Shown: positions 1-64,000 of the stretch, in pieces
How the letters are laid out: each line of letters begins with the position of its first letter
How positions within the stretch are numbered: the first letter of the stretch is position 1
DNA from: an uncultured archaeon
Lineage (GTDB): Archaea > Thermoplasmatota > Thermoplasmata > Thermoplasmatales > Thermoplasmataceae
Reading direction: 5' to 3'
Assembly: GCA_000965745.1 (NCBI GenBank)
Contig: CP009479.1
Location: 992,001 to 1,056,000 of the forward strand
Length of the DNA: 64,000 bases
The notes under the pieces: generated by a model
Told to the model about the DNA's origin: nothing
The model's database searches: none
Seen by the model: the letters and a program-made list of their open reading frames with translations, nothing else
Made by a program: the position numbers and the translations under genes

Positions 1-616
1 CTATGTTTTCGATCTCACCAACAGAAAACTGAGGTTCGCTCGGATCATCGTGTGGCGAAGTCCCACCTCCTGATACGTGTATCTTTATGACATCTGCACC
101 TTGCTTTATTTGTTCTCTGACAGCCTTTCTGACCTCTACTTCACCATCACTAACTCTACCGTTTGAAAACGGTGTGTCTGCATGCCCTCCTGTTTCTGTA
201 ATAGGTCTGCCGGCAGCTATAACTCTTGGACCCTTTACAATATCATCGAGAATTGCCTCCTTCAGGGCTACTATCTGGTAACCGTTTGAACCTAGATCCC
301 GCAACGTTGTGAAGCCTGCCATTAGGCTCTTATACGCATACTTGTAAGCCCTTATTGCACCATATTCTGTCTTTTCGACCAAAGACCTTGCAAGATTTGC
401 TCCTGCAGTTGCAGATAGGTGAACGTGAAGGTCAATAAGACCTGGCATAACAAAGAACCCTCTTGCATCGATAACCTTGTCGACTGAAGGATCCTCTTCA
501 AAATTATCCATCAATTTTATTATTGACCCATTCTCAACCAGTATGGATCTGCTGTCAGCAATTCCCTCTTCTTCGACTCCAGTAAAAACTGAATCCGTCC
601 TAATTAATACTCTCAT
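1..616 (-). CDS. Metal-dependent amidohydrolase (Xaa-Pro dipeptidase-like subgroup), truncated by window edge
   Basis: Manual translation from ATG at 616: MRVLIRTDSVF...VMPGLIDLHVHL...AGFTTLRDLG...GPRVIAAG..ITETGGHAD...GADVIKIHVSGG; DxHxH motif and carbamylated-Lys region; absent from ORF track because it has no stop in the window. Confidence 0.88.
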   Translation of the reverse strand, partial: MRVLIRTDSVFTGVEEEGIADSRSILVENGSIIKLMDNFEEDPSVDKVIDARGFFVMPGLIDLHVHLSATAGANLARSLVEKTEYGAIRAYKYAYKSLMAGFTTLRDLGSNGYQIVALKEAILDDIVKGPRVIAAGRPITETGGHADTPFSNGRVSDGEVEVRKAVREQIKQGADVIKIHVSGGGTSPHDDPSEPQFSVGEIENI

Positions 617-727
617 GTTCTATCCAATCTAGCAATATTCATGAAAATTATAATACCTCCTGTAGCAGAATTATTGGTGAATCCCTGAATGCAACAATTT
701 TAATGCAACTTCCATCTTTTTGCCTAT

Positions 728-1798
728 ATGGTGTCCACCCCTGACCTTTCGAAACTGTGCCTGTTTTCAGACTGGGAAAGTGCCGCAAGTAAAGCACTCA
801 GCAAGGAAAACTTTGATTATGTCCAGGAGGCTGCCGGTGATGAATTGACATCCAAGGATAACCGAAGCGATCTTGATAGATGCAAGATAATACCAAGAAT
901 ATTGAGGGGGATAGCAGGTGTAGACACCTCAACATCTGTTCTCGGCATGAATCTTCCATCCCCGATAATGCTCGCACCCGTCGGGGGCCAAGAATTGTTC
1001 GATGCTGGTGGAGAGCTTTCAGTTGCAAAAGCCTCTTCCAGGCTGGGTATTCCAATGGTCGTTAGCACGGTTTCATCCTACTCGCTCGAATCAATTTCCT
1101 CACAATTGGGAAATACTGACGGGATTTTCCAACTCTATATGTTCAACGATGACGAATTTAATAGATCACTGGTTGAAAGAGCAGAAAATTCAGGATATAA
1201 GTCAATAATCTTTACTGTGGACGGTCCTACCATAGGGAGGAGGCCCAGAAGCATAAAGAACGGTTTCAGCAATGAAGGCCATACAAGCGGGAACATGTTC
1301 GGAAAAAACAATGAGAAAGCTCTGGGAAAGCAACTGAAACTGAAATGCGACATATCGTGGTCAGATGTTGACAAGCTCAGGGAATGGACCTCACTACCTG
1401 TTGTTCTGAAAGGAATTGTTAGCCCTCTGGACGCCACTGAAGCTATGGATCGGGGAGTGGACGGCATTGTGGTATCCAACCATGGGGGAAGGCAACTTGA
1501 CGGTGCCATCTCTTCCATATCAGCCCTAGGGACTATTAATCGTGCCACTAAAGGCGAAATAACAATTCTTCTGGACGGTGGAATCAGATCCGGATCTGAT
1601 ATACTGAAGGCACTCTGCCTTGGCGCTGATGCAGTTCTGATTGGGAGACTGTACGTTTATGCACTATCGGTGGCAGGATCAAAAGGAGTTGAGAAAGCCT
1701 TAGTCGACCTTCTATCCGACCTGCAGATATCAATGCTGAACTCTGGAATTTCTTCAGTAAAGGAAGCCGATCCTTCCTATATAACTGGACCAGCGTAA
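728..1798 (+). CDS. FMN-dependent alpha-hydroxy acid oxidase/dehydrogenase family
   Basis: SNHGGRQLD, DGGIRSGSDILKALCLGA, LAPVG and TVDxPxxGRR motifs. Confidence 0.93.
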   Translation: MVSTPDLSKLCLFSDWESAASKALSKENFDYVQEAAGDELTSKDNRSDLDRCKIIPRILRGIAGVDTSTSVLGMNLPSPIMLAPVGGQELFDAGGELSVAKASSRLGIPMVVSTVSSYSLESISSQLGNTDGIFQLYMFNDDEFNRSLVERAENSGYKSIIFTVDGPTIGRRPRSIKNGFSNEGHTSGNMFGKNNEKALGKQLKLKCDISWSDVDKLREWTSLPVVLKGIVSPLDATEAMDRGVDGIVVSNHGGRQLDGAISSISALGTINRATKGEITILLDGGIRSGSDILKALCLGADAVLIGRLYVYALSVAGSKGVEKALVDLLSDLQISMLNSGISSVKEADPSYITGPA

Positions 1799-1854
1799 TC
1801 ACAAAGCAGCATTTCTAGAAATACATAAGATGCCGATAAGAAGAAAAATAGAAA

Positions 1855-2907
1855 TTATCTGGACGGGGCGTCCTTCACATAACTTCTCAGTTTCCCTAGG
1901 CCCTCGACTTCACAATCAAGGAAATCTCCATCCTTGAGGAAGAACGGTTCAGGATCCGGTTTTCTGAAAGCTGCCACACCAGATATAGTTCCTGTGGATA
2001 TCATGTCTCCGGGATTCAGAGTTACCCATGAATACCTTTCCACAATCTGCTCCAGCTTGACACTGAGCTTATTTGTAGATCCCATCTGCCTTGGATCATC
2101 ATTGACTCTGAGTTCCATCGTCATGTTGTGGGGGTCTTTTACGTATCTGTAGGGAACGAGAGTGGGCCCGAGAGGTGCAAACGTGTCAAGATTCTTGCCC
2201 AGATTCAGGAGACCATTCTTCATCTCTTCCTTCTGGAGGTCCCTGGCGGTAACATCGTTGAATACAGTGAAACCGAAAATGCCCTCTTTCGCCTCATCAA
2301 GGCGGGCATTCTTCAGCTTCTTGCCAATGATTATGGCGACTTCAAGCTCGTGGTCGAGCTTCTTTGTGAAGGAGGGCTTTTCAATAACCTTGTCGTGCCC
2401 AATTACGGAATCAGGATTCTTGAGAAAAGATATCCACTCAGGTATGGGGAATGGCCAGTCAGCAGCAGTCCCTTCCTTTGCGTGTTCTCTGAAGTTCCCC
2501 GCTGTGTGTATGATCTTCCCGGGCCTTAGAGGGGCGTGGAGGATAACATCACTTATCTTGACAACAAAGCCCTCTTTCTCAGCGAGCTTCTCCAGATCAC
2601 TCTCACTCATCCCGGAAAAGTGTTTGAAAACCTCATCAACATGGTCCATTGCATGGGGGCCAGCCTGGATCAATTTATGCATATCAGTTGGTGCGTGGGC
2701 ATCGGAATAGCATGTTCCCTTGAGATCCTTGCCCCCTTTGTTCTCGACAAAATGCCTGCTGCCAAGATTGAGGTCAACTATGTGATCTCCAACTACGAAT
2801 CCTGTCCTGCACACTCCAAGCCTGTCTCTTGAATATGTTACAAGCCTGAGTACGCCATCATTTTTTGAGGTGTATTTTCCATATATCGTCGACGCCATGA
2901 AAATCAT
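1855..2907 (-). CDS. Fumarylacetoacetate hydrolase family protein
   Basis: LDHELEVAIIIGK, FNDVTARDLQ, GKNLDTFAPLGP, GDMISTGT. Confidence 0.92.
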   Translation of the reverse strand: MIFMASTIYGKYTSKNDGVLRLVTYSRDRLGVCRTGFVVGDHIVDLNLGSRHFVENKGGKDLKGTCYSDAHAPTDMHKLIQAGPHAMDHVDEVFKHFSGMSESDLEKLAEKEGFVVKISDVILHAPLRPGKIIHTAGNFREHAKEGTAADWPFPIPEWISFLKNPDSVIGHDKVIEKPSFTKKLDHELEVAIIIGKKLKNARLDEAKEGIFGFTVFNDVTARDLQKEEMKNGLLNLGKNLDTFAPLGPTLVPYRYVKDPHNMTMELRVNDDPRQMGSTNKLSVKLEQIVERYSWVTLNPGDMISTGTISGVAAFRKPDPEPFFLKDGDFLDCEVEGLGKLRSYVKDAPSR

Positions 2908-3085
2908 TCACATATGATTAGTCTCTACTAATAATTTGCGCGTCGTACCTAGACACACATCACTCCTGTCCCGTTATATCCTTACTTTCCAGGATTTTTA
3001 CCATGCACATGCATCTGATAAAAACAGCACGTTACAGCATATGTGAGAATGGCAAAGGTTAAAAAAGAGACAGGCGATAAGCTTC

Positions 3086-5491
3086 ATGAGGCGCAAGTAT
3101 ATGGAGGTTACAAAAGAAATAGAGGTCACCCGCAGGCCTGAAACCATGCCTAAAAAATATACAGGCAAAGGGATCAAAAGAAAGCACTCATACTCACTTA
3201 TACAGGGAAAAGGAACATTTGCAGAAGACGTTGACCCTCCGAGAGGAACGTTTTACGTGAGCTTTGTAAGATCCCCCTTTGCAAGAGCCAAGATTCTTAG
3301 TATTGATACTTCAAAAGCGCTGGAGCTGGAGGGAGTCATAGAAGTCTTCACAGGTGAGGATTTCCCGGACGTCAGCCTCGGTTACTGGATGCATCTTCCA
3401 ACGCTTATGGAACCTAGGAGAAGACCACTGGCGATCGACCATGTGATGTACAACGGTGAACCTGTTGTAGCAGTTGTTGCCGTTGATCAGTATACAGCAG
3501 AAGATGCCGCTGAACTCGTGGAAGTCAACTATGAGCCGGAAGACCCTGTTCTTGATCCATTCGAAGCCATCGCAAACCCTGGGAAGAAGATATTTGATGA
3601 CATGAAAGACAACATTCTCTATACAGACAGTTACTCATCGACTTCAGACCTGCAGGAGATAATCAACAACTGCGCCCTGGTTATTGAAGAAACGTACAAG
3701 AACGGAAGAAGCACAACAATAACGCTTGAACCCAGGGTCCAGATCGCTTCTTACGACGGGGACCGGCTGGATATCTGGAGCACTACCCAGTACCCTCACG
3801 TCCTCAGGACATACATTTCTGAAATGCTTGACATTTCCGAAGGCCGGGTAAGAGTTTACGCCCTCGACGTGGGCGGAGGATGGGGGCCAAAATCGGCTGT
3901 ATTCAGTGATGACGCTACTGTTTATGCTATAGCTGTAAAGATGAAGGCTACAGTGAAATGGGTTGAAACCAGGACCGAAGACCTTCTTACAACTGGCCAC
4001 GAGAGGGACCAGATTCACAAGATAAGGGCAGGGTACAACAAGAATGGCAGACTCGTGGCTTTCTATGACGAGATGGTTGCAGACGTCGGAGCCGGTACCA
4101 CGTTCTGGGCAGAGGTCCAGCCGGCTATGGTTGCTTCAGTAACTGTTCCCGGACCTTACAAGTTTGCAAACTATGGCTTCGATCTTAAGGCTGTTACAAC
4201 CAACAAGGCCCCATGGTCTCCGAACGTAGGATTTGGGCGGCCTATAGCAGCTCTGGTTATGGAAAGGACAATGGACATGGCGGCCAGAAAGCTGAACATG
4301 GATCCAGCCCAAATAAGAAAAATAAACCTGGTCCATAAGGACGAATACCCATACAAGAGCCCCTCAAGAGTTGTTTATGACAGCGGAGATTACGAAGGGG
4401 GTCTTGAGAAGCTCAAAGAGATAATGCACTATGACGATCTAATCAAGCTCAGGAATCAGAAGAGAAAAGAGGGAAAATATCTCGGAATCGGGCTGGGCGT
4501 TTACTCTGAATATACTGCTCCCTCATCGTTCAGGCTACAGAAAATCCTTGGATGGGAAGTAGGCGGATATGAAAAAGCAGTGATCAAGGTCTCCCCCAGC
4601 GGCAAGGTTACGGTAAACCTTGGTGTGATGGACAGCGGGCAGGGCCATGATACTGTATATGCACAAGTGGCTGCGGATGGCCTTGGTGTTGACATAGATG
4701 ATGTATTTGTCTACGAAGGCGACACGGAGCGAGACCCGTACGGATTCGGCTCCTGGGCCAGCAGATCAACGGTTACAGCAGGAAATGCTGTCCTCCTCGC
4801 AGCAGAGAAGGTCAGGAAGAAGGTGCTCAGAATAGCAGCTCACAGCATGGGTACGGATGTTGAACATCTTGAAATCTCAGGAGGGGTGATAAGAAGCAGG
4901 AAATCCTCAAAAACGATGACCCTTGAGGAGGTCGCAAAGATTGCATACAGGAGATCTGTGGAACTCCCTGAAGGTGAAGAGCCCGAGATCGAGGAACATG
5001 CAATATTTGAATCACCCAATGAAAACACCGTAGTGAGTTACGCCTGGCATGGGGTACTGGCTGAAGTCGATCCTGAAGTAGGAGAGATAAGACTTCTGAA
5101 ATATTACGTGGTTGACGATGCAGGTGTGATCATCAACCCACTGAGTGCAGAGGGCCAGGTTCATGGCTCCACCATAGCTCACGGGATGCAGCAGACCTTC
5201 CATGAGCTGAAGTACAACGAAGAGGGAGTGCTTATGACATCCAACTTCTGGGATTACATCCCGATTTCAACGCTGGATGTCCCTGAGGTATTTGAGATCG
5301 CAAACCTCGAAAGCCCTTCAACCACTCCGGGAGGCTATAAGGGGATGGGAGAAGGTGGTGCTATAGGAGCACCTCCTGCTATCTCAAACGCAATATCGGA
5401 CGCACTCTCGCCCCTTGGAATAGAGATAAAGAAAATCCCGATTTCCTGGGAAGATGTTTGGGATCTGGTTCAGGAGAAGAGGAACCAGTAA
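3086..5491 (+). CDS. Xanthine oxidase-family molybdopterin-binding large subunit (CutA/CoxL-like; start may be 3101 or 3146)
   Basis: RSPFARAKI, TTQYPH, GGGWGPK, GQGHDT, SRS, INP..EGQVHG, KGMGEGG (catalytic Glu). Confidence 0.93.
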   Translation: MRRKYMEVTKEIEVTRRPETMPKKYTGKGIKRKHSYSLIQGKGTFAEDVDPPRGTFYVSFVRSPFARAKILSIDTSKALELEGVIEVFTGEDFPDVSLGYWMHLPTLMEPRRRPLAIDHVMYNGEPVVAVVAVDQYTAEDAAELVEVNYEPEDPVLDPFEAIANPGKKIFDDMKDNILYTDSYSSTSDLQEIINNCALVIEETYKNGRSTTITLEPRVQIASYDGDRLDIWSTTQYPHVLRTYISEMLDISEGRVRVYALDVGGGWGPKSAVFSDDATVYAIAVKMKATVKWVETRTEDLLTTGHERDQIHKIRAGYNKNGRLVAFYDEMVADVGAGTTFWAEVQPAMVASVTVPGPYKFANYGFDLKAVTTNKAPWSPNVGFGRPIAALVMERTMDMAARKLNMDPAQIRKINLVHKDEYPYKSPSRVVYDSGDYEGGLEKLKEIMHYDDLIKLRNQKRKEGKYLGIGLGVYSEYTAPSSFRLQKILGWEVGGYEKAVIKVSPSGKVTVNLGVMDSGQGHDTVYAQVAADGLGVDIDDVFVYEGDTERDPYGFGSWASRSTVTAGNAVLLAAEKVRKKVLRIAAHSMGTDVEHLEISGGVIRSRKSSKTMTLEEVAKIAYRRSVELPEGEEPEIEEHAIFESPNENTVVSYAWHGVLAEVDPEVGEIRLLKYYVVDDAGVIINPLSAEGQVHGSTIAHGMQQTFHELKYNEEGVLMTSNFWDYIPISTLDVPEVFEIANLESPSTTPGGYKGMGEGGAIGAPPAISNAISDALSPLGIEIKKIPISWEDVWDLVQEKRNQ

Positions 5492-5716
5492 ATTTACACT
5501 TTTACCACTATTTTCAATTTTTTTTTGCACCGTTTTCCTCGGGGATTTCAGTTCCTCATTTTCGACAGATATGCTCTCTAATTCAGGGGGCAGGTCCTAA
5601 ACAAACGGATTCTCTTATTTTGTCCAAATATGTCCTGATATATTTATTTAAAATTATTGACCAATTCAAAATCCGCAGGTACAAAGGATTTTATACACAT
5701 CGAACGTTAACGTTAC

Positions 5717-7156
5717 ATGGTAACGTCTGACTCTCCAGAGCGTCTAAAGAAAACAAACGTGGGGACTTTCGGCCTGTTCTTTCAGGGGTTAGGGCAGGAA
5801 GCGCCAATAGCTATTTTCATTGGATCAGTGACTGGGGCTGCAGCTTTCGCACTGGGCGCAACACCTCTCGCATTCATAATCGGGATGCTGGCATCGCTGC
5901 TCTCTGGGAACAGTATCTATCAGTTCTCAAAGAAGGTCGCGCATGCGGGAGGGTACTCAGCATACGTAAACAAAGGACTTGGTAAAGCATTAGCGGCTTT
6001 CACCGGCTATCTGTATGTGCTTTACGAACTCGTGGGACCAGCTTTCATTGTATTGATCTACCTGTGGACTTTCAGCGGCTCAATTAATGCGGTTTTTGGA
6101 ACAGCACTTCCTAATTCTGTAGGGATCATTTATGTGGCTGTCGCCTTAGTTGCAGCTTTTGTAGTAGTTTTCAGAGGTCTAAGGCTGTCGGTTCTTGCAT
6201 TGACCATACTTGGAATAATACAGTTTGCAATTGTGTTTGTAATATCATCCATATTGCTGGTGAAATCCCCTGTCATCACCACCCAGCCTTTCAGCCCCGC
6301 AGTGGCGTTTGGCGGATGGCATGGCCTCTTCCTGGGATTCATAACAGGAAGTTATGGGGCATATGCAGGCTATGGCAGTGTGGTCCCACTTGGGGAGGAA
6401 GTCAAGTCCCCACACAAGTCGATAGGAAGAGCAGTTGTGCTTATTATTGTGATAATGGGTATAACATACATATTCAGCTCATTCGCCATGGTAAGCTCAT
6501 GGGGAATTTCTGCCATGTCAGGCTTTTCCAATTCCGGATTCCCGGGAGCAATACTGGCAGGAAAATACATCGGACTGTCCTCCGAGGCCGTGGTCATTTT
6601 GGTTTACAATGCCGTCATATTCACGCCGCTGGTTACAATGCTGACAGCCTGTTCAAGAATGATGTATTCCCTCAGCAGGCAGGATCTTTTGCCTAAGAGG
6701 CTTTCAAGGGTGCACAGAAAATTCGGGACACCAAGTAACGCAGTGCTGCTATCAACCCTGCTCATCACCCTTATAATAATAGTGGATGGTGCAATTTTCT
6801 GGTCCTCTTTCGGTTTCCAGTTGGGTGTGTTCTTTGCGTGGATAATTCTGGAGATCATATGGTCCCTCTCAACATTGGTAATACATGTTCTGGTCAACAC
6901 ATCGCTTTCCGTGGAGGCTGCAAGGGGCTTCAGGGCAAGGGAAATTTTCACGCATTTCGTGTTTCCCACAGCTGCATCGCTCATAATAGTGCTGGCAATC
7001 TCATTCTCTTTCCAGGGAATGTCAATGCCCATAACACTTGCGCCGATCACCCTTGTCGTATACATGCTGACAACACTCGGTGTAATGTGGCTACAGAAGG
7101 CGAAGGTCAGAGTACTGAAGTTTGAGGATGCAGTTGACCTTACTGAGGCATCATAA
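5717..7156 (+). CDS. APC-superfamily amino acid permease
   Basis: About 12 TM helices; HAGGYSAYV, GEEVKSPHKSIGRA, SRMMYSLSRQDLLP..HRKFGTP. Confidence 0.9.
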   Translation: MVTSDSPERLKKTNVGTFGLFFQGLGQEAPIAIFIGSVTGAAAFALGATPLAFIIGMLASLLSGNSIYQFSKKVAHAGGYSAYVNKGLGKALAAFTGYLYVLYELVGPAFIVLIYLWTFSGSINAVFGTALPNSVGIIYVAVALVAAFVVVFRGLRLSVLALTILGIIQFAIVFVISSILLVKSPVITTQPFSPAVAFGGWHGLFLGFITGSYGAYAGYGSVVPLGEEVKSPHKSIGRAVVLIIVIMGITYIFSSFAMVSSWGISAMSGFSNSGFPGAILAGKYIGLSSEAVVILVYNAVIFTPLVTMLTACSRMMYSLSRQDLLPKRLSRVHRKFGTPSNAVLLSTLLITLIIIVDGAIFWSSFGFQLGVFFAWIILEIIWSLSTLVIHVLVNTSLSVEAARGFRAREIFTHFVFPTAASLIIVLAISFSFQGMSMPITLAPITLVVYMLTTLGVMWLQKAKVRVLKFEDAVDLTEAS

Positions 7157-7180
7157 AATTTTTAAATTGTTTCAGGGGAC

Positions 7181-8413
7181 CTAAACAAGCCCCTTTATTT
7201 TTTCAGACAGTTCATCAACGGAATTCATCAGAGTAACCTGTTCTGCGGACGTAAATCTCGGGACATAGTCCTTGAACCCGTTTCCTGTTATCATGGCCGA
7301 AACAGTTTCATCTCCTCTGATTCTCCCGTCTGATATGGCCCTTTTCACTGCTGCAAGTGCTGTGGCTGACGACATCTCGGAAAATATACCTTCTCTTTTC
7401 GCTATTTCCTTCTGTGCATCCATGATCTCAGCATCGGTCACAGTGATCCCGAATCCTCCGGATCCTTTTACGGCCATTAGGGGATGATTTGCGCCGAAGT
7501 TAACTCTGAGTGCTCCTGCGATTGTATCAGCAGTCTCTGTGTCTTCAACCGAATCGAGTTTTCTGTCGATTGCCTGCACAAGTGGGTTGGCTCCTGCTCC
7601 CTGGACGGGGACCATCTTAGGTATGCTGTCCACAAGCCCGAGCTCCTTAAGCTCGGAAAATCCCTTGAAAATGGCGTAGAGGAGATCTCCACCGGCAGTG
7701 GGGACTATAATGTAGTCAGGGGTATGGGTTGCAGCAATTTCATAGGCGACAGTCTTGAGCGCGTCGAGTGCAAGTGGGTTGAAGGGAGCCCAAACAAACC
7801 CGTTGTGCCAGGTGGGAAGTGCTTCCTGAACCTTCTGGAGTGCCTTAAACAGGCTATCCTTCGTGGAGAAAAGATTTCTCACCCTGATGATGGTGGGATC
7901 GTACATTGAAATCTGGCCAAGTTTTGATATTGTAGAGTCTTCCCTTACGAGGAGAAGTGATTTTATTCCCCCTCTTGCAGCATACGTAGAAATGGCGGCT
8001 GCAGCATTTCCGGAGGAAGCCGTAAAAATGCCTTCCTTATGCCATTCCTTCACGAGAGAAACCTCCATGGAACCGACCCTGTCCTTGAACGACCCGCTTG
8101 GGTTCTGACCTTCCAGTTTGCACCAGAGATTTGATGCACCTATCTCTTTCCCATAGGATTTCGCCTCTACATACGGTGTCCATCCTTCGTTAAGTGAAGT
8201 AATATTTTCTGGAGATACGGGCGGGAACAGGTCTTTAAAGTGCCAGATCGATCTTCCTCTGTTTTTCAGGTCGATCTCAACATCATCGAGGTTGTACCTT
8301 CCTGTCAAAATTCCGCCGCATGACTCGCATACAGACAAAGTTGTTGAATCATATGCCTTCCCGCACTCAAGGCAAACCAAGCCTTCGTATGAATTCCCGC
8401 TCATGCCCTGCAT
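7181..8413 (-). CDS. Threonine synthase-like PLP fold-type II enzyme with N-terminal CxxC..CxxC (start 8404 possible)
   Basis: KLEGQNPSGSFKDR, ASSGNAA, VPTAGG, EGIFSE, ITGNGFKD. Confidence 0.85.
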   Translation of the reverse strand: MQGMSGNSYEGLVCLECGKAYDSTTLSVCESCGGILTGRYNLDDVEIDLKNRGRSIWHFKDLFPPVSPENITSLNEGWTPYVEAKSYGKEIGASNLWCKLEGQNPSGSFKDRVGSMEVSLVKEWHKEGIFTASSGNAAAAISTYAARGGIKSLLLVREDSTISKLGQISMYDPTIIRVRNLFSTKDSLFKALQKVQEALPTWHNGFVWAPFNPLALDALKTVAYEIAATHTPDYIIVPTAGGDLLYAIFKGFSELKELGLVDSIPKMVPVQGAGANPLVQAIDRKLDSVEDTETADTIAGALRVNFGANHPLMAVKGSGGFGITVTDAEIMDAQKEIAKREGIFSEMSSATALAAVKRAISDGRIRGDETVSAMITGNGFKDYVPRFTSAEQVTLMNSVDELSEKIKGLV

Positions 8414-8477
8414 ATCGGCATATGAGCTAATTAACGTTTCTTTCTGGAGCTCAGACCAGGCTTAAGATATTGCATTA

Positions 8478-9131
8478 TCATGGTTCTGCAGCCACGACTC
8501 TTGCCATAGCACCGCTTCCGCTCCTCACCTTTAGCGGAAGGGCTGCAATAAAATATTCCTTGCCCGTTTCAAGTTTGTCCAGATTGGCCAGGTCCTCAAT
8601 CAGGAATCTCTGCCTTGCAAGAAGTGCCCTGTGGACCTTGAAATCTGAATTCTTGAACGGCTCAATTCCCAGGGTATCTATTCCGATTACATCTATCCTG
8701 TGCTCATTGAGGAAAGGTACGGTGTCCATCGCAAGTCCGGGGAAATGTTTCTGAAACTCGTCCGAAAAATCCCTCTTCCTGTCCCAACCTGTGTTTATAA
8801 GAATTATCCTGCCGTCGTATTCAGGTTTCCAGGCTCCCTCCAGGTCCTCCATGAAAATCTCGTCATCGTGATGGGAGGGTCTAATTACATAACCACTACC
8901 CATTATGGATGAAAGGGGCGCCTTATCTATCGTTGCGCCATCCTGATGGAAATGAAAAGGTGCATCGATATGGGTCCCGCAATGAGTGGATGAGGAATAT
9001 GATTCCATGCCAAACCCGTCTTTGTCCGGAGTTGCTATTGGTGAAATATTCAGCTCTACATTGCCCGGATAAAGGGGCATTTTGTCTTCAAGTGGAACAC
9101 TTATGTCATAGTACTTGCTGAAGCCTATCAT
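8478..9131 (-). CDS. Cyclase family metal hydrolase (kynurenine formamidase KynB-like)
   Basis: HCGTHIDAPFHF (HxGTHxDxPxH), GIDT, HRALL...LIEDLANL, LPLK...GAMARVVA. Confidence 0.92.
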   Translation of the reverse strand: MIGFSKYYDISVPLEDKMPLYPGNVELNISPIATPDKDGFGMESYSSSTHCGTHIDAPFHFHQDGATIDKAPLSSIMGSGYVIRPSHHDDEIFMEDLEGAWKPEYDGRIILINTGWDRKRDFSDEFQKHFPGLAMDTVPFLNEHRIDVIGIDTLGIEPFKNSDFKVHRALLARQRFLIEDLANLDKLETGKEYFIAALPLKVRSGSGAMARVVAAEP

Positions 9132-9194
9132 GCTCCGTATAACAGGAAAATCACAATAAAACTTTCTAAGTAAATAAAGAAATGGAAGATTAAC

Positions 9195-10313
9195 TTATTT
9201 TCCACTGTTCATTTCTGCAATTCTTCTTACTGCTTTCTCTATATCTTCACCAGTATTGTAGAAATGCGGGGCAATTCTAAGCCCTATCCCTCTGCTCGAA
9301 GTAATGATCCCTTCGGATCTGAGCCTGTTCTCCATCTGGTGGGGCTCATTGACTACAAAGGAAACCATGGCTCCCCTCTCTTCATCATTTTCAGGAGATA
9401 TTGTTTTAAGCCCAAGCTCTGAACCGAGATCCATGGCTTTTCTTGTAAGGCTTGTAATCTTCTCCCTTATTGATGGCACACCCTTTTTCAGGATGACCTT
9501 CAACCCGGTGATGCTTGCATACAAGGCAGGAATTGCCCAGGTGCCAGACTGGAACCGATCTGCACTGTCAGCATATTCCAGTTTCTCAGCTCCAAACTGG
9601 AATGGGTCTTTCTGTGAAAACCACCCTATGTAGGCAGGTTCAAGGTTTTTTATCAGCTCTTTTCTCACATAAAGAAAAGCCAACCCGGGAAGTCCAAGCA
9701 GATATTTTAGAGTACCAGCTGTAAGATAGTCCATGTCCATCTTTTTCACATCAATGGGGACATTCCCAATTGACTGGTAGGCGTCGACATAGATCTCAGA
9801 ATTGCCTGAGTGTGCGTATTCACCTATCTGCTTCACGTTCTGCAGGAACCCGTTAAGCGAACTTACGTGTACCGCTGAAACGAGTCTTGTTTTTGGATTG
9901 ATCACTTTCTTGTAATCTTCGGGCTCAATTCTGTAATTCCTGTTTTTAAGTGTAATCACTTTGGCTCCAAACTTTTCCTGACCCAGAAGGACGTGATTGG
10001 AGGTGGGATATTCCATGTCGCTGATCACAAGCTCGTTCTTCCTGCTGTACTCGAAGGCGCTCAGAAGAGCCCCAAATGCAGAGGAAACTGAAAAATGCGG
10101 GGCAACCTCCTCCGGGTCTGCGTTAATCAGCCTGGCGAAAAGCTCCTTGACCTCAGAAACTTTCTGGACCCATGAATCCCAAGGGTTCCCGAATTCAATC
10201 AAATCCTGTTTATACTGCTCCATGGAATCAATCAGGCCCTGGTAAACCGGGGTGTGTGAACACCCCGCCAGGTAGGTGGTCCTGGTCACCATTTCGAAAT
10301 CTTCACTGCTCAT
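9195..10313 (-). CDS. Aminotransferase class V PLP enzyme, kynureninase-like
   Basis: DAYQSIG, GTLKYLLGLPG (PLP Lys), GWFSQKDPF, RFQSGT, LRIAPHFYN; no persulfide-Cys loop. Confidence 0.82.
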   Translation of the reverse strand: MSSEDFEMVTRTTYLAGCSHTPVYQGLIDSMEQYKQDLIEFGNPWDSWVQKVSEVKELFARLINADPEEVAPHFSVSSAFGALLSAFEYSRKNELVISDMEYPTSNHVLLGQEKFGAKVITLKNRNYRIEPEDYKKVINPKTRLVSAVHVSSLNGFLQNVKQIGEYAHSGNSEIYVDAYQSIGNVPIDVKKMDMDYLTAGTLKYLLGLPGLAFLYVRKELIKNLEPAYIGWFSQKDPFQFGAEKLEYADSADRFQSGTWAIPALYASITGLKVILKKGVPSIREKITSLTRKAMDLGSELGLKTISPENDEERGAMVSFVVNEPHQMENRLRSEGIITSSRGIGLRIAPHFYNTGEDIEKAVRRIAEMNSGK

Positions 10314-11685
10314 TTTTCTTACCCGTCCTGAGATAGTATAGGTATGCTATCGAGAAAAATATTACTGTAACTACTCCGGAGGGTATTGTGATTTGAATTC
10401 CCGGTGTGAACCAAGTGCTGATCAGGACAGAAACAAGAAGCCCTATTCCGATAACACTGAACACTGGAGCCCCTTTTATGTGGTACTGAAGCTTCGCCCC
10501 CTGGGAGGCTCTTCTTCTCCTGAACGAGAGATGGCTGATCAGGATTATGATCCACGTAAAAATTGCTCCGAACACAGCTATTCCGAAAAGGTCCAGATAC
10601 GCAGATGTTGCACCAAAGCTGTAATCAAGATAAATCGAGAACGCGATTCCGATTGCAGCTATGATCAGTGCATTGAAGGGGACCTTGAACCTGTTCAGTT
10701 TCCCGAATGCGTCAGGTGCCCTCTTGGCTCTTGAGAGAGAGAACAGCATTCTTATCGTGAGGTAAATGTCTGTGTTGCTGCTTGACAGTGCTGCAGTCAG
10801 CACAACAAAATTCATCAGTGCTGCAGCAAAGGGGATTCCAATAAGGCCAAAAGCTGTTACAAACGGGCTCTCTGAAACACCGGCCTGAGTCCATGGGACC
10901 ATTCCAACCATGATGAACAGGGATATCACGTAGAAAAGAACCAGCCTTACAACCATTCCTCTCATTGCCCTTGGAACACTCTTGCCAGGGTCAGAGGATT
11001 CACCAGCAGTTACTGCAACAACCTCCACACCGATATAGGAGAAAAGAGCAACAACAGTCGCAAGCCATACGCCTTTGAAACCATGGGGGAAGAACCCTCC
11101 GAACGCTGTGTAGGCTGGTGTTATTCCGAACCTTGTAGCGCTAAGGAGCACGAATCCTCCCAGGATTATGAACACGATGATCGTAACGACCTTTATCATG
11201 CTGAACCAGTATTCGAAGGTTCCAAACGCTTTAACAGCTATTGCGTTGACAGACAGAAGGAGCAGTGCAAATATGCCAATCCAGACCACGGGAGTTACTC
11301 CGGGGAACCAGAGCTGCATATATATTCCGGCTGCAACCATCTCACCGCCTATTGCAATTATCTGAGCAAACCAGTACACCCATCTCACAATAAATCCGGC
11401 ATAATCGTTGATATAGGTTTCAGCGAAATTACCGAAAGAACCAGCGGAGGGCATCTCTACAGACATCTCTGAAAGGGCTATCATAACTGTAAGTGCTATG
11501 AAAGCGCCTATCATATATGAGAAGACAACTCCGGGGCCAGCGAGGCCAACGGCGAAACCACTTCCGAGGAACAGACCTGTTCCAATGGCCGAACCAATAG
11601 AAATCATCAGCATCTGCCCGGAAGTAAGTTTTCTCTGGAGTCCAGCTTCCCTCTCCATTATAGATTTTTCTTTTTCTACCATCAC
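10303..11685 (-). CDS. Amino acid permease (AAT family, GabP/ProY/AroP-like)
   Basis: LQRKL...MISIGSAIGTGLFLGSG, FGTFEYWFSMIKV, FSYIGVE, SPFV, NFVVLTAALSSSN; overlaps the PLP gene. Confidence 0.93.
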   Translation of the reverse strand: MMVEKEKSIMEREAGLQRKLTSGQMLMISIGSAIGTGLFLGSGFAVGLAGPGVVFSYMIGAFIALTVMIALSEMSVEMPSAGSFGNFAETYINDYAGFIVRWVYWFAQIIAIGGEMVAAGIYMQLWFPGVTPVVWIGIFALLLLSVNAIAVKAFGTFEYWFSMIKVVTIIVFIILGGFVLLSATRFGITPAYTAFGGFFPHGFKGVWLATVVALFSYIGVEVVAVTAGESSDPGKSVPRAMRGMVVRLVLFYVISLFIMVGMVPWTQAGVSESPFVTAFGLIGIPFAAALMNFVVLTAALSSSNTDIYLTIRMLFSLSRAKRAPDAFGKLNRFKVPFNALIIAAIGIAFSIYLDYSFGATSAYLDLFGIAVFGAIFTWIIILISHLSFRRRRASQGAKLQYHIKGAPVFSVIGIGLLVSVLISTWFTPGIQITIPSGVVTVIFFSIAYLYYLRTGKKNEQ

Positions 11686-11689
11686 TATT

Positions 11690-11895
11690 CACCATTAAAC
11701 AGGCACAACTTCTTATTTCCAATTCGAAGGCATGCCCGTACTTCTCCAGAACAAGAAAACCTGCTGCGGATGCCGCCTCCATCCCAGAAATAACATCGGA
11801 GAGAGTACTTGCCCAATCCGGTGCAGGATTGCGCGGCATGCTATCCCATGGGTCTCAGGATTGTACCTCAGTGGACACAGGTCTACAAAGGTCTT
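11690..11895 (-). pseudogene. Possible frameshifted remnant of a DsrE-family protein
   Basis: Joining two frames gives IACRAILHRIG/STLSDVISGMEAASAAGFLVLEKYGHAF, resembling the DsrE C-terminal AC...dli.Gve...aG pattern; by eye only. Confidence 0.25.
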
Positions 11896-12398
11896 GAACT
11901 AGATTGGTCGTACATACAATTTGCAACTATAAAAATTCTTCCGTAAACTGAAATATAAAACTTAAAAATAGTTAGATCTCACAAAAATAAACAATTATGG
12001 ATTTAATTATATAAACTATTTGTAAAACATATCTCGATACAAACTTGAAAATCTTATCATACCCATCAACGGTCTGGAAATATTCTCATATCTATTGGCG
12101 CATAAAGTAATGCTATATTTGGTATAACTACATTTCTCATGCATTTCTCATTTCAGAGTCTTCTTTCAGTAATTTATTCCAAAAGTGACTTGTCACCGGG
12201 CTGATAAGTTTTTTAAGATCACCAAATTGCAGCATTTTATGGAAGTGGGTTCGGCTGATCTATGTAATTTGCCGTAAGACCGGTCTCCACCACATAAAAT
12301 ACACGACTTAATTCGAAGCATAATTATATTTTAATATTTCTTCAACTGAATTATTCAAGGTATAAAGTTTAATAGGAGGTTTTCAATCGATAAATGGC

Positions 12399-12599
12399 AT
12401 GTTTCATGCTGGCGATAATCTGAAAAAGATGCTTGAAAGGGAGATTGCGTATTACAGGGCACAAAATGAAAATTTGAAGAAAGAGTTGTCTGACCTTGAG
12501 AAGACATACAGCAACAACAGGACGAGATTGGAGATTATCAGCGTAGATTATGAAGAAAGCGAGGAAATGATAAGAATCCTCAAATCCCTGACAAAATAG
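12399..12599 (+). CDS. Hypothetical coiled-coil protein (66 aa)
   Basis: AGGAGGT upstream; heptad-rich charged sequence. Confidence 0.7.
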   Translation: MFHAGDNLKKMLEREIAYYRAQNENLKKELSDLEKTYSNNRTRLEIISVDYEESEEMIRILKSLTK

Positions 12600-12607
12600 G
12601 TGATGTA

Positions 12608-12946
12608 ATGATTCTCGATAAACTTGAAGATATCATGGACCTGGATGACAGTGAAAGAGAGGAGTTCCGTGATAACTACTTCCAGTACGAGGATGAGATC
12701 ATGGAACTGGTAAAATTATACCAGAAGAATCAGGAGATGAGCGAGAAGAAGATTCGCCTCCACTCCCAGCTGGCCAGGTTCAATTTTGACATATACGAGA
12801 CCTGGATGGAGTTGCACAAGAATGCCATAACGCTGAGCTCATACAGGGCAGAGATCAATCTGAGGAGCATAGACATTGAAAAAAGCCTCATGAAGAAACT
12901 GGATGAAATCATCGAAAAGTATGTTCTCATTGAAAAGTTTGCATGA
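12608..12946 (+). CDS. Hypothetical helical/coiled-coil protein (112 aa)
   Basis: AGGTGA SD overlapping the previous stop; protein-like composition. Confidence 0.75.
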   Translation: MILDKLEDIMDLDDSEREEFRDNYFQYEDEIMELVKLYQKNQEMSEKKIRLHSQLARFNFDIYETWMELHKNAITLSSYRAEINLRSIDIEKSLMKKLDEIIEKYVLIEKFA

Positions 12947-12990
12947 GAGACAGCAAACTTAATCAGTGAAGGCGGATACTATATTCAGCA

Positions 12991-13377
12991 ATGAGTGCAA
13001 AGCCAGGACCAGACATCTGGAACAGCATAGTCTCCAAAGTTCTGATATGCAACAGGATGATTATCCCAAAATTTCTTCCTGACGGGACGGAAATGCCACA
13101 CCCTACTGAGAGTGGGCTTTTCAGGAAATCTGTTGGGGAAAGGAAAGGGCAGGTTGCAGATTGGAGGGCCTCTGTCAGCGGGTCAGACAGGGGAGTGCAT
13201 GTAGTCGAATTCAGGAACTGCTATTCCATCCACGTGGACCAGTATGACCCCTACAAGAAGCCGGTCGAGCACATAATCTACGACAGTCCCAGGACAGGTG
13301 CAGCATTAGCGATTGCAGGTTTGGGAATACTCACTGCTGCAAGAGTCCTGTCAAGAGCTAGACGGAAGAAGCTATAG
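12991..13377 (+). CDS. Hypothetical protein with H-x-D-x-x-D-P...H...D-x-P motif and C-terminal membrane anchor
   Basis: Shares motif set with 31211..31702. Confidence 0.8.
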   Translation: MSAKPGPDIWNSIVSKVLICNRMIIPKFLPDGTEMPHPTESGLFRKSVGERKGQVADWRASVSGSDRGVHVVEFRNCYSIHVDQYDPYKKPVEHIIYDSPRTGAALAIAGLGILTAARVLSRARRKKL

Positions 13378-13436
13378 AACTGCTGAATCCCGATTGGCTG
13401 CACCATGAATTATTACATATATCAGTAGCATATGGG

Positions 13437-15074
13437 TTGCATGGTATGGAAGGGGCCATATTTTACCTGTATATTCTTGGTGCTGTTCTTGCAACGTTCG
13501 CAAGAATATGGCTTCTGATGGGCGTTTCCATACTTATAGCTCTTATCATGGGCATACTGGCTGCAAGGGTAAGATCGGCTGGGGCAATTATCATACCTCT
13601 TACAAATGTACTTCAGGCGGTCCCGGTAGTATCGTTTTTTCCCATCATACTCGTCTTCTTTCTTGTGAGAGTTCCGGGCGGGCTTGGAATTGAACTGGCC
13701 TCTGATTTTCTCATCATCACCGCCCTTGTATGGAACCTCATACTTGGAGTCTACGAGGCTGTAAGCCACATTCCGGAGCACTTCGACAACGTGGGGCGCG
13801 TTTACAGGATAAGCCTCTGGAGCAAGATAAAAAAACTGTACATGCCGGCCTCGTACCCTACGATTGTGTCAAACATCATGCCTTCGTTTGCAAGCGGGCT
13901 TTTCTACATAACCCTGAGTGAGGTGATAGCGATTGGGAGCAGGACATACCAGGTCTTCGGGGTAGGGGGCATAGCACAGGAACTTGTGGCCTCATACAAT
14001 TTCGGTGGGGTGCTCGTGCTTCTTGGGATGCTCGTAGTGGGAATATCCCTGAATTTCTATTTCATCATAAACCCGCTTCTAAAGAGAACAGAGAAATACA
14101 CTTTTGACACGACGGCTGCAATAGAAAGCCGGGAAGAACGCCGTATCAGGGAAAATGTGTTCCTGTCCAACATATCAAGAAGGGTGAATCAGGTTGTGAA
14201 TACCAGTGTCAGCGCTGTAACTGCCATCAACAGGTTCATGAATCCAAGGTCCCGTCGTGAAAGGAGGAGGTCACAGTTCCCCATACCTGAAAGGTCTCTC
14301 AATATTGTAGTAGGCCTGCTTCTGGTAGCTTCACTTTCAACCATAGTCTACCTCATTGCCAGATCGGGCTTTGCCGAGGCCTTCACCTCCTATTTGCTGA
14401 ACATCGGGTTCATAAAAAGCCTCATTATCGGAGTTTCGTACGATCTTCTCCGCGTGCTCATAGTATTCGCACTCTCACTCGTTACCATGGTCCCTCTTGC
14501 GATGTATTTCGGCAACAAGGGGCAGAAAAGCAAGATGTCCACTGGCGTATTCCAGATACTCTATTCCATACCTGCACCAATTTTTTACCCTCTGATTGTA
14601 GTCTTCCTCACTCCATTTCTCGCAAAATATATGGGGGCGGACCTGGCATTCGAGGTCAACGTGATAATAATAACATTTCTTTCGGCAGCTGCATACATAT
14701 TCTTCAACGTTTACGGAGCAGTCAGGGCTATTCCCACTGAACTCAAGACTGTCACCAAAGTCTTCGGCCTCAAACGCTCCAGGATTACAAGATACCTGAC
14801 ATTTCCTGCCAGCATTCCGGCACTGATCACAGGTTCTATGGCCGCAATAGGGAGCTATTGGGGAGGGTTAATGGTTGGAGAATATACTGTTGTAGGTGAT
14901 ACCCATTATTCTGTCTCAACCGGCCTGATGGCAATGCTCGACAAAGCAATTGCGACAAACAACCTGCTGGAGGCGGATGCCATCGACATTTTCATGGTCG
15001 TAATTATTGTGGCAATATCATTCCTGCTCTTCAGGCGCCTCTACTCATACTCGAAGAGAAAATACACATATTGA
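13437..15074 (+). CDS. NitT/TauT-type ABC transporter permease with two fused permease domains
   Basis: LQAVPVVSFFP..WNLILGVYE and ILYSIPAPIFYP..FNVYGAVRAIP..PASIPALITG repeats. Confidence 0.88.
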   Translation: MHGMEGAIFYLYILGAVLATFARIWLLMGVSILIALIMGILAARVRSAGAIIIPLTNVLQAVPVVSFFPIILVFFLVRVPGGLGIELASDFLIITALVWNLILGVYEAVSHIPEHFDNVGRVYRISLWSKIKKLYMPASYPTIVSNIMPSFASGLFYITLSEVIAIGSRTYQVFGVGGIAQELVASYNFGGVLVLLGMLVVGISLNFYFIINPLLKRTEKYTFDTTAAIESREERRIRENVFLSNISRRVNQVVNTSVSAVTAINRFMNPRSRRERRRSQFPIPERSLNIVVGLLLVASLSTIVYLIARSGFAEAFTSYLLNIGFIKSLIIGVSYDLLRVLIVFALSLVTMVPLAMYFGNKGQKSKMSTGVFQILYSIPAPIFYPLIVVFLTPFLAKYMGADLAFEVNVIIITFLSAAAYIFFNVYGAVRAIPTELKTVTKVFGLKRSRITRYLTFPASIPALITGSMAAIGSYWGGLMVGEYTVVGDTHYSVSTGLMAMLDKAIATNNLLEADAIDIFMVVIIVAISFLLFRRLYSYSKRKYTY

Positions 15075-15094
15075 GGACAGGGGAGGTCGGAGAG

Positions 15095-15682
15095 TTGAAA
15101 AACTTACTTATGCTCGACTTATAAGATATGGGCCTGAGGGGAACGCTGTCCGGTTCAAAGGTGCGGCAATCAGGCTTTCCTGCGAGCTGATTGTCACGGC
15201 AGTTGGAGCTTATTTTTCATACACATCAATCGGGATACCGATGTACAACGCCAATGAAAACGTCATCAGTTCCACAGTCACTTCACTGGTCTATTCATTC
15301 CTTCTGGTCTTTGGAATCTATGTTTTCAGCACTGATCTGTCCATTCGGCTGGAGAAGCAACGGCCGTCCGCGCTTAAAATCGTTATACTATCAGGAGTCG
15401 CTTTATCAATAGTCTCTCTGCCATTCTTGATTTACTATGACTTCTATTACAGTTACTCTACGGTGATCTCAGGATCTCAACACTATCTACCCATATGCTG
15501 TTCAACCCGGCATGCCATTCTTGCTGGGTCTGTTCATCGCCTTCATTGCATGGAGCCAAATGTTTGTGCGGTGGGCCAGAAAAGGAGGCATAGGCGTGAG
15601 AGCCAGGCGTTTTGTAAGGACCTCAAAATACAGTGTGAAAATCCCGTTCAGAGACAAGGATGGTAACCATGACGACAAATAA
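15095..15682 (+). pseudogene. Frameshifted multi-pass membrane protein
   Basis: GGAGGT then TTG at 15095 is out of frame with the TM-rich body; a +1 shift near 15470 restores a TM plus basic tail (DLNTIYPYAVQPGMPFLLGLFIAFIAWSQMF...DDK*). Confidence 0.45.
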
Positions 15683-15708
15683 ATTGTTTGAGAATTGGGT
15701 CTTAGGTT

Positions 15709-16062
15709 CTACATCTCTTTGAAAATTTCGTCGTATATGTTCGGAGGTTCCTCTTCAACAACAGGCGCGTTTGCCGCTTTGTAGATATTACTCTTCTTGT
15801 ATACCCATTGGTTAACTCTCCAGGTCTTCCCCCTGAAGATATTCACCTCTTCCCTGTGCGGTTCAAGGAATCCAAATTCCTCTAGATTGTAGAAAATATC
15901 TCTCTCTGGGGCGGACAGCGTGTTGTCTAGAACGTAGTCGTCGTAGCCGAAGAAAGAAAGAACGAAGTCGCAGAGGTCTTCCACGTCTCCGTGAGCCATC
16001 CCCTTTCGGCCGTATGTTTTTTCGAGTGCCTTAATTAAAATCTCTCTAGTCATAACGGCCAT
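15709..16062 (-). CDS. Conserved Thermoplasmata protein (DUF6015-like)
   Basis: FFGYDDYVLDN.L...ERDIFYNLEEFG.L...REE....GKTWRVNQW. Confidence 0.75.
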   Translation of the reverse strand: MAVMTREILIKALEKTYGRKGMAHGDVEDLCDFVLSFFGYDDYVLDNTLSAPERDIFYNLEEFGFLEPHREEVNIFRGKTWRVNQWVYKKSNIYKAANAPVVEEEPPNIYDEIFKEM

Positions 16063-16166
16063 ATGGAATCTTGCATATAATATATCTAAATATATTAAGC
16101 TTGTCCCAATTTGTTAATGGTTCTACGAATTACGTATTGTTTAAAAAAGCCTTAAACTACCCAGTT

Positions 16167-17105
16167 TTAGAGCGTTATCACCTCTGCTGACACGTTTTCT
16201 AGTGCTTTAAGCGTAACGTTGTTGCTCAGGCTGAATACATCATCTTCATTCAGCTTGGTATTTTCCGGGGTTTCAAGGAGCCCGCTGCCTTTTAGCATGC
16301 GCAGGACCGACTGATTCCCGATCTTTATCTCTGCCTTCTCCCCGGACTTCACGAAGTATTCCTTGATCTCCTTTCCGTTCTGGGAGAAGATTGTCTTCGT
16401 GTAGCCCCACTCTTCATCCTCCCTGTTTGAATACTCCTTTCTGATTATCTCCAGATCCTTCTCGCTGTCAACTCCAATCCACATGGTCTCTTCCCTGTAT
16501 GCACCAGCCATTTTCAGGTTTGCAATCTGCGGGAAAACTGTTGTCTCTATGTCTTTGTTCAGGTATTCCTTGAAAAAATGGGGAAAGACATCTTTCTTGA
16601 TGTAGTACAGCCCAGAGTTGATGTAGTAGTCCAGGTAGGGTTTCTCAACGAAATTCACTATCTGTTCACCGAGTGTTTCCACAACGCCAAACGGGCTCTT
16701 CATTCTGGAAATAAACATCACGAGGCCGTAAGGTGAATTCACGGCGAATTCAACAAACCTGTTGAAATTCATGTCCGTTATAGTGTCGCCATTTCTCAGC
16801 ACTATATCCTCATCGGAAATCTCATTCAGCAAGCCCCTGAGGGAAAAAAGGGTACCTAGGGGCTTATCCTCTCTTAAATAGTGGAATCTCAGCCCTTTGC
16901 TCTCCTTGCCGTACCTTTCCTCTATCTTGTCGCCGAGATAACCCGAAAGGATGTAGACATCCCGGACGCCCATATTTCTAAAATCGAACAGCTGCCTGTC
17001 CATTATTGTGTAGTCATCTTTAATCCGGATAAGGGGCTTAGGCACGGCATCGGTAATTGGTTTCAGTCTCTTTCCGTAACCACCTGCCAGAATGGCTCCG
17101 ATCAT
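16167..17105 (-). CDS. NDP-sugar pyrophosphorylase (mannose-1-phosphate guanylyltransferase-like) with C-terminal cupin-like tail
   Basis: ILAGGYGKRLKPITDAVPKPL, EDKPLGT, NGD, FVEKP, INSGLY. Confidence 0.88.
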   Translation of the reverse strand: MIGAILAGGYGKRLKPITDAVPKPLIRIKDDYTIMDRQLFDFRNMGVRDVYILSGYLGDKIEERYGKESKGLRFHYLREDKPLGTLFSLRGLLNEISDEDIVLRNGDTITDMNFNRFVEFAVNSPYGLVMFISRMKSPFGVVETLGEQIVNFVEKPYLDYYINSGLYYIKKDVFPHFFKEYLNKDIETTVFPQIANLKMAGAYREETMWIGVDSEKDLEIIRKEYSNREDEEWGYTKTIFSQNGKEIKEYFVKSGEKAEIKIGNQSVLRMLKGSGLLETPENTKLNEDDVFSLSNNVTLKALENVSAEVITL

Positions 17106-17171
17106 AAGACGGTAATGCACCAAGTTTATATTTAAATTCCTGAAGGAATCAGGGCGGGTCCCCCGCGGTCT

Positions 17172-17717
17172 TCATGGCATACTGTCCAGGGGTTCAGTGA
17201 CTCCTACAGTGCTCATCTGCCTGTCATTTTCTATTGCTTCCCTTACGCCATTCCAGATCTCACCATTGGTCAGCCATCGGGAACCGTCTTCCTCGATCTT
17301 GAATCCGAGCGTAACTTCCCTGTAAAGGACATTTTCGGGAAGTTGCGGGAATTTTCTGGATTGGAAATTAACAGAGCCCCTGACGTGAAAGAGTCTCCAC
17401 TTCTCCTTGGAGTGGCTGGATATCTCATCAGCCACTGCGGAAAGTGAAGCGGTGTTCCCTGATCTTACCCAGGCGACAAGAAGATCCACAGGCCCGTTCC
17501 TCCAAAGATTCTTTCTTATGGCATCAATGAGCTTATCCCGGTCACTGTAGTCGACAGAAATGGGAACAATCCTCTCTGAGAGAGGGCCGGCTTTATTTAT
17601 CAGTGCTTCGAGCCTGGACCAGCTTCTTCCTATAACGGACACGCACTGGTATCTATCAGCAAGCCAGATAACAAGATCTGAAAGCATGCCAGTGCCTCCA
17701 ATAACGAGAGCCTGCAT
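17172..17717 (-). CDS. Short Rossmann-fold dehydrogenase-like protein (Bacillus-type PRK08309-like)
   Basis: MQALVIGGTGML, VDY.D, DLLVAW, LFHVRGS, YREVTLGF....SRWLTNGEI..GV. Confidence 0.8.
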   Translation of the reverse strand: MQALVIGGTGMLSDLVIWLADRYQCVSVIGRSWSRLEALINKAGPLSERIVPISVDYSDRDKLIDAIRKNLWRNGPVDLLVAWVRSGNTASLSAVADEISSHSKEKWRLFHVRGSVNFQSRKFPQLPENVLYREVTLGFKIEEDGSRWLTNGEIWNGVREAIENDRQMSTVGVTEPLDSMP

Positions 17718-17953
17718 GATTTATAATCCCTTCTGGATATTTAGATGCTGTTATCCAGCCCAAAAAGGTTCTTTCAAGCAAACAATACCTGCAAGGAATA
17801 ATTCGGGCGCGCAATGGCAGAATCTTTGCATGCTTACCAGCTGTTCTCGGCTGTTTCACGGTTGCTAAATTCCGTTCCTGACCTTTCAGCCGATAAAAAA
17901 GCAATAAAGGTAAACCGAAAGGAATTTAATACAGATCATATTGATATTTCACT

Positions 17954-18796
17954 ATGCCAAACAAAGTCTCTGAAATCATGACAAAGGATCCCATATTCCA
18001 CACGGTTCCGAGTTCACCAAATGAGGTTGTCAAGAAGTTAATCCAGAACAGCATAACAGGTATGCCCATGGCAGATAACAAGGGCAAGTATGTTGGCATG
18101 ATCAGCAGGCGTGATATATTCAACAACCCTTCCGAAACCCAAACGGCCATGGTGATGAGGAAAGCCAGCGCTGTCCTGGATTCTGACAGCATAGAGAGCG
18201 CAGCACTTGAAATGCTCCACCAGAGGAGGAGGCACATAGCAGTCGTGAACGCGGACAATCGCATTGTTGGAATCCTGACTCCACAGAACTTCCTGCCAAT
18301 TATCAGAGAAAAGTTTGGCGACACAAAGGTCAAGAATGTGATGATGAGCCTCTGCGTCCCAATATGGGATGAGACCCCTATCAACGTTGTTCTTTACTCC
18401 ATGAGCCTCTCCGGTGTGTATTCATCGCCGGTAATCGACTCAAATGAGAAATTTGTGGGCCTCATCACTGACAGGGATATATTCGACAAGGTCGATCTTA
18501 AGCCCCAGACCATGCTGGCGGAATCAGGCATTGCAGATGATGAAGATCCCTGGTCATGGGGCGGCATAAGAAATGTAATGACATACATGATCGAGAAGAA
18601 TTACATAAAACTCCCTAAAACTCCCGTTAAGGACATAATGGTTAAGGAACCTGCTGTAGTCTACAAGAATGACAAGCTGAGAGAACTGGTAAAGACCATG
18701 GAGGTGAAAAACTTCAACCAGCTTCCGGTTCTTGAGAGCGAAGGCAAATTAATCGGAATGCTATACGACATCGAATTAATGAGCGTATTTGCATGA
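17954..18796 (+). CDS. Four-CBS-domain protein
   Basis: Repeated VSEIM/VKNVM/VKDIM and P-V-D...VG-I CBS patterns. Confidence 0.9.
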   Translation: MPNKVSEIMTKDPIFHTVPSSPNEVVKKLIQNSITGMPMADNKGKYVGMISRRDIFNNPSETQTAMVMRKASAVLDSDSIESAALEMLHQRRRHIAVVNADNRIVGILTPQNFLPIIREKFGDTKVKNVMMSLCVPIWDETPINVVLYSMSLSGVYSSPVIDSNEKFVGLITDRDIFDKVDLKPQTMLAESGIADDEDPWSWGGIRNVMTYMIEKNYIKLPKTPVKDIMVKEPAVVYKNDKLRELVKTMEVKNFNQLPVLESEGKLIGMLYDIELMSVFA

Positions 18797-20010
18797 GTGT
18801 GTATGAAGAGGTAGTGGAACTAGCTAAAAGAAGAGGAATACTCTGGCCCGCCTTCTTCCATATCCGGGGGCCAGGCAGGTTTTTTATGATTATGGGCCAA
18901 TAGGCGTGCTTCTCAAGGTAATATTGTAAATGTGTGGAAGCAGGGTTACCTGAAGGAAGACGCCATATTGATGGACAGCCCGAATGTTACGCCATCACCG
19001 GTCTTGAGGGCACTTAGAAAACTTTGCAGACCTGGCAGTTGACTGCACTGGGTGCAAGTCAAAGTCCAAGCTCGAGTAGGTACTCAAATCGGCATCAGTG
19101 GGCATAACCCCAAAGACGAAGGAAGAGGCAGACTCAATTCTTAAGCAGTATGAAGACAAATGCCTCAACTGCGGGGCAAGGATCAATGAAGCATATTCGG
19201 CAGATCTCATGTCCAAGGTTGAGACAAACCAGTCTGGAGAAGCTCTTATATCAGTCCGGGAACGGCGCAGGGCATGTTCATCAACCTCAATCTTCTGAAC
19301 AGCTATTGCCGCGGAAAGCTGCCTATGGCAGTAGCACAGCTGGGGAAAGGTTTCAGGAATGAGGTCTCACCGAGACAGAGCCTGATCAGAATGAGGGAAT
19401 TCTTTCATGGTGAAGTGGAGGTGTTCCTGCAGAGAAAGCTTCTGCGACTGCTGGGATGCAGAGGCAATGATTGACGGAGACTGGGTCGAGATTGTCGGAA
19501 TTTCCGACAGTGGCACGTATGATCTCACCAGGCACCAAGAGTCATCCGGCGAGAACATGAATGTTAACATAGACGGACAGCGGTACCTTCCAAGGGTTGT
19601 GGAGCCTGCCCACGGGATAGATCGCATATTCATGGCTGTTCTCAAACATTCCTGCTACCGGCGGGATAGCGGGTACAAGATTCTAAAGCTCAATCTGGAG
19701 ATTGCCCAGTATCATGCTGCAATTCTCCCACTGATGAAAAAAGAGGGTCTTAAGGACTTCGCAAGTGAATTGTACGGCAAGATAAATGAGTTCGATCCTC
19801 CCCTCGTATACGATGAAACGGGGATAATTGGAAAGAGATACGCAGGGCAGGACGAAATCGGAACCCGGTTCTGCATCGCTGCAGATTATCAGACTCTGGA
19901 GGACAGGACTGTAACCGTAAGGTTCAGGGACCCGACCGAGCAGATAAGGATTTCAGCAGACCTGCTCCTGAAAGAAAGAAGAATTGTGGGCAATGGGGCA
20001 CTTGCTGAAC
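18793..20010 (+). pseudogene. glyS: Glycyl-tRNA synthetase (alpha2 type) pseudogene
   Basis: Fragments ELAKRRG, YDYGPIG, HLENFAD, TAQGMFIN, AQLGKGFRNEVSPRQSLIRMREF, DCWDAE, PRVVEPAHGIDR, QDEIGT lie in different frames; in-frame TAG at 19077; internal deletion. Confidence 0.92.
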
Positions 20011-20217
20011 TTACTCAATCTTATTTATCCTTATTATTCCGGTGGGGCATGAGAGTGCGGCTTCCCTGTTGCACTCAAGATCCTCCTCATCAATTATCTC
20101 ATTTCTGAACGATGCTTTTCCGTCCATATCCATAAACCAGTTCTGGGGGCATATGGCCGTGCAGATTGTATCGGCCAGGCAGCCCGACCTGTCTACGCTT
20201 ATCCTGTATTTTGACAT
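20011..20217 (-). CDS. Single-cluster ferredoxin ([3Fe-4S]/[4Fe-4S], Asp at second ligand position)
   Basis: CLADTICTAICP ... CNREAALSCPTGII. Confidence 0.9.
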   Translation of the reverse strand: MSKYRISVDRSGCLADTICTAICPQNWFMDMDGKASFRNEIIDEEDLECNREAALSCPTGIIRINKIE

Positions 20218-20233
20218 TAATATCCAACCCGAA

Positions 20234-20617
20234 TCATTGGCTCGACTGGTACTCTTTTATGCATTTCTGAAGTGTGTTGAATGAAAGAAGGGCACATTTC
20301 TCCCTGCTGGGCCCGAGCTTAAGGCCAATCATGTCTATTACGCTCTCCTCGTCGATCTCCTTTAGCTCTTCAAGGGACTTTCCCATGATCCTGTCTGTGA
20401 GCATTGATGCCGAGGCCTGGCTTATGGAGCAGCCTTTTCCAACAAATTTAACGTCCTTTACGGCCCCATCCTCTATCAGCAGGGAGATGTTGACGGTATC
20501 CCCGCATACTGGATTTGACTCTGTCATGGATACGGTGGCGTTTTCCAGAGTTCCATAGTTATGGGGTTCCCTGTAGTGTTCCAAAACGATTTCAGCCTGC
20601 ATATCGTTATCGCTCAT
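20234..20617 (-). CDS. sufU: SufU/NifU-like Fe-S scaffold/sulfur-transfer protein
   Basis: HYREPHN, NPVCGD, GCSISQASAS, REKCALL. Confidence 0.92.
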   Translation of the reverse strand: MSDNDMQAEIVLEHYREPHNYGTLENATVSMTESNPVCGDTVNISLLIEDGAVKDVKFVGKGCSISQASASMLTDRIMGKSLEELKEIDEESVIDMIGLKLGPSREKCALLSFNTLQKCIKEYQSSQ

Positions 20618-21897
20618 CTTACGAACGCCTTCTGTACTTTTTTAAGGGCATCGAAGAGTGCATTCACGTCCTCCCTGGAGTTGTATATGTAGAATGATGC
20701 CCTCGAACTCGCCACAATCCCTAATTTATTATTTAAAGGCATGGCACAATGATGGCCTGACCTTATCGACAGGCCGTAGGAATCAAGGTCTGCTGCGACA
20801 TCATGCGGATGTACGGCGCTGGTTTCAACGGACTCTACTGAGAGCTTCCTGTTTAGGTCAAGAGGGTGTATTTCCCCTATGTTGAAGGAGTACACGCCTC
20901 CCCTTTCCTGAACCTCCCTTGGTCCGTAGGAGACAAGATCCTTTATCCCGGATTCAATTTCCTTCTGAAGGACATAGGAAACCAGCTCCATTTCGTGACG
21001 GCGGACATTCTCCATTCCGAGGCCCCTGAGGAAATCCACTGCTGCTGAAAGACCTATAGCACCTTCAATATTGGGGGTGCCAGCTTCAAATTTCAATGGA
21101 GTATCATTCCAGGTTGATTCCTCAAGGCTTACCTCCCTGATCATCTCGCCCCCTCCCATGAAGGGGTGGAGGCTGTCAAGAAGGTCGAATTTTCCGTAAA
21201 GTACGCCTATGCCGGACGGGCCGAGCATTTTATGGCCTGAAAATGCCATGAAATCACAGCCTATGTCTTCCACATCAACTGGCATGTGCGGGACGCTCTG
21301 AGCCCCATCAACTATGAATACCGACCCGTTCTCATGGGCGATTCGCCCAATCTCCTTAACGGGGTTGATAGTTCCAAGCAGGTTTGAAACGTGTGTCAGG
21401 GAAACTATCTTTGTCCTCTTGCTTATTTTGCTCTTCAGGTCCTCAAGATCCAGATTTCCATCCGAACCGATATCCACAAATTTGAGTCTGACTCCTTTTT
21501 CCTTCAGGAACTGCCATGGCACGATATTGGAATGGTGCTCCATCACCGAAAGGAGAATCTCGTCTCCCTCTGTCAGGGACCTACCCAGTGTGTACGAAAG
21601 AAAATTCAGCGCTTCTGTGGCATTTCTCACAAAAACGATCTGCCTGCTGTCCTTAGAACCTATGAAATGTGACACGTTCTCCCTGGAGGCGTCATAAAGT
21701 TCCGTAGCTTCCTCACTTATTGTATAGATTCCCCTGTGGACGTTGCTGTTTGAATTGTAATAATAATCAACTATGGCATCTACAACCTCGACCGGTTTCT
21801 GTGTGGTTGCAGCACTATCAAGATAAACCAGTCTGTTGCCTTTTATTTCTCTGTTAAAAATGGGAAAATGTGATTTTATTTCTTCAGGGTTAATCAT
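20614..21897 (-). CDS. sufS: Cysteine desulfurase SufS
   Basis: YLDSAATTQKP, EHHSNIVPWQ, FSGHKMLGPSG, RSGHHCA; start set to ATG 21897 overlapping sufD stop. Confidence 0.95.
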   Translation of the reverse strand: MINPEEIKSHFPIFNREIKGNRLVYLDSAATTQKPVEVVDAIVDYYYNSNSNVHRGIYTISEEATELYDASRENVSHFIGSKDSRQIVFVRNATEALNFLSYTLGRSLTEGDEILLSVMEHHSNIVPWQFLKEKGVRLKFVDIGSDGNLDLEDLKSKISKRTKIVSLTHVSNLLGTINPVKEIGRIAHENGSVFIVDGAQSVPHMPVDVEDIGCDFMAFSGHKMLGPSGIGVLYGKFDLLDSLHPFMGGGEMIREVSLEESTWNDTPLKFEAGTPNIEGAIGLSAAVDFLRGLGMENVRRHEMELVSYVLQKEIESGIKDLVSYGPREVQERGGVYSFNIGEIHPLDLNRKLSVESVETSAVHPHDVAADLDSYGLSIRSGHHCAMPLNNKLGIVASSRASFYIYNSREDVNALFDALKKVQKAFVR

Positions 21898-23131
21898 TCT
21901 CATCCAGGCTCTCAGCGTACTCATACACTTTTTGGGTAAAAAGATCACTCCTAGCCTTTTCTATAAGTGAAGCCACAAACCCTCCAGTTATGATCTTCTT
22001 CGCCTCGCCTGGCGGGATTCCTCTGGACCTCAGATACAATATCTGCTCATCATCCACGTTGCTTATCGAAGAGCCATGCTTTGACCTGGTGTCATTATTC
22101 TTTATCATCAGCCCCGGTTTGGTGTTGGCATAACCCTGCTTTGAAAGTAGCAGTATCTTCGAGTCATAGAAGCCCGTTGATTTCCTGGACATTTCCTCCA
22201 TGTCAACATTTCCTCTGTGCATGGTGGAGCTTCCGCCCGTTACGACTCCTCTTACATTTATGCCTGCGGTTGTTTCCGCCCCGACCTGGAAACTACTGTC
22301 CCTTATGTCCATCTTCTGTTGTTTCTCGGAGAAACTGACGCCGTATACTTTGAAGCTTGAGCCTTTGCCAGGCTGCTGAGATTCGTTTGTGAAAAGGACC
22401 TTGCTTGAGCCGTGATGGATGTGGTATATCTCAAACTCTGCATAATCGTCCTCAAACGCCTTCACATGGGTGAGGTCCACAACGCTCTGGACATTGTCCT
22501 GAAGGTAGTTGTACTGGACTTTGCTGTTCTTTCCTAGGAAGAAATAGATATTCTTTCCATGGACACCATCACCTTTTCCGGTTGTGCTGTACGTATCCGT
22601 AAGGTTCAGCTTCGTATCGTCTTCCAGGATGATGACTGTCTTGAACGCAAATGAGGCGGTGGAGTCGAAGACCACTTCAGATTTCATCTCTATGCTTCCG
22701 GCCTTCCTTGGGATGTATATGAAAATCCCGTTCTGCCAGGAGGAGTTTATCAGATATTCAGTCCTTTCATCCCCGAACTTCCCCTCCGTGTATTTGCTGA
22801 GAAGATCACTGTGCTCCGAGATCGCGGTTTTCATGTCGGTTACAATGACGCCTTTTTTCTCAAGCTCACTGTTCACGTGAAGACGGTCATTGTCCATCAG
22901 TATGTCCGTGTTTGGAGGGAACTTTATGGTTTCTGACTTCTCAGGGAGGGTAATTTCCCCGAAAATCATCCTTTCAAGCTCTTCGTCTGTGATTTCAACG
23001 TAGTCTTTTACTGTAGGGCTCTCCTTGTGGATTCTGATGGGGAGTTTGAGGTATTCCTTGAATGCCTCAACCCTGTAGTCGTACTGCTGATCGCTGAATT
23101 TAGTTTTGAGTGTTTCCGGATATTCTTCCAT
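21890..23131 (-). CDS. sufD: Fe-S assembly protein SufD
   Basis: beta-helix repeats, KHGSS, YLRSRGI; between sufB and sufS. Confidence 0.9.
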   Translation of the reverse strand: MEEYPETLKTKFSDQQYDYRVEAFKEYLKLPIRIHKESPTVKDYVEITDEELERMIFGEITLPEKSETIKFPPNTDILMDNDRLHVNSELEKKGVIVTDMKTAISEHSDLLSKYTEGKFGDERTEYLINSSWQNGIFIYIPRKAGSIEMKSEVVFDSTASFAFKTVIILEDDTKLNLTDTYSTTGKGDGVHGKNIYFFLGKNSKVQYNYLQDNVQSVVDLTHVKAFEDDYAEFEIYHIHHGSSKVLFTNESQQPGKGSSFKVYGVSFSEKQQKMDIRDSSFQVGAETTAGINVRGVVTGGSSTMHRGNVDMEEMSRKSTGFYDSKILLLSKQGYANTKPGLMIKNNDTRSKHGSSISNVDDEQILYLRSRGIPPGEAKKIITGGFVASLIEKARSDLFTQKVYEYAESLDEND

Positions 23132-23137
23132 GTCCGA

Positions 23138-24580
23138 TCATCCTTGTGCGCCGAGTTTGCCCATTTCAAGTTTTATGAGTCTGTTCATCTCGATGGCAAA
23201 TTCCATCGGGATCTCCTTCATGACATCATCGAGGAAACCAAGGACTATCATTGAGCTTGCCTCATCCTCACTGAGGCCTCTTGACCTCAGGTAATGAAGC
23301 TCGTCAGTACCTATCTTTCCAACAGATGCTTCATGGCCGAATGTTGCAGTTGGCTCATAAACTTCATCGTGCGGAAATGTGTATGATGTTGACTCATCAT
23401 TTATCAGAAGGGCATCACACTGCACGTGGCTCTTGGAGTGCTCTGCCCCCTTGTTCATCCTCAGGAGCCCTCTGTATATTGCCTTCCCATCCTCTATGCT
23501 GATGCTCTTGGCAACTATTCTTGAATTCGTGTAAGGGGCGAGGTGAATTGCTTTTGCGCCAGTGTCTTTAACTGTGCCTGGACCCGCGAGTGATATGTTG
23601 AGGTTGCTCGTTGTCGCGTGCGGCCCTCTCAGGTATGAGGACGGGTAAAGCATCGTAACCTTTGAACCAAGTGAGCCTCCGACCCATTCCATTTTTGCAT
23701 TCTCGTCCACCCATGCCCTCTTTGTAGGCATGTTGTAGACACTCTTGGACCAGTTCTGGACACTTGTGTATCTGGCTTCTGAGTTCTTCTTCGCGTAGAT
23801 TTCCACTATGGCACTGTGGAGTGAATTCTTGTCGTACCTTGGGGCTGTGCATCCCTCTATGTAGTGGACTTTTGAACCCTCGTCTGCAACGACTATTGTG
23901 TGTTCAAACTGTCCGGTTGCCTCTCCGTTCATCCTGAAATAGGTCTGAAGGGGCATGTCTATCTGCACTCCGGGAGGGACATACAGGAATGAACCTCCAC
24001 TCCAGACTGCACCGTTGAGTGCTGCAAACTTGTTGTCAGAGAAAGGTACTGCCTTGCAGTAGTAGTCCTTCACAAGGTCCGGGTGCTCTTTTACAGCGGT
24101 ATCAAGATCCATGAAAACGACTCCCTTGTCTTCCCATGTTTTCTTGAGATTGTGGTATACACCTTCGCTGTCGTACTGGGCAACTGAGCCTGCGAGGTAT
24201 TTCTGTTCCATTTCAGGAATTCCAAGCTTCTCGAACGTGTTTTTTATTTCATCTGGAACCTCATCCCAGTCCTGTGACTTGTTTTCATCGTATTTGTTGT
24301 AAAAAGAGGTGTTCTCCCAATCTATGCCTGAAAGATCAGGGCCCCATGTTGGGATGGGCTTTGACTCAAACACCTCAAGTGCCTTGAGCCTCATCCTCTT
24401 CATCCATTCAGGCTCTTTCTTGATCTCTGAAATCTCTTCAACAACTTGCTTATTCAGTCCAGCTCCCGTTGAATAAAGGGGCTTTAGTGAATCGTGAAAC
24501 TCCCAGTCTGAGGATTTGACGCTCTTCAAATCTTCCAGAAGTTTCTCCATTTCTTCATCTTTATTATACTCAACTTCCAT
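23138..24580 (-). CDS. sufB: Fe-S assembly protein SufB
   Basis: AQYDSE, AVWSGGSF, GQFEHT, YIEGCTAP, CDALL, HEASVGKI. Confidence 0.96.
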   Translation of the reverse strand: MEVEYNKDEEMEKLLEDLKSVKSSDWEFHDSLKPLYSTGAGLNKQVVEEISEIKKEPEWMKRMRLKALEVFESKPIPTWGPDLSGIDWENTSFYNKYDENKSQDWDEVPDEIKNTFEKLGIPEMEQKYLAGSVAQYDSEGVYHNLKKTWEDKGVVFMDLDTAVKEHPDLVKDYYCKAVPFSDNKFAALNGAVWSGGSFLYVPPGVQIDMPLQTYFRMNGEATGQFEHTIVVADEGSKVHYIEGCTAPRYDKNSLHSAIVEIYAKKNSEARYTSVQNWSKSVYNMPTKRAWVDENAKMEWVGGSLGSKVTMLYPSSYLRGPHATTSNLNISLAGPGTVKDTGAKAIHLAPYTNSRIVAKSISIEDGKAIYRGLLRMNKGAEHSKSHVQCDALLINDESTSYTFPHDEVYEPTATFGHEASVGKIGTDELHYLRSRGLSEDEASSMIVLGFLDDVMKEIPMEFAIEMNRLIKLEMGKLGAQG

Positions 24581-24597
24581 TCTTTACACCATCCTTA

Positions 24598-25335
24598 TTA
24601 GGCTTTAATCCAATCATACCCATCCTCCTCAATCCTGAGGGAAAGGGCCTTGTCACCGTCTTTTATAATTTTCCCGCTCATCAGAATATGAACGAACTCA
24701 GGCTCTATGTCCTTGAGTATTCTCTGGTAGTGGGTGATTATCAGGAATCCGACGTCCTGGTTGTAGTATTTCTTGATTTCAGCTGCGACCAGCTTGAGGG
24801 CATCGACATCGAGGCCTGAGTCGATCTCGTCAAGGACTACGATCCTGGGCTTGAGCATGACCATTTGCAGTATCTCTACTCTCTTACGCTCCCCTCCTGA
24901 GAAACCGTCGTTAACAGCTCTCTGGATAAACGACTCATCGAGCCCGAGATTTTTCATATGCTCTTTCATTGTGTTGTAAAATTCCGTAATCTTGATCTTG
25001 TCTTCAGGGTGCACATTCTTGTACGCTGTTCTTATGAATGTTCCAAGCTTTACGCCAGCTACAGAAATAGGGCTCTGAAATGCAAGGAACAGCCCGGCTT
25101 TTGCTCTCTCTTCAGGGGTCTTGTCTGCGAGCTCTTTTCCGTCCAGTTTTACTGAACCGCCCGTTATCTCATAGCTGGGATGCCCTATCAGGACATTTCC
25201 CAAGGTACTTTTGCCTGCTCCGTTTGGACCCATCAGAGCATGAATTTCTCCCCCTTTCACAGTAAGATTAACGCCGTTGAGAATCTGCTTGCCTTCAACC
25301 TTGGCTGAAAGATCTTTGATGACTAATTCTGACAT
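24598..25335 (-). CDS. sufC: Fe-S assembly ATPase SufC
   Basis: GPNGAGKST, VNDGFSGGERKR, LDEIDSGLDVDAL, ITHYQR. Confidence 0.96.
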   Translation of the reverse strand: MSELVIKDLSAKVEGKQILNGVNLTVKGGEIHALMGPNGAGKSTLGNVLIGHPSYEITGGSVKLDGKELADKTPEERAKAGLFLAFQSPISVAGVKLGTFIRTAYKNVHPEDKIKITEFYNTMKEHMKNLGLDESFIQRAVNDGFSGGERKRVEILQMVMLKPRIVVLDEIDSGLDVDALKLVAAEIKKYYNQDVGFLIITHYQRILKDIEPEFVHILMSGKIIKDGDKALSLRIEEDGYDWIKA

Positions 25336-25370
25336 CTGCTAATGCACCTACGTCATGATGATTTCTCTAT

Positions 25371-25396
25371 ATTTAAACACTTTCTTATGTTTAAAT
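25371..25396. promoter_or_regulatory. Perfect inverted repeat ATTTAAACA-N8-TGTTTAAAT in the divergent sufC/regulator promoter
   Basis: 9-bp arms at 25371-25379 and 25388-25396, overlapping TATA-like TTTAAA boxes. Confidence 0.55.
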
Positions 25397-25443
25397 TGAC
25401 TAAATTATTTATATCTGGAATCATTACATGTTCTAGAGTACGT

Positions 25444-26121
25444 ATGATAGAAACAAAGGGCGGAGCTTTAGATGACATAGAATCCTTTATGGGCCCTGTA
25501 AAAGCCAACATTCTCCACGAGTTGAGTTACTCCGAGAAGAGTATGGCTGAACTTTCTCAAATCCTTCAGATTAACAAGAATGCTGTCAAGGAGCATATGG
25601 AAAATCTGGAGATGAAAGGGTATGTCAAGCCCTTCTTCAGGGGGAAAGGTGCAGGAAGGCCAAGCAAATATTATGAACTCACCGAGAAAGGCCTTTCACT
25701 GCTTCCCAAGAGATACATAAATCTCGCGACAATGCTGATAGATGAAGTTGAATCAGAATTCGGAAAAGACAAACTCAACATTGTATTCGGCAAAATAGCG
25801 GACAAGATTCTCATGAACGCTGGATGGAAGGTGGCTTCCGATTCAGAGACTATACCCAAGGAACAGAAGATTCAGCACCTGAGGGAATTTGTTTCGACTC
25901 TGAACGAACTCGGTTATTATGCAAGGCTTGAGATTACCGACGACACAGTCAGGATAATCAGGCACAACTGTATTTTCTACGAACTTGCTAAGAACAACAA
26001 CAGAATCATTTGCGGCTCACTCGGCTCGCAGCTTATTGACAAATCTATAAATGACGAATTCAAAATTAAGGAGAAATTTTCTGAAGGGGCAAACAAGTGC
26101 GTGGTCGAGGTCAGTATCTGA
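25444..26121 (+). CDS. SufR-like HTH transcriptional regulator
   Basis: wHTH (AVKEHMENLE..G.V...GAGRPSKYYELT) plus C-terminal HNC..C..C; divergent from the suf operon. Confidence 0.82.
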   Translation: MIETKGGALDDIESFMGPVKANILHELSYSEKSMAELSQILQINKNAVKEHMENLEMKGYVKPFFRGKGAGRPSKYYELTEKGLSLLPKRYINLATMLIDEVESEFGKDKLNIVFGKIADKILMNAGWKVASDSETIPKEQKIQHLREFVSTLNELGYYARLEITDDTVRIIRHNCIFYELAKNNNRIICGSLGSQLIDKSINDEFKIKEKFSEGANKCVVEVSI

Positions 26122-26179
26122 TCCCGGGAAGCGATATCCTACCATATTCTGAGTGGCTGACAAGGCCAAGCAGGAAGCT

Positions 26180-26917
26180 TTAGATCCTGTTTCTTTTCCA
26201 ATTTGCCAGCTTGGCTGTAACAAGTATCACGCCTATCATTTCTGCTGTATAGATAATCCCGGGGATCAGTATGCTGTGAAAGTCCCCGGCTATGGCACCT
26301 TTCATAAGTATAGCAGCCCAGCTAGTTGGCACGAGGTAGGCCACATATTGCAGGAACAGAGGAAGAGAAGTTATGGGGTAGTATATTGGCGGTACAACTC
26401 CGAAGAGGATGGAAAACATTACTGATATTGGCCATATGTCCCTCATCTCCCTGATCCTCGTGGAAACGAGATAGGAAAACATGGAGAATATTGCCCACGT
26501 AGTGAAGAGTGCACCAATTATGACCAGTATGGAAGCTGCCGATACATGCGACACCAATACTATGATGACAAAGAATATTGCTATGCCAGGGAGTGTGAAG
26601 ATTATGTTTCCAGTGGCAAGGCCGAATGTGTATAGGAGTGGGCCTACCGGTGTGGAGGCCACGATCTGCTGGAATTTCAGATCAAGTTTGTAAAAGAGCA
26701 GATCGGTCTGGAGCATTGTCGCAGAGTTGACTATTGTGAATAACAGCCCACCTATTGCGGCGATAAGAATTTTGGAAGGTCCTCCAAAGAGGTAAATGAA
26801 AAACAGAAAAGAGAAAGGTGTCGATATTACTGCAGCTAACGCTATTGGCCTTCTGTAGGCGGGTATCCAACCGTTTATGGCGTTGAGTGCAATTACTGCC
26901 CTGATCTGTGATATCAT
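26180..26917 (-). CDS. ABC-2 type exporter permease
   Basis: Six TM helices, PIYYPITSLP..LQY. Confidence 0.85.
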   Translation of the reverse strand: MISQIRAVIALNAINGWIPAYRRPIALAAVISTPFSFLFFIYLFGGPSKILIAAIGGLLFTIVNSATMLQTDLLFYKLDLKFQQIVASTPVGPLLYTFGLATGNIIFTLPGIAIFFVIIVLVSHVSAASILVIIGALFTTWAIFSMFSYLVSTRIREMRDIWPISVMFSILFGVVPPIYYPITSLPLFLQYVAYLVPTSWAAILMKGAIAGDFHSILIPGIIYTAEMIGVILVTAKLANWKRNRI

Positions 26918-27835
26918 CTATTCACCTTCTATCTGCTCACCCACCAGGGAGATGAACACATCGTCGAGACCAACAGGCCCGACCTCAATCCTGCTCTTGC
27001 TGATCATGTTCCCTGCGAGAATCTCGTCGACCGACTCGCGATCGGTGTAAAGAAGGAGGCCGTTCGGCAATTCCTGGCTTTCCCCGAACTTTGCATATGA
27101 CTGGTCATACCTGACACCAGGAAGGAAAACCCGGGTATCATGGCTCAGGGCGCTCCTGAGCCCGTCAAGTGTTCCCTGCCTGACAAGGGTTCCATAACTG
27201 ACAATTGCTATCTCATCACTAAGTGCTGCAGCCTCGTCCAGGTAGTGTGTTGTAAGTATGATGGTCTTGCCTTTTTCCTTGAACTTCTGAATTGCCTCCC
27301 AGACTTTTCTCCTGGTGATAACATCCAGCCCGATTGTGGGCTCATCAAGGAAGTATATCTGTGCATCTGCCGACAGTGAAATGGCGACCATTGTAAGCTG
27401 CTTCTGCCCCCCTGAAAGATTTACGCATTCCTTATCTGCAAAGTAGTCCATGTCAAGCAGTATGCACACATAGTCGGTGCTGTCCTTTGCACCTTCTCTT
27501 GTGTTCCCCAGCATCCTCTGGTAGTAGTAAACGTGCTCCCGGGGAGTGAGATGCGGAAAAGGCCTGCTTTCCTGCGGAACAAGGGATGTCATGGACCTTA
27601 TTTCGTCCGCATCTGTTTTTATATCTTTGCCGAAAACCCTCACGGTTCCACTGTCCTGCTCAAGCTGAGTGGTGGCAATTTTCACAAAGGTGGTCTTTCC
27701 TGATCCGTTTCTGCCGAGAAGGGAAAATATCATGCTCCTGCGTACCGTGAACGTGAAATTGCTTATCGCTAAGTTTTCCCTGCCTTTGTAACGGTAGGTC
27801 TTTCTCAGGTCAACAGACTCAAGTGGAACAGTCAT
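26918..27835 (-). CDS. ABC exporter ATP-binding protein
   Basis: GRNGSGKTT, LSGGQKQ, LDEPTIGLD, TTHYLDEA. Confidence 0.93.
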   Translation of the reverse strand: MTVPLESVDLRKTYRYKGRENLAISNFTFTVRRSMIFSLLGRNGSGKTTFVKIATTQLEQDSGTVRVFGKDIKTDADEIRSMTSLVPQESRPFPHLTPREHVYYYQRMLGNTREGAKDSTDYVCILLDMDYFADKECVNLSGGQKQLTMVAISLSADAQIYFLDEPTIGLDVITRRKVWEAIQKFKEKGKTIILTTHYLDEAAALSDEIAIVSYGTLVRQGTLDGLRSALSHDTRVFLPGVRYDQSYAKFGESQELPNGLLLYTDRESVDEILAGNMISKSRIEVGPVGLDDVFISLVGEQIEGE

Positions 27836-28044
27836 TCATCCTCTTATCCGGCGGCTTACAAAGCGTATCCAATTTCTAAGGTCTATGCTTCTTCATTGAA
27901 CGGGCGGTTAACTTGCATTTGCTTATCCATAAGTAAAGCTCACCCGGAAAAACCCTATCTTTTGGCCATATTTAAAGCTGAGTAAGCGCTTTCTGGTAAT
28001 GGAGTTAATAAACCATTACGGTTCAGTGAGGACACGATGCAGGT

Positions 28045-28989
28045 CTAGGCGAGCTTAACTTTCAGATTCTGTATCATGTCCTTGACAGTTCTTTCGAGAT
28101 CATACTCCGGCCTGAACCCCCAGTCCCTTTCAGCCAGGGTTGTGTCAAGGCTTGCTGGCCATGTTTCTGCAATCTCCTGCCTGTAGTCAGGCTCATATGA
28201 AACCTCAAGCCCCGGGACCTCTTTTCTTATCTCATTGTACAGCTCTTCAGGGGAAAAGGAATAGGACGCCACATTGTAGTCGGTGTGCCTGGTAAGATTT
28301 TTCAGGTCGGCTTCAGCAAGCTTGACAAGAGAAGATACTGCGTCTGGCATATACATCATTGGAAGATACGCATCAGCTCTCAGAAAGCATTTGTAAGGTT
28401 CTCCCCTGACAGCATGGTAAAACATCTGCACCGAATAGTCTGTAGTCCCGGCAGTGGGCTCCCTTACATAACTCATGATCCCCGGGAATCTCAATCCCCT
28501 CACATCCAGGTCAAACTTTTCAAAATAATATTCACCAAGCATTTCTGTTGTTACTTTTGTTATGCCATACATTGTCCTGGGGCGTGTCACCGTTACAACC
28601 GGAACATTCTCCCTGGGTGTTTCCGGCCCGAACACGCCTATTGTGCTGGGAATCACCACTCGAGACAGGCCCTTCTCGATCCCAGCCCTGAGAATGTTGT
28701 TTGTTCCCACGAGGTTAACATCAAATGCCTTGAAGGGCTTCTTTTCCCCTGTAGCTGAAAGGATTGCAGCAAGATGGTATACGGTATCAACGTCGTGTTC
28801 GTCAATTGCGTTCTCAATGGCTTCAAAGTCGGTCACATCAAGATCCAGGAACTCGAAATCCGATCCGTTTTCGCAACCAGCGGACACATCGCTGGATATG
28901 ACATTGCTCTTCCCGTACTTCTTTGCCAGGTAAGGGACAAGTTCGCTGCCGATCTGACCACATGCACCAGTTATGAGAATTTTCCGCAT
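28045..28989 (-). CDS. tdh: L-threonine 3-dehydrogenase (SDR/epimerase type)
   Basis: GACGQIG, HLAAILSATGE, MYGITK, GTTDY, LPMMYMPD; divergent from kbl. Confidence 0.9.
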   Translation of the reverse strand: MRKILITGACGQIGSELVPYLAKKYGKSNVISSDVSAGCENGSDFEFLDLDVTDFEAIENAIDEHDVDTVYHLAAILSATGEKKPFKAFDVNLVGTNNILRAGIEKGLSRVVIPSTIGVFGPETPRENVPVVTVTRPRTMYGITKVTTEMLGEYYFEKFDLDVRGLRFPGIMSYVREPTAGTTDYSVQMFYHAVRGEPYKCFLRADAYLPMMYMPDAVSSLVKLAEADLKNLTRHTDYNVASYSFSPEELYNEIRKEVPGLEVSYEPDYRQEIAETWPASLDTTLAERDWGFRPEYDLERTVKDMIQNLKVKLA

Positions 28990-29142
28990 ATTTGACCCGA
29001 CGTAAAATCGTGTCTGAGATTAAAAGGTTATAGTGATCATGATCCACACACTGATCTTTTGCAGGATGGGTGGCCAAACCATTGGCAATCTTCGGGATAA
29101 CATAATTATCGGATCATGAGTTGTTAGATCGGTGATTAGTTT

Positions 29143-30327
29143 TTGTCAAAAATGGACTGGGTGTCGAAGGAGATCAATTCGCTGAAGGAAGCCGGCAGGT
29201 ATGTCCCAATAAGGGTGCTTGAAAGCGCCCAGGGTGCCTGGGTCAGCATTGAGAAGAAGAAAATGCTGAACATGTGCTCAAACAACTACCTTGGGCTGGC
29301 AAACAATGAAGAGGTGAAGAAGGCTGCAATCGAGGCAATAAAGGAATTTGGTGTCGGCGCAGGAGCGGTAAGATCTATTGCAGGCACCAACTCTGTCCAC
29401 CTTGAGCTTGAAAAGAAGGTTGCACTGTTCAAGCACATGGGATCATCCCTCGTCTACCAGGGAGGGCTTCTAGCCAACACGGGCACGATTCCATCAATTG
29501 TTGGGAAGGAGGACATCGTGTTCAGTGAGGAGCTGAATCATGCCAGCATAATAGATGGTGTCCGCCTGTCCTCCGCAAAAAGGGCTGTTTTCAAGCACAT
29601 GGACATGAAGGACCTTGAGAAACAGCTGAAGGAGCACAGGAATGAAGGAAAGAAAGCTCTCATTGTGACAGACGGGGTATTCAGCATGGACGGGGACATA
29701 GCGCCACTGCCTGAAATCGCAGAGCTCGGTGAAAAATACTCGGCGATGACATATGTTGATGATGCCCATGGTGAGGGAGTCCTCGGCTCCCACGGCAGGG
29801 GAATCGTGGACCACTTCAACCTTGCAGGAAAAGTCGACATAGAAATGGGAACTTTTTCCAAGGCAATCGGATCAATGGGCGGTTTCGTGGCCGGTGACGA
29901 GCAGTTTGTCGATCTGCTGAAACAGAGGGCAAGGCCGTTTCTGTTCAGCAGTGCCCTGAACGTGGGAGATGCGGCGGCGGTGTTGAAGTCCATAGAGATC
30001 CTGGAGAAGGACGATTCATTGGTGAAGAAACTATGGGATAATTCAGAATACCTCAAGAAATCACTCAATGACCTCGGCTTCAACACAGGAAGCAGCAAGA
30101 CTCCGATTACACCTGTGATTGCAGGAGACGAGAAGAAAGTCGTTGGACTGAGCAGAGCGCTCTATTCAGAGGAGAATGTATTCGCGTCACCGATCGTCTA
30201 CCCGACTGTCCCGATGGGAACTGCCCGAATAAGGCTGATGCCGTCCGCAGTGCATTCGAGGGAAGACCTTGATTACGCTGTAACAGCGTTTGAAAAACAG
30301 GGAAAGAAGCTCGGAATCCTGAAATGA
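29143..30327 (+). CDS. kbl: Glycine C-acetyltransferase (2-amino-3-ketobutyrate CoA ligase)
   Basis: [41 protein letters not shown]. Confidence 0.9.
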
Positions 30328-30347
30328 AGGCTGGTGTCTGATCTTCA

Positions 30348-30363
30348 ATTTTCCTTTTTTTTT
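30348..30363 (+). terminator. Oligo-T archaeal terminator after kbl
   Basis: TTTTCC followed by a 10-T run about 20 nt past the stop. Confidence 0.5.
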
Positions 30364-30413
30364 GGAAGAAATCACGCACTGTATTTTATGCAGTCCCAGA
30401 TTCAGAACGGAAC

Positions 30414-31103
30414 ATGGAATCCACTCACATATGCGTCGGGCCAGAACCCGGAAAAAGTCTTGTGGACTTTGACTGGGACCTTCTGGAAGCAGCTGTAGTT
30501 GAAAGGCCGAACAGGTTTGTTGTTATCGCAAACCTTGGCGGGGAGTCGGTAAAATGCCATCTGCACGATCCAGGGAGGCTAAAGGAGCTAATATTTCCAG
30601 GAAACAGAATCAGGATCAGGAGAAAGCCTTCTGAAAAAACAGACTACTCGGTGGTATGTGCCCTGGATGGAGACGAATGGGTACTCATTGACAGCAGGTT
30701 TCACCCGTCGATAGCCAGGAAATTTCTCCCGGATAATGCAGTATCTGAGGTCAGGGTAGGAAGGAAGAGAATCGATTTCAAGTGTGAAAATGAATTCATA
30801 GAAGTGAAGGGCTGCACCCTCGTGGACAATGGAACTGCCAAGTTCCCGGATGCCCCCAGCCTGAGGGCAACTGAGCATGTCAGGCTCCTGACTTCAATGA
30901 AGGATGAGGGAACTCCGGCCAGCATAATGTTCCTTGTCATGAGGAAGAATGCTGAGTGTTTTGTTCCAAACAGAGATACGGATCCGGAATTCGCGGAAGC
31001 ACTGCTCAGGGCTGCTGGATCCGGCGTCAATATCGTATTCAAGAAAATGCATCTCGACGGGAAATCAATAATCTATGACGGCCAGATACAAATGTGCCAG
31101 TGA
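30414..31103 (+). CDS. sfsA: DNA/RNA nuclease SfsA
   Basis: RPNRF, HLHDPGRLKEL, RIDF..IEVKGCTL, FPDAP..RA..H. Confidence 0.92.
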   Translation: MESTHICVGPEPGKSLVDFDWDLLEAAVVERPNRFVVIANLGGESVKCHLHDPGRLKELIFPGNRIRIRRKPSEKTDYSVVCALDGDEWVLIDSRFHPSIARKFLPDNAVSEVRVGRKRIDFKCENEFIEVKGCTLVDNGTAKFPDAPSLRATEHVRLLTSMKDEGTPASIMFLVMRKNAECFVPNRDTDPEFAEALLRAAGSGVNIVFKKMHLDGKSIIYDGQIQMCQ

Positions 31104-31210
31104 TGCTCTGCTCGCAGGATCGATTTTTCTATGTCTAGACGCATATTGATAGGATAAATGAAACTTTTCGTGTTAACCGTTTCCGTATATGTTTATATAC
31201 CAGAATTTAA

Positions 31211-31702
31211 TTGATCGCTCGCTCTTCGATGATTACGGAACACATCAAGAAAAATGATACAGAACGCGAAAAGAAGAGGACTAGACTTCTTGGAAACATC
31301 AATGTAGGCTCTGCCATGCGAAGCGCATTCGAGAGGAGGAATGAACTCCGAAGATCGCAGTCGGAAGCAGGGCATCACGACCTGATCTACCAGGGGAAGG
31401 AAGTTGACCTCCGGAGAATACCTGTTGCAAGGGAGATGTACCTGAAGAAGAAGGACACAGTTCTGGGAAACCGCTTCAAGAAAACTCTCCTTGGGTATAC
31501 CAAAGGGGCAACAAACCAGTACAGGGGCCCGCATTCAACCCATGTAAGGGAATATTCAGACCATTATACAATTCACAGGGACTTCATAGATCCTAGGAAG
31601 AACCCGGTTATCCATCTGGCAAAGGATGCGCCCATGGAGCTCGCAGGATGGATCATCGGGGGGCTGATTGCTCTCGTCATTATAGTATTCCTGATATTCT
31701 GA
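31211..31702 (+). CDS. Hypothetical protein, paralogue of 12991..13377, C-terminal TM anchor (start 31229 possible)
   Basis: KG...QYRG..HVREY..YTIHRDFIDPRKNPVIHLAKDAP plus hydrophobic tail. Confidence 0.8.
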   Translation: MIARSSMITEHIKKNDTEREKKRTRLLGNINVGSAMRSAFERRNELRRSQSEAGHHDLIYQGKEVDLRRIPVAREMYLKKKDTVLGNRFKKTLLGYTKGATNQYRGPHSTHVREYSDHYTIHRDFIDPRKNPVIHLAKDAPMELAGWIIGGLIALVIIVFLIF

Positions 31703-31980
31703 TGTCGCTGTTGGTACGTTAACACCAGGTTCTTGAGGATGATCTCCCCGAAGATCCGATCATAATCGTTTTGTCTGGCATGACTGTCAGAAACATTTAA
31801 GGCAATTTTGCCTTAACATAGAAGAACAGATGATTGGGGGATTTGGACAGAGAGCCTTTAAAACACTTGAAAAAATAGAAATTTTTGTTATTGCCCATGC
31901 TCTCGCGCCTCTCTTCAGAAAATGTCATGCTGTAATCAAACAATGGTGCTGTCACAGGAGAAGCATCAGGGAGGTAGCAC

Positions 31981-33048
31981 ATGGATAGGTATCTTATGCT
32001 TGAGGACGGCACTATCCTCAGAGGGGCCGCATATGGCCACAAAGGAAGTGCCTATGGTGAGATCGTTTTTACCACATCAATGACTGGTTACATGGAGTCA
32101 TTGACCGATCCCTCATACAGGGGCCAGATCCTGATTTTCGCTTTCCCCACGATTGCAAACTACTCATTCAATCAGGACCAGATGGAATCCGGGGAGATAC
32201 AGGTTGAAGCTCTTGTTACAAAGGATGCGCACTCTTTCCTTGGAGCCGGAAAGCCCGGTGAGGAATTCGAGAAATATCTATCAGAATCCGGGGTTCCCGG
32301 TATTGATGGAATCGACACCAGATCGCTAGTAAAGAAGATCAGGGAAAAGGGAGTGCTGAAAGCCTGGATCTCAGACAGGCCGGATTTTCCAAAGGACTGG
32401 CCGGATCCAATGGAGAGGAACCTGGTCGGTGAAACGAGCACAAGCGATCATTACACTGTTAAGGGGGATGGCGAACTTGACATCCTCTTCATCGATCTTG
32501 GCGCCAAGAGGAGCCTCGTGAGAAAGATGGGTGAGATAGCCTCATCACTTGACGTTGTACCATACAATTTTGACCTCTCGAAGATTGACAAGCACTATGA
32601 CGCGATCTTTCTTTCAAACGGCCCGGGAGACCCCTCCCACGAATCACTGGGAAGTGTGACCGAGTTTGTGGCCATGAAGGTCGAAGACACTCCAATTTAC
32701 GGCGTATGCCTGGGCCATCAGATCATATCAATAGCCCTCGGTGGCAGAACTGAAAAAATGCGTTTTGGCCACAGAGGGTCCAACCATGCTGTTACCGACG
32801 GGCAGAGGATCTGGATAACTACCCACAATCACGGCTACGCGGTTAATCAGCAATCGCTCAGCGGAACACCTCTGAAGATCACCCAATGGGATATAAATGA
32901 CGGAACGGTTGAAATGGTGGAGCACAGTGAAAAACCAGTTTTCTCTGTTCAGTACCATCCAGAGGCCTCGCCCGGGCCACACGACGCTGAATGGTTTTTT
33001 GACAAAATAAAGGAGAGGACAGTTGAGTATTATGCCAAGAAAGCCTGA
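31981..33048 (+). CDS. carA: Carbamoyl-phosphate synthase small subunit
   Basis: GEIVFTTSMTGY, SNGPGDP, GVCLGHQ, QYHPEASPGP. Confidence 0.97.
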   Translation: MDRYLMLEDGTILRGAAYGHKGSAYGEIVFTTSMTGYMESLTDPSYRGQILIFAFPTIANYSFNQDQMESGEIQVEALVTKDAHSFLGAGKPGEEFEKYLSESGVPGIDGIDTRSLVKKIREKGVLKAWISDRPDFPKDWPDPMERNLVGETSTSDHYTVKGDGELDILFIDLGAKRSLVRKMGEIASSLDVVPYNFDLSKIDKHYDAIFLSNGPGDPSHESLGSVTEFVAMKVEDTPIYGVCLGHQIISIALGGRTEKMRFGHRGSNHAVTDGQRIWITTHNHGYAVNQQSLSGTPLKITQWDINDGTVEMVEHSEKPVFSVQYHPEASPGPHDAEWFFDKIKERTVEYYAKKA

Positions 33049-36000
33049 AATCAAAAATGTACTGGTAATAGGCTCCGGCCCCGTAGTTGTAGGCCAGGCA
33101 GCCGAATTTGACTATGCGGGTTCGCAAGCGTGCCTGTCTTTGCGGGAGGAAGGTATCAGGGTGGTACTCCTGAATTCAAATCCTGCTACCATTCAGACTG
33201 ACAGGAGCATTGCCGACAGGATATACATAGAACCCATGACTGCCGATACTATAGAGGCAATCATTGATCAGGAGAATATTGACGCGATCCTGCCTACAAT
33301 GGGGGGCCAGACTGCACTCAACCTCGCCGTGGAACTCGACAGAAGGGGCATTATTAAAGGAAAAAAAGTGCAGTTTCTGGGAACTGACATCAGGTCGATC
33401 AAGACGGCGGAAGACAGGAGGAAGTTCCATGCTCTTGTGAAATCCCTTGGAGAGCCAATTCCCGATTCTGAGGAACTGGACAGGACCAATTTCAGGGACA
33501 GGATAGCCAATCTTCAGTTCTTTCCGGTCATACTCAGGACTTCATTCTCACTTGGCGGCCTTAGTGGATCAATAATAAGTTCAAAGGTTGAGCTTCTAAG
33601 AATAGCTGAGTCCTATTTCTCAGACTACGGGGACGGGACCCTGGAGGTGGAAAAATCCATAGAAGGCCTCAAGGAGCTGGAATATGAAATTGTAAGGGAC
33701 AATGCGGGCAACTGCATTGTAATATGTAATATGGAAAACCTCGATCCTATGGGTGTCCACACAGGAGAAAGCATAGTAGTAACCCCCTCGCAGACTCTCA
33801 GTGATGTTCAATACCATTTCCTCAGGGACTCTGCCATCAAGATAATCGGGGCTATTGGCATAAGGGGGGCCTGCAACATACAGTTTGCGCTTAACCCTGA
33901 GACGGACGAGTATTACGTCGTGGAAGTCAACCCGCGAACTTCCAGGTCGTCCGCTCTGGCATCAAAGGCGAGTGGATACCCAATCGCAAGGATCGCAACG
34001 AAGATTGCGGTCGGGTACAACCTTACCGAGATAAAGAACCCTATAACCAAGGATACCTCGGCAGCATTTGAGCCGTCGCTGGACTATGTTACGGTGAAGA
34101 TTCCGAGATGGCCCTTCGACAAGTTTGCCGTCGAGAGAAGGATTGGTGTCCAGATGAAGTCCATAGGGGAGGTGATGGGCATAGGACGTACCTTTGAGGA
34201 GGCCATGATGAAGGCAATAGCCTCTCTGGACACGCCAGAATCTAGCAGAATCCGTCTCTTCCTTCCGGACGATAAGATCAGGGATCTTCTTACAAAGTCA
34301 ACAGACCTCAGGCTTTACGCAATTTTTGAGGCACTATTCAGGCATTATGAAGTCGAGGAGATTGCCGCACTCTCAAAGTTCGATCCCTACTTCATCAATA
34401 AGATAAACAACGTTGTAAGGGAACTTGAATCCCTGGACATGGGAAGAATCCCTGAAAACCTGAAGGAGTTCAAGAAACTTGGCATATCGGATTCGCAGAT
34501 ATCCGAATTCACCAAAGTCGGTGAAACGAAGATAACCCGCTACAGAATCGATAACGGAATTTTGCCATCCTACAAGGCCATAGACACCTGTTCAGGGGAG
34601 TTCGAGGCTGAAACCCCCTACCTCTACTCAACCTACGAAGATGAGGGGGATTTTGAGAAAACACCCGAAGTCAAAGGAAAGGTAATGGTTATCGGATCAG
34701 GGCCAAACCGTATTTCACAAGGGCTTGAATTCGACTACGGTTCGGTAAAGGCGGTACAGACACTCAGCAAGAAGGGATACACTACAATCATGCTGAACAG
34801 CAACCCTGAGACGGTTTCTACCGATTTTGACGTATCTGATTATCTTTATTTTGAACCGGTCACACTTGAACACGTATCAAACGTCATTGTCAGGGAAAAG
34901 CCTAAGGGGCTCATCATACAGTTCTCCGGGCAGACTGGCCAGAACCTTGCTTCCAAACTGTCAGAACTTTTTGGGGAGAAGATAATCCTCGGAACCAGGC
35001 CGTCAGATATAGATGAGATAGAAAACAGGTCCATATTCGCGGAAAGGCTGAAATCTTTGGGGATAAAACAGCCTGACTTTGTGTCCGTTGCAAACGAGAA
35101 CGAGGTGGAGGGAAAGGTACCGCTTATCAGCCTGCCTGTGATTGTGAGGTCCAGCTTCATCATCGGCGGCAGGGCAATGGATATTGTCTACAGTTATGAG
35201 GACCTGAAAACAAGGGTAAAGGAACTGTTCAGGGAACGCCCGGGATACCCAATTCTTATCAGCAGGTACGTTGAAGGGGCGCAGGAGATTGACGTGGATT
35301 TCGTATCAGATTCTGCAAGGACAGCAATCTCCGGAATCTCACTTCACATAGAAGAGGCGGGAACCCACTCAGGAGACGCAACCATGATAATGGGGCCAGA
35401 CATCATCAGCGATGGGCTCTTCAGGAAGATCAAGGACATTGTTGACCTGTTCGCAACAAATTTCAGCCTGGTGGGCGTATCAAACCTGCAGCTGGCTGTG
35501 CGCGACGACGAAATATTCGTGATTGAGCTCAATGCGAGGTCTTCACGCTCCCTTCCATTCGTGTCAAAGGCTACAGGTACAGACTGGGTGTCCGTGGCGA
35601 TTTCTGCAATGCTTGGCGACAGCATCAGCGAGCCGGACGCCTCACCGAAATCATACTTCGTGAAGATTCCTATATTTCCGTTCAACAGATTTTCAGACCT
35701 GGATATCATACTTGGCCCTGAAATGAAATCAACAGGAGAGGCTATGTCCGAAGCTTCCACAAAAACTGAAGCGCTGATAAAAGCAGCGATGATAATGAAT
35801 CCACGCTTCTCGCTGGATCACCCTGCTCTGGTATCAGTAAACGATAATGACAAGCCCCTTGTGGGAAGCATATGCCACCTGCTCCATGACGCCGGAGTAA
35901 AGATCTATGCAACTCCCGGAACCTCTGAATTCCTGGACGATCTGGGGGTTCCGAACGAGACGGTGTACAGACTGGACGACATCCGGGAGCCAAAAATGAG

Positions 36001-36256
36001 CAGGATGATAAAAGAGGATAAGCTTTCAATGATCCTCAACACGCCAACCATGCATTCAGGCTCAATCAAGGACGGTTTCAGGATAAGGCGTATGGCAGTT
36101 CAGAGGGGAATGCCCATCATTACCAATGTGAGACTCGCAGATGCAGTAGTCAGGTCCGTCGCATCAAAGGAGTCACTTGTCTATCGGGAGATAGGCGAAT
36201 ACGCCATGGGAGAGCAACGAAATGAATATCAGAAAGGCAAAAGAGCAGTTTCCTGA
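33032..36256 (+). CDS. carB: Carbamoyl-phosphate synthase large subunit
   Basis: GSGPVVVGQAAEFDYAG, MENLDPMGVHTGES, EVNPRTSRSSALASKA, duplicated ATP-grasp, MGS domain. Confidence 0.97.
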   Translation: MPRKPEIKNVLVIGSGPVVVGQAAEFDYAGSQACLSLREEGIRVVLLNSNPATIQTDRSIADRIYIEPMTADTIEAIIDQENIDAILPTMGGQTALNLAVELDRRGIIKGKKVQFLGTDIRSIKTAEDRRKFHALVKSLGEPIPDSEELDRTNFRDRIANLQFFPVILRTSFSLGGLSGSIISSKVELLRIAESYFSDYGDGTLEVEKSIEGLKELEYEIVRDNAGNCIVICNMENLDPMGVHTGESIVVTPSQTLSDVQYHFLRDSAIKIIGAIGIRGACNIQFALNPETDEYYVVEVNPRTSRSSALASKASGYPIARIATKIAVGYNLTEIKNPITKDTSAAFEPSLDYVTVKIPRWPFDKFAVERRIGVQMKSIGEVMGIGRTFEEAMMKAIASLDTPESSRIRLFLPDDKIRDLLTKSTDLRLYAIFEALFRHYEVEEIAALSKFDPYFINKINNVVRELESLDMGRIPENLKEFKKLGISDSQISEFTKVGETKITRYRIDNGILPSYKAIDTCSGEFEAETPYLYSTYEDEGDFEKTPEVKGKVMVIGSGPNRISQGLEFDYGSVKAVQTLSKKGYTTIMLNSNPETVSTDFDVSDYLYFEPVTLEHVSNVIVREKPKGLIIQFSGQTGQNLASKLSELFGEKIILGTRPSDIDEIENRSIFAERLKSLGIKQPDFVSVANENEVEGKVPLISLPVIVRSSFIIGGRAMDIVYSYEDLKTRVKELFRERPGYPILISRYVEGAQEIDVDFVSDSARTAISGISLHIEEAGTHSGDATMIMGPDIISDGLFRKIKDIVDLFATNFSLVGVSNLQLAVRDDEIFVIELNARSSRSLPFVSKATGTDWVSVAISAMLGDSISEPDASPKSYFVKIPIFPFNRFSDLDIILGPEMKSTGEAMSEASTKTEALIKAAMIMNPRFSLDHPALVSVNDNDKPLVGSICHLLHDAGVKIYATPGTSEFLDDLGVPNETVYRLDDIREPKMSRMIKEDKLSMILNTPTMHSGSIKDGFRIRRMAVQRGMPIITNVRLADAVVRSVASKESLVYREIGEYAMGEQRNEYQKGKRAVS

Positions 36257-36920
36257 AGTGTATGGACTCATAAGGAAGCAGAGCCCTCCGCACCATTTTG
36301 AGTTCTCAGACCCGTTCTGGGTCCTCATTACAACAATTATGTCGCACCGCACGAAGGACGAAGTGACCGATCCTGCAGCAAGAAGGCTTCATGACAGGTA
36401 CCATGATTCAGTGGGCCTTGCAAATGCAAGTTATGACGACGTTTATGACGCAATATCAAAGGTAGGTTTCGCCAGGGTGAAGGCTGAGAGGGTGATAGGT
36501 GCAGCAAGAATAATCAATGAAGAATTCAGCGGCAAGGTTCCGGAAAACATCGAGGATATGATGACAATACCTGGGATAGGCAGGAAAACGGCAAATGTTG
36601 TGCTTGCCGACGCCATGAAAATTCCGGCAATTGCCGTAGATACACATGTGCACAGGATAAGCAACAGAATAGGCTGGGCAAACACTAAAAATCCCGAAGG
36701 AACGGAAGAGAGGCTAAGAAAAATAATACCCAGGGGGCAATGGCTGGGGTTTAACCCTGTTCTCGTGGAATTCGGCAAGAAAATCTGCAGGCCAATCGGG
36801 CCAAAATGTGGCGAGTGCCTGATAAACAGCTACTGCGAATACTACTCAAAGAATGTCAAGAACGGCAGAGTGAATAAGTCCGGAAAATCCGGCAAGGCTC
36901 AAGGCCGGCATGAAGCATAA
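36222..36920 (+). CDS. nth: Endonuclease III
   Basis: HhH IPGIGRKTANVV, AVDTHV, CxxxxxxCxxCxxxxxC cluster. Confidence 0.95.
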   Translation: MNIRKAKEQFPEVYGLIRKQSPPHHFEFSDPFWVLITTIMSHRTKDEVTDPAARRLHDRYHDSVGLANASYDDVYDAISKVGFARVKAERVIGAARIINEEFSGKVPENIEDMMTIPGIGRKTANVVLADAMKIPAIAVDTHVHRISNRIGWANTKNPEGTEERLRKIIPRGQWLGFNPVLVEFGKKICRPIGPKCGECLINSYCEYYSKNVKNGRVNKSGKSGKAQGRHEA

Positions 36921-36935
36921 AAGAGGATCTCCGGG

Positions 36936-37586
36936 ATGGGGCAGGAAGAGGAAGACCTGAAGGATTACTATTCTTCAAGATCGGGGGAATATGACCGCCT
37001 TTACGAAAAGCCTGACAGACAGGCAGATCTTGCCGGCATGCGGAATGCGCTTATTGAGAAGCTGTCCGGCCGGAGAATTCTGGAAATTGCCTGCGGAACA
37101 GGGTACTGGACTGAGATTCTGGCTGACCACGCAGACTCAATACTTGCCATAGACAGCAGCACTGAGATGATTGAGATTGCCAGGAAAAGGACAGAATCCA
37201 GGGCAAATGTTTCCTTCCTGGTTTCAGACGCCTATTCCATGGATAATGTGGGCGGATCATTCGAGGGTGCCCTCTGCGGTTATTGGATATCGCACGTAAA
37301 AAAGAGGAGGATAAAAAAATTCCTTGATACACTCCATGGGAAACTTGAATCCGGTTCTGTGGTTGTGATGATAGACAACAGGTATGTTGAGAGTGCAACA
37401 CCAATAAGCAGAACGGACGGTGAAGGGAATACGTACCAGATCAGGAAGCTCAAAAATGGGCAGGAGTATGAGATCGTAAAGAACTTTCTAACTGAGGGCG
37501 AATTATTGGAACTAACTTCTGGAACAGCTTATGATAGGAATTTCCTTGAGTTTGAGTACTATTGGGTTTTTCAATATACGATATGA
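36936..37586 (+). CDS. Class I SAM-dependent methyltransferase
   Basis: ILEIACGTGYWT, AIDSS.EM, WISHV. Confidence 0.9.
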   Translation: MGQEEEDLKDYYSSRSGEYDRLYEKPDRQADLAGMRNALIEKLSGRRILEIACGTGYWTEILADHADSILAIDSSTEMIEIARKRTESRANVSFLVSDAYSMDNVGGSFEGALCGYWISHVKKRRIKKFLDTLHGKLESGSVVVMIDNRYVESATPISRTDGEGNTYQIRKLKNGQEYEIVKNFLTEGELLELTSGTAYDRNFLEFEYYWVFQYTI

Positions 37587-37777
37587 TCATCTTGTCTGAC
37601 AGCCCGCTCAAATGAAGGGCCATATCGAGATGCACAGACCTCGCAGAAGCTTGTGAATTGACAGCGCCTAATACAAAAATAAAATATACCGGTGCTTATT
37701 AAGAAGTTATTGTCTGGTCTGGGAATCAGGCACGGAGAGATAGAAACTTATAAACCATAGAAAGGATGAGTGTTCGA

Positions 37778-37990
37778 ATGGCAGAAGTTAAGCTTAAGAC
37801 AGAAATGGACGTCGACAGAAGTCTGTGCAACTATTGTGGTGCATGCGTTGGAATGTGCCCCACTGATGCAATATTCATGGACGATACAGTAATTGAAATA
37901 CATGAAAACAAATGTATAGAGTGCGGATTTTGCGTAGTTGGTTGCCCCACAGGAGCAATATCTGCGGAGTGGTTCCATGCTACAGTATGA
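37778..37990 (+). CDS. 2[4Fe-4S] ferredoxin
   Basis: CNYCGACVGMCP and CIECGFCVVGCP. Confidence 0.93.
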   Translation: MAEVKLKTEMDVDRSLCNYCGACVGMCPTDAIFMDDTVIEIHENKCIECGFCVVGCPTGAISAEWFHATV

Positions 37991-39167
37991 TGTTTTGGTA
38001 GTAGGCGCAGGCCCTGCTGGCAGTTCTGCCGCCAGGTTCGCCGCTAGAAACGGCCTGAAGACCCTTCTCATTGAGAAGAGGCCCGATATCGGCTCTCCGG
38101 TAAGATGCGGGGAAGGAATATCAAAGGCCTGGATGCCAGAGATGGACATAAAGCCCGATCCCCGATGGATCTCGGACGAAGTCAAGGGTGCCAGGATCTA
38201 CGGACCTTCAGAGCACAGGCCCATAACCCTTACTGCAGACAAAGCCGGCAACGAAGTCGGGTTTGTCGTTGAAAGGGACAAATTCGACAAGCACATGGCT
38301 GCACTGGCAGCTGCCGAAGGCGCAGACGTCTGGGTAAAATCACCAGCTATGTCTGTTATCAAGGAAGGAGGCAAGGTTGTAGGTGCCCACGTAAGGCACA
38401 ACGGATTCATGGAAGAGGTCAGGGCAAAGATGGTAATTGCAGCCGACGGTTTTGAAAGTGAATTCGCAAGATGGGCAGGCCTGAAGTCGGTCATACTCGC
38501 AAAGAATGATATTATTTCAGCCGCACAGTACAGGATGATTGGTGTTGATTCAGATGCTGATTACACGGATTTCTATCTGGGGTCAGTTGCACCTTCAGGA
38601 TATATCTGGGTTTTCCCAAAGGGTGATCACGAGGCAAACGTCGGTATAGGATGCTCAATAGACAGGCTTCACGACAGGTTTGACCTCAAGAATTACCTGG
38701 ACAACTGGATCAAGAAGCATCCTGCATATGCAAAGGGAAAGGCTATCCAGTGGGTTACCGGCGGCGTTTCAGTGTCAAAGGTAAGGGACAAATTCACGCT
38801 ACCTGGCCTTCTCCTGGTGGGAGACGCTGCGAGACTGATTGATCCGATCACCGGTGGCGGAATTGCCAACGGCATAATTTCAGGAAAATATGCGGCATCA
38901 GTTGCCAAGAGGGCAATTGACGGGGAAGACTATTCCCAGGAAATGATGACCGAATACGAGAAGATGGTGAAGGAGAAATTCCAGAGGAAGCACCTCAGAA
39001 ACTGGATGGCCAAGGAGAAACTTTCCGGCCTTTCAGATGAGACGCTCGATAAGCTCGTGGATGCGGTATCCGAGTTTGAACTCAATAAGATCTCTGTGGA
39101 AGAGATACTGAAAGCAGTTCAGAGAAAATATCCGGAACTTGTTGAAGAGCTGGAACAACTCATCTGA
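37977..39167 (+). CDS. Digeranylgeranylglycerophospholipid reductase (geranylgeranyl reductase)
   Basis: GAGPAG, PVRCGEG, PSGYIWVFPKG, GDAA..IDPITGGGI. Confidence 0.93.
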   Translation: MLQYDVLVVGAGPAGSSAARFAARNGLKTLLIEKRPDIGSPVRCGEGISKAWMPEMDIKPDPRWISDEVKGARIYGPSEHRPITLTADKAGNEVGFVVERDKFDKHMAALAAAEGADVWVKSPAMSVIKEGGKVVGAHVRHNGFMEEVRAKMVIAADGFESEFARWAGLKSVILAKNDIISAAQYRMIGVDSDADYTDFYLGSVAPSGYIWVFPKGDHEANVGIGCSIDRLHDRFDLKNYLDNWIKKHPAYAKGKAIQWVTGGVSVSKVRDKFTLPGLLLVGDAARLIDPITGGGIANGIISGKYAASVAKRAIDGEDYSQEMMTEYEKMVKEKFQRKHLRNWMAKEKLSGLSDETLDKLVDAVSEFELNKISVEEILKAVQRKYPELVEELEQLI

Positions 39168-39463
39168 TCCTTTTATTTACCATCTCTATTTTTTCAGATT
39201 ATTCACGTATAAAATGCTGTACCTCGTTCTATGAGTTATGTTGAAGCCTCTTCATTGTGAAAGAAATTTCTCTGCCTTGTTGTAGGAATATCATGATCGG
39301 TTTCAACCGTTTCCTCAGAAAAACCCATTAGCGATTCATGCTATAAACCTGACACAGTGTTATCATAGCTGCTTCTTTCAGACCTGATCGCTTTGTTTTT
39401 GGAATGGTGAAAACCCGGGGGAATCTCCCGCAAGAATGCAATACGATTCGGGTGCGGTACCGT

Positions 39464-40837
39464 TTACTCTACTCCTTCCAGGGCTTCGTCAAGCCCGAAG
39501 TTGCCTGCCCTGAGCTGCTGCTTCATCATCTTCTTGAAACCCCTGTTCCCTTTCATCATCTTGAGGTTGTTCTTCATCATCTTGAACTCCTTCAGCAGAC
39601 CCCTGACTTCAGTCTCTGGCTTTCCCGACCCCTTGGCCACTCTTGCAATCCTTTTCGAATTAATGAGTTCAGGTTTTTCAAGTTCCTCGAACGTCATTGA
39701 GTCCATGATTACACGGTATCTCTGGAGCTTGCTTCCTGCGTTCTCGATATCGTCAGGGTTGATCTTGTTCCCTCCAGGCATTTTTGCCAGCGGGAGCGAG
39801 TCGAAAATCTTCTTCAGCAGGCTCGGCTGTGAGAATTTCTCCCACACATCGTACATGTCCTTGAGGTTGAACTTCCCGGACATGAGCTTGCTCATGGACT
39901 CTTCTGCCTCCTCCTCTGTGATATCGACCTCTTTCACGGTTTCCAGCAAAGTCTCCAGGTCTCCAAGGCCAAGAAGCCTGGAAAGGAACTTCTTCGGGTT
40001 GAAGATCTCAAAATCATCCATGTGCTCCCCTGTCCCAATGAAATAGACGGGGGCTTTGATCTCAGAAACGGCACTCAGTGCACCTCCACCCTTGCCTGTT
40101 CCGTCCATCTTTGTTATTATGACGCCCGTTATTCCTACTGCGTCATCAACAGCTTTTGCCTGTGGTCCTGCCTGCTGCCCTATTGTGGCATCCATGACAA
40201 GCAGAACTTCGTCCGGCTCAACTGCTGCCTTTACCTTTTTGATTTCCTCTATAAGCTCCAGCTCAAGGGAATCCCTGCCACTTGTATCAACGATTTTAAC
40301 CTTAGTCTCTTCAAGCGATTTAAGCCCGTTCTTGCTGATCTTCACCGGGTTCTTTTCTCCCTTCTCACCATAGAACTGTGCGTTTACGGATTTGGCAACC
40401 TGCTCAAGCTGCTCATAGGCTGCCACCCTGTGTACATCAGCAGCGATAAGTCCTGCATTGAGTCCTTTCCGGTTGAAGAATTTGGCAAGTTTTCCTGCAG
40501 AAGTTGTTTTACCCTGCCCGTATAATCCCACAAGCATTATTTTCTGAGGTGTCACCTTTATGCTCGACTCAACGCCCAGAATTTTGAGAAGCTCTTCATA
40601 AATGATCTTTACCAAGTAGTCCTGATCCGCCATGCCTGATGGCGGTTTCTCATCCGCGGCCCTCTGTTCAAGTTTTCTTGTGAGCTCAAGGGTGAGCTTT
40701 ACATTAACATCCGCTTTAAGGAGGGCTCTCTGAAGCTCTTTTGCGACTTCTTTGACTGTTTCTGCATTTATATACGAAGAACTTGAAATTCTTCTTAACG
40801 TATCTCTGAGTGAGTTAGCGAGATTGTCTAAGACCAT
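39464..40837 (-). CDS. srp54: Signal recognition particle protein Srp54
   Basis: GLYGQGKTT, DTSGR, TKMDGTGKGGGALS, Met-rich M domain. Confidence 0.97.
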   Translation of the reverse strand: MVLDNLANSLRDTLRRISSSSYINAETVKEVAKELQRALLKADVNVKLTLELTRKLEQRAADEKPPSGMADQDYLVKIIYEELLKILGVESSIKVTPQKIMLVGLYGQGKTTSAGKLAKFFNRKGLNAGLIAADVHRVAAYEQLEQVAKSVNAQFYGEKGEKNPVKISKNGLKSLEETKVKIVDTSGRDSLELELIEEIKKVKAAVEPDEVLLVMDATIGQQAGPQAKAVDDAVGITGVIITKMDGTGKGGGALSAVSEIKAPVYFIGTGEHMDDFEIFNPKKFLSRLLGLGDLETLLETVKEVDITEEEAEESMSKLMSGKFNLKDMYDVWEKFSQPSLLKKIFDSLPLAKMPGGNKINPDDIENAGSKLQRYRVIMDSMTFEELEKPELINSKRIARVAKGSGKPETEVRGLLKEFKMMKNNLKMMKGNRGFKKMMKQQLRAGNFGLDEALEGVE

Positions 40838-40882
40838 TCACATCACCAGTTTTCTATTGTATATAACTGTGTCGAACAACTT

Positions 40883-41749
40883 CTAAACGAGCCTCAGCAC
40901 AAAGGAAATGAGCCACCCGTACTTCTGCTTCATGGTCTTGAAATTCATAGCCGATATTGCCTGATCAAGTTCTGTAAGATCTGAGCTGCTAATCTGGAAG
41001 TTTGCAGCATCAATATTCTGCTTCACATGGTCAATGCTGCCAGCTTTGGGAATCGCGGAAACATTGCTTCTGGAGATGAGCCAGTTAAGTGCGATCTGGG
41101 CCGGTGTCTTATCATGCTTCTTTGCCAGTTCCTGTATGACAGGCATCGCTTTGTTTTTCCGGGTAAAGAATTTACCATGCCCCAGTGGGCTGTATGCTAT
41201 GAGAGTAATTCCATTTTCCTGACAGTATGGGAGCAGGTCTTTCTCATACTCTCTGGCCATTATACTGTATTCTACCTGGTTTGAAACAACTTCATATTTC
41301 TTGAGGGAATTCTGGGCCTTTCTCAGCTGCTCTACGGAAAAATTACTCACCCCTATATGGCGTATCTTTCCATCATCCACAAGTTTCTCCATCGCACTCA
41401 TCGTCTCATCCATGCTCACTTTAGGGTTGGGCCAGTGCAACTGGTAGAGATCAATGTATTTCCTTCCCAGCCTTTCCAGGCTCTGATCACATGCCTTGAT
41501 GATCTTATCATGCCTGAAATGAGTGGGCCATACCTTTGTAGCCAGAAAGATGTCATCATACTCTTTTATGGCTTTTCCAACCATTTGCTCGTTTCTGTAT
41601 GCTTCCGCCGTATCAACAAAATTTGAGCCGCTTTCTATTGATGCCCTGATGGCGTTGATAGAATCTTTTGAATTCGGGTCAAGCTGCCATGTCCCTATGC
41701 CAATGGCAGGCAACTTTTCCCTTGTTTTTCCAACTTCAATGTACTTCAA
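40883..41749 (-). CDS. Aldo/keto reductase
   Basis: DTAEAY, ATKVW, DLYQLHWP, IGVSNF, AYSPLG, IPK. Confidence 0.93.
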   Translation of the reverse strand: MKYIEVGKTREKLPAIGIGTWQLDPNSKDSINAIRASIESGSNFVDTAEAYRNEQMVGKAIKEYDDIFLATKVWPTHFRHDKIIKACDQSLERLGRKYIDLYQLHWPNPKVSMDETMSAMEKLVDDGKIRHIGVSNFSVEQLRKAQNSLKKYEVVSNQVEYSIMAREYEKDLLPYCQENGITLIAYSPLGHGKFFTRKNKAMPVIQELAKKHDKTPAQIALNWLISRSNVSAIPKAGSIDHVKQNIDAANFQISSSDLTELDQAISAMNFKTMKQKYGWLISFVLRLV

Positions 41750-41859
41750 TATCTAACACTGCTCCCTTTGAAATTATAGATAATCGATCCAGTAGTGGTA
41801 TATTTACCTAACCAATTTTACAAGGATACAGTATGGGTAATCTGCCTCCCTGAAATGAA

Positions 41860-42171
41860 TCAGTATTCTCTCCACCTGTATCCACAGGACTCGCAGGTGT
41901 AAAACTTTGTTTCAGGCTCATCTGCGGACCTCGTCTGTTTAAGCAGATAATAAGCGCCAGAATGTTTGCATTTTGGGCATACGGCGTCTGAGTCGAGGGG
42001 CTCACCACTCTTTTCTTCCGTTATCATTATAGTCTCCTTTGCGACACCCCTGCTGATTATCTGGCCAGTTGTACCGCTTGAAGCATCCTTTTTGACTTCG
42101 TTGCCACAGGAATTGCAGACGTACTTACCCTTAGTTGGGGACATTAATGCACCGCACACAGAACAAAACAT
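41860..42171 (-). CDS. tfs: Transcription factor S (RpoM/TFS)
   Basis: Two Zn ribbons, QTRSADEPET. Confidence 0.95.
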   Translation of the reverse strand: MFCSVCGALMSPTKGKYVCNSCGNEVKKDASSGTTGQIISRGVAKETIMITEEKSGEPLDSDAVCPKCKHSGAYYLLKQTRSADEPETKFYTCESCGYRWREY

Positions 42172-42303
42172 TGAAAGAGCATATTTCTTGAGGATATTTA
42201 AACTTGAGCAGATTGCTTGTTATTCCTTCGGGCTGGCTCTTTCACAAAAGGTTAAAGGACGGGACCCAGTTAAAATTAATATCGCAGCATTGATTTTTGA
42301 TTC

Positions 42304-42717
42304 ATGAAATCCTATGATGAAAACAGGATAAACGAATTCTTGGCGAACTACAGGAATGTTGCTGTTGTCGGAATATCTGACAAGCCTGAAAGAGACAGTT
42401 ATCAGGTTGCCATGTACCTGAAAAATCACGGATACAATGTTATACCGATTAACCCTAAGTTTGACAGGTGGGAAGGGCTTCAGGCATATCCCGATCTAAG
42501 GTCGGTGCCGGAGTCCGTCAAGGTAGAAGTGGTTGACGTATTCAGGAAGCCGGAAGCTGTTGTTGAAGTGGTAAATGAGGCTATTTCCCTGAACCCCAAG
42601 TTGATCTGGATGCAGGAGGATGTTGTGAATGAGGAGGCAGCAGACCTGGCTAAATCGAAGGGAATCTCAGTTGTGATGGACAGGTGCATGATGAAAGAGC
42701 ACAGGAAAATAGAGTGA
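42304..42717 (+). CDS. CoA-binding protein (YccU-like)
   Basis: AVVGISDKPERDS, VDVFR, WMQ, VVMDRC. Confidence 0.92.
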   Translation: MKSYDENRINEFLANYRNVAVVGISDKPERDSYQVAMYLKNHGYNVIPINPKFDRWEGLQAYPDLRSVPESVKVEVVDVFRKPEAVVEVVNEAISLNPKLIWMQEDVVNEEAADLAKSKGISVVMDRCMMKEHRKIE

Positions 42718-42722
42718 AGAAT

Positions 42723-44312
42723 TTACACCTTCATCTCTTCGTTATGGACCACCTCAATCAAGTTCATTGAATCGCTGTTGACAGAGGCTTCGAATGCCTT
42801 TTTGAAATCATCTTCAGACTCGGCCCTGAAATAGCTCATCCCAAAACTCTTTGCAAGTAGGGAGAGGTCGGGATTTGAAAAGAACACGTTTGAAACAGGG
42901 AGTCCGGACATCATCTGATGCTCTGCTATAAGGCTGTACCGCCCGTCATTGAACACTATGGCGGTGAAGTTTGTGCCGATCCTCCTGGCGGTTTCAAGTT
43001 CCTGGACATTCATAAGGAACCCTCCATCTCCGGCCACTACAACTACCGGGTCCTCCGGCTTTGCAAGCTTGCATGCTATGGCGCCAGGGACTGATCCGCC
43101 CATAGATGCAAAACCGTTGAAGACAATGGTCTTTCCAGGGCTCTTTGGCTGATACCACCTTGATACCCAGACCTTGTGGAGCCCCACATCACTGATAAGG
43201 AATGCATTTTCCGGCATTGCTTCATTGAGATGCCACATCACTTTTCTGGGGAGTTCCTCGAACTTGTTAGGGACTGTTGTGAGTTCCTTCAGCCTTCTTT
43301 CCCTTATCTGGTCATGCACACTTGTATCCTCCCTTCTCTTGATGTGGGCGGAAAGGCTATTGAGTATGAGCTTCAGGTTTCCAACAACGTCAAGCTCTAT
43401 GGGAAAATGCTCATCTGTTTCCAAAGAAACTGTATGGATGTTGATTATCTTCCTCTTCCTGTCGGCATTCCAGTTGATTGGGTCGTATTCCACAAGGTCG
43501 AATCCGACTGCGATGACAAGATCCGCAGCGTGGAGTGGCCTCAAACCTACCGGGTATGGCACACCCCCAACGCTGAAAAGGTTCCGTGGGTGGTCGAAGG
43601 GCAGTATTCCTTTTGACATAAAGGTATTGACCATTGGGATATTGGTCTGGTCTATGAAGGCCTTAAGCTCTTTCCAGGCTCTTGACCTGATCACGCCGTT
43701 TCCTGCAAGGACAATGGGGTTTTCTGCCTTCATTATCTCTGCTGCAACAGCTTCATATGTCTGCTTTTCAGGCTCCACTGGAAACTGGTACAGGTGTGGC
43801 AGGGGCTCTCCAGTGGTTTCCTCCTTTGCTATATTTTCAGGCAGCTGTATATGGACAGCCCCTGGTGTTGTGTGAGTCGTCAGGTGAACACCCTTCCTTA
43901 TAATTTCGGGAATGGTGGATGCGTCCATAACTGGCTGGTTGTACTTGGTTATGCCGGAGAACAGTTTTATTGTGTCAACGTTCTGGTGTGATTCCTTGTG
44001 TAGCCTTGTAGTTTGAGCCTGTGCAGTGATGGCCAGAAGAGGTACTTTGTCGAGATGTGCATTCGCAACCCCGGTAAGAAGGTTGGTCGCTCCGGGCCCA
44101 AGTGTAGAGAGGCACACTCCTGGATTGCCGGTTATCCTCCCGTAGACGTCAGCCATGAACGCGGCACCCTGTTCATGCCTGGTTACAATGAATTTGATGT
44201 CTGATTTTGATATTGAGTCCACGAGGTCAATATTTTCTTCCCCAGGAAGCCCGAAGATATATTTTACGCCTTCAGCCTCCATGCATTTGACAAAAAGGTC
44301 ACTTGCTTTCAT
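42723..44312 (-). CDS. ThDP-dependent acetolactate synthase large-subunit family protein
   Basis: FGLPGEEN, RHEQGAAFMA, TLGPGATN, GDGGFLMN..N. Confidence 0.92.
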   Translation of the reverse strand: MKASDLFVKCMEAEGVKYIFGLPGEENIDLVDSISKSDIKFIVTRHEQGAAFMADVYGRITGNPGVCLSTLGPGATNLLTGVANAHLDKVPLLAITAQAQTTRLHKESHQNVDTIKLFSGITKYNQPVMDASTIPEIIRKGVHLTTHTTPGAVHIQLPENIAKEETTGEPLPHLYQFPVEPEKQTYEAVAAEIMKAENPIVLAGNGVIRSRAWKELKAFIDQTNIPMVNTFMSKGILPFDHPRNLFSVGGVPYPVGLRPLHAADLVIAVGFDLVEYDPINWNADRKRKIINIHTVSLETDEHFPIELDVVGNLKLILNSLSAHIKRREDTSVHDQIRERRLKELTTVPNKFEELPRKVMWHLNEAMPENAFLISDVGLHKVWVSRWYQPKSPGKTIVFNGFASMGGSVPGAIACKLAKPEDPVVVVAGDGGFLMNVQELETARRIGTNFTAIVFNDGRYSLIAEHQMMSGLPVSNVFFSNPDLSLLAKSFGMSYFRAESEDDFKKAFEASVNSDSMNLIEVVHNEEMKV

Positions 44313-44424
44313 TGCTTCTCATGGGGTAAGTGAAAGGAAGTTTAAAACGATCAGGACATACAGTATGGATTCTGACATACAACAGAAAAATAGTAAGAAA
44401 TAGTTTGACATAATGTAACTGTGG

Positions 44425-44508
44425 GTCGGGGTAGCCTAGCCTGGTAAGGCGATAGACTCGAGATCTATTGCGCTTGTTCGCTCGGGAGTTCGAATCTCCC
44501 CCCCGGCG
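44425..44508 (+). tRNA. tRNA-Ser(CGA)
   Basis: Acceptor GTCGGGG/CCCCGGC, anticodon arm ATAGA-CTCGAGA-TCTAT, long variable arm, GTTCGAATC. Confidence 0.95.
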
Positions 44509-44521
44509 CTTATGTTTGTAA

Positions 44522-44698
44522 TCAAACAGTTTCATACAACCTCTGTTCTTTAAGCCAACTCATCTCCCAGAAATATTCAGCAGATACTTCAGAGAATCCT
44601 TTTCTTCTTCTAGCGATGTAGATGGCAACCGCTATTGTAATGATCATCAGAATAATCGTCGATGAGTCCAGAATTCGGAATACAGAGTTCTTCTTCAT
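44522..44698 (-). CDS. Putative small single-pass membrane protein (58 aa)
   Basis: MKKNSVFRILDSSTIILMIITIAVAIYIARRRKGF...; TM followed by a basic stop-transfer; below the ORF-track cutoff. Confidence 0.4.
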   Translation of the reverse strand: MKKNSVFRILDSSTIILMIITIAVAIYIARRRKGFSEVSAEYFWEMSWLKEQRLYETV

Positions 44699-44911
44699 CC
44701 ATAAGAATAAAAATTTACATCCGCAGATAACTGCGGCACCTAATTTGTATTCAAGTTACAAAAGTAAATGATTCTTGCGTTGTTTACCAAGTCTTGAAGA
44801 TTCCGTCATATAAACGAAAATAATGGACAAATTACTAAATTTATTCATGTTTTTTCCAAATTTCTGTTTCAAAATAGATCTTTTTAAATACAGAAAAAAA
44901 CTTTTAGCTTG

Positions 44912-45355
44912 ATGCAGGACAAACTTGACAAGAAAGATGTTCAAATTCTTAGATATCTTACAGAACACGGAAGGGATAAGATATCTGAGATATCAAACAA
45001 CCTTGGAATCCCAAGGGCAACTGTTTTCGAAAGAATGGAACGCTTGCGCAAAGAAGGTTATATAAAGCAGTACACGGTAAAAGTAGACTATGAAAAGATT
45101 GGGTACCCCATTCTCGCCTACATACTGATTAACTTCGACTTTCATTCAGACATAGACCAGACTGAACTTGCAAGGGAACTGGGAAAGCTGGAGAATGTCA
45201 TATCTGCATCAGTGATTGCTGGCGGATGGGACATCCTCCTCATGACAGTTCACAGGAGCATGAAGGAACTTTCCAATTTTGTTCTTGGAAAGTTGAGATC
45301 GATGGAAGGTATAGAGAAGACTCTGTCAGTTCCGATTTTTGATCTCGTCAAGTAA
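44912..45355 (+). CDS. Lrp/AsnC family regulator
   Basis: LDKKDVQILRYL, TVFERMERL..EGYI, IAGGWD RAM domain. Confidence 0.93.
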   Translation: MQDKLDKKDVQILRYLTEHGRDKISEISNNLGIPRATVFERMERLRKEGYIKQYTVKVDYEKIGYPILAYILINFDFHSDIDQTELARELGKLENVISASVIAGGWDILLMTVHRSMKELSNFVLGKLRSMEGIEKTLSVPIFDLVK

Positions 45356-45408
45356 TCCCTGTACCTGCATAAACCCTTAAATAAACTTCAAAGATTAAGA
45401 CCGAGTTA

Positions 45409-45492
45409 GCTGGGATAGCCTAGCCTGGTAGGGCGCAGGTCTGGAAAACCTGTTCTCTCACGAGATCGGGAGTTCAAATCTCCCTCCCAGCG
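45409..45492 (+). tRNA. tRNA-Ser(GGA)
   Basis: Acceptor GCTGGGA/TCCCAGC, CAGGT-CTGGAAA-ACCTG, variable arm, GTTCAAATC; TTAAATA about 30 nt upstream. Confidence 0.95.
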
Positions 45493-45689
45493 CTACTTCA
45501 GGGTCTTGTTCTCGAGTTTTACCTCCACCAAGGTTCGCCTCATGATTAGTGCGGTTAAAGAGGAATTATATAGGGGATCTAAAATGAAGTTCTCGGAACA
45601 TTTCCCATACTTTTTAAACAAAAATTGAGCAGGAAATACCCTTCCGAAACGGAGGAGATGATGTCACTTTGCCGATCCGGTTCCGGGAT

Positions 45690-46020
45690 TTGCTGCTGTC
45701 TTACGGCCTAACCCAATGCTGACTATCGATGTTTCTGGACTGCACATACTACTGTTATGATGATGATTCCTCCTTCTAGGGCATAATGGGTGGCTGCCAG
45801 ATTGAAAAAAGCATGCGATAATGTGACCCCTAATTGGTTCGATCCCTAGGGAATTCCCGAATGCAAAAGAGCCTCAAAGACAGCAAAGAAGAAACCTAGG
45901 GCAGCCACAAATACAGTAAGCAGAAATAACACCCAGTTCAGCCTCAGATCCCTCACAATAACCCAAACCACTTAGATATGATTGTACTCCCAATTCCATG
46001 ACCTTTTTGGCAAAAGAAGA
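45690..46020 (-). pseudogene. Possible decayed membrane-protein gene
   Basis: One frame reads VVWVIVRDLRLNWVLFLLTVFVAALGFFFAVFEALL..*..GGIIIITVV, interrupted by several stops. Confidence 0.3.
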
Positions 46021-46083
46021 AGCCCTGCCGATTTACGTTGACCTAGGCAAGGTTCATGTATAAACAAATGTTAATACTACCAA

Positions 46084-46464
46084 ATGGTCAAAGGCCTGCC
46101 CATCAAAGACGTTCTCAACAGGAACCATCCTCTTTCCCCGCTCTCAGACCGGGTGCTCATAACTCTTACAATCTTTGTAATAAGTGTAATAATAGCAACA
46201 CTTGTTGTCAAGATATCAGAAGGCTGGACACTGGTCAACTCGTTTTACTATATTGCGATGATTACAACAACTAATGGAGCTCCATTCCCCCCTACGAACC
46301 CTGGAGTTGTAATCTTCACATCGTTTTGGGCATACTTCTCCTTTATCCTCCTTGCCACATTAGTCGTAAATGCCTTCGGGCCACTCATAGGTTATCTGAT
46401 AAACGAGGGTGTAACTTATATAAAGAAAGCTGAACAGGCCCTGGAACATCCAAGGGGCAAGTAA
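46084..46464 (+). CDS. Two-TM pore-loop (KcsA/Ion_trans_2-like) channel protein with atypical filter
   Basis: TM1-EGWTLVNSFYYIAMITTTNGAP-P.N..TM2. Confidence 0.75.
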   Translation: MVKGLPIKDVLNRNHPLSPLSDRVLITLTIFVISVIIATLVVKISEGWTLVNSFYYIAMITTTNGAPFPPTNPGVVIFTSFWAYFSFILLATLVVNAFGPLIGYLINEGVTYIKKAEQALEHPRGK

Positions 46465-46535
46465 AAAAGGAAAAACCGTGAAGAACAGTGCATTCGAAAG
46501 CCACTAAATACCAGAACTGCATCGTACTATCCTAA

Positions 46536-47549
46536 ATGAGGAAAAGAGAAAGGGTTGGTGTAATTGATACCCATACTGAGGGAGAGCCAACTAGGATACT
46601 GATAAGAGATAAACTGCCGGAAGGCTGTAGCAACGCGGTTGAAGCAAGGGAGCATTTCAGGGTGAATGAAGATTACATTAGAACGGCAATACTTCAGGAA
46701 CCAAGGGGACACATGGACCAGTTCGGCTCTGTCGTTTACCCTTCGAATGACGATGAAACTGATTTCACGCTGTTTTTCACAACCACTACTGGTTATCTGG
46801 ACATGTGCGCCCATGCCACAATTGGTACAACCACGGCGCTTGTGTTCAAAGGGCTGATAGAAGCAGACGAGTCTGTGCGAAAGGTGAGGTACGATACTCC
46901 TGCGGGAAAAGTGGAAGTTGAAGTGAGCATAGTGGATGGAGATGCAGAATCTGTTACTCTTAGGAACGTCCCTTCTTTCAGCATGGGCAAGAAGAAAGTG
47001 TATGTAGATGCTCCAGTAGGCGGAAACATTTGTGTGGACCTGGCGTTCGGCGGAAACTTCTATGCCATAGTCGACTCCAGCGAATTGGATCTTGAAGTTG
47101 AAGAGTCCAGCATCGAGCCGCTCAGAAAAGCAGGATCTGCAATAAGCAAGGCTGTGCATGAGCAGATTAACCCGAAGCACCCTGAAAACCCCGATATAAG
47201 CCCGGTGCCGCTTACCATGATCACGGGCAAGCCCCTTCTCTCAGATGATCATTACAGGAACATCGTAGTGTTTCCAAGTGGAAGCTTTGACAGATCGCCA
47301 TGCGGAACCGGCACATCAGCCAGATCTGCAGTTCTTTTCCGCGACGGCGCCCTAGGGATGGGGGAATCATTCGTTCATGAATCTATCACGAACACAACAT
47401 TCAAATGCAGAATCGTTGGCAAAACGAAGGTTGGAAAATATGGTTCAGTTATTCCGGAAGTGACGGGAAGGGCATGGGTAACACAGCTTTCTGAAATTGT
47501 AATTGATGAGAGCGACCCTCTAAAGCACGGGTTTCTCATCGGAAAATAA
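46536..47549 (+). CDS. Proline racemase / hydroxyproline 2-epimerase family
   Basis: DTHTEGEPTR, EPRGH, MCAH, FGGNFY, DRSPCGTGTSA (both catalytic Cys present). Confidence 0.93.
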   Translation: MRKRERVGVIDTHTEGEPTRILIRDKLPEGCSNAVEAREHFRVNEDYIRTAILQEPRGHMDQFGSVVYPSNDDETDFTLFFTTTTGYLDMCAHATIGTTTALVFKGLIEADESVRKVRYDTPAGKVEVEVSIVDGDAESVTLRNVPSFSMGKKKVYVDAPVGGNICVDLAFGGNFYAIVDSSELDLEVEESSIEPLRKAGSAISKAVHEQINPKHPENPDISPVPLTMITGKPLLSDDHYRNIVVFPSGSFDRSPCGTGTSARSAVLFRDGALGMGESFVHESITNTTFKCRIVGKTKVGKYGSVIPEVTGRAWVTQLSEIVIDESDPLKHGFLIGK

Positions 47550-47563
47550 TGACAGGTTTGCTT

Positions 47564-48715
47564 TCACACCAACGCTGCCCCTTCTGCCAGGGACCTTAGC
47601 TTTTTAACCGCCACCTGGTATGTTATATTGTCCTGCCATGAGAAGGTCTCAAACCCGCAATCTGTGCCTCCAAGAACTCTTTCGGGCCCGATCTCATCAA
47701 TCTCGGCAAGTGATTTGAGTTTTAGGGCAACTGCCTCGGGAGACTCTACAAATGGCGTTTTGACATCAATTACTCCTGCAGCTATGTTGAGTTGTTTAGG
47801 CCACCCATGTTCTCTGGCATAATTCCTTATTATCAGCGGATCACCGGCATGCCTGGGGTTTGCCATTTCTCCAACTAAAGTGCCGGCCTTGAGTTTCACG
47901 AGCTCAGGCAGTATATTCCCGTAGTGCGGATCGATTGTATGTGCACCTGAATAATTGCCGTAGCAGTAGTGCACCCTTACCCTGTCCTGAGGCAGGCCCG
48001 CTATAGCTTCATTTATGGCTTCCACGTGATATGGCAATGCATCGTTGAACTCAAATCCCCATGGGTCCTTGAAAATTGAGCCAACACCGATATCAGGGGC
48101 ATCAATCTGAAGGTCAACACCATCAACTGAGAGTATAGCCCTGTATTCCTTTGCGAGTTCCTTGGACAGGTCAAACAGAAACTCGTTGTGGTCCTTGTAT
48201 ACTCCCTTTCCTGTGTAGAATAGTGTGAGTATTCCAGGCGAGGGGGCATTCAGGAAGATCCTCTCAGCACCCTCTTCCTTTGCCAGCTTGACAAAGTCCT
48301 CAGCCTCTTTCTTCGCAAGCTTTTCCCCTGTGTACTGGAGCTTGTCCTCTATCTTGTCAAAGGCAAAGGGCGATCCGCCTGCGAATGCCTGGGCGAGTGG
48401 AGGGTTTGATTCCTGGAGCTCGTTGAAGAAATCGTCTCCTATCTGGGATATTATCTTCTCAGTCTTCGAAAATCCACTGAACCTGTTTGGAATGTAGGTG
48501 GTGTACCCTGACTTCCTCTGTTCCCCGTTGCTTATCCATGTGAGCCCCCTTTCTATGCCTCCCGGATGGAGTTGGTCCCTAATCGCTCTCCTCTCTGCCT
48601 TTTCAACAGTATCCCTGTGTTCGTCACTGATTTCCCCCGTTGGGGATTTCTTGAGGAGCTCCTCTATTTCAGGCGTTCTAAAATAGCTTCCAGTCATCGT
48701 GGTCCTAATTGTCAT
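47564..48715 (-). CDS. Cobalamin-independent methionine synthase II family (single-barrel MetE-like)
   Basis: TGS..R, LQIDAPD, HYCYGN, GVIDVK, TDCGFET Zn ligands. Confidence 0.87.
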   Translation of the reverse strand: MTIRTTMTGSYFRTPEIEELLKKSPTGEISDEHRDTVEKAERRAIRDQLHPGGIERGLTWISNGEQRKSGYTTYIPNRFSGFSKTEKIISQIGDDFFNELQESNPPLAQAFAGGSPFAFDKIEDKLQYTGEKLAKKEAEDFVKLAKEEGAERIFLNAPSPGILTLFYTGKGVYKDHNEFLFDLSKELAKEYRAILSVDGVDLQIDAPDIGVGSIFKDPWGFEFNDALPYHVEAINEAIAGLPQDRVRVHYCYGNYSGAHTIDPHYGNILPELVKLKAGTLVGEMANPRHAGDPLIIRNYAREHGWPKQLNIAAGVIDVKTPFVESPEAVALKLKSLAEIDEIGPERVLGGTDCGFETFSWQDNITYQVAVKKLRSLAEGAALV

Positions 48716-48822
48716 GCCTTAAACATGTGGATGTGGCATTTAGAAAGTTTTGATAAATATATTATTGAGGGTAATACCTCACAATGGGTTATTGCCCAAA
48801 GTAAGAATGATAACTGTTTCGA

Positions 48823-49974
48823 TCAGAAGGTTACCGGGAGGCTCTTTACGCCATACACCACAATTCCACCTATCGGTTCAAGTCTGGCATCCTTGTCAAT
48901 TATCAGCCTTCCGATGGAGTTGAACAGGACCTCCAGTGCGATCTTTGCCTCCAATCTTGCGAGTGGCGCGCCCAGGCAAAAGTGAATGCCTTCACCGAAG
49001 GCTATGTGCCTGTTCGGTGACCTTTCCGGATCAAAGGTCTCCGGCTCATTGAATTCAGACGGATCATGGTTCGCAGACCCAATCCAGGCAATCAATGGCT
49101 GGCCTTTCTTCAATTTATGCCCGCCTATTTCAGTATCTTTAGCGCAGGTCCGGAACATTGACTGGACAGGCGATCTGTATCTGAGAACCTCTTCTATTGC
49201 TGATGGGATGAGATCCGGGTTTTCCAGGACTTTCCCGTAGTCTGCAGGATTCCTGTCAAGTGTGAGAATCGCATTGGTTATCAGGTTCGTGGTTGTCTCA
49301 TTCCCTGCTACCAGCAGCAAAACACTGAATCCCAGAAGATCGAAGTGGGACAGTTTCTCGCCATCCACTTCGGCCTCTATCAGTGAGCTTATCAGATCAT
49401 TTCCAGGCTCCTTCCGTTTCTGCTCAATGATTTCGTTGAAATACATCCCCATTGCAATCTGGGGCTCTGAATATTCACCACCTTCGTCTGAGAAATTATC
49501 CCTTGCACCAGAGACAAGCTGATCCGACCATTTCTTGAATTTACCCCTGTCTTCAGGCGGTATTCCAAGCAATTCTGCTATAACAATTACTGGAAGCTGC
49601 CCCGAATAGTCGTTTACAAGATCAAACTTTCCGCTTTCCCTGAACCCGGAAATCAGCTCCTCTGCTATTTCTCTGATTCTCGGGGCAAGCTCGTTGACTC
49701 TTTTGGGCGTGAAAGCCTTTGAAACCAGGGACCTGAGTTTGGTGTGCCTGGGAGGATCTGAGCTTATGAGGCTGGCACCTATGGGATTCTCTTCAGATCC
49801 GCCCCTCCCCTCAGCTGAGGAGAAATAGGAATAATCTGAAAGCACCCTCTTTACGTCAGGGTATCTGAAAACATGCCAGAATCCGCTCTTGTCATCATAA
49901 AAGACAGGATTTTTCTCCCTCATCATTTCATACCATGGGAATGGATTCAGTGCGTCTCTAGTGATTTTCTCCAT
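48823..49974 (-). CDS. Cytochrome P450
   Basis: DPPRHTKLR, AGNETT, EEVLRY, FGEGIHFCLGAPLARLE. Confidence 0.97.
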   Translation of the reverse strand: MEKITRDALNPFPWYEMMREKNPVFYDDKSGFWHVFRYPDVKRVLSDYSYFSSAEGRGGSEENPIGASLISSDPPRHTKLRSLVSKAFTPKRVNELAPRIREIAEELISGFRESGKFDLVNDYSGQLPVIVIAELLGIPPEDRGKFKKWSDQLVSGARDNFSDEGGEYSEPQIAMGMYFNEIIEQKRKEPGNDLISSLIEAEVDGEKLSHFDLLGFSVLLLVAGNETTTNLITNAILTLDRNPADYGKVLENPDLIPSAIEEVLRYRSPVQSMFRTCAKDTEIGGHKLKKGQPLIAWIGSANHDPSEFNEPETFDPERSPNRHIAFGEGIHFCLGAPLARLEAKIALEVLFNSIGRLIIDKDARLEPIGGIVVYGVKSLPVTF

Positions 49975-50089
49975 TATACAATTAGTAAATTCACCCGCAA
50001 ATACTTAACTGAATGTGCAAGACCCTGAGGGCTTAACCTGTAAGCTGTTGCTGTTAAGAATCAGTTACTAGTAGATTAATCGAGAAAAA

Positions 50090-50848
50090 ATGAACAAACT
50101 GAAAGGAAAGGTCGCGATAGTTACAGGAGGGGCTTCCGGGATAGGGCGTGCCACAGCCGTACTTTTTTCAGGCGAAGGCTCCACTGTCGTTATCGCTGAC
50201 TTGAAGGACGATGAGGGGTCAAGGGTTGCTGAAGAAATAGGAAAGAATGGTGGAAAGGCCATTTTTGTCCATGTGGATGTATCTGAATCAGATCAGGTCA
50301 AGCAACTGGTAGAAAAGGCAGTCAAGGAGTTCGGCAGGCTCGACGTGATGTTTAACAATGCAGGAATAGAGGGGCCTGTCAAAAGAACAGAGGATTACCC
50401 GGTGGACACCTTTGACAAAGTTATATCAGTAAACATGAAAAGCGTATTTTATGGAATAAAACACTCTGTTGGTGAAATGAGGAAAGCTGGTGGCGGCTCA
50501 ATAATCAATACCGCGTCCATAGCCGGGCTTGTAGGATTCACGAACATGTGCGCCTATACCGCTTCCAAGGGAGGGGTGATACAGCTCACTAAAACCGCTG
50601 CCCTTGAATACGCCAGTGACAGGATCAGGGTGAATGCGATTGCTCCTGGGGTGATAAGCACACCTATGGTTGAACGCGCAGCAGAAGCTGATCCGGAAAT
50701 GATGGAGGGTATTAAGAAAGCGCATCCGCTTGGGAGGATGGGCACCCCGGACGAAATAGCAAAGGCAGCACTGTATCTCGCTTCAGAAGATTCATCTTTT
50801 GTAACAGGAACAGTACTGACCGTGGATGGCGGGTACGTAGCACAGTAA
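50090..50848 (+). CDS. Classical SDR oxidoreductase
   Basis: TGGASGIG, NNAG, S..YTASK, VDGG. Confidence 0.95.
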   Translation: MNKLKGKVAIVTGGASGIGRATAVLFSGEGSTVVIADLKDDEGSRVAEEIGKNGGKAIFVHVDVSESDQVKQLVEKAVKEFGRLDVMFNNAGIEGPVKRTEDYPVDTFDKVISVNMKSVFYGIKHSVGEMRKAGGGSIINTASIAGLVGFTNMCAYTASKGGVIQLTKTAALEYASDRIRVNAIAPGVISTPMVERAAEADPEMMEGIKKAHPLGRMGTPDEIAKAALYLASEDSSFVTGTVLTVDGGYVAQ

Positions 50849-50879
50849 TACCTGAAGATTGGGAGTCGGGACCGGAAAA

Positions 50880-51575
50880 TTATCTGGCCCGAACCTGCAA
50901 ATTTCGTACCCTTGGCTCAAGTAGTGTCCAGAGCCAGTCTACAAATTCCCTCATATTCTTTGTCTGAATGTACACCTCTCCAGGGCCTGTAACGTGGGTT
51001 ACAAACCCTTCGCCGCTCAGGATGGTTTCTTTGAGGCCACCAAATCCTGCCACCCTGTATGTGCAGGTTTCAGTGAATCCCACAAGGTGGAAATTGTCAA
51101 CAACAAGAGTCTCTCCCGCCTCTAGTGTGTGTTTGTCGATTGCGCCAAAGGTGTTAATGAAGAGGTCACCATCTCCATGTACGCGTATCATGAACAGCCC
51201 CTGGCCAAAGAGACCCTTGGTGAACCCTTCCCATTTTACGTCCAGGTCAAGGTCTCCGGTAGAGGCAACAAAAGCGCTCTTCTGTATGATCACTCCTGTT
51301 CCACCTGTGACATCCAACTTATCGATATCACCCACAGGTGCTGAAACGAAGGCAATTTTTCCAGGTCCGGTGTACCGGTTGACAAAGAAGGTCTGACCGC
51401 CGAACAGCTTTAGCCCAAGGGTCCCGAAGAATCCTCTTTCCCTCATTGTAGTCCTGACGTCCACAGTCGGATCCATGTAAGTCATTGCGCCCGCTTCCGC
51501 CGTGATCATATCACCCGCTTCAAGTTTTACGGTGAGCAGAGAGTAGCTTGGCTTGTATTTTATTTCATAATCCAT
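50880..51575 (-). CDS. TIGR00266/AIM24 family protein
   Basis: AEAGAM, FFVN.Y, GQGLF, VDNFHLV, SGEGFV..VTGPG.VYIQT. Confidence 0.9.
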   Translation of the reverse strand: MDYEIKYKPSYSLLTVKLEAGDMITAEAGAMTYMDPTVDVRTTMRERGFFGTLGLKLFGGQTFFVNRYTGPGKIAFVSAPVGDIDKLDVTGGTGVIIQKSAFVASTGDLDLDVKWEGFTKGLFGQGLFMIRVHGDGDLFINTFGAIDKHTLEAGETLVVDNFHLVGFTETCTYRVAGFGGLKETILSGEGFVTHVTGPGEVYIQTKNMREFVDWLWTLLEPRVRNLQVRAR

Positions 51576-51693
51576 GTTCCATTCTAGTTTCAAAATCCAT
51601 ATCTATATTGCGTATCAATAGTAGAGTGTCCGAAGTGCCTAGCAACGTTCTGACAGGGGAAAGTTAACATAGGCCGAATATTAGGGGAAGAAC

Positions 51694-52056
51694 ATGGATC
51701 TTGAAGATTTAAAGGCACACATAACAGATTTCATTGACAAGCGTGACTGGAGACAGTTTCAAACCACGAAGGACCTCGCAGAAAGCGCATCCGTAGAATC
51801 AAATGAACTCCTGGAACTCTTTATTTGGAGGAATGGAAGGGAGATGGATGAGCATCTCAGATCCGAAGAAGGAAATGATATGCTTGAAAACGTGAAAAAT
51901 GAAACCTCTGATGTCCTATTCGCATGTCTTGCCATTGCTGAGCACCTTGGATTCAGCCTTGAAGACGCATTTCTGACAAAACTGAAAGAGCTTGACGAGA
52001 GATATGCAGTTGAAAAGGTCAAGGGAAAAGTCGTGAAAATCCCCTCAAAAAAATAG
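51694..52056 (+). CDS. MazG-like nucleotide pyrophosphohydrolase
   Basis: RDWRQF..KDLA....E.NELLE.F.W, E.SDV. Confidence 0.88.
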   Translation: MDLEDLKAHITDFIDKRDWRQFQTTKDLAESASVESNELLELFIWRNGREMDEHLRSEEGNDMLENVKNETSDVLFACLAIAEHLGFSLEDAFLTKLKELDERYAVEKVKGKVVKIPSKK

Positions 52057-52246
52057 CTACGGGCGGGGTGAATACACAATAGCGTCAATTTCACAAAGCA
52101 GCACCTGCAGGGATGTTATCATGCAGCAGCAAGCAAACGATACTCTCACTGCTTGACTGCAGGAGTGGAATATGGAGTTTGAAATGACATTGGAGGATTT
52201 TGGCTTATCTTCTTAATTCAAAAGAAAGGTTGGGGGAGGGCGAATG

Positions 52247-52432
52247 TCAGTCCCCGTTCCCGTGGATGAAATATTCCCCATATACGGGATCATTGGAATT
52301 TGGGCTTTCGTATTTCTTCTTCTCACTGAGATAACCCTGGACGATCTGATTTATTCTTTCGGGTGCATCCATAGACTCCTCCAGAAGTTCCTCATATAGC
52401 TCTTTACGTATTCGTACGCTTGGCATTACCAT
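52247..52432 (-). CDS. Small ribbon-helix-helix-like protein
   Basis: MPSVRIRKELYEELL...ERINQIVQGYL; TTTATAA at 52451-52457 upstream. Confidence 0.55.
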   Translation of the reverse strand: MVMPSVRIRKELYEELLEESMDAPERINQIVQGYLSEKKKYESPNSNDPVYGEYFIHGNGD

Positions 52433-52656
52433 TCGAACTGCAACCCAATATTTATAATTTGCTGAACTGCGATTCGGCAATTAACGAAAAAAATCGTCGA
52501 ATTTTCAGCGGGTTACTACTTTATTGAGGGCCTTATATACAATTGAAAATCTCTGTACACATCTCATGCTGTCTTGTTTTGTCAAAGCCGAGCCTCTTGA
52601 ATTCACGAACCTAAATAATTCCGGATGAAAGATATGCGGCCAAAAAAACTCTGTAA

Positions 52657-52731
52657 TGGGGCCGACCGGATTTGAACCGGTGGCCTCCCGGTTATCAGCC
52701 GGGTGCTCCGACCATGCTAAGCTACGGCCCC
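52657..52731 (-). tRNA. tRNA-Ile(GAT)
   Basis: GGGGCCG/CGGCCCC acceptor, CCCGG-CTGATAA-CCGGG, GGTTCAAATCC. Confidence 0.96.
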
Positions 52732-52833
52732 AATGGTCAAACAATACTTTTTTGCGCGACTGGAAAATAACATATCGTGCCGGCTAAAATCGGGGCAGAA
52801 TAGATAAAAGTTTCTAGCGGAACTTCCATTAAA

Positions 52834-53772
52834 TTATCCGGAGTTGTTCTCCATGATTTTCTGAAGCTCCTCAAGGTCGCTGCAAACCACACAAAGTTCT
52901 GAGGCAGTAGGTGAGCCGCATTTTTTGCATTTTCCAAGTTCTGATGGAGGAAAGCTCGTGTCAAGCGAATTCCTGATTGTGTCAAGGAAATTTACAATCG
53001 CAAATTTTGTTCCAGGGTTTTCATTCTCCAGATCTGACACAATTGACCTGAACTTGTTCCTGTTCGCCTGGGCATAATAGGGGCACCATCCACCTTCAAA
53101 CTCTATTCCATTGACCACAGCGTAAAGCATGACTTCCTTCTCAGGTATCTTCCTGAGCGGCAGGACCCTGGGCACCAACCCGTCCTGGCTCTTTGTGTGG
53201 GGCGCCATTCGTGCCATCCTCTTCACATCGCCCTTCGCCACATTCATCATTATGGACTGTGCATAATCGTCCAGGTTGATTCCGAGGGCCACATAATCTC
53301 CCTTCTGGTAATCCGAGACCCTGTTCATCAGCTGCCGCCTCATTGGGCCGCAATGGGCACACGGTATGGTCCTCCCTCCGTCTGCACTCACTATCTCGTC
53401 CATGGTGTACCCGAAACTCTCTTTGTAGGAAATGGTTTCATGGGGGATGCCTAGCTTATTGCTCAAAGACCTCGCAGCTGAAAGCCCTGCACTCCTGTAG
53501 CCTTCAATTCCCTCGTCTACCGTGAATGCAGAGAGCTCAATGTTCCTCCTTTCGGATAATATCTTATGCAGGAGGTGTAGAGTTACAGAACTGTCTTTGC
53601 CCCCTGAAATTGCAACAGAAACCCTGGTTTTCCTGCTGCCGACATTGAGCTGCTGCCTCACCTCCTGTTTCACTCTCCGCTCAACGTATTGGGTAAGGTG
53701 TTTGCCACAAAGGGCGCTCCCATTGTACTTAACCTCGTATACAGATTTCTCGTGGCAGAAAGAGCATTTCAT
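52834..53772 (-). CDS. ncsA: tRNA 2-thiolation protein (NcsA/TtuA, TIGR00269)
   Basis: Zn fingers, SGGKDS PP-loop, CAHC, CPY, C-terminal CxxC..CxxC. Confidence 0.88.
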   Translation of the reverse strand: MKCSFCHEKSVYEVKYNGSALCGKHLTQYVERRVKQEVRQQLNVGSRKTRVSVAISGGKDSSVTLHLLHKILSERRNIELSAFTVDEGIEGYRSAGLSAARSLSNKLGIPHETISYKESFGYTMDEIVSADGGRTIPCAHCGPMRRQLMNRVSDYQKGDYVALGINLDDYAQSIMMNVAKGDVKRMARMAPHTKSQDGLVPRVLPLRKIPEKEVMLYAVVNGIEFEGGWCPYYAQANRNKFRSIVSDLENENPGTKFAIVNFLDTIRNSLDTSFPPSELGKCKKCGSPTASELCVVCSDLEELQKIMENNSG

Positions 53773-53887
53773 AGTATGATTACCAAATATTCCTTTAGAT
53801 GTGGATAAAACTCAGTGTCATTAACATTACTGATTCTTAAAACCAGAAGTTCGACAAAAACTTAAACATGCCAATCATATCATAGCT

Positions 53888-55330
53888 ATGGATCTAGAGT
53901 CTTTCAAAGGAAAGCCCGAAGCATCGGGAGCAACCGTTTTTGTATGTGCTTTTTTCGAAGATTACACTTCTCCCGAGGGTTTGTCATTCAGCAAGAAGTT
54001 AGGGCTCGAGAAGGTTTTTAAATCACTGAACTTCAAATCTGAGTACAAGGAATGCATAACAGTTCCTTCAGATTCCATAACACTCATCGCTGTCGGAATG
54101 GGAAAAAAGGGCGAGTCAAGTGTGGAGAGGTTCAGGGTGATGTATTCAAGGGGTCTGGCTGAAGCAAGGAAACTTAACCCTTCCACCGTGGCCTATGCCA
54201 TGAGTGGCGTGATGGAACCTGAAATGGAAGCCTATGAAATATCATACACATGCAGGGTAACCGAATACAGATTCTCGGAATTCAAGTCCGACAGGGAAAA
54301 ATCAAACATCGGAAAGGTTCTCGTGGCGTCTGAAAAAGACCTCTCAGAACCGGTGAGAAAGGGAGATGTAGTGGGAAAAGCCACAAACCTTACTCGCGAC
54401 ATGGCAAACATGCCCCCATCCAGGGGGACACCGTCTTTCTTCGAAAAGAAAGCAAAGGAGATACCGGGACTCAAGGTCACGGTCCTTGGAAGGGAAGACT
54501 TCCTCAAATTGGGGATGGGCGGCCTTGAAGGCGTATCAAGAGCTGCAACCGAACCTGGAAAGCTCATAATTGCAGAATACAAGAATTCAGACGAACCTCC
54601 AATACTGCTTGTCGGAAAAGGTATAACATTTGACAGCGGGGGCATATCTATCAAGCCGTCCCAGGGGATGGAAGAGATGAAGTTCGACAAGTGTGGCGCC
54701 TCGGCGGTGCTTGGTGCGATGAGTGCAATTTCTGGCATGAAACTGAAGGCCCATGTAATAGGAATGATGCCGCTTACCGAAAACCTTCCAGGGGGAAATG
54801 CATACAAGCCTGGAGACATTCTGAAGCACTACAATGGCAAGACCTCTGAAATCATAAGCACCGACGCTGAAGGGAGGCTTGTGCTGTCTGATGCGCTTTC
54901 CTATGGCGTTGAGAAATTCAACCCGAAGTTTGTTGTTGACCTCGCCACGCTTACTGGTGCCTGCGTGATTGCACTGGGAAACAACATAGCCGGCCTTATG
55001 ACAAACAATGAGTCAATGAACGAGAAACTCATGAAGGCGTCTGAGAACACCTGGGAAAGACTCTGGCCTCTTCCAATCGATGAGGATTTCAAAGAGCAGA
55101 TCAAGAGTGAGGTTGCAGACATCAAGAACGTTGGGGGAAGGGCAGGCGGCTCCGAAACTGCCGGGGCATTCCTGAGCAATTTTGTTGGAGACAAGCCATG
55201 GGCACATCTTGACATCGCAGGCACGGCATGGAGCCAGGAACACACCGCAAAGAAGGACTATCTCTCAAAGGGTTCAACCGGTTTCGGTACAAGGCTGCTT
55301 TTCGAGCTGGTTTCAAACGAAATAAAATAA
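53888..55330 (+). CDS. pepA: Leucyl aminopeptidase (M17)
   Basis: GKGITFDSGG..IK, MKFDKCG, TDAEGRL, TLTGA, HLDIAG. Confidence 0.95.
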   Translation: MDLESFKGKPEASGATVFVCAFFEDYTSPEGLSFSKKLGLEKVFKSLNFKSEYKECITVPSDSITLIAVGMGKKGESSVERFRVMYSRGLAEARKLNPSTVAYAMSGVMEPEMEAYEISYTCRVTEYRFSEFKSDREKSNIGKVLVASEKDLSEPVRKGDVVGKATNLTRDMANMPPSRGTPSFFEKKAKEIPGLKVTVLGREDFLKLGMGGLEGVSRAATEPGKLIIAEYKNSDEPPILLVGKGITFDSGGISIKPSQGMEEMKFDKCGASAVLGAMSAISGMKLKAHVIGMMPLTENLPGGNAYKPGDILKHYNGKTSEIISTDAEGRLVLSDALSYGVEKFNPKFVVDLATLTGACVIALGNNIAGLMTNNESMNEKLMKASENTWERLWPLPIDEDFKEQIKSEVADIKNVGGRAGGSETAGAFLSNFVGDKPWAHLDIAGTAWSQEHTAKKDYLSKGSTGFGTRLLFELVSNEIK

Positions 55331-55363
55331 GCACATGAAGCAGTGGATTTCCCACCGCTCTAA

Positions 55364-57160
55364 TTAATCCGCAAAAGAATACTCTATTTTTTTCCCACTT
55401 TTTATGGCCTTGTAAAGCGCAGAACCTGTGTCGCTTAAGATCCTGAGGCGGACAACTCCCCTGGCTGAGCTCTTTGCACTCAGGACAAGGATATCGTCAA
55501 CGTAGAACCTGACCTGCTTGTTCTGGGCTCCAACATCGATGTAGATGTTCTTGTTCTTGATCTCGATGTGGGCAATTTCCCTGTCCGAATAGGTCCTCTC
55601 AAGGTTTGGCTCAACATCTATCTTCAGGTTCAGTTTCTTCTCAAGGTTTGATATGTTCACGCCTTTCTTTCCTATGAGCTGTGGTATGAATTCCTCGTCC
55701 ACTCTCACCTGGACCCTTCCGTCGTCAATGAACTTGACATATACGCGATCTGTGCCCAGGCGCTTCTTGAGCTCTCTCACTATGACTTCAGACGCGAGTT
55801 TCTGAACAGCACTTCCTGCCTTTGCAGTGGTTATGGGAACAACCACAATCTGCTCGCCGAAGCTGTATATCTCATAAACGGGCTCCCCGGAGTAGAAGTC
55901 ATCAATCACTATCACTGGCCGTGCAAGGTCCTCCTGGCTCATTCCGCTGGGAACCTTGACGGTATACTTTACAGTGAGAACTTTCCCTATCGCACCCTTA
56001 TCGACAAAAAGGACGGTGTCGATCACCTGCGGGATAAGCCCAAGTTCTATTCTACCAATGAATCTCTGAACTGCATCAATCGGCCTGGTCGCATGTACAA
56101 CACCGACCATGCCTACTCCTGCGAGCCTTAGGTCTGCATACACCCTGAAATCGGAAGTAACCCTCATCTCATCGAAAATGGAGTAGTCGCTTCTTACAAG
56201 GAGGAGTATGTCCCCCGTCTTCTCCATGGACCCTTCCAGTCCTGTATACTGTGTGATCTCCTTTGCAACCTGCAGATCCCTGGGTTTTTCCATTGTCTTC
56301 ACCAGCTTGTTCTTTGAACTGTAGAATTCAGCCAGTGCCTGGACAAAGGTGCTCTTTCCCGCACCGGGAGATCCTGCCACAAGAATCCCGTTTGCCTGGC
56401 TCTCAAGTCTTGCTATCAATGCATCAGGCAGATTGTATTCGTCAAGCGACAGCTTCTTGATCGGCCTCACAGCAGTTATTTCAAGATCGTCCGAGAACGG
56501 GGGCCTTGTTATGACGATCCTGATGTTCCTGAGCTGGATCACAGTGGCCCCATGCATGTCCATCTCAATGAAAGACTGTTCCTCGAGTTTCCCCCGCTTC
56601 ACTATGTTGCTTGCTATGTTTTCCAGATCTGACGTGGCAACAGGGTCCTTAAGCTTCTCGTATACAACTTTGCCCGGGTAGCCTTTCTTGACCAGAGGAT
56701 GCATCTCAGCTTTAAGGTGAACTGACGTTGTTATCTCATCGAAGAATTCCTCAATGTTCCGGATAATCGTTTCCGGATGCGGCAGGAACTTGACCTCAAC
56801 TCCTTTTATCTCTGCAAGGTCCCTCTGTATATTATCTCCGGTCACAAGAGTAGCATCGTTCTCGGCTGCAACTGACCTGATAACTTCATCGATCTCGCCG
56901 CTCTTCGCTCTTCTGATCTGCCAGTCTGAGGGGCGCCTTCCCTGAATGTCAATGTAGATCTTACCCGTCTCTGCAAGCTCCCGCAGGCGTTTCAGCTCCC
57001 CGAGGGCAGCAAACCCTATAGATCTCCCCTCATTTGCCTGGTGCTCGACCTCGGCCAGCATCGCCTCGGCCAGAATGACTCTGCATTCTTCCTCGAGGCC
57101 TGTTATGAATGTATAGAATCTTCCGTCTACTATTACAGATGTATCAGGTACGTAGTCCAC
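55364..57160 (-). CDS. PIN-domain ATPase with KH domain (PINA, Holliday-junction branch migration)
   Basis: PDTSVIVDG PIN, GSPGAGKSTF, DEMR, LIGKKG KH. Confidence 0.92.
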   Translation of the reverse strand: MDYVPDTSVIVDGRFYTFITGLEEECRVILAEAMLAEVEHQANEGRSIGFAALGELKRLRELAETGKIYIDIQGRRPSDWQIRRAKSGEIDEVIRSVAAENDATLVTGDNIQRDLAEIKGVEVKFLPHPETIIRNIEEFFDEITTSVHLKAEMHPLVKKGYPGKVVYEKLKDPVATSDLENIASNIVKRGKLEEQSFIEMDMHGATVIQLRNIRIVITRPPFSDDLEITAVRPIKKLSLDEYNLPDALIARLESQANGILVAGSPGAGKSTFVQALAEFYSSKNKLVKTMEKPRDLQVAKEITQYTGLEGSMEKTGDILLLVRSDYSIFDEMRVTSDFRVYADLRLAGVGMVGVVHATRPIDAVQRFIGRIELGLIPQVIDTVLFVDKGAIGKVLTVKYTVKVPSGMSQEDLARPVIVIDDFYSGEPVYEIYSFGEQIVVVPITTAKAGSAVQKLASEVIVRELKKRLGTDRVYVKFIDDGRVQVRVDEEFIPQLIGKKGVNISNLEKKLNLKIDVEPNLERTYSDREIAHIEIKNKNIYIDVGAQNKQVRFYVDDILVLSAKSSARGVVRLRILSDTGSALYKAIKSGKKIEYSFAD

Positions 57161-57252
57161 ACTTCCAGAATTTGTTGTTCCTATTAAGGAATTCTAAGGG
57201 ATTGGCAATGATTAAATCTTCCAAGTTATTAGGCTGAACCAGGAACCACGGT

Positions 57253-57981
57253 ATGAGAAATCAACCAGAAAAGGTGGCAGAAAGGGTGGCAGAAATACTG
57301 AAATCCGTTCTGACCGGAACTAACTACGGCACCGCACTAGCGTATTCAGGAGGCCTGGACAGCTCTGTCCTCATGGCAGCGTCAGGAATGTCGCTCAGGC
57401 CTTATGCCGTGGGTTTGGAAGGATCCAGGGATATCCGCAATGCAAAAGACGCCTCGGAATTGCTCGGTTTCCCCCTCAATGAGATCACTATAGGAAAAGA
57501 TGAAGTCGTAAGATACAGTGAAACCCTTGTGGAGATAGACCCTGAAATCACACGACTGGAACTTGGCTACGAAATAGTCCTTGCGGCAGTGCTTGACAAT
57601 GCGGAAGAAAGAAGTGTTGTAACGGGGCAGGGTGCAGACGAACTGTTCTACGGGTACAGAAGGTTTCTTGACAATCAGGATCTGGGCAACGCTTCACACC
57701 TTGAGAAATTACACGATAAGACGCTTCCAAGGGAACTCAGGCTTGCAGAACACTTCGGGAAAGAGCTGATCACCCCTTTCCTCAATGAAGAAATTATGGA
57801 ACTTGCGGGATCCCTGGGGAGGGATGACCACATCAGGGGCGGCCTTAACAAAGTGGTTCTAAGAAAGGCTGCGTCCATCCTGGGCCTACCCGACGTGATA
57901 GTCAACAGGCCTAAAAAAGCTGCACAGTATGGTTCGGGTGTGGCTAAGGTGCTTTTGGGGCTTCAAAACATGCACGATTGA
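57253..57981 (+). CDS. Asparagine synthase C-terminal (PP-loop) domain protein
   Basis: AYSGGLDSS, TGQGADELFYGY, PFL, NKVVLR, RPKKAAQYGSG; no glutaminase domain. Confidence 0.88.
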   Translation: MRNQPEKVAERVAEILKSVLTGTNYGTALAYSGGLDSSVLMAASGMSLRPYAVGLEGSRDIRNAKDASELLGFPLNEITIGKDEVVRYSETLVEIDPEITRLELGYEIVLAAVLDNAEERSVVTGQGADELFYGYRRFLDNQDLGNASHLEKLHDKTLPRELRLAEHFGKELITPFLNEEIMELAGSLGRDDHIRGGLNKVVLRKAASILGLPDVIVNRPKKAAQYGSGVAKVLLGLQNMHD

Positions 57982-58026
57982 CACTTGGCAGAAGAGGTAT
58001 GATGTTTGCCGGCTAAACCTTCAGCA

Positions 58027-58363
58027 ATGGTTGGCGATGGGGGGACAATTCCCGAAGGGGTAGCGTGGCTGATGAAATCCGGAGAGGCGAGCAGGTCACT
58101 GGGCATTCCTCTTTGAGAATTGAGAACAAGGGAAGAATAATGCCGGCTCGATGCTGAAGCTCCACACAGGGACATGCTACGATCGCCTTTCTAATGAAAG
58201 CAGTGTGATGCCACACTACGAAGACGCAATTGAGCACGGGCCTGATGGAAGGAGTCTCCGTGATGCTCACTTGGGACATCGCTTCGTATTACGGGCCACT
58301 ACTGCGGATCCATGAAGGCCATTGATCGGGCAATGAAGGAATTTCCGGAACCGGTAGCCGCCC
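58027..58363 (+). pseudogene. Possible remnant of a MerR/IS607-type HTH gene
   Basis: LMKSGEASRSLGIPL*ELRTREE* resembles the MerR-type HTH, with internal stops. Confidence 0.3.
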
Positions 58364-58646
58364 AAATGTTCTGATCCATTACACATTTTTTACTCCTGAA
58401 AATGCGGCCTTGCCTTGCATGGCCTGTTCGAAGCTCCTAAAACGGGAACATTGCCGCAGGATGATCCGTTTTCCTGTCGTTAGATGAATATTTCAATGTC
58501 ATAAAGGGGCGTAAATTGTCAAAGCCTGCGTAAGAGTACGAATGTGGATAAGCTTCCAATTGACCTGCTGGCGGTGTGTACAGATACGTTAAATAGGATT
58601 ATCATATCGCTCAGCAACTCCGAAACAAGATTAAATCAGTGATAAT

Positions 58647-59420
58647 ATGGCATACATAGGAATTATTGGAGGAAGCGGGTTATACAGTATTCTTGATGAC
58701 CCGGTATCAAAAGATATGGACACGCCATTCGGAAAACCCTCCGGAAACGTTGAAATAGGAAAGATCGACGGCATAGAGGTTGCATTCATTCCAAGGCATG
58801 GGAAGAAACACACAATCCCTCCCCACAGGGTAAACTACAGGGCAAATCTCTGGGCACTCAAATCGCTGGGCGTGGAGAGGGTAATAGCTGTTAACGCTGT
58901 CGGGTCGCTGAAAGAAGAGCTTCCACCCGGAACTACTGTCATCCCCGACCAGTTCATAGACTTCACACGAAGAAGAGAACTTACGTTCTACGATGGCCCG
59001 GATGTTTATCACATTTCAGCGGCTGATCCCTTCTGTGAGGACTGCAACGGGATATTGAACTCAAAGGCCCGGGAAATAGGTGCAAACCCACATCTTGGTG
59101 GAACTTACGTTGTGGTTGAGGGTCCGAGATTCTCGACAAGGTCCGAGTCCAGAATGTTCAGGCAGTTTGGTGACATCATCGGAATGACACTTGTGCCTGA
59201 AGTGAATCTTGCAGATGAACTCTCGATGTGCTATTCAGTCCTTGCAACCGTCACCGACTACGACGTCTGGGCGGACAAGCCGGTGGATGCATCAGAAGTT
59301 ATGAAGACAATGAAGGAAAATGAAGAAAAAGTAGTCAAGATTATCAGGGAATCGCTGCAACAGATAAACTCAAAGAGAACATGCAGCTGTTCAACCAGGC
59401 TTGACAACGCAAAAGCATGA
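58647..59420 (+). CDS. mtnP: S-methyl-5'-thioadenosine phosphorylase
   Basis: IGGSG, PRHG..H.IPPH.VNYRAN, EGPRFST, GMT, TDYD. Confidence 0.93.
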
Positions 59421-59430
59421 GGAGAAACAA

Positions 59431-60654
59431 ATGAAAATCAAATTTTATGGCGGAGCAGAAGAAGTTGGAAGGCTTGGAATAGATATAGACATGGGTCCAA
59501 AATCCTTCCTCGTTGACTATGGCGTTATACCTGAGAAGCCACCCCTATACCCACTGCCGGCAGATCCTGTAAATGCAATATTCATCACGCACTCCCATCT
59601 TGACCATATCGGCTCACTGCCGATATATTACCACGACAAGCAGGCCGATTTCTATGCAACTACAATGACCGCAAACTGCATGAGGCCGATGCTCAACGAT
59701 TCGCTTAAGGTCATGAACCTTGAAGGATACCCCGAAAGATTCAGCAGGGAGGACGTTGACTCCCTTTTTACCAACTACGTCCCCGCCAAGTACGATGAGA
59801 GCTTTGATATTGGCAACATCACGATCACTCCTTACAATGCTGGCCACATAGCAGGGTCAACAATGTGGAAGTTCGAGGACAGGAAATCCATAATGGTCAC
59901 GGGAGATCTGTATACAGAGGACACCGCACTGCTCAGGGGGGCGAAGCCGGTCAAGACCGATACGCTCATAGTGGAAAGCACATATGCTGGCAAGCATCAC
60001 GAGGACAGGGCTGAAGTGAAGAAGAGGCTCAGAAGGCGCGTCCAGGAAGTCATTGAAGATGGAGGAAAGGTAATTCTCCCATCCTTTGCGGTGGGACGGA
60101 CTCAGGAGCTTATCATGACGCTCGCAGACCTTGATTATGATATTTCTGTAGACGGAATGGGCAATCTCATAACAGGGATCTACATGTCGGACCCACAGTT
60201 TCTCAGGTCAAGGAAGGAATTCAAGAAAGCAGTTGGCCGGGTAAGGATGGTCAGAGGTTTCAGGATGAGGGAGGATGCCATCAAGAGTGACATTATCATC
60301 ACCACATCCGGAATGCTGGATGGCGGGCCTGTCCTCAATTACCTGCAGAAGATTGCAGACGACCAAAAAAGCGCTATTTTTCTCACAGGATACCAGGTGG
60401 AGGGAACGAATGGAAGGAGCCTCGTAGAAACGGGCAGGATAAAGATTGCGGGCGCAACCGTAAAGCCACAGATGCAGGTTGAGTTCTTCGACCTGTCGGG
60501 CCATGCCGGGCATGACGACCTTGTCAAATTCATCAAGGGTTGTGAGCCTGAAAAGGTGATCCTCTGCCATGGAGACCACAGGGAAGCGCTCATCGACGAT
60601 CTGGAGGAATTTGACCTGGAACTCCCGTTCAACGGGAAAGAGTTCACGGTCTGA
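59431..60654 (+). CDS. MBL-fold beta-CASP ribonuclease (aCPSF2-like)
   Basis: THSHLDH, AGHIAGS, ESTY, FAVGRTQE, GML.GG, SGHAG, HGD. Confidence 0.9.
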   Translation: MKIKFYGGAEEVGRLGIDIDMGPKSFLVDYGVIPEKPPLYPLPADPVNAIFITHSHLDHIGSLPIYYHDKQADFYATTMTANCMRPMLNDSLKVMNLEGYPERFSREDVDSLFTNYVPAKYDESFDIGNITITPYNAGHIAGSTMWKFEDRKSIMVTGDLYTEDTALLRGAKPVKTDTLIVESTYAGKHHEDRAEVKKRLRRRVQEVIEDGGKVILPSFAVGRTQELIMTLADLDYDISVDGMGNLITGIYMSDPQFLRSRKEFKKAVGRVRMVRGFRMREDAIKSDIIITTSGMLDGGPVLNYLQKIADDQKSAIFLTGYQVEGTNGRSLVETGRIKIAGATVKPQMQVEFFDLSGHAGHDDLVKFIKGCEPEKVILCHGDHREALIDDLEEFDLELPFNGKEFTV

Positions 60655-60734
60655 TCCAAAACCCTCTTTTTCCTTAGAAAAGCAGAGCTAATCAACGCTC
60701 TTAAACCATTTATATACCTAATACCTACGGGACT

Positions 60735-61490
60735 ATGGACCAGTTTCTCACTCTGGAAAATATCCACATGGAGTACAAATACAGGAAAACCTCCATAGTG
60801 AGCATCGAAGACATCTCGTTCTCGATCAACAGGAATGAGTTCGTCTCAATTATTGGCCCATCCGGCTGCGGCAAATCGACAATAGTGAAAATGATCCTTG
60901 GCCTCATCTCTCCAACATCAGGAAAAGTTCTGATGGATGGGGATGACCTCAGAAAAGGGGAAGGGAGAGTATCTGTGGTTTTCCAGTCCGCCGCTCTTTT
61001 CCCGTGGCTCGATGTTCTCCAGAACGTTGAAATTGTGCTTGAACCCCTTATCCGGGACAAGGAAGAGAGAATCAGGGTAGCGATGAAGTATATCAAGATG
61101 GTGGGTATTGACGGTTTTGAAAACGCATATCCCCGTGAGCTCTCCGGTGGAATGAAGCAGAGGGTTGCCATTGCAAGGGCACTTTCAACATCCCCGGACC
61201 TTCTTGTCCTGGATGAGCCATTTGTCGGACTTGATGTATTTGCTGCACAGGCGATGAGGGAGGAGCTTCTTGATCTCTGGGATGACCAAAACCTTCCACC
61301 ACATACGGTTCTCATGGTTACCCACAACGTCGATGAAGCCGTTCAGATGAGCGATCGCATCATCATCCTGAGCAAGAGGCCCAGTCACATAATCCAGGCA
61401 AAGCAGATTACGCTTCCAAGACCAAGGAACACCAGAAGTGATGAATTCTACAGGACTGTCGACGACGTCCTTAAAATAATGTCCGGATAG
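60735..61490 (+). CDS. NitT/TauT-type ABC ATP-binding protein
   Basis: GPSGCGKST, FQSAALFPW, AYPRELSGGMKQRV, VTHNVDEA, LPRPR. Confidence 0.93.
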   Translation: MDQFLTLENIHMEYKYRKTSIVSIEDISFSINRNEFVSIIGPSGCGKSTIVKMILGLISPTSGKVLMDGDDLRKGEGRVSVVFQSAALFPWLDVLQNVEIVLEPLIRDKEERIRVAMKYIKMVGIDGFENAYPRELSGGMKQRVAIARALSTSPDLLVLDEPFVGLDVFAAQAMREELLDLWDDQNLPPHTVLMVTHNVDEAVQMSDRIIILSKRPSHIIQAKQITLPRPRNTRSDEFYRTVDDVLKIMSG

Positions 61491-61491
61491 G

Positions 61492-62103
61492 CTATTTTAT
61501 CAGTCCCAGTCCGGTCATAGCATCTATGAAATACTGTATTGCAAACGCCGCCACAAGGAGGCCGAAAATTCTGGTAAGTGCTTTCATAGGCCTCTCACCT
61601 ACAACGTCCATTATTTTCAGGGAGTAGGTGAAAAATATGTAGACTATCAGGAACACCACCAGAATGGACATCAGCGTGAATATCTCTTCCATCAGGCCGT
61701 TCTTCATAAGTATTATAACAAGGGATATGGCGCCAGGGCCCGCCAGAAGAGGCGTGGCAAATGGCACTATTCCGACATCGGTGGTTCCATTGCTGCTCCT
61801 TGTTGATTTGGGCTTGTCTCCCTCCCGAACCATTTCGATGCCCATGATCAGAAGAATTATTCCTCCTGCTATCTCCAAGGCCTGTATGGATATTCCGAAG
61901 AAGAAGATAATGACATTTCCAAGAACTGCAAAGAACACAAGAATAAGAGAGCCATAGACAACAGCATCTTTCGTCGCAAGCCGCCTTTCTTTTGGAGACA
62001 TGTCAGAGGTCGCCGCCATGAACAGGACCAGTGTTCCGAATGGATCTATAACCACAAACAGCGGTATGAAGATCTCAAGAAAACTCACAACTGCAAGGCT
62101 CAT
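61492..62103 (-). CDS. MarC family membrane protein
   Basis: IDPFG, IAGGIIL, VPFATPLLAGPGAI, RIFGLL. Confidence 0.92.
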   Translation of the reverse strand: MSLAVVSFLEIFIPLFVVIDPFGTLVLFMAATSDMSPKERRLATKDAVVYGSLILVFFAVLGNVIIFFFGISIQALEIAGGIILLIMGIEMVREGDKPKSTRSSNGTTDVGIVPFATPLLAGPGAISLVIILMKNGLMEEIFTLMSILVVFLIVYIFFTYSLKIMDVVGERPMKALTRIFGLLVAAFAIQYFIDAMTGLGLIK

Positions 62104-62188
62104 GTTTCTGCTGATTAAAATGATGTATTTAAACTGCTTTTAACATTTCGTTGGAAAGTATTTAACTGTACCAGCCATACACTCACGA

Positions 62189-63358
62189 ATGAAGATACTT
62201 GTACTCGGAGTCGATGGTTACATAGGGTGGACACTAGCGCTGAGGTTGCTTTCCCATGGCCACGAAGTTATTGGAGCTGACAATTACATTACAAGGAAAA
62301 GAGTTAATGAAGTAGGTTCTTCCTCTGCCCTCCCGCTCATGTCATTCGGGAGGCGAAACCAGGTCCTGAAGGAGAAGACCGGAAGCAACATCACCATGTA
62401 CAGGGGGGATGTCAGCAACTCAGAATTCATGGACAGGATCATAAAGGAAGAAAAGCCCGATGCCATTGTACATCTGGCTGAGCAAAGGTCAGCCCCCTAC
62501 TCTATGATCGGCCTCAAGCAGGCAAAAGAAACCATGGTCAAGAACATCGTAAGCACGCTTAACCTGGTGTACTCGATGAAGGAGCACATCCCCGGCTCCC
62601 ATCTTCTCAAGCTCGGGACAATGGGGGAATATGGAACCCCGAACATCGACATTCCTGAAGGATTTTTCGAGGTTGAGTACAAGGGCAGAAAGGACTACCT
62701 CCCCTTCCCAAAAAACGCGGGATCATGGTATCACTGGACAAAGGTGCATGATTCAAACAACCTGATGTTTGCAAACAAGGTCTGGGGCCTGAACGTTACC
62801 GATGTGATGCAGGGTGTGGTATACGGCACCAGGACCAGGGAGATTGAAGAAACATCGCTCTATACGAGGTTTGATATTGATGAAGTCTGGGGAACCGCGT
62901 TAAACAGGTTTTGCGCACAGGCGGTTGCCAATCTACCCATCACTCCATACGGAAAAGGCGGGCAGACCCGTGGATTCCTCTCCCTTGAAGACAGTGTCTC
63001 ATGCCTTTCGCTTGCACTTGAAAATCCACCTGAAAAAGGGGAATACAGGGTATTCAACCAGTTCGACGAGCATTACTCGGTGCTTGAGCTCGCGGAAATG
63101 GTAAAATCAGTGTATGAGGAAGAATTCGGCAAGCCAGCCGATATTAAGCACGTCCCCAATCCAAGGGTGGAGAAAGAAGAGCATTATTACAACCCTGAAC
63201 ATGAAAAGCTCAAGAAGCTCGGTTACAGGAGGGCGAGGGAACTGAGGGAGGAAGCGGTCATAATTCTTAACGACCTGGCAAAACACAGGAAGAAGATACT
63301 CAGGTACAAGGACGTTATCACGCCGAGGACATTCTGGTCCAAGAGCAAGAGCCTTTGA
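62189..63358 (+). CDS. agl3: UDP-sulfoquinovose synthase
   Basis: GVDGYIG, HLAEQRSAPYSM, KLGTMGEYGTP, WYHWTK, GTALNRF, NPRVE.EEHYY. Confidence 0.93.
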   Translation: MKILVLGVDGYIGWTLALRLLSHGHEVIGADNYITRKRVNEVGSSSALPLMSFGRRNQVLKEKTGSNITMYRGDVSNSEFMDRIIKEEKPDAIVHLAEQRSAPYSMIGLKQAKETMVKNIVSTLNLVYSMKEHIPGSHLLKLGTMGEYGTPNIDIPEGFFEVEYKGRKDYLPFPKNAGSWYHWTKVHDSNNLMFANKVWGLNVTDVMQGVVYGTRTREIEETSLYTRFDIDEVWGTALNRFCAQAVANLPITPYGKGGQTRGFLSLEDSVSCLSLALENPPEKGEYRVFNQFDEHYSVLELAEMVKSVYEEEFGKPADIKHVPNPRVEKEEHYYNPEHEKLKKLGYRRARELREEAVIILNDLAKHRKKILRYKDVITPRTFWSKSKSL

Positions 63359-63363
63359 TGCCC

Positions 63364-64000
63364 TTACTCGACAAGCCTGAGAGTTCTCCTTAGAATATCG
63401 GCATATTCTTTCGCTATTCCCACACTGACCCAGTTTGGCCGATCAATCTCAATGCCGATTGTGTAGGTTCCCGAAAGTATCATCCTGTTAATTGCGGGGG
63501 TGAGCTCAACATTAGACTCCCTGTCGTCAATGAAGTCAAGAATGCCCCTTGTGAACGCATAGAATGCGGTCAGGGCGAGTGAAGAAGGCGGGGTTGTTGA
63601 TTTTTCCACAACCTCGGTTACCCTGTATCTTCCTCCGTCCCGGTCAACCCTTGCGGTTCCATATCTCTGAGGATTTGGAACCCGGAAAAGGGTCAGCACG
63701 TTTCTGTCCCTGTTCTCCACGGCAGTCTTGACAACCATGTCAATATGCTCCTGGGGGAGTATCATGCCGTCTCCGGCATTAAGAATAAAGGGCTCACCGT
63801 TAACGTATGGCCTGGCCTTCAGGACAGCATCACCAAAGCCTTTCTTCTCTCTCTGGTATGCAAAATCCACTTCGTCGAACTCGTTTTCAATGTACTCTTT
63901 TGTGTATTTGTCTTCAGGGTCAACAACAACCACGAAGCCGTTTATCCCGGCATTCTCCAGCCTGTGCATAATGCAGTCTATCATCGGCCGCAGAACCAGC
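63364..64000 (-). CDS. Sugar-1-phosphate nucleotidyltransferase, N-terminus outside the window
   Basis: Q..KKGFGDAV, AGD, NPQRYG, VVEK, ELT.AI; frame open to the window edge. Confidence 0.85.
   Translation of the reverse strand, partial: LVLRPMIDCIMHRLENAGINGFVVVVDPEDKYTKEYIENEFDEVDFAYQREKKGFGDAVLKARPYVNGEPFILNAGDGMILPQEHIDMVVKTAVENRDRNVLTLFRVPNPQRYGTARVDRDGGRYRVTEVVEKSTTPPSSLALTAFYAFTRGILDFIDDRESNVELTPAINRMILSGTYTIGIEIDRPNWVSVGIAKEYADILRRTLRLVE

Follow-up and report, generated by a model that had tools for sequence, protein, structure and literature searches.

Do nine adjacent genes from an uncultured archaeon of the Thermoplasmataceae encode an undescribed pathway for the breakdown of an amino acid? 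These genes lie at the left end of a 64,000-nt stretch of contig CP009479.1 (the window). A sequence-only reading had described them as a nine-gene island for the uptake and degradation of a modified or aromatic amino acid. All nine open reading frames and their families were correctly described (Table 1), as was the shared orientation of the genes for the AAT permease, the kynureninase-fold PLP enzyme, the cyclase, and the ThrC-like enzyme (gaps of −11, 63, and 64 nt). None of the nine proteins reached a function-specific curated cut-off of NCBIfam; the nearest was TIGR00260 (thrC), at 156.6 versus 167.1.

Table 1. The nine genes, with positions in the 64,000-nt window.
Gene product	Length (aa)	Position	Strand	Relation to the core
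Amidohydrolase, prolidase-like	400	616 to window edge (ends at C1:991414)	−	Accessory; 5′ half in window
FMN_dh, FMN α-hydroxy-acid oxidase/dehydrogenase	356	728–1798	+	Accessory
FAH family, long form	350	1855–2907	−	Core
Mo-hydroxylase large subunit, Qor/CODH/Kdh group	801	3086–5491	+	Core
APC-family permease	479	5717–7156	+	Accessory
PALP/ThrC-like PLP lyase	410	7181–8413	−	Recurrent core partner
KynB-type binuclear cyclase/amidohydrolase	217	8478–9131	−	Accessory
Class V PLP enzyme with KYNU_C, kynureninase fold	372	9195–10313	−	Recurrent core partner
AAT/YAT-family amino-acid permease	460	10303–11685	−	

The left boundary of the supposed island is just the edge of the window. The gene for the amidohydrolase (286.7 bits to a Xaa-Pro dipeptidase model, cut-off 500) extends for another 586 nt, and the cluster continues leftward for 28 kb with a further 24 genes for catabolism and transport. 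The full cluster spans 40 kb and 33 genes, and the nine genes make up its right-hand 12 kb. The leftward genes include CoxM/S/L/G, and these, being 9–13 kb beyond the edge, are candidate partners for the Mo subunit. The GC content of the cluster (46.3%) matches that of the genome (46.4%), and it is an island only by its patchy distribution (6/103 genomes from the family).

The cluster is unlikely to encode a standard kynurenine pathway

A KynB-type cyclase next to a kynureninase-fold enzyme is reminiscent of the KynA-KynB-KynU pathway. No tryptophan dioxygenase (TDO) is encoded within the 64-kb window, as had been noted before, and we found a divergent gene of the TDO family elsewhere in the genome (C1:288467–289150), unlinked to the cluster. 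We considered that this protein might form N-formylkynurenine, with the window cyclase acting as KynB, the PLP enzyme acting as KynU, and catabolism continuing from anthranilate. The TDO-like gene is present in G000, G001, and G002, alongside genes for the cyclase and the PLP enzyme. The cyclase retains the metal ligands of KynB (HxGTHxDxPxH plus the Asp, His, and I(L/I)E of the binuclear set). The PLP enzyme is the genome's best match to KynU, and its predicted structure is closest to 1QZ9 (Z = 43.1, rmsd 2.1), followed by C-DES (Z = 41.2). Four pocket residues of KynU are conserved as well: Trp64, Trp256, Thr282, and Arg375 correspond to Trp45, Trp231, Thr258, and Arg346.

However, all three proteins score below their cut-offs: 68.7 bits for KynU (TIGR01814, cut-off 246.4), 108.9 bits for KynB (TIGR03035, cut-off 223), and 19 for the TDO Pfam (cut-off 34.9). 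Tyr226 of kynureninase (Pf numbering; Tyr275 in the human enzyme), which lies just before the PLP lysine, is catalytic. It is replaced in 20/20 homologues of the PLP enzyme (Leu202 in the enzyme itself). His204 of KynU is replaced too. In human kynureninase, Tyr275 contacts the carbonyl of the substrate (PMC11329768). The simple KynB-KynU reading fails at this key residue. Furthermore, the cyclase has YPGN instead of WPGD, which includes a pocket Trp, and beyond the genus the cyclase and the PLP enzyme do not remain paired. The TDO-like protein is assigned to its family by Atlas (0.96, with 30/30 matches to PF03301), but it has Gln at the position of the distal His and Lys instead of the Thr of GTGGS. 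Also, the TDO-like gene was not found in 20 of the genomes with the PLP enzyme. A canonical kynurenine pathway with divergent enzymes therefore seems quite improbable.

The TDO-like gene partly co-distributes with the core genes described below. It is present in 5/103 genomes, all five of which carry the core (about two lineage events); no copy was detected in G468, G455, G378, or S. acidiphilus.

A conserved core of genes

For 11 lineages that do not belong to the genus (from Thermoplasmata, Sulfodiicoccus, a Thermoprotei MAG, and the type of archaeon HR01), we examined the surroundings of Mo-subunit orthologues. A core of genes remains clustered in these lineages, in shuffled order and at 41–78% identity. 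The core includes an M20 protein that resembles an aromatic deaminase (10/11 lineages), a cyclase with a distinctive lysine or “Lys-type” cyclase (8), a DRE-TIM enzyme (8), an SDR (6), a crotonase (6), a second Mo subunit (6), and the FAH protein (5); these lineages were chosen by their Mo subunit and have exchanged genes, so they are not independent. In S. acidiphilus, several of these genes are split. Hot-spring archaea that are only distantly related, from two or more phyla, have the core, as do metagenome contigs of bacterial appearance. M20 loci from metagenomes share its cyclase, FAH, DRE-TIM, and Mo genes, and F420/LLM genes occur with them too. The M20 protein, the Lys-type cyclase, the SDR, and the DRE-TIM enzyme, which are the decisive enzymes, are encoded outside the window.

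Just two of the nine window genes (the Mo subunit and FAH) belong to this core outside the genus. FAH is found in 6/103 genomes of the family, 5 of which also have the Mo subunit, and it is 61–71% identical across phyla. The PLP enzyme and the ThrC-like enzyme accompany the core in 3/11 lineages each, and the APC permease and the amidohydrolase in 1/11 each. (The APC permease has an orthologue near the core in G378, at 48% identity, and adjoins the M20 loci L061 and L062.) In none of the 11 lineages did we find the AAT permease, the FMN oxidase, or the window cyclase with the core. At most four of the nine genes occur together in any of these lineages, some of which are represented by short contigs. 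Clustering is conserved across phyla for the core but not for the set of nine, and the idea that the nine genes are the pathway is not supported. In our reading, the AAT and APC permeases, the FMN oxidase, the amidohydrolase, and the window cyclase would be feeders that are specific to their lineage. Among the 103 genomes, the AAT permease is confined to the source species and one congener, while the FMN oxidase (243 bits to 4-hydroxymandelate oxidase and 226–234 bits to glycolate oxidases) has homologues in 26. Two other clusters contain a GlcD-like FAD oxidase.

We also considered that the locus might be a patchwork, in which the AAT-PLP-cyclase-ThrC operon, the FMN oxidase, the APC permease, and the amidohydrolase serve other substrates, such as a hydroxylated or S-substituted amino acid, and merely adjoin an unrelated Mo/M20 core. 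Besides the absence of three window genes from the outside clusters, this would fit the distribution of the PLP enzyme: of 23/103 genomes with an orthologue, only 3 have the Mo subunit, and in the other 20 the gene stands alone wherever its surroundings were read. Five of the nine genes are absent from G001, three genomes have the ThrC-like gene paired with an HpcH aldolase at a site separate from the core, and the source genome encodes 8 cyclases in all, as well as 8 Mo large subunits. However, four lineages have the PLP gene inside the core cluster, and in two it sits immediately upstream of the Mo-subunit gene. Similarly, three outside lineages have the ThrC-like gene in the cluster, and 4/5 of its carriers within the family have core genes. 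Overall, we think that a patchwork is unlikely.

Remodelled active sites

Altered active-site motifs had been reported for two of the enzymes. The alterations in the ThrC-like enzyme and the Mo subunit are real and are conserved in orthologues. The ThrC-like enzyme resembles threonine synthase in its type II PLP fold, its N-terminal Cys cluster, and its lysine motif SFKDR, and it scores 155 bits to 2ZSJ. But it has FNPLALDALKT instead of the canonical VNPYRIEGQKT, and the Asn-Ser and Arg that bind the substrate's phosphate are replaced in 8/8 orthologues. The substrate-phosphate motif of threonine synthase, NS-x-NP-x-R-xx-GQKT, is missing. A separate thrC with the canonical motif lies beside a probable homoserine kinase gene (C1:1850203–1852346). 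The ThrC-like gene recurs with the core, with RidA, and with HpcH aldolase.

The Mo subunit has all three Pfam domains of an XO-family large subunit, the GQG motif, the catalytic Glu756, and Gln235. Its loop is NVGFG instead of the usual YRGxG, and the Arg is replaced by Val or Ile across the entire clade. It does not match form I aerobic CO dehydrogenase: it scores 445.6 bits (cut-off 991), and a Cys-containing loop would be expected. The FAH protein retains the His-x-x-Glu dyad and the metal ligands. The Lys-type cyclase has an invariant Lys at the position of Glu172 of KynB, within MKS or a close variant (16 rows). It lacks the GLQC/GLAS motif of isatin hydrolases (motifs as defined in PMC6117287).

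The M20 protein is most similar to NaaA, which is 5-nitroanthranilate aminohydrolase (5K8M). Its profile matches 5K8M at 262 bits, versus at most 91 bits for DapE or ArgE, and 5K8M also ranked first for the predicted structure (Z = 43.6, rmsd 2.5 Å, 32% identity). The predicted mononuclear His/Asn/Glu site, the catalytic Glu, and the equivalent of Arg289 of NaaA are present. However, Tyr365 aligns with Arg373 of NaaA, which we take to be a residue of the 5-nitroanthranilate site. NaaA swaps an aromatic amino group for a hydroxyl (PMC9814641; PMC10306065), and it requires an activating nitro group (PMC9814641), which plain anthranilate lacks.

A proposed pathway

We propose that the core probably encodes an undescribed route for the catabolism of an amino-substituted aromatic or N-heteroaromatic compound, via Mo-dependent hydroxylation, ring opening, deamination, and cleavage of an oxo acid. 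So the earlier suggestion of an undescribed route is likely, given the conserved clustering and the lack of any match at the NCBIfam cut-offs, but the idea that the nine genes make up that route is not supported. The core's neighbours (dipeptidases, peptide and amino-acid ABC carriers, RidA, and aminotransferases) give circumstantial support for an amino-acid substrate. Within this proposal, a tryptophan-derived oxindole/isatin route is possible; a small aminoazine that derives from a pterin, thiamin, or pyridine is only slightly less likely; and some other substrate is very unlikely.

Family chemistry at each step suggests the following order. The compound would arise from the turnover of amino acids, peptides, or vitamins. 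The MFS, APC, and AAT carriers would import it, with dipeptidases freeing the amino acid. The kynureninase-fold enzyme could then remove the side chain, by retro-aldol cleavage between Cβ and Cγ or by β-elimination; in other lineages, an aminotransferase and a hydroxy-acid oxidase may do so instead. The two Mo large subunits, which probably share one CoxM/S pair, would hydroxylate the ring next to nitrogen with oxygen from water. The SDR would transfer hydride (an F420-type LLM enzyme seems to replace it in the apparent bacterial versions), the Lys-type cyclase would hydrolyze a lactam or imide, and the NaaA-like M20 protein would remove the ring's amino group by hydrolysis of the SNAr type. 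Finally, FAH would perform C-C cleavage or decarboxylation, and the crotonase, MaoC, DRE-TIM enzyme, ThrC-like dehydratase, and HpcH aldolase would lead to products at the level of pyruvate and acetyl-CoA. For the oxindole option, the intermediates might be 2-oxindole, dioxindole, isatin, 2-aminophenylglyoxylate, and the deaminated acid.

In a more specific version, which we regard as rather a long shot, tryptophan or another heteroaryl amino acid would be broken down without kynurenine. The Mo hydroxylases or the TDO homologue (which would be MarE-like) would oxygenate it to the oxindole level, the kynureninase-fold enzyme would release alanine by retro-aldol cleavage, the Lys-type cyclase would open the lactam, and the NaaA-like enzyme would deaminate the product. 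We counted three observations for the indole option: the TDO-like gene is confined to genomes with the core, Variovorax breaks down indole acetic acid with similar enzymes (see below), and both G468 and S. acidiphilus have a CoA-ligase/thiolase module next to the core. Against our best reading, we counted the Tyr at Arg373 in the M20 protein, NaaA's need for a nitro group, the unlinked TDO-like gene, and, regarding the fate of a benzenoid product, the presence of gentisate-dioxygenase-like genes in only 2/5 carriers tested. The lack of independence among the lineages, the split genes of S. acidiphilus, and the DRE-TIM enzyme (see below) also count against it.

Could the Mo subunits instead act on a purine-like ring, along with a PqqC-like oxidase? 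The M20, PLP, and FAH proteins would then be analogous to allantoate amidohydrolase, PucG, and ureidoglycolate lyase. PuuE-like deacetylases do adjoin M20 loci of bacterial type, with glyoxylate-handling families nearby. But the M20 model is much closer to NaaA than to allantoate amidohydrolase (Z = 25.8), the PLP model is much closer to KynU than to ureidoglycine aminotransferase (Z = 31.2), and the Mo subunits score far below the cut-offs for XDH. Nor would a purine explain the SDR, the crotonase, MaoC, or the DRE-TIM enzyme, so we consider this highly improbable.

The DRE-TIM enzyme scores highest with isopropylmalate and homocitrate synthases. It looks like a Claisen synthase, and its place in our proposed route is uncertain. 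Together with the PqqC/CADD-like protein, which is similar to biosynthetic oxidases, it could indicate that the core makes a cofactor or secondary metabolite via a LeuA-like Claisen synthase and a diiron oxidase. This seems inconsistent with the many importers and hydrolases, the patchy distribution, the absence of LeuCD and LeuB partners from the cluster, and the adjoining CoA-ligase/β-oxidation module, and we give it very little weight.

Comparison to known pathways

Several known pathways share parts of the proposed chemistry. Rhodococcus degrades 2-hydroxypyridine (HpoH) and Arthrobacter degrades nicotine (Kdh) by combining a Mo hydroxylase with hydrolytic ring opening. Like these and other azine routes, including the Lum pathway for lumichrome in Nocardioides, our proposal has ring hydroxylation by the XO family, hydrolytic opening, deamination, and an aldolase or FAH at the end (PMC12746152; PMC6117287). 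However, the cluster lacks a P450, a Rieske protein, a catechol dioxygenase, and the LumK/L pair, and its gene set does not match any of the HpoH, Kdh, or Lum clusters.

The breakdown of indole acetic acid by the iad genes of Variovorax involves an amidase annotated as KynB, a CoA ligase, a thiolase, and a dehydrogenase, which act on oxidized indole (10.1101/2025.10.25.684584). Families similar to those of iad and of the isatin hydrolase routes are present here, partly in a second module. But iad begins with a Rieske dioxygenase, while this cluster has Mo hydroxylases and no Rieske protein was seen in it, and the core cyclase lacks the motif of isatin hydrolases. The 5-nitroanthranilate pathway of Bradyrhizobium JS329 includes the closest solved relative of the core M20 protein, with its Asn-containing mononuclear site. 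Besides the modest identity and the altered residue, the cluster differs in lacking nitrosalicylate dioxygenase and in coupling M20 to Mo hydroxylases and a cyclase. A search of the literature found no description of the core gene set.

The catabolism of N-heteroaromatic compounds in archaea is barely described. The core unites remodelled subfamilies: a kynureninase fold without the Tyr, a threonine synthase without the Arg, a Mo loop without the Arg, and a Lys-type cyclase. If the kynurenine-free route is correct, it would reveal a natural substrate for the family of SNAr aminohydrolases. The one characterized member that we found acts on a nitroaromatic, and the core provides a defined panel of enzymes for finding the natural amine of the NaaA-type deaminases.

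An extended cluster and its core

The source genome is a single contig of 2.23 Mb (99.4% complete), and its congeners carry the Thermoplasmataceae label. The sequence-only reading described a nine-gene catabolic unit at the left edge of the window: an amidohydrolase, an FMN oxidase, an FAH protein, a Mo-hydroxylase large subunit, the APC permease, a ThrC-like protein, a cyclase, a PLP enzyme, and the AAT permease. All nine ORFs are present as described, with the Pfam families claimed, but the left boundary is artificial: the cluster runs 28 kb further left, for a total of about 33 genes (C1:963998-1003685). None of the nine (0/9) reaches a function-specific NCBIfam cut-off. The genes for AAT, the PLP enzyme, the cyclase, and the ThrC-like protein share an orientation, with gaps of -11, 63, and 64 nt. 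The left-hand part includes CoxM, CoxS, a second large subunit, CoxG, an M20 enzyme, two SDRs, two more cyclases, a DRE-TIM enzyme, a crotonase, MaoC, an HpcH aldolase, and a PqqC/CADD-like protein.

Cluster genes outside the window and related loci (positions on C1, the single contig; L numbers are locus labels)
Feature	Position	Strand	Remark
M20 enzyme	C1:974763-976046 (L001:763-2046)	+	core gene, nearest NaaA; 16-17 kb left of window
Lys-type cyclase, DRE-TIM enzyme, SDR	C1:971537-974730 (L056, L001)		outside window; core or near-core
MFS, crotonase, MaoC, CoxM, CoxS, second Mo large subunit, CoxG	C1:976198-983435 (L056, L001)		outside window; core or near-core
TIM epimerase-like, putative permease, FAD oxidoreductase, MFS, PqqC/CADD-like diiron protein, SDR	C1:963998-971444		cluster, outside window
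HpcH aldolase, 2-hydroxyacid dehydrogenase, third cyclase, MBL hydrolase, two MFS, amidohydrolase	C1:983584-991350		cluster, outside window
Divergent TDO-family heme protein, 227 aa	C1:288467-289150 (L148:1162-1845)	-	ESM Atlas
Second module: CoA ligases, acyl-CoA dehydrogenases, thiolase with OB-fold partner, third Mo enzyme, OCD-like reductase	C1:538798-557256 (L159)

The GC content of the cluster equals the genome mean and shows no sign of recent transfer. We saw no regulator gene in the 40-kb cluster. An AT-rich gap of about 0.9 kb lies upstream of the AAT permease (window 11686-12600), and in close relatives a 66-aa gene is called within it. A scan for sigma-70 promoters and terminators gave results at chance level, with a sigma-70 model that is unsuited to archaea.

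Congener G002 shares the cluster in identical order, with identities of 73-98%. In a second congener, G001, the left part is retained along with FAH, the Mo subunit, the cyclase, and the PLP gene; the other five of the nine genes are absent there. Clusters around Mo-subunit orthologues also occur in other Thermoplasmataceae, another Thermoplasmata family, Sulfodiicoccus acidiphilus, a Thermoprotei MAG, archaeon HR01, and further metagenome lineages. For 11 lineages outside the genus, we counted a gene if its best match in the source genome was a cluster gene, at 38% identity or above; 13-81 kb was visible per lineage, and short contigs weaken the absences. The M20 enzyme was found in 10 of the 11, the Lys-type cyclase and the DRE-TIM enzyme in 8 each, and an SDR, the crotonase, and the second large subunit in 6 each (FAH and CoxM, 5; MaoC and MFS, 4; the PqqC/CADD-like diiron protein, 2). 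Most of the nine genes accompany this core less often: PLP and ThrC-like in 3 lineages, APC and the amidohydrolase in 1, and the FMN oxidase, window cyclase, and AAT in 0/11 within those 13-81 kb. Against the refuting condition of the sequence-only reading (scattered orthologues), the outcome is split: conserved clustering does exist across lineages, but the conserved cluster is not these nine genes. Because gene order varies among lineages, selection for clustering is favored over one recent block transfer, although gene transfer means that the lineages are not independent. We think it unlikely that the cluster is a patchwork. In S. acidiphilus, the orthologues of FAH, M20, and the second Mo subunit are each split into two ORFs (L044:2830-5194 and L157:14001-16495), by either decay or sequencing error.

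Across 103 Thermoplasmataceae genomes, the Mo subunit and FAH are each in 6 (5 common to both), ThrC-like in 5 (4 of them core carriers), and AAT in 2. The PLP enzyme is in 23, only three of which have the Mo subunit, and FMN oxidase homologues are in 26. At 80 metagenome M20 loci, the same cyclase, FAH, SDR, DRE-TIM, and Mo neighbors are frequent (the group counts lump paralogues and are indicative only). ABC carriers with solute-binding proteins lie next to the M20 gene at L104/L108 and L080. One group (L119, L123, L126, L141, L142) instead has an LLM oxidoreductase, Fo synthase-like and ketopantoate-reductase-like genes, and an M24 hydrolase, as recognized by eye from sequence and BLAST. 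This is apparently a bacterial version of the core, judging by the gene content of the contigs and the Atlas taxa of similar M20 clusters, and its LLM/Fo synthase-like set suggests that an F420-dependent step replaces the SDR. A scan of genome contigs with a single M20 query gave six close loci, all archaeal. With M20, SDR, and cyclase queries, plasmids yielded no orthologous cluster, and the matches did not exceed about 43% identity; plasmid homologues of the PLP enzyme (30-37%) have mixed surroundings, twice with RidA and FAD oxidases.

Altered active sites

The predicted model of the PLP enzyme (pLDDT 91) has P. fluorescens kynureninase as its best structural match (Z 43.1), followed by cystine lyase C-DES (41.2) and SufS (40.8). 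In KynU numbering, the equivalents of Trp64, Trp256, Thr282, and Arg375 are kept, Gln replaces His204, and Leu replaces the catalytic Tyr226. None of 20 homologues has Tyr at that position, and on the features tested the enzyme does not belong with KynU. Since the human equivalent of Tyr226 binds the substrate carbonyl (PMC11329768), the simplest inference is that the substrate would lack the kynurenine ketone.

The M20 enzyme has Asn in place of the bridging Asp, and its second metal site is absent. In a profile search of the PDB, 5-nitroanthranilate aminohydrolase (NaaA) scored 262 bits and every other M20 protein 91 or less; the predicted model agrees (Z 43.6, versus 38.7 for the next structure). 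His86, Asn125, Glu159, Glu197, Arg280, and Trp364 correspond to NaaA His86, Asn124, Glu158, Glu196, Arg289, and Trp372. All six are invariant in 20 orthologues; Arg373, a residue of the 5-nitroanthranilate site in NaaA, is not kept. NaaA converts an aromatic amino group to a hydroxyl by metal-dependent SNAr, which requires an activating group (PMC9814641, PMC10306065). This leads us to infer that an electron-poor aromatic amine is processed by the core, either an aminoazine acid or an o-aminoaryl keto acid.

The core cyclase has Lys at the KynB Glu172 position and lacks the isatin-hydrolase motif (motifs per PMC6117287), which sets it apart from isatin hydrolase on the features tested and makes it a third cyclase type. 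The window cyclase has the complete KynB metal set but reaches half of the KynB cut-off; two near paralogues (44-52%) are encoded in the genome.

In the ThrC-like protein and its eight orthologues the phosphate-binding signature is missing, and the protein tests outside ThrC; a thrC with canonical motifs is elsewhere in the genome. The RidA and HpcH neighbors of the ThrC-like gene suggest a dehydratase whose product would be an enamine, converted in turn to a 2-oxo acid. The Mo subunit keeps the catalytic Glu and Gln and differs from CODH on the features tested. Its loop Arg is lost (mostly Val/Ile) across the whole clade above 47% identity, so this is not decay. FAH keeps its His-x-x-Glu dyad.

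A divergent TDO-family gene

A Pfam search for tryptophan dioxygenase (TDO) gave a single 19-bit match, below the cut-off. In the ESM Atlas, this 227-aa protein falls among TDO-family clusters (0.96). By eye, the heme His and the substrate Arg are kept, Gln replaces the distal His, and the loop reads LKGGT versus GTGGS in TDO; in MarE, which forms 2-oxindole, it is SLGGR (PMC11904535). The gene is in 5 of the 103 Thermoplasmataceae genomes, all core carriers, though these amount to about two lineage events. Kin are not independent, so a naive probability of co-distribution carries no weight here. It is unlinked to the core and was not found in four other core carriers. We view it as a lead towards tryptophan. 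It also keeps alive, at low odds, the canonical kynurenine route.

A proposed ring-degrading route

The analysis establishes which genes are present, how conserved they are, and what residue patterns and folds they have; every reaction built on these is proposed. The most economical reading, which we consider reasonably probable, is that the extended cluster encodes an undescribed ring-degrading route. The substrate would be taken up and lose its side chain, and the ring would be hydroxylated via the two Mo subunits, which would share CoxM/S. A hydride step would follow, the ring would be opened hydrolytically, and aromatic deamination and finally oxo-acid cleavage would complete the route.

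The second module comprises CoxS/M, a 4-HBCR-like Mo subunit, two acyl-CoA dehydrogenases, an OCD-like protein, a crotonase, two CoA ligases, a thiolase, and a DUF35-like protein. It adjoins the core in one other carrier (G468) and is interleaved with it in S. acidiphilus, and it could supply the CoA steps implied by the cluster's crotonase and MaoC.

The KynU fold, the anthranilate-type deaminase, the TDO-like gene, and a Variovorax precedent (10.1101/2025.10.25.684584) count for an indole substrate. A small aminoazine is supported by the ease of SNAr on such rings and by the lack of a ring-cleaving dioxygenase after the core.

Mo-hydroxylase plus hydrolase routes for N-heterocycles work similarly, but in gene content the cluster matches none of the routes compared; a purine-type route is very improbable. 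We give equally little credence to a biosynthetic role for the core. The riboflavin/lumichrome pathway was rejected because it requires a P450, a Rieske protein, and a catechol dioxygenase (PMC12746152). In the open literature we found no description of this gene set.

We also noticed a third catabolic cluster (C1:655580-683928; families judged partly by eye) with three UbiD-like genes, UbiX, a cyclase, Amidohydro_2-like, CoxS/M/L, MFS, PuuE-like, and HpcH genes, and a fourth (C1:1644111-1667422) with two gentisate-dioxygenase-like genes, CoxL/S/M, FAH, and an ABC carrier. Mo large subunits and cyclases each number 8 in this genome, which suggests an organism specialized in scavenging aromatics.

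Follow-up and report, generated by a model that had tools for sequence, protein, structure and literature searches.

Decay of the native glycyl-tRNA synthetase gene in a Thermoplasmataceae archaeon and its probable displacement by a Micrarchaeota-type enzyme

A broken synthetase gene between intact neighbors

The window analyzed here, i.e. the whole stretch of 64,000 nucleotides, belongs to a genome (G000) that consists of a single 2.23-Mb contig and is 99.4% complete. By means of a profile search and a frameshift-aware alignment to the intact glycyl-tRNA synthetase (GlyRS) protein of the congener G001, a dead gene for an alpha2 GlyRS was located on the plus strand at 18793–20018. It starts in an ATGA overlap with an intact gene for a CBS-domain protein of 280 amino acids (17954–18796, plus strand; identities of 81% with G001 and 86% with G002). 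G001 shows this overlap as well. At its other end, the remnant converges with an intact gene for a small 4Fe-4S ferredoxin (20011–20217, minus strand), which is followed by intact genes for IscU/NifU, SufS, SufD, SufB and SufC (20234–25335, minus strand) that make up the conserved flank of the native glyS locus. All the genes around the remnant are intact and 70–99% identical to those of the congeners. Upstream of the CBS gene, the window also contains an open reading frame of 219 amino acids (15007–15666, plus strand), which has 43–49% identity among congeners at partial coverage, compared to 74–96% for its neighbors.

The matches of the remnant to the GlyRS family model NF003211/TIGR00389 are split into three pieces within 18870–19967. 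Their scores are 183.7, 78.3 and 39.2 bits, all below the family cut-off of 312 bits, so that no single frame amounts to a GlyRS. The alignment to the G001 protein, in which frameshifts were allowed and which was then compared with the raw sequence, yields a total of six frameshifts, two in-frame stop codons, one deletion of ca 225 nt and the loss of the terminal stop codon. The reading frame follows the order 1, 2, 0, 2, 0, 2, 0. The first three changes are found within 18856–18919 (near 18856, 18881 and 18918–18919), and the fourth, near 18998, is followed by an in-frame TGA at 19005–19007. An in-frame TAG is present at 19077–19079, and the fifth frame change takes place near 19236. The deletion and the sixth change, near 19451, together occupy 19433–19451. 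At the junction, ca 237 nt are reduced to 13 nt (19433–19445), flanked by EVEVFLQ and DCWDAE, and 79 residues of the catalytic core (216–294 in G001) are gone. With its stop codon lost, the last frame continues to 20108, running antisense over the ferredoxin gene.

The remnant is 70% identical to the intact G001 orthologue over 400 aligned codons, and it is changed at 10 of the 75 positions that are invariant among 30 intact relatives. Intact members of the family, used as controls in the same test, show 0–2 changes per ca 80 invariant positions. The terminal branch of the remnant in a 49-sequence tree is also longer, 0.43 compared to 0.28–0.31 for its sister sequences. The remnant is thus under relaxed selection relative to the intact orthologues. 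The signatures of the catalytic core, namely RPETAQ, the arginine of DR.GTYDL, and R..DE.GTP, are all degraded, which is not compatible with a functional GlyRS. Directly after the fifth frame change (19236–19265), YLRPETAQG has become YISPGTAQG, although the L, R and E are invariant in the 30 intact relatives. IADRGTYDL has become ISDSGTYDL, in which the arginine of the motif is altered, and ARQDEVGTP has become AGQDEIGTR, in which the motif R is an invariant residue and the motif P is changed to R relative to G001.

The preliminary description, made from the sequence alone, had declared this gene dead. It had pointed to the ATGA overlap with the CBS gene, several frameshifts, the TAG, a deletion between EVEVFL and DCWDAE, the changed residues of the last two motifs, and a final frame reaching into the antisense ferredoxin gene. 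All of these are real, and the sub-cut-off profile matches, the TGA and the degraded YLRPETAQG motif were found in addition.

One alternative is that the gene is truly intact, with breaks that stem from errors of sequencing or assembly or mark sites of programmed recoding. Two of the frame changes do coincide with short runs of one base, G5 near 18864 and T6 near 18876–18881. However, contig NODE_937 of the ENA metagenome assembly ERZ1746102 (L128), which was produced with a different assembler and is named as short-read assemblers name their contigs, shows the identical sequence over 5712 nt, including the whole remnant. The lone mismatch is at 16090, outside the remnant. Since an independent assembly has the identical sequence, an assembly error is excluded, and this candidate is rejected also by the nature of the lesions: neither error nor recoding fits with two stop codons, 79 lost core residues and altered invariant catalytic residues. 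The intact neighbors, which had been taken early on as an argument against sequencing noise, point in the same direction. We consider the probability of this alternative to be practically nil.

An assembly that does seem to suffer from such errors is that of another genome, G011. At G011:C3:105000–118500 (L043), the genes for CBS, GlyRS, SufS, SufB and SufC are all split into adjacent frames, which looks like a frameshift-error-rich assembly. The split GlyRS of G011 was accordingly rejected as a second case of decay, since its neighboring genes are split too, indicating a low-quality assembly.

To identify the remnant, it is necessary to distinguish between two types of GlyRS in the family, called type A for the form encoded at the CBS-glyS locus and type B for the form represented by the one intact GlyRS of G000. 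The remnant is 64–70% identical to the type-A genes of G001 and G003, and 36–42% identical to type B. In the trees, it groups with G001 and G003 (100/100), and all three fall inside the type-A clade of the family (100/99), to which the longer GlyRS forms of the remaining families in the order are related. The gene order CBS-glyS(A)-(ferredoxin)-IscU-SufSDBC is found in G001, G003 and G011, and also in the genera g2, g16, g5, g7, g17, g11 and g3. In G001 and G003, glyS lies between CBS and ferredoxin-IscU-SufS-SufD-SufB-SufC, matching the position of the remnant. Because trees and synteny agree, the dead gene is the vertically inherited one, i.e. the remnant is a pseudogene of the native orthologue. 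The suggestion that this is the native locus is thus upheld, with CBS-glyS synteny in G001, G003 and at least seven other genera of the family. The opposite scenario, in which the intact copy would be the syntenic native orthologue, is contradicted by the synteny in ten genomes and was rejected. A recent duplicate was likewise rejected, as the two copies are merely 36–42% identical.

It is important to point out that a part of the remnant is still readable. The last open frame (19407–20108, plus strand) encodes 233 amino acids with motif 3 and the anticodon-binding domain. The latter is still recognizable, with a match to PF03129 (HGTP_anticodon) on record, and the C-terminal part of the remnant matches positions 270–450 of NF003211. 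This frame starts with ATG and is called as a gene in another assembly, and the remnant persists while relatives have deleted the gene. One could thus imagine that the frame, or a transcript of the remnant, is still of use, perhaps by providing a free anticodon-binding domain or a spacer needed for the expression of the CBS or ferredoxin gene. This is, however, very unlikely. Four of the ten altered invariant residues (R to S, P to Q, R to G and T to A) fall in the 233-residue part, and its native stop is lost. G002 manages without this DNA, having only 18 nt between CBS and ferredoxin, and such a fragment is kept in none of the 11 other genomes with a type-B gene. In practice, annotation pipelines may call the 233-residue fragment a gene.

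The live GlyRS and its distribution in the family

We now turn our attention to the enzyme that is left. That a second GlyRS must exist had been argued from the indispensability of the enzyme, and one intact alpha2 GlyRS was indeed found in the genome, of type B, at G000:C1:1322856–1324325. The gene has a full-length frame of 489 amino acids without stops. The protein scores 444.7 bits against the cut-off of 312, covers model positions 2–454, and retains every residue that is invariant across an alignment of 18 sequences. The G000 genome was also searched for GlyQ/GlyS as a bacterial-type back-up, and none was found. On the basis of these sequence comparisons, type B would now perform the essential GlyRS function.

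The type-B gene is located ca 310 kb from the native locus. G000 and G002 have the arrangement methyltransferase - tRNA-His - GlyRS-B - SdhDCBA in common, while in G001 and G003 the same methyltransferase-tRNA-His pair is followed by a flippase-like gene. The tRNA-His gene (L044:5823–5895) ends up 161 nt before GlyRS-B in G000:C1. A tRNA gene is a typical integration site; the tRNA-His gene in question is present in the type-A congeners as well. At the type-B locus, no integrase, mobile-element genes or co-transferred neighbors were found, only the adjacent tRNA-His and open reading frames without Pfam matches. One of the latter, with 132 amino acids (L044:7675–8073, G000:C1), comes after GlyRS-B and is absent from G002. 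In G084 (L048), two further open reading frames, one of them of the Ta1207 family, are situated between tRNA-His and GlyRS. The GC content is uninformative as a signal of transfer, being 51% for type B, 50% for the remnant and 46% (46.4%) for the genome.

In the genus g2, the acquired GlyRS is found ca 0.9 kb from the gene for ribosomal protein S3Ae (L039:6769–7395 and L040:4660–5286), and GlyRS is near S3Ae also in two Micrarchaeota contigs (L074 and L075). The S3Ae proteins are 25% identical, which shows that S3Ae was not co-transferred, and the shared neighborhood may be coincidental.

A total of 103 genomes of the family were searched, and a GlyRS match was obtained in 99. Type B is present in 12 of these 99 and is restricted to four genera, namely g1 (2 of 4 genomes), g2 (6 of 9), g16 (3 of 9) and g5 (1 of the 2 with a match), all of which also hold type-A species. 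Both copies intact were found in none of the 99 genomes. No type-A fragment was detectable in the other type-B genomes, and G000 is the only sampled genome with a type-A remnant. In G004 and G023, CBS lies directly beside IscU.

Prolyl-tRNA synthetase (ProRS) is dimorphic in this family too. The enzymes of all four g4 genomes and of G016, G087 and G046 are 35–39% identical to the ProRS of G000 (G000:C1:1407966–1409366, outside the window), compared to 51–78% for relatives. From these identities, it would seem that a second synthetase has been replaced in Thermoplasmataceae.

Origin and age of the replacement

The type-B protein of G000 is 89% identical to that of G002, 71–77% identical to those of ten other genomes of the family, and 35–40% identical to every type A. 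Its nearest relatives outside the family are labeled as Micrarchaeota, with identities of 57–65%. These labels derive from metagenome bins; several of the Micrarchaeota GlyRS are, however, encoded on contigs of 0.6–1.05 Mb, the size of a whole Micrarchaeota chromosome, which argues against a binning error. The other six families of the order have, in the sampled genomes, exclusively the long form related to type A.

The trees tell the same story. In the 91-sequence tree, the type-B clade (99) lies inside a Micrarchaeota clade with a support of 100. In the 49-sequence tree, for which a full search was made, the type-B clade (100/99) is sister to two Micrarchaeota sequences (92/81), and the six further Micrarchaeota nodes above it have ultrafast bootstrap values of 91–97. 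The SH-aLRT values at several of the Micrarchaeota backbone nodes are 75–94, i.e. good but not maximal. The AU test rejects a Micrarchaeota-only clade without type B (p = 0.027, log-likelihood difference of 52), for a group that was named after the tree had been seen. Of the two routes of displacement that had been envisaged initially, through a duplicated or a xenologous GlyRS, the xenologous one is thus favored by the identity of 36–42% and the position inside Micrarchaeota, while the duplicate does not hold. A tree including the remnant places it, as described above, with G001 and G003, and the live copy within Micrarchaeota.

Short GlyRS of the type-B kind, with identities of 42–56%, occur also in other orders of Thermoplasmatota and in Woese-, Aenigm- and Nanoarchaeota (L076–L082 and L086–L126), and one Thermoplasmatota MAG, L076, is found at the base of the Micrarchaeota GlyRS clade. 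Further back in time, the short form has a tangled history in DPANN and Thermoplasmatota.

Micrarchaeota, tiny members of the DPANN archaea, live attached to Thermoplasmatales as obligate episymbionts (PMC5498576, PMC8975820). From the tree topology, we infer that type B was acquired from Micrarchaeota, in that direction and with a single origin. The alternative is that types A and B are ancient native paralogues, such that differential loss alone would account for the present distribution, or that the transfer went from the host to Micrarchaeota. In line with this, type-B sequences from one genus group together, type-B divergence relative to that of ProRS stays roughly the same across genera (ratios of 0.5–0.7), a long coexistence of both types is evidently possible (see below), and the published transfers between these partners are mostly from host to symbiont (PMC5498576, PMC8975820). 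On the other hand, the 12 type-B sequences form one shallow clade several nodes inside a far more diverse Micrarchaeota clade, in agreement with the AU test. Type B is moreover missing in 87 of the 99 family genomes, and only the long form occurs in the genomes sampled from the six other families in the order. In addition, the type-B tree places G118 of genus g5 with g1 and g16, yet g5 falls with g2 in the type-A tree. We consider the native-paralogue or host-to-symbiont scenario to be improbable, and acquisition from Micrarchaeota is the reading adopted below.

The case of G118 is the sole conflict between the type-A and type-B trees when these are compared with each other, and it hints at spread within the family. 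The type-B distances between genera are only ca 0.25–0.35 of the type-A distances, which may reflect either a slower enzyme, combined with differential loss, or a later spread between genera. Dating of the between-genus transfers by identity relative to ProRS gave ambiguous results.

Concerning the timing, the type-B genes of G000 and G002 differ by a dS of ca 1.2, and the flanking genes by a saturated dS of 1–2.8; as dS is saturated between all congeners, these values are lower bounds only. Because the type-B locus is shared and dS is saturated, G000 and G002 probably inherited type B from their common ancestor. The remnant, in contrast, is only slightly decayed. It has lost 13% of the invariant residues and has an excess branch length of ca 0.13 amino-acid changes per site. 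Both figures correspond to ca 0.06 neutral substitutions per site, which is consistent with the seven indel events in 1.2 kb. Had the gene been neutral since the G000/G002 split, at least ca 0.5 substitutions per site would be expected, enough to erase type A. Provided that the remnant has evolved neutrally since its death, the slight decay compared to the saturated dS means that the lineage probably kept both enzymes for a long period, and that type A died only recently. Type A would then have been under selection alongside type B for most of the time since the split, and G002 would have lost its type A independently. The preliminary description had seen in this locus a displacement caught in progress. 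This is appropriate for the death of the native copy, which is recent, but not for the replacement gene, which is old and found in G002 at the same locus.

Taken together, the data make it very probable that the native GlyRS has undergone a xenologous displacement by a Micrarchaeota-type copy. The replacement nests in a foreign clade and sits at a non-orthologous locus, between tRNA-His and Sdh. In the proposed sequence of events, a Micrarchaeota-type alpha2 GlyRS would enter the genome, where it is now located just downstream of the tRNA-His gene. As both enzymes would charge tRNA-Gly, selection would keep one of them, and type A would become dispensable. After a long coexistence of the two types, the recent death of type A would follow in the G000 lineage. 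The native copy would thus drift to a pseudogene in G000, while it would have been cleanly deleted in G002 and in the type-B species of g2.

A wider proposal is that several genera have exchanged the host synthetase for the episymbiont version, through spread within the family, repeated loss or both, and that both versions were maintained for a long time in at least the G000 lineage. We judge this to be somewhat more probable than its opposite. If true, the family would offer a natural setting in which to study the passage of core informational genes from a DPANN symbiont into its host, and their fixation there. The either/or occurrence of GlyRS in four genera, together with the ProRS dimorphism, also suggests that synthetase swapping is recurrent in Thermoplasmataceae. 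One practical consequence is that GlyRS cannot safely be used in this family as a phylogenetic marker or for binning.

Comparison with known systems

That aminoacyl-tRNA synthetases can be replaced through horizontal transfer is textbook knowledge, although such replacement is almost always inferred afterwards from trees, and core informational genes are usually regarded as hard to transfer. Xenologous displacement of these enzymes by horizontal transfer was reportedly treated by Wolf et al. in 1999, and Woese, Olsen, Ibba and Soll are said to have discussed the same topic in 2000. Andam, Williams and Gogarten reportedly dealt in 2010 with synthetase 'homeoalleles', i.e. divergent versions of an enzyme that take each other's place in related lineages, and Andam et al. 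are said to have described LeuRS homeoalleles in Halobacteriales in 2012.

The present case resembles homeoalleles in that two GlyRS types, 35–40% identical, occur in an either/or fashion in one family, with four genera having both. It differs in that exchange between close relatives is only weakly indicated, namely by G118, and in the evidence for a long coexistence in one lineage, which is not part of the classical description.

Transfer of genes between Micrarchaeota (ARMAN) and Thermoplasmatales has been described for the same partners in acidic habitats, with physical cell-cell contact proposed as the route (PMC5498576, PMC8975820, PMC12892359). The reported transfers are mostly from host to symbiont and concern metabolic, lipid and metal-resistance genes (PMC5498576; PMC8975820; PMC12892359). 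The displacement proposed here would go in the opposite direction, from a symbiont-type source to the host, the donor being an obligate episymbiont of the recipient's order and the gene encoding a core translation enzyme. Terms for GlyRS or aminoacyl-tRNA synthetases were not found in the text of these three papers, and no literature was found on this specific GlyRS case. In sediments of acid mine drainage, viruses infecting DPANN archaea are reported to carry genes for ArgRS, AspRS, GluRS and MetRS, with GlyRS not being listed (PMC12647753). It is conceivable that such viruses serve as a vehicle for synthetase genes in acidic habitats.

As in the known displacements of aminoacyl-tRNA synthetases (PMC4427996), an essential synthetase has here given way to a distant enzyme of the same specificity, with one functional copy at a different locus. 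While such cases are almost always inferred from trees alone, the dead native copy at the syntenic locus documents the replacement directly. Because that gene is still in place, the order of events, i.e. gain, coexistence, decay, and clean deletion in the sister lineage, can be read directly. A further difference is that the donor would be the clade of the recipient's own episymbionts. The process as such is thus already known, and the present case is a new, well-documented example of it, which appears unusual in that the displaced native gene is visible, the source is of symbiont type, and there is evidence for a long period of redundancy.
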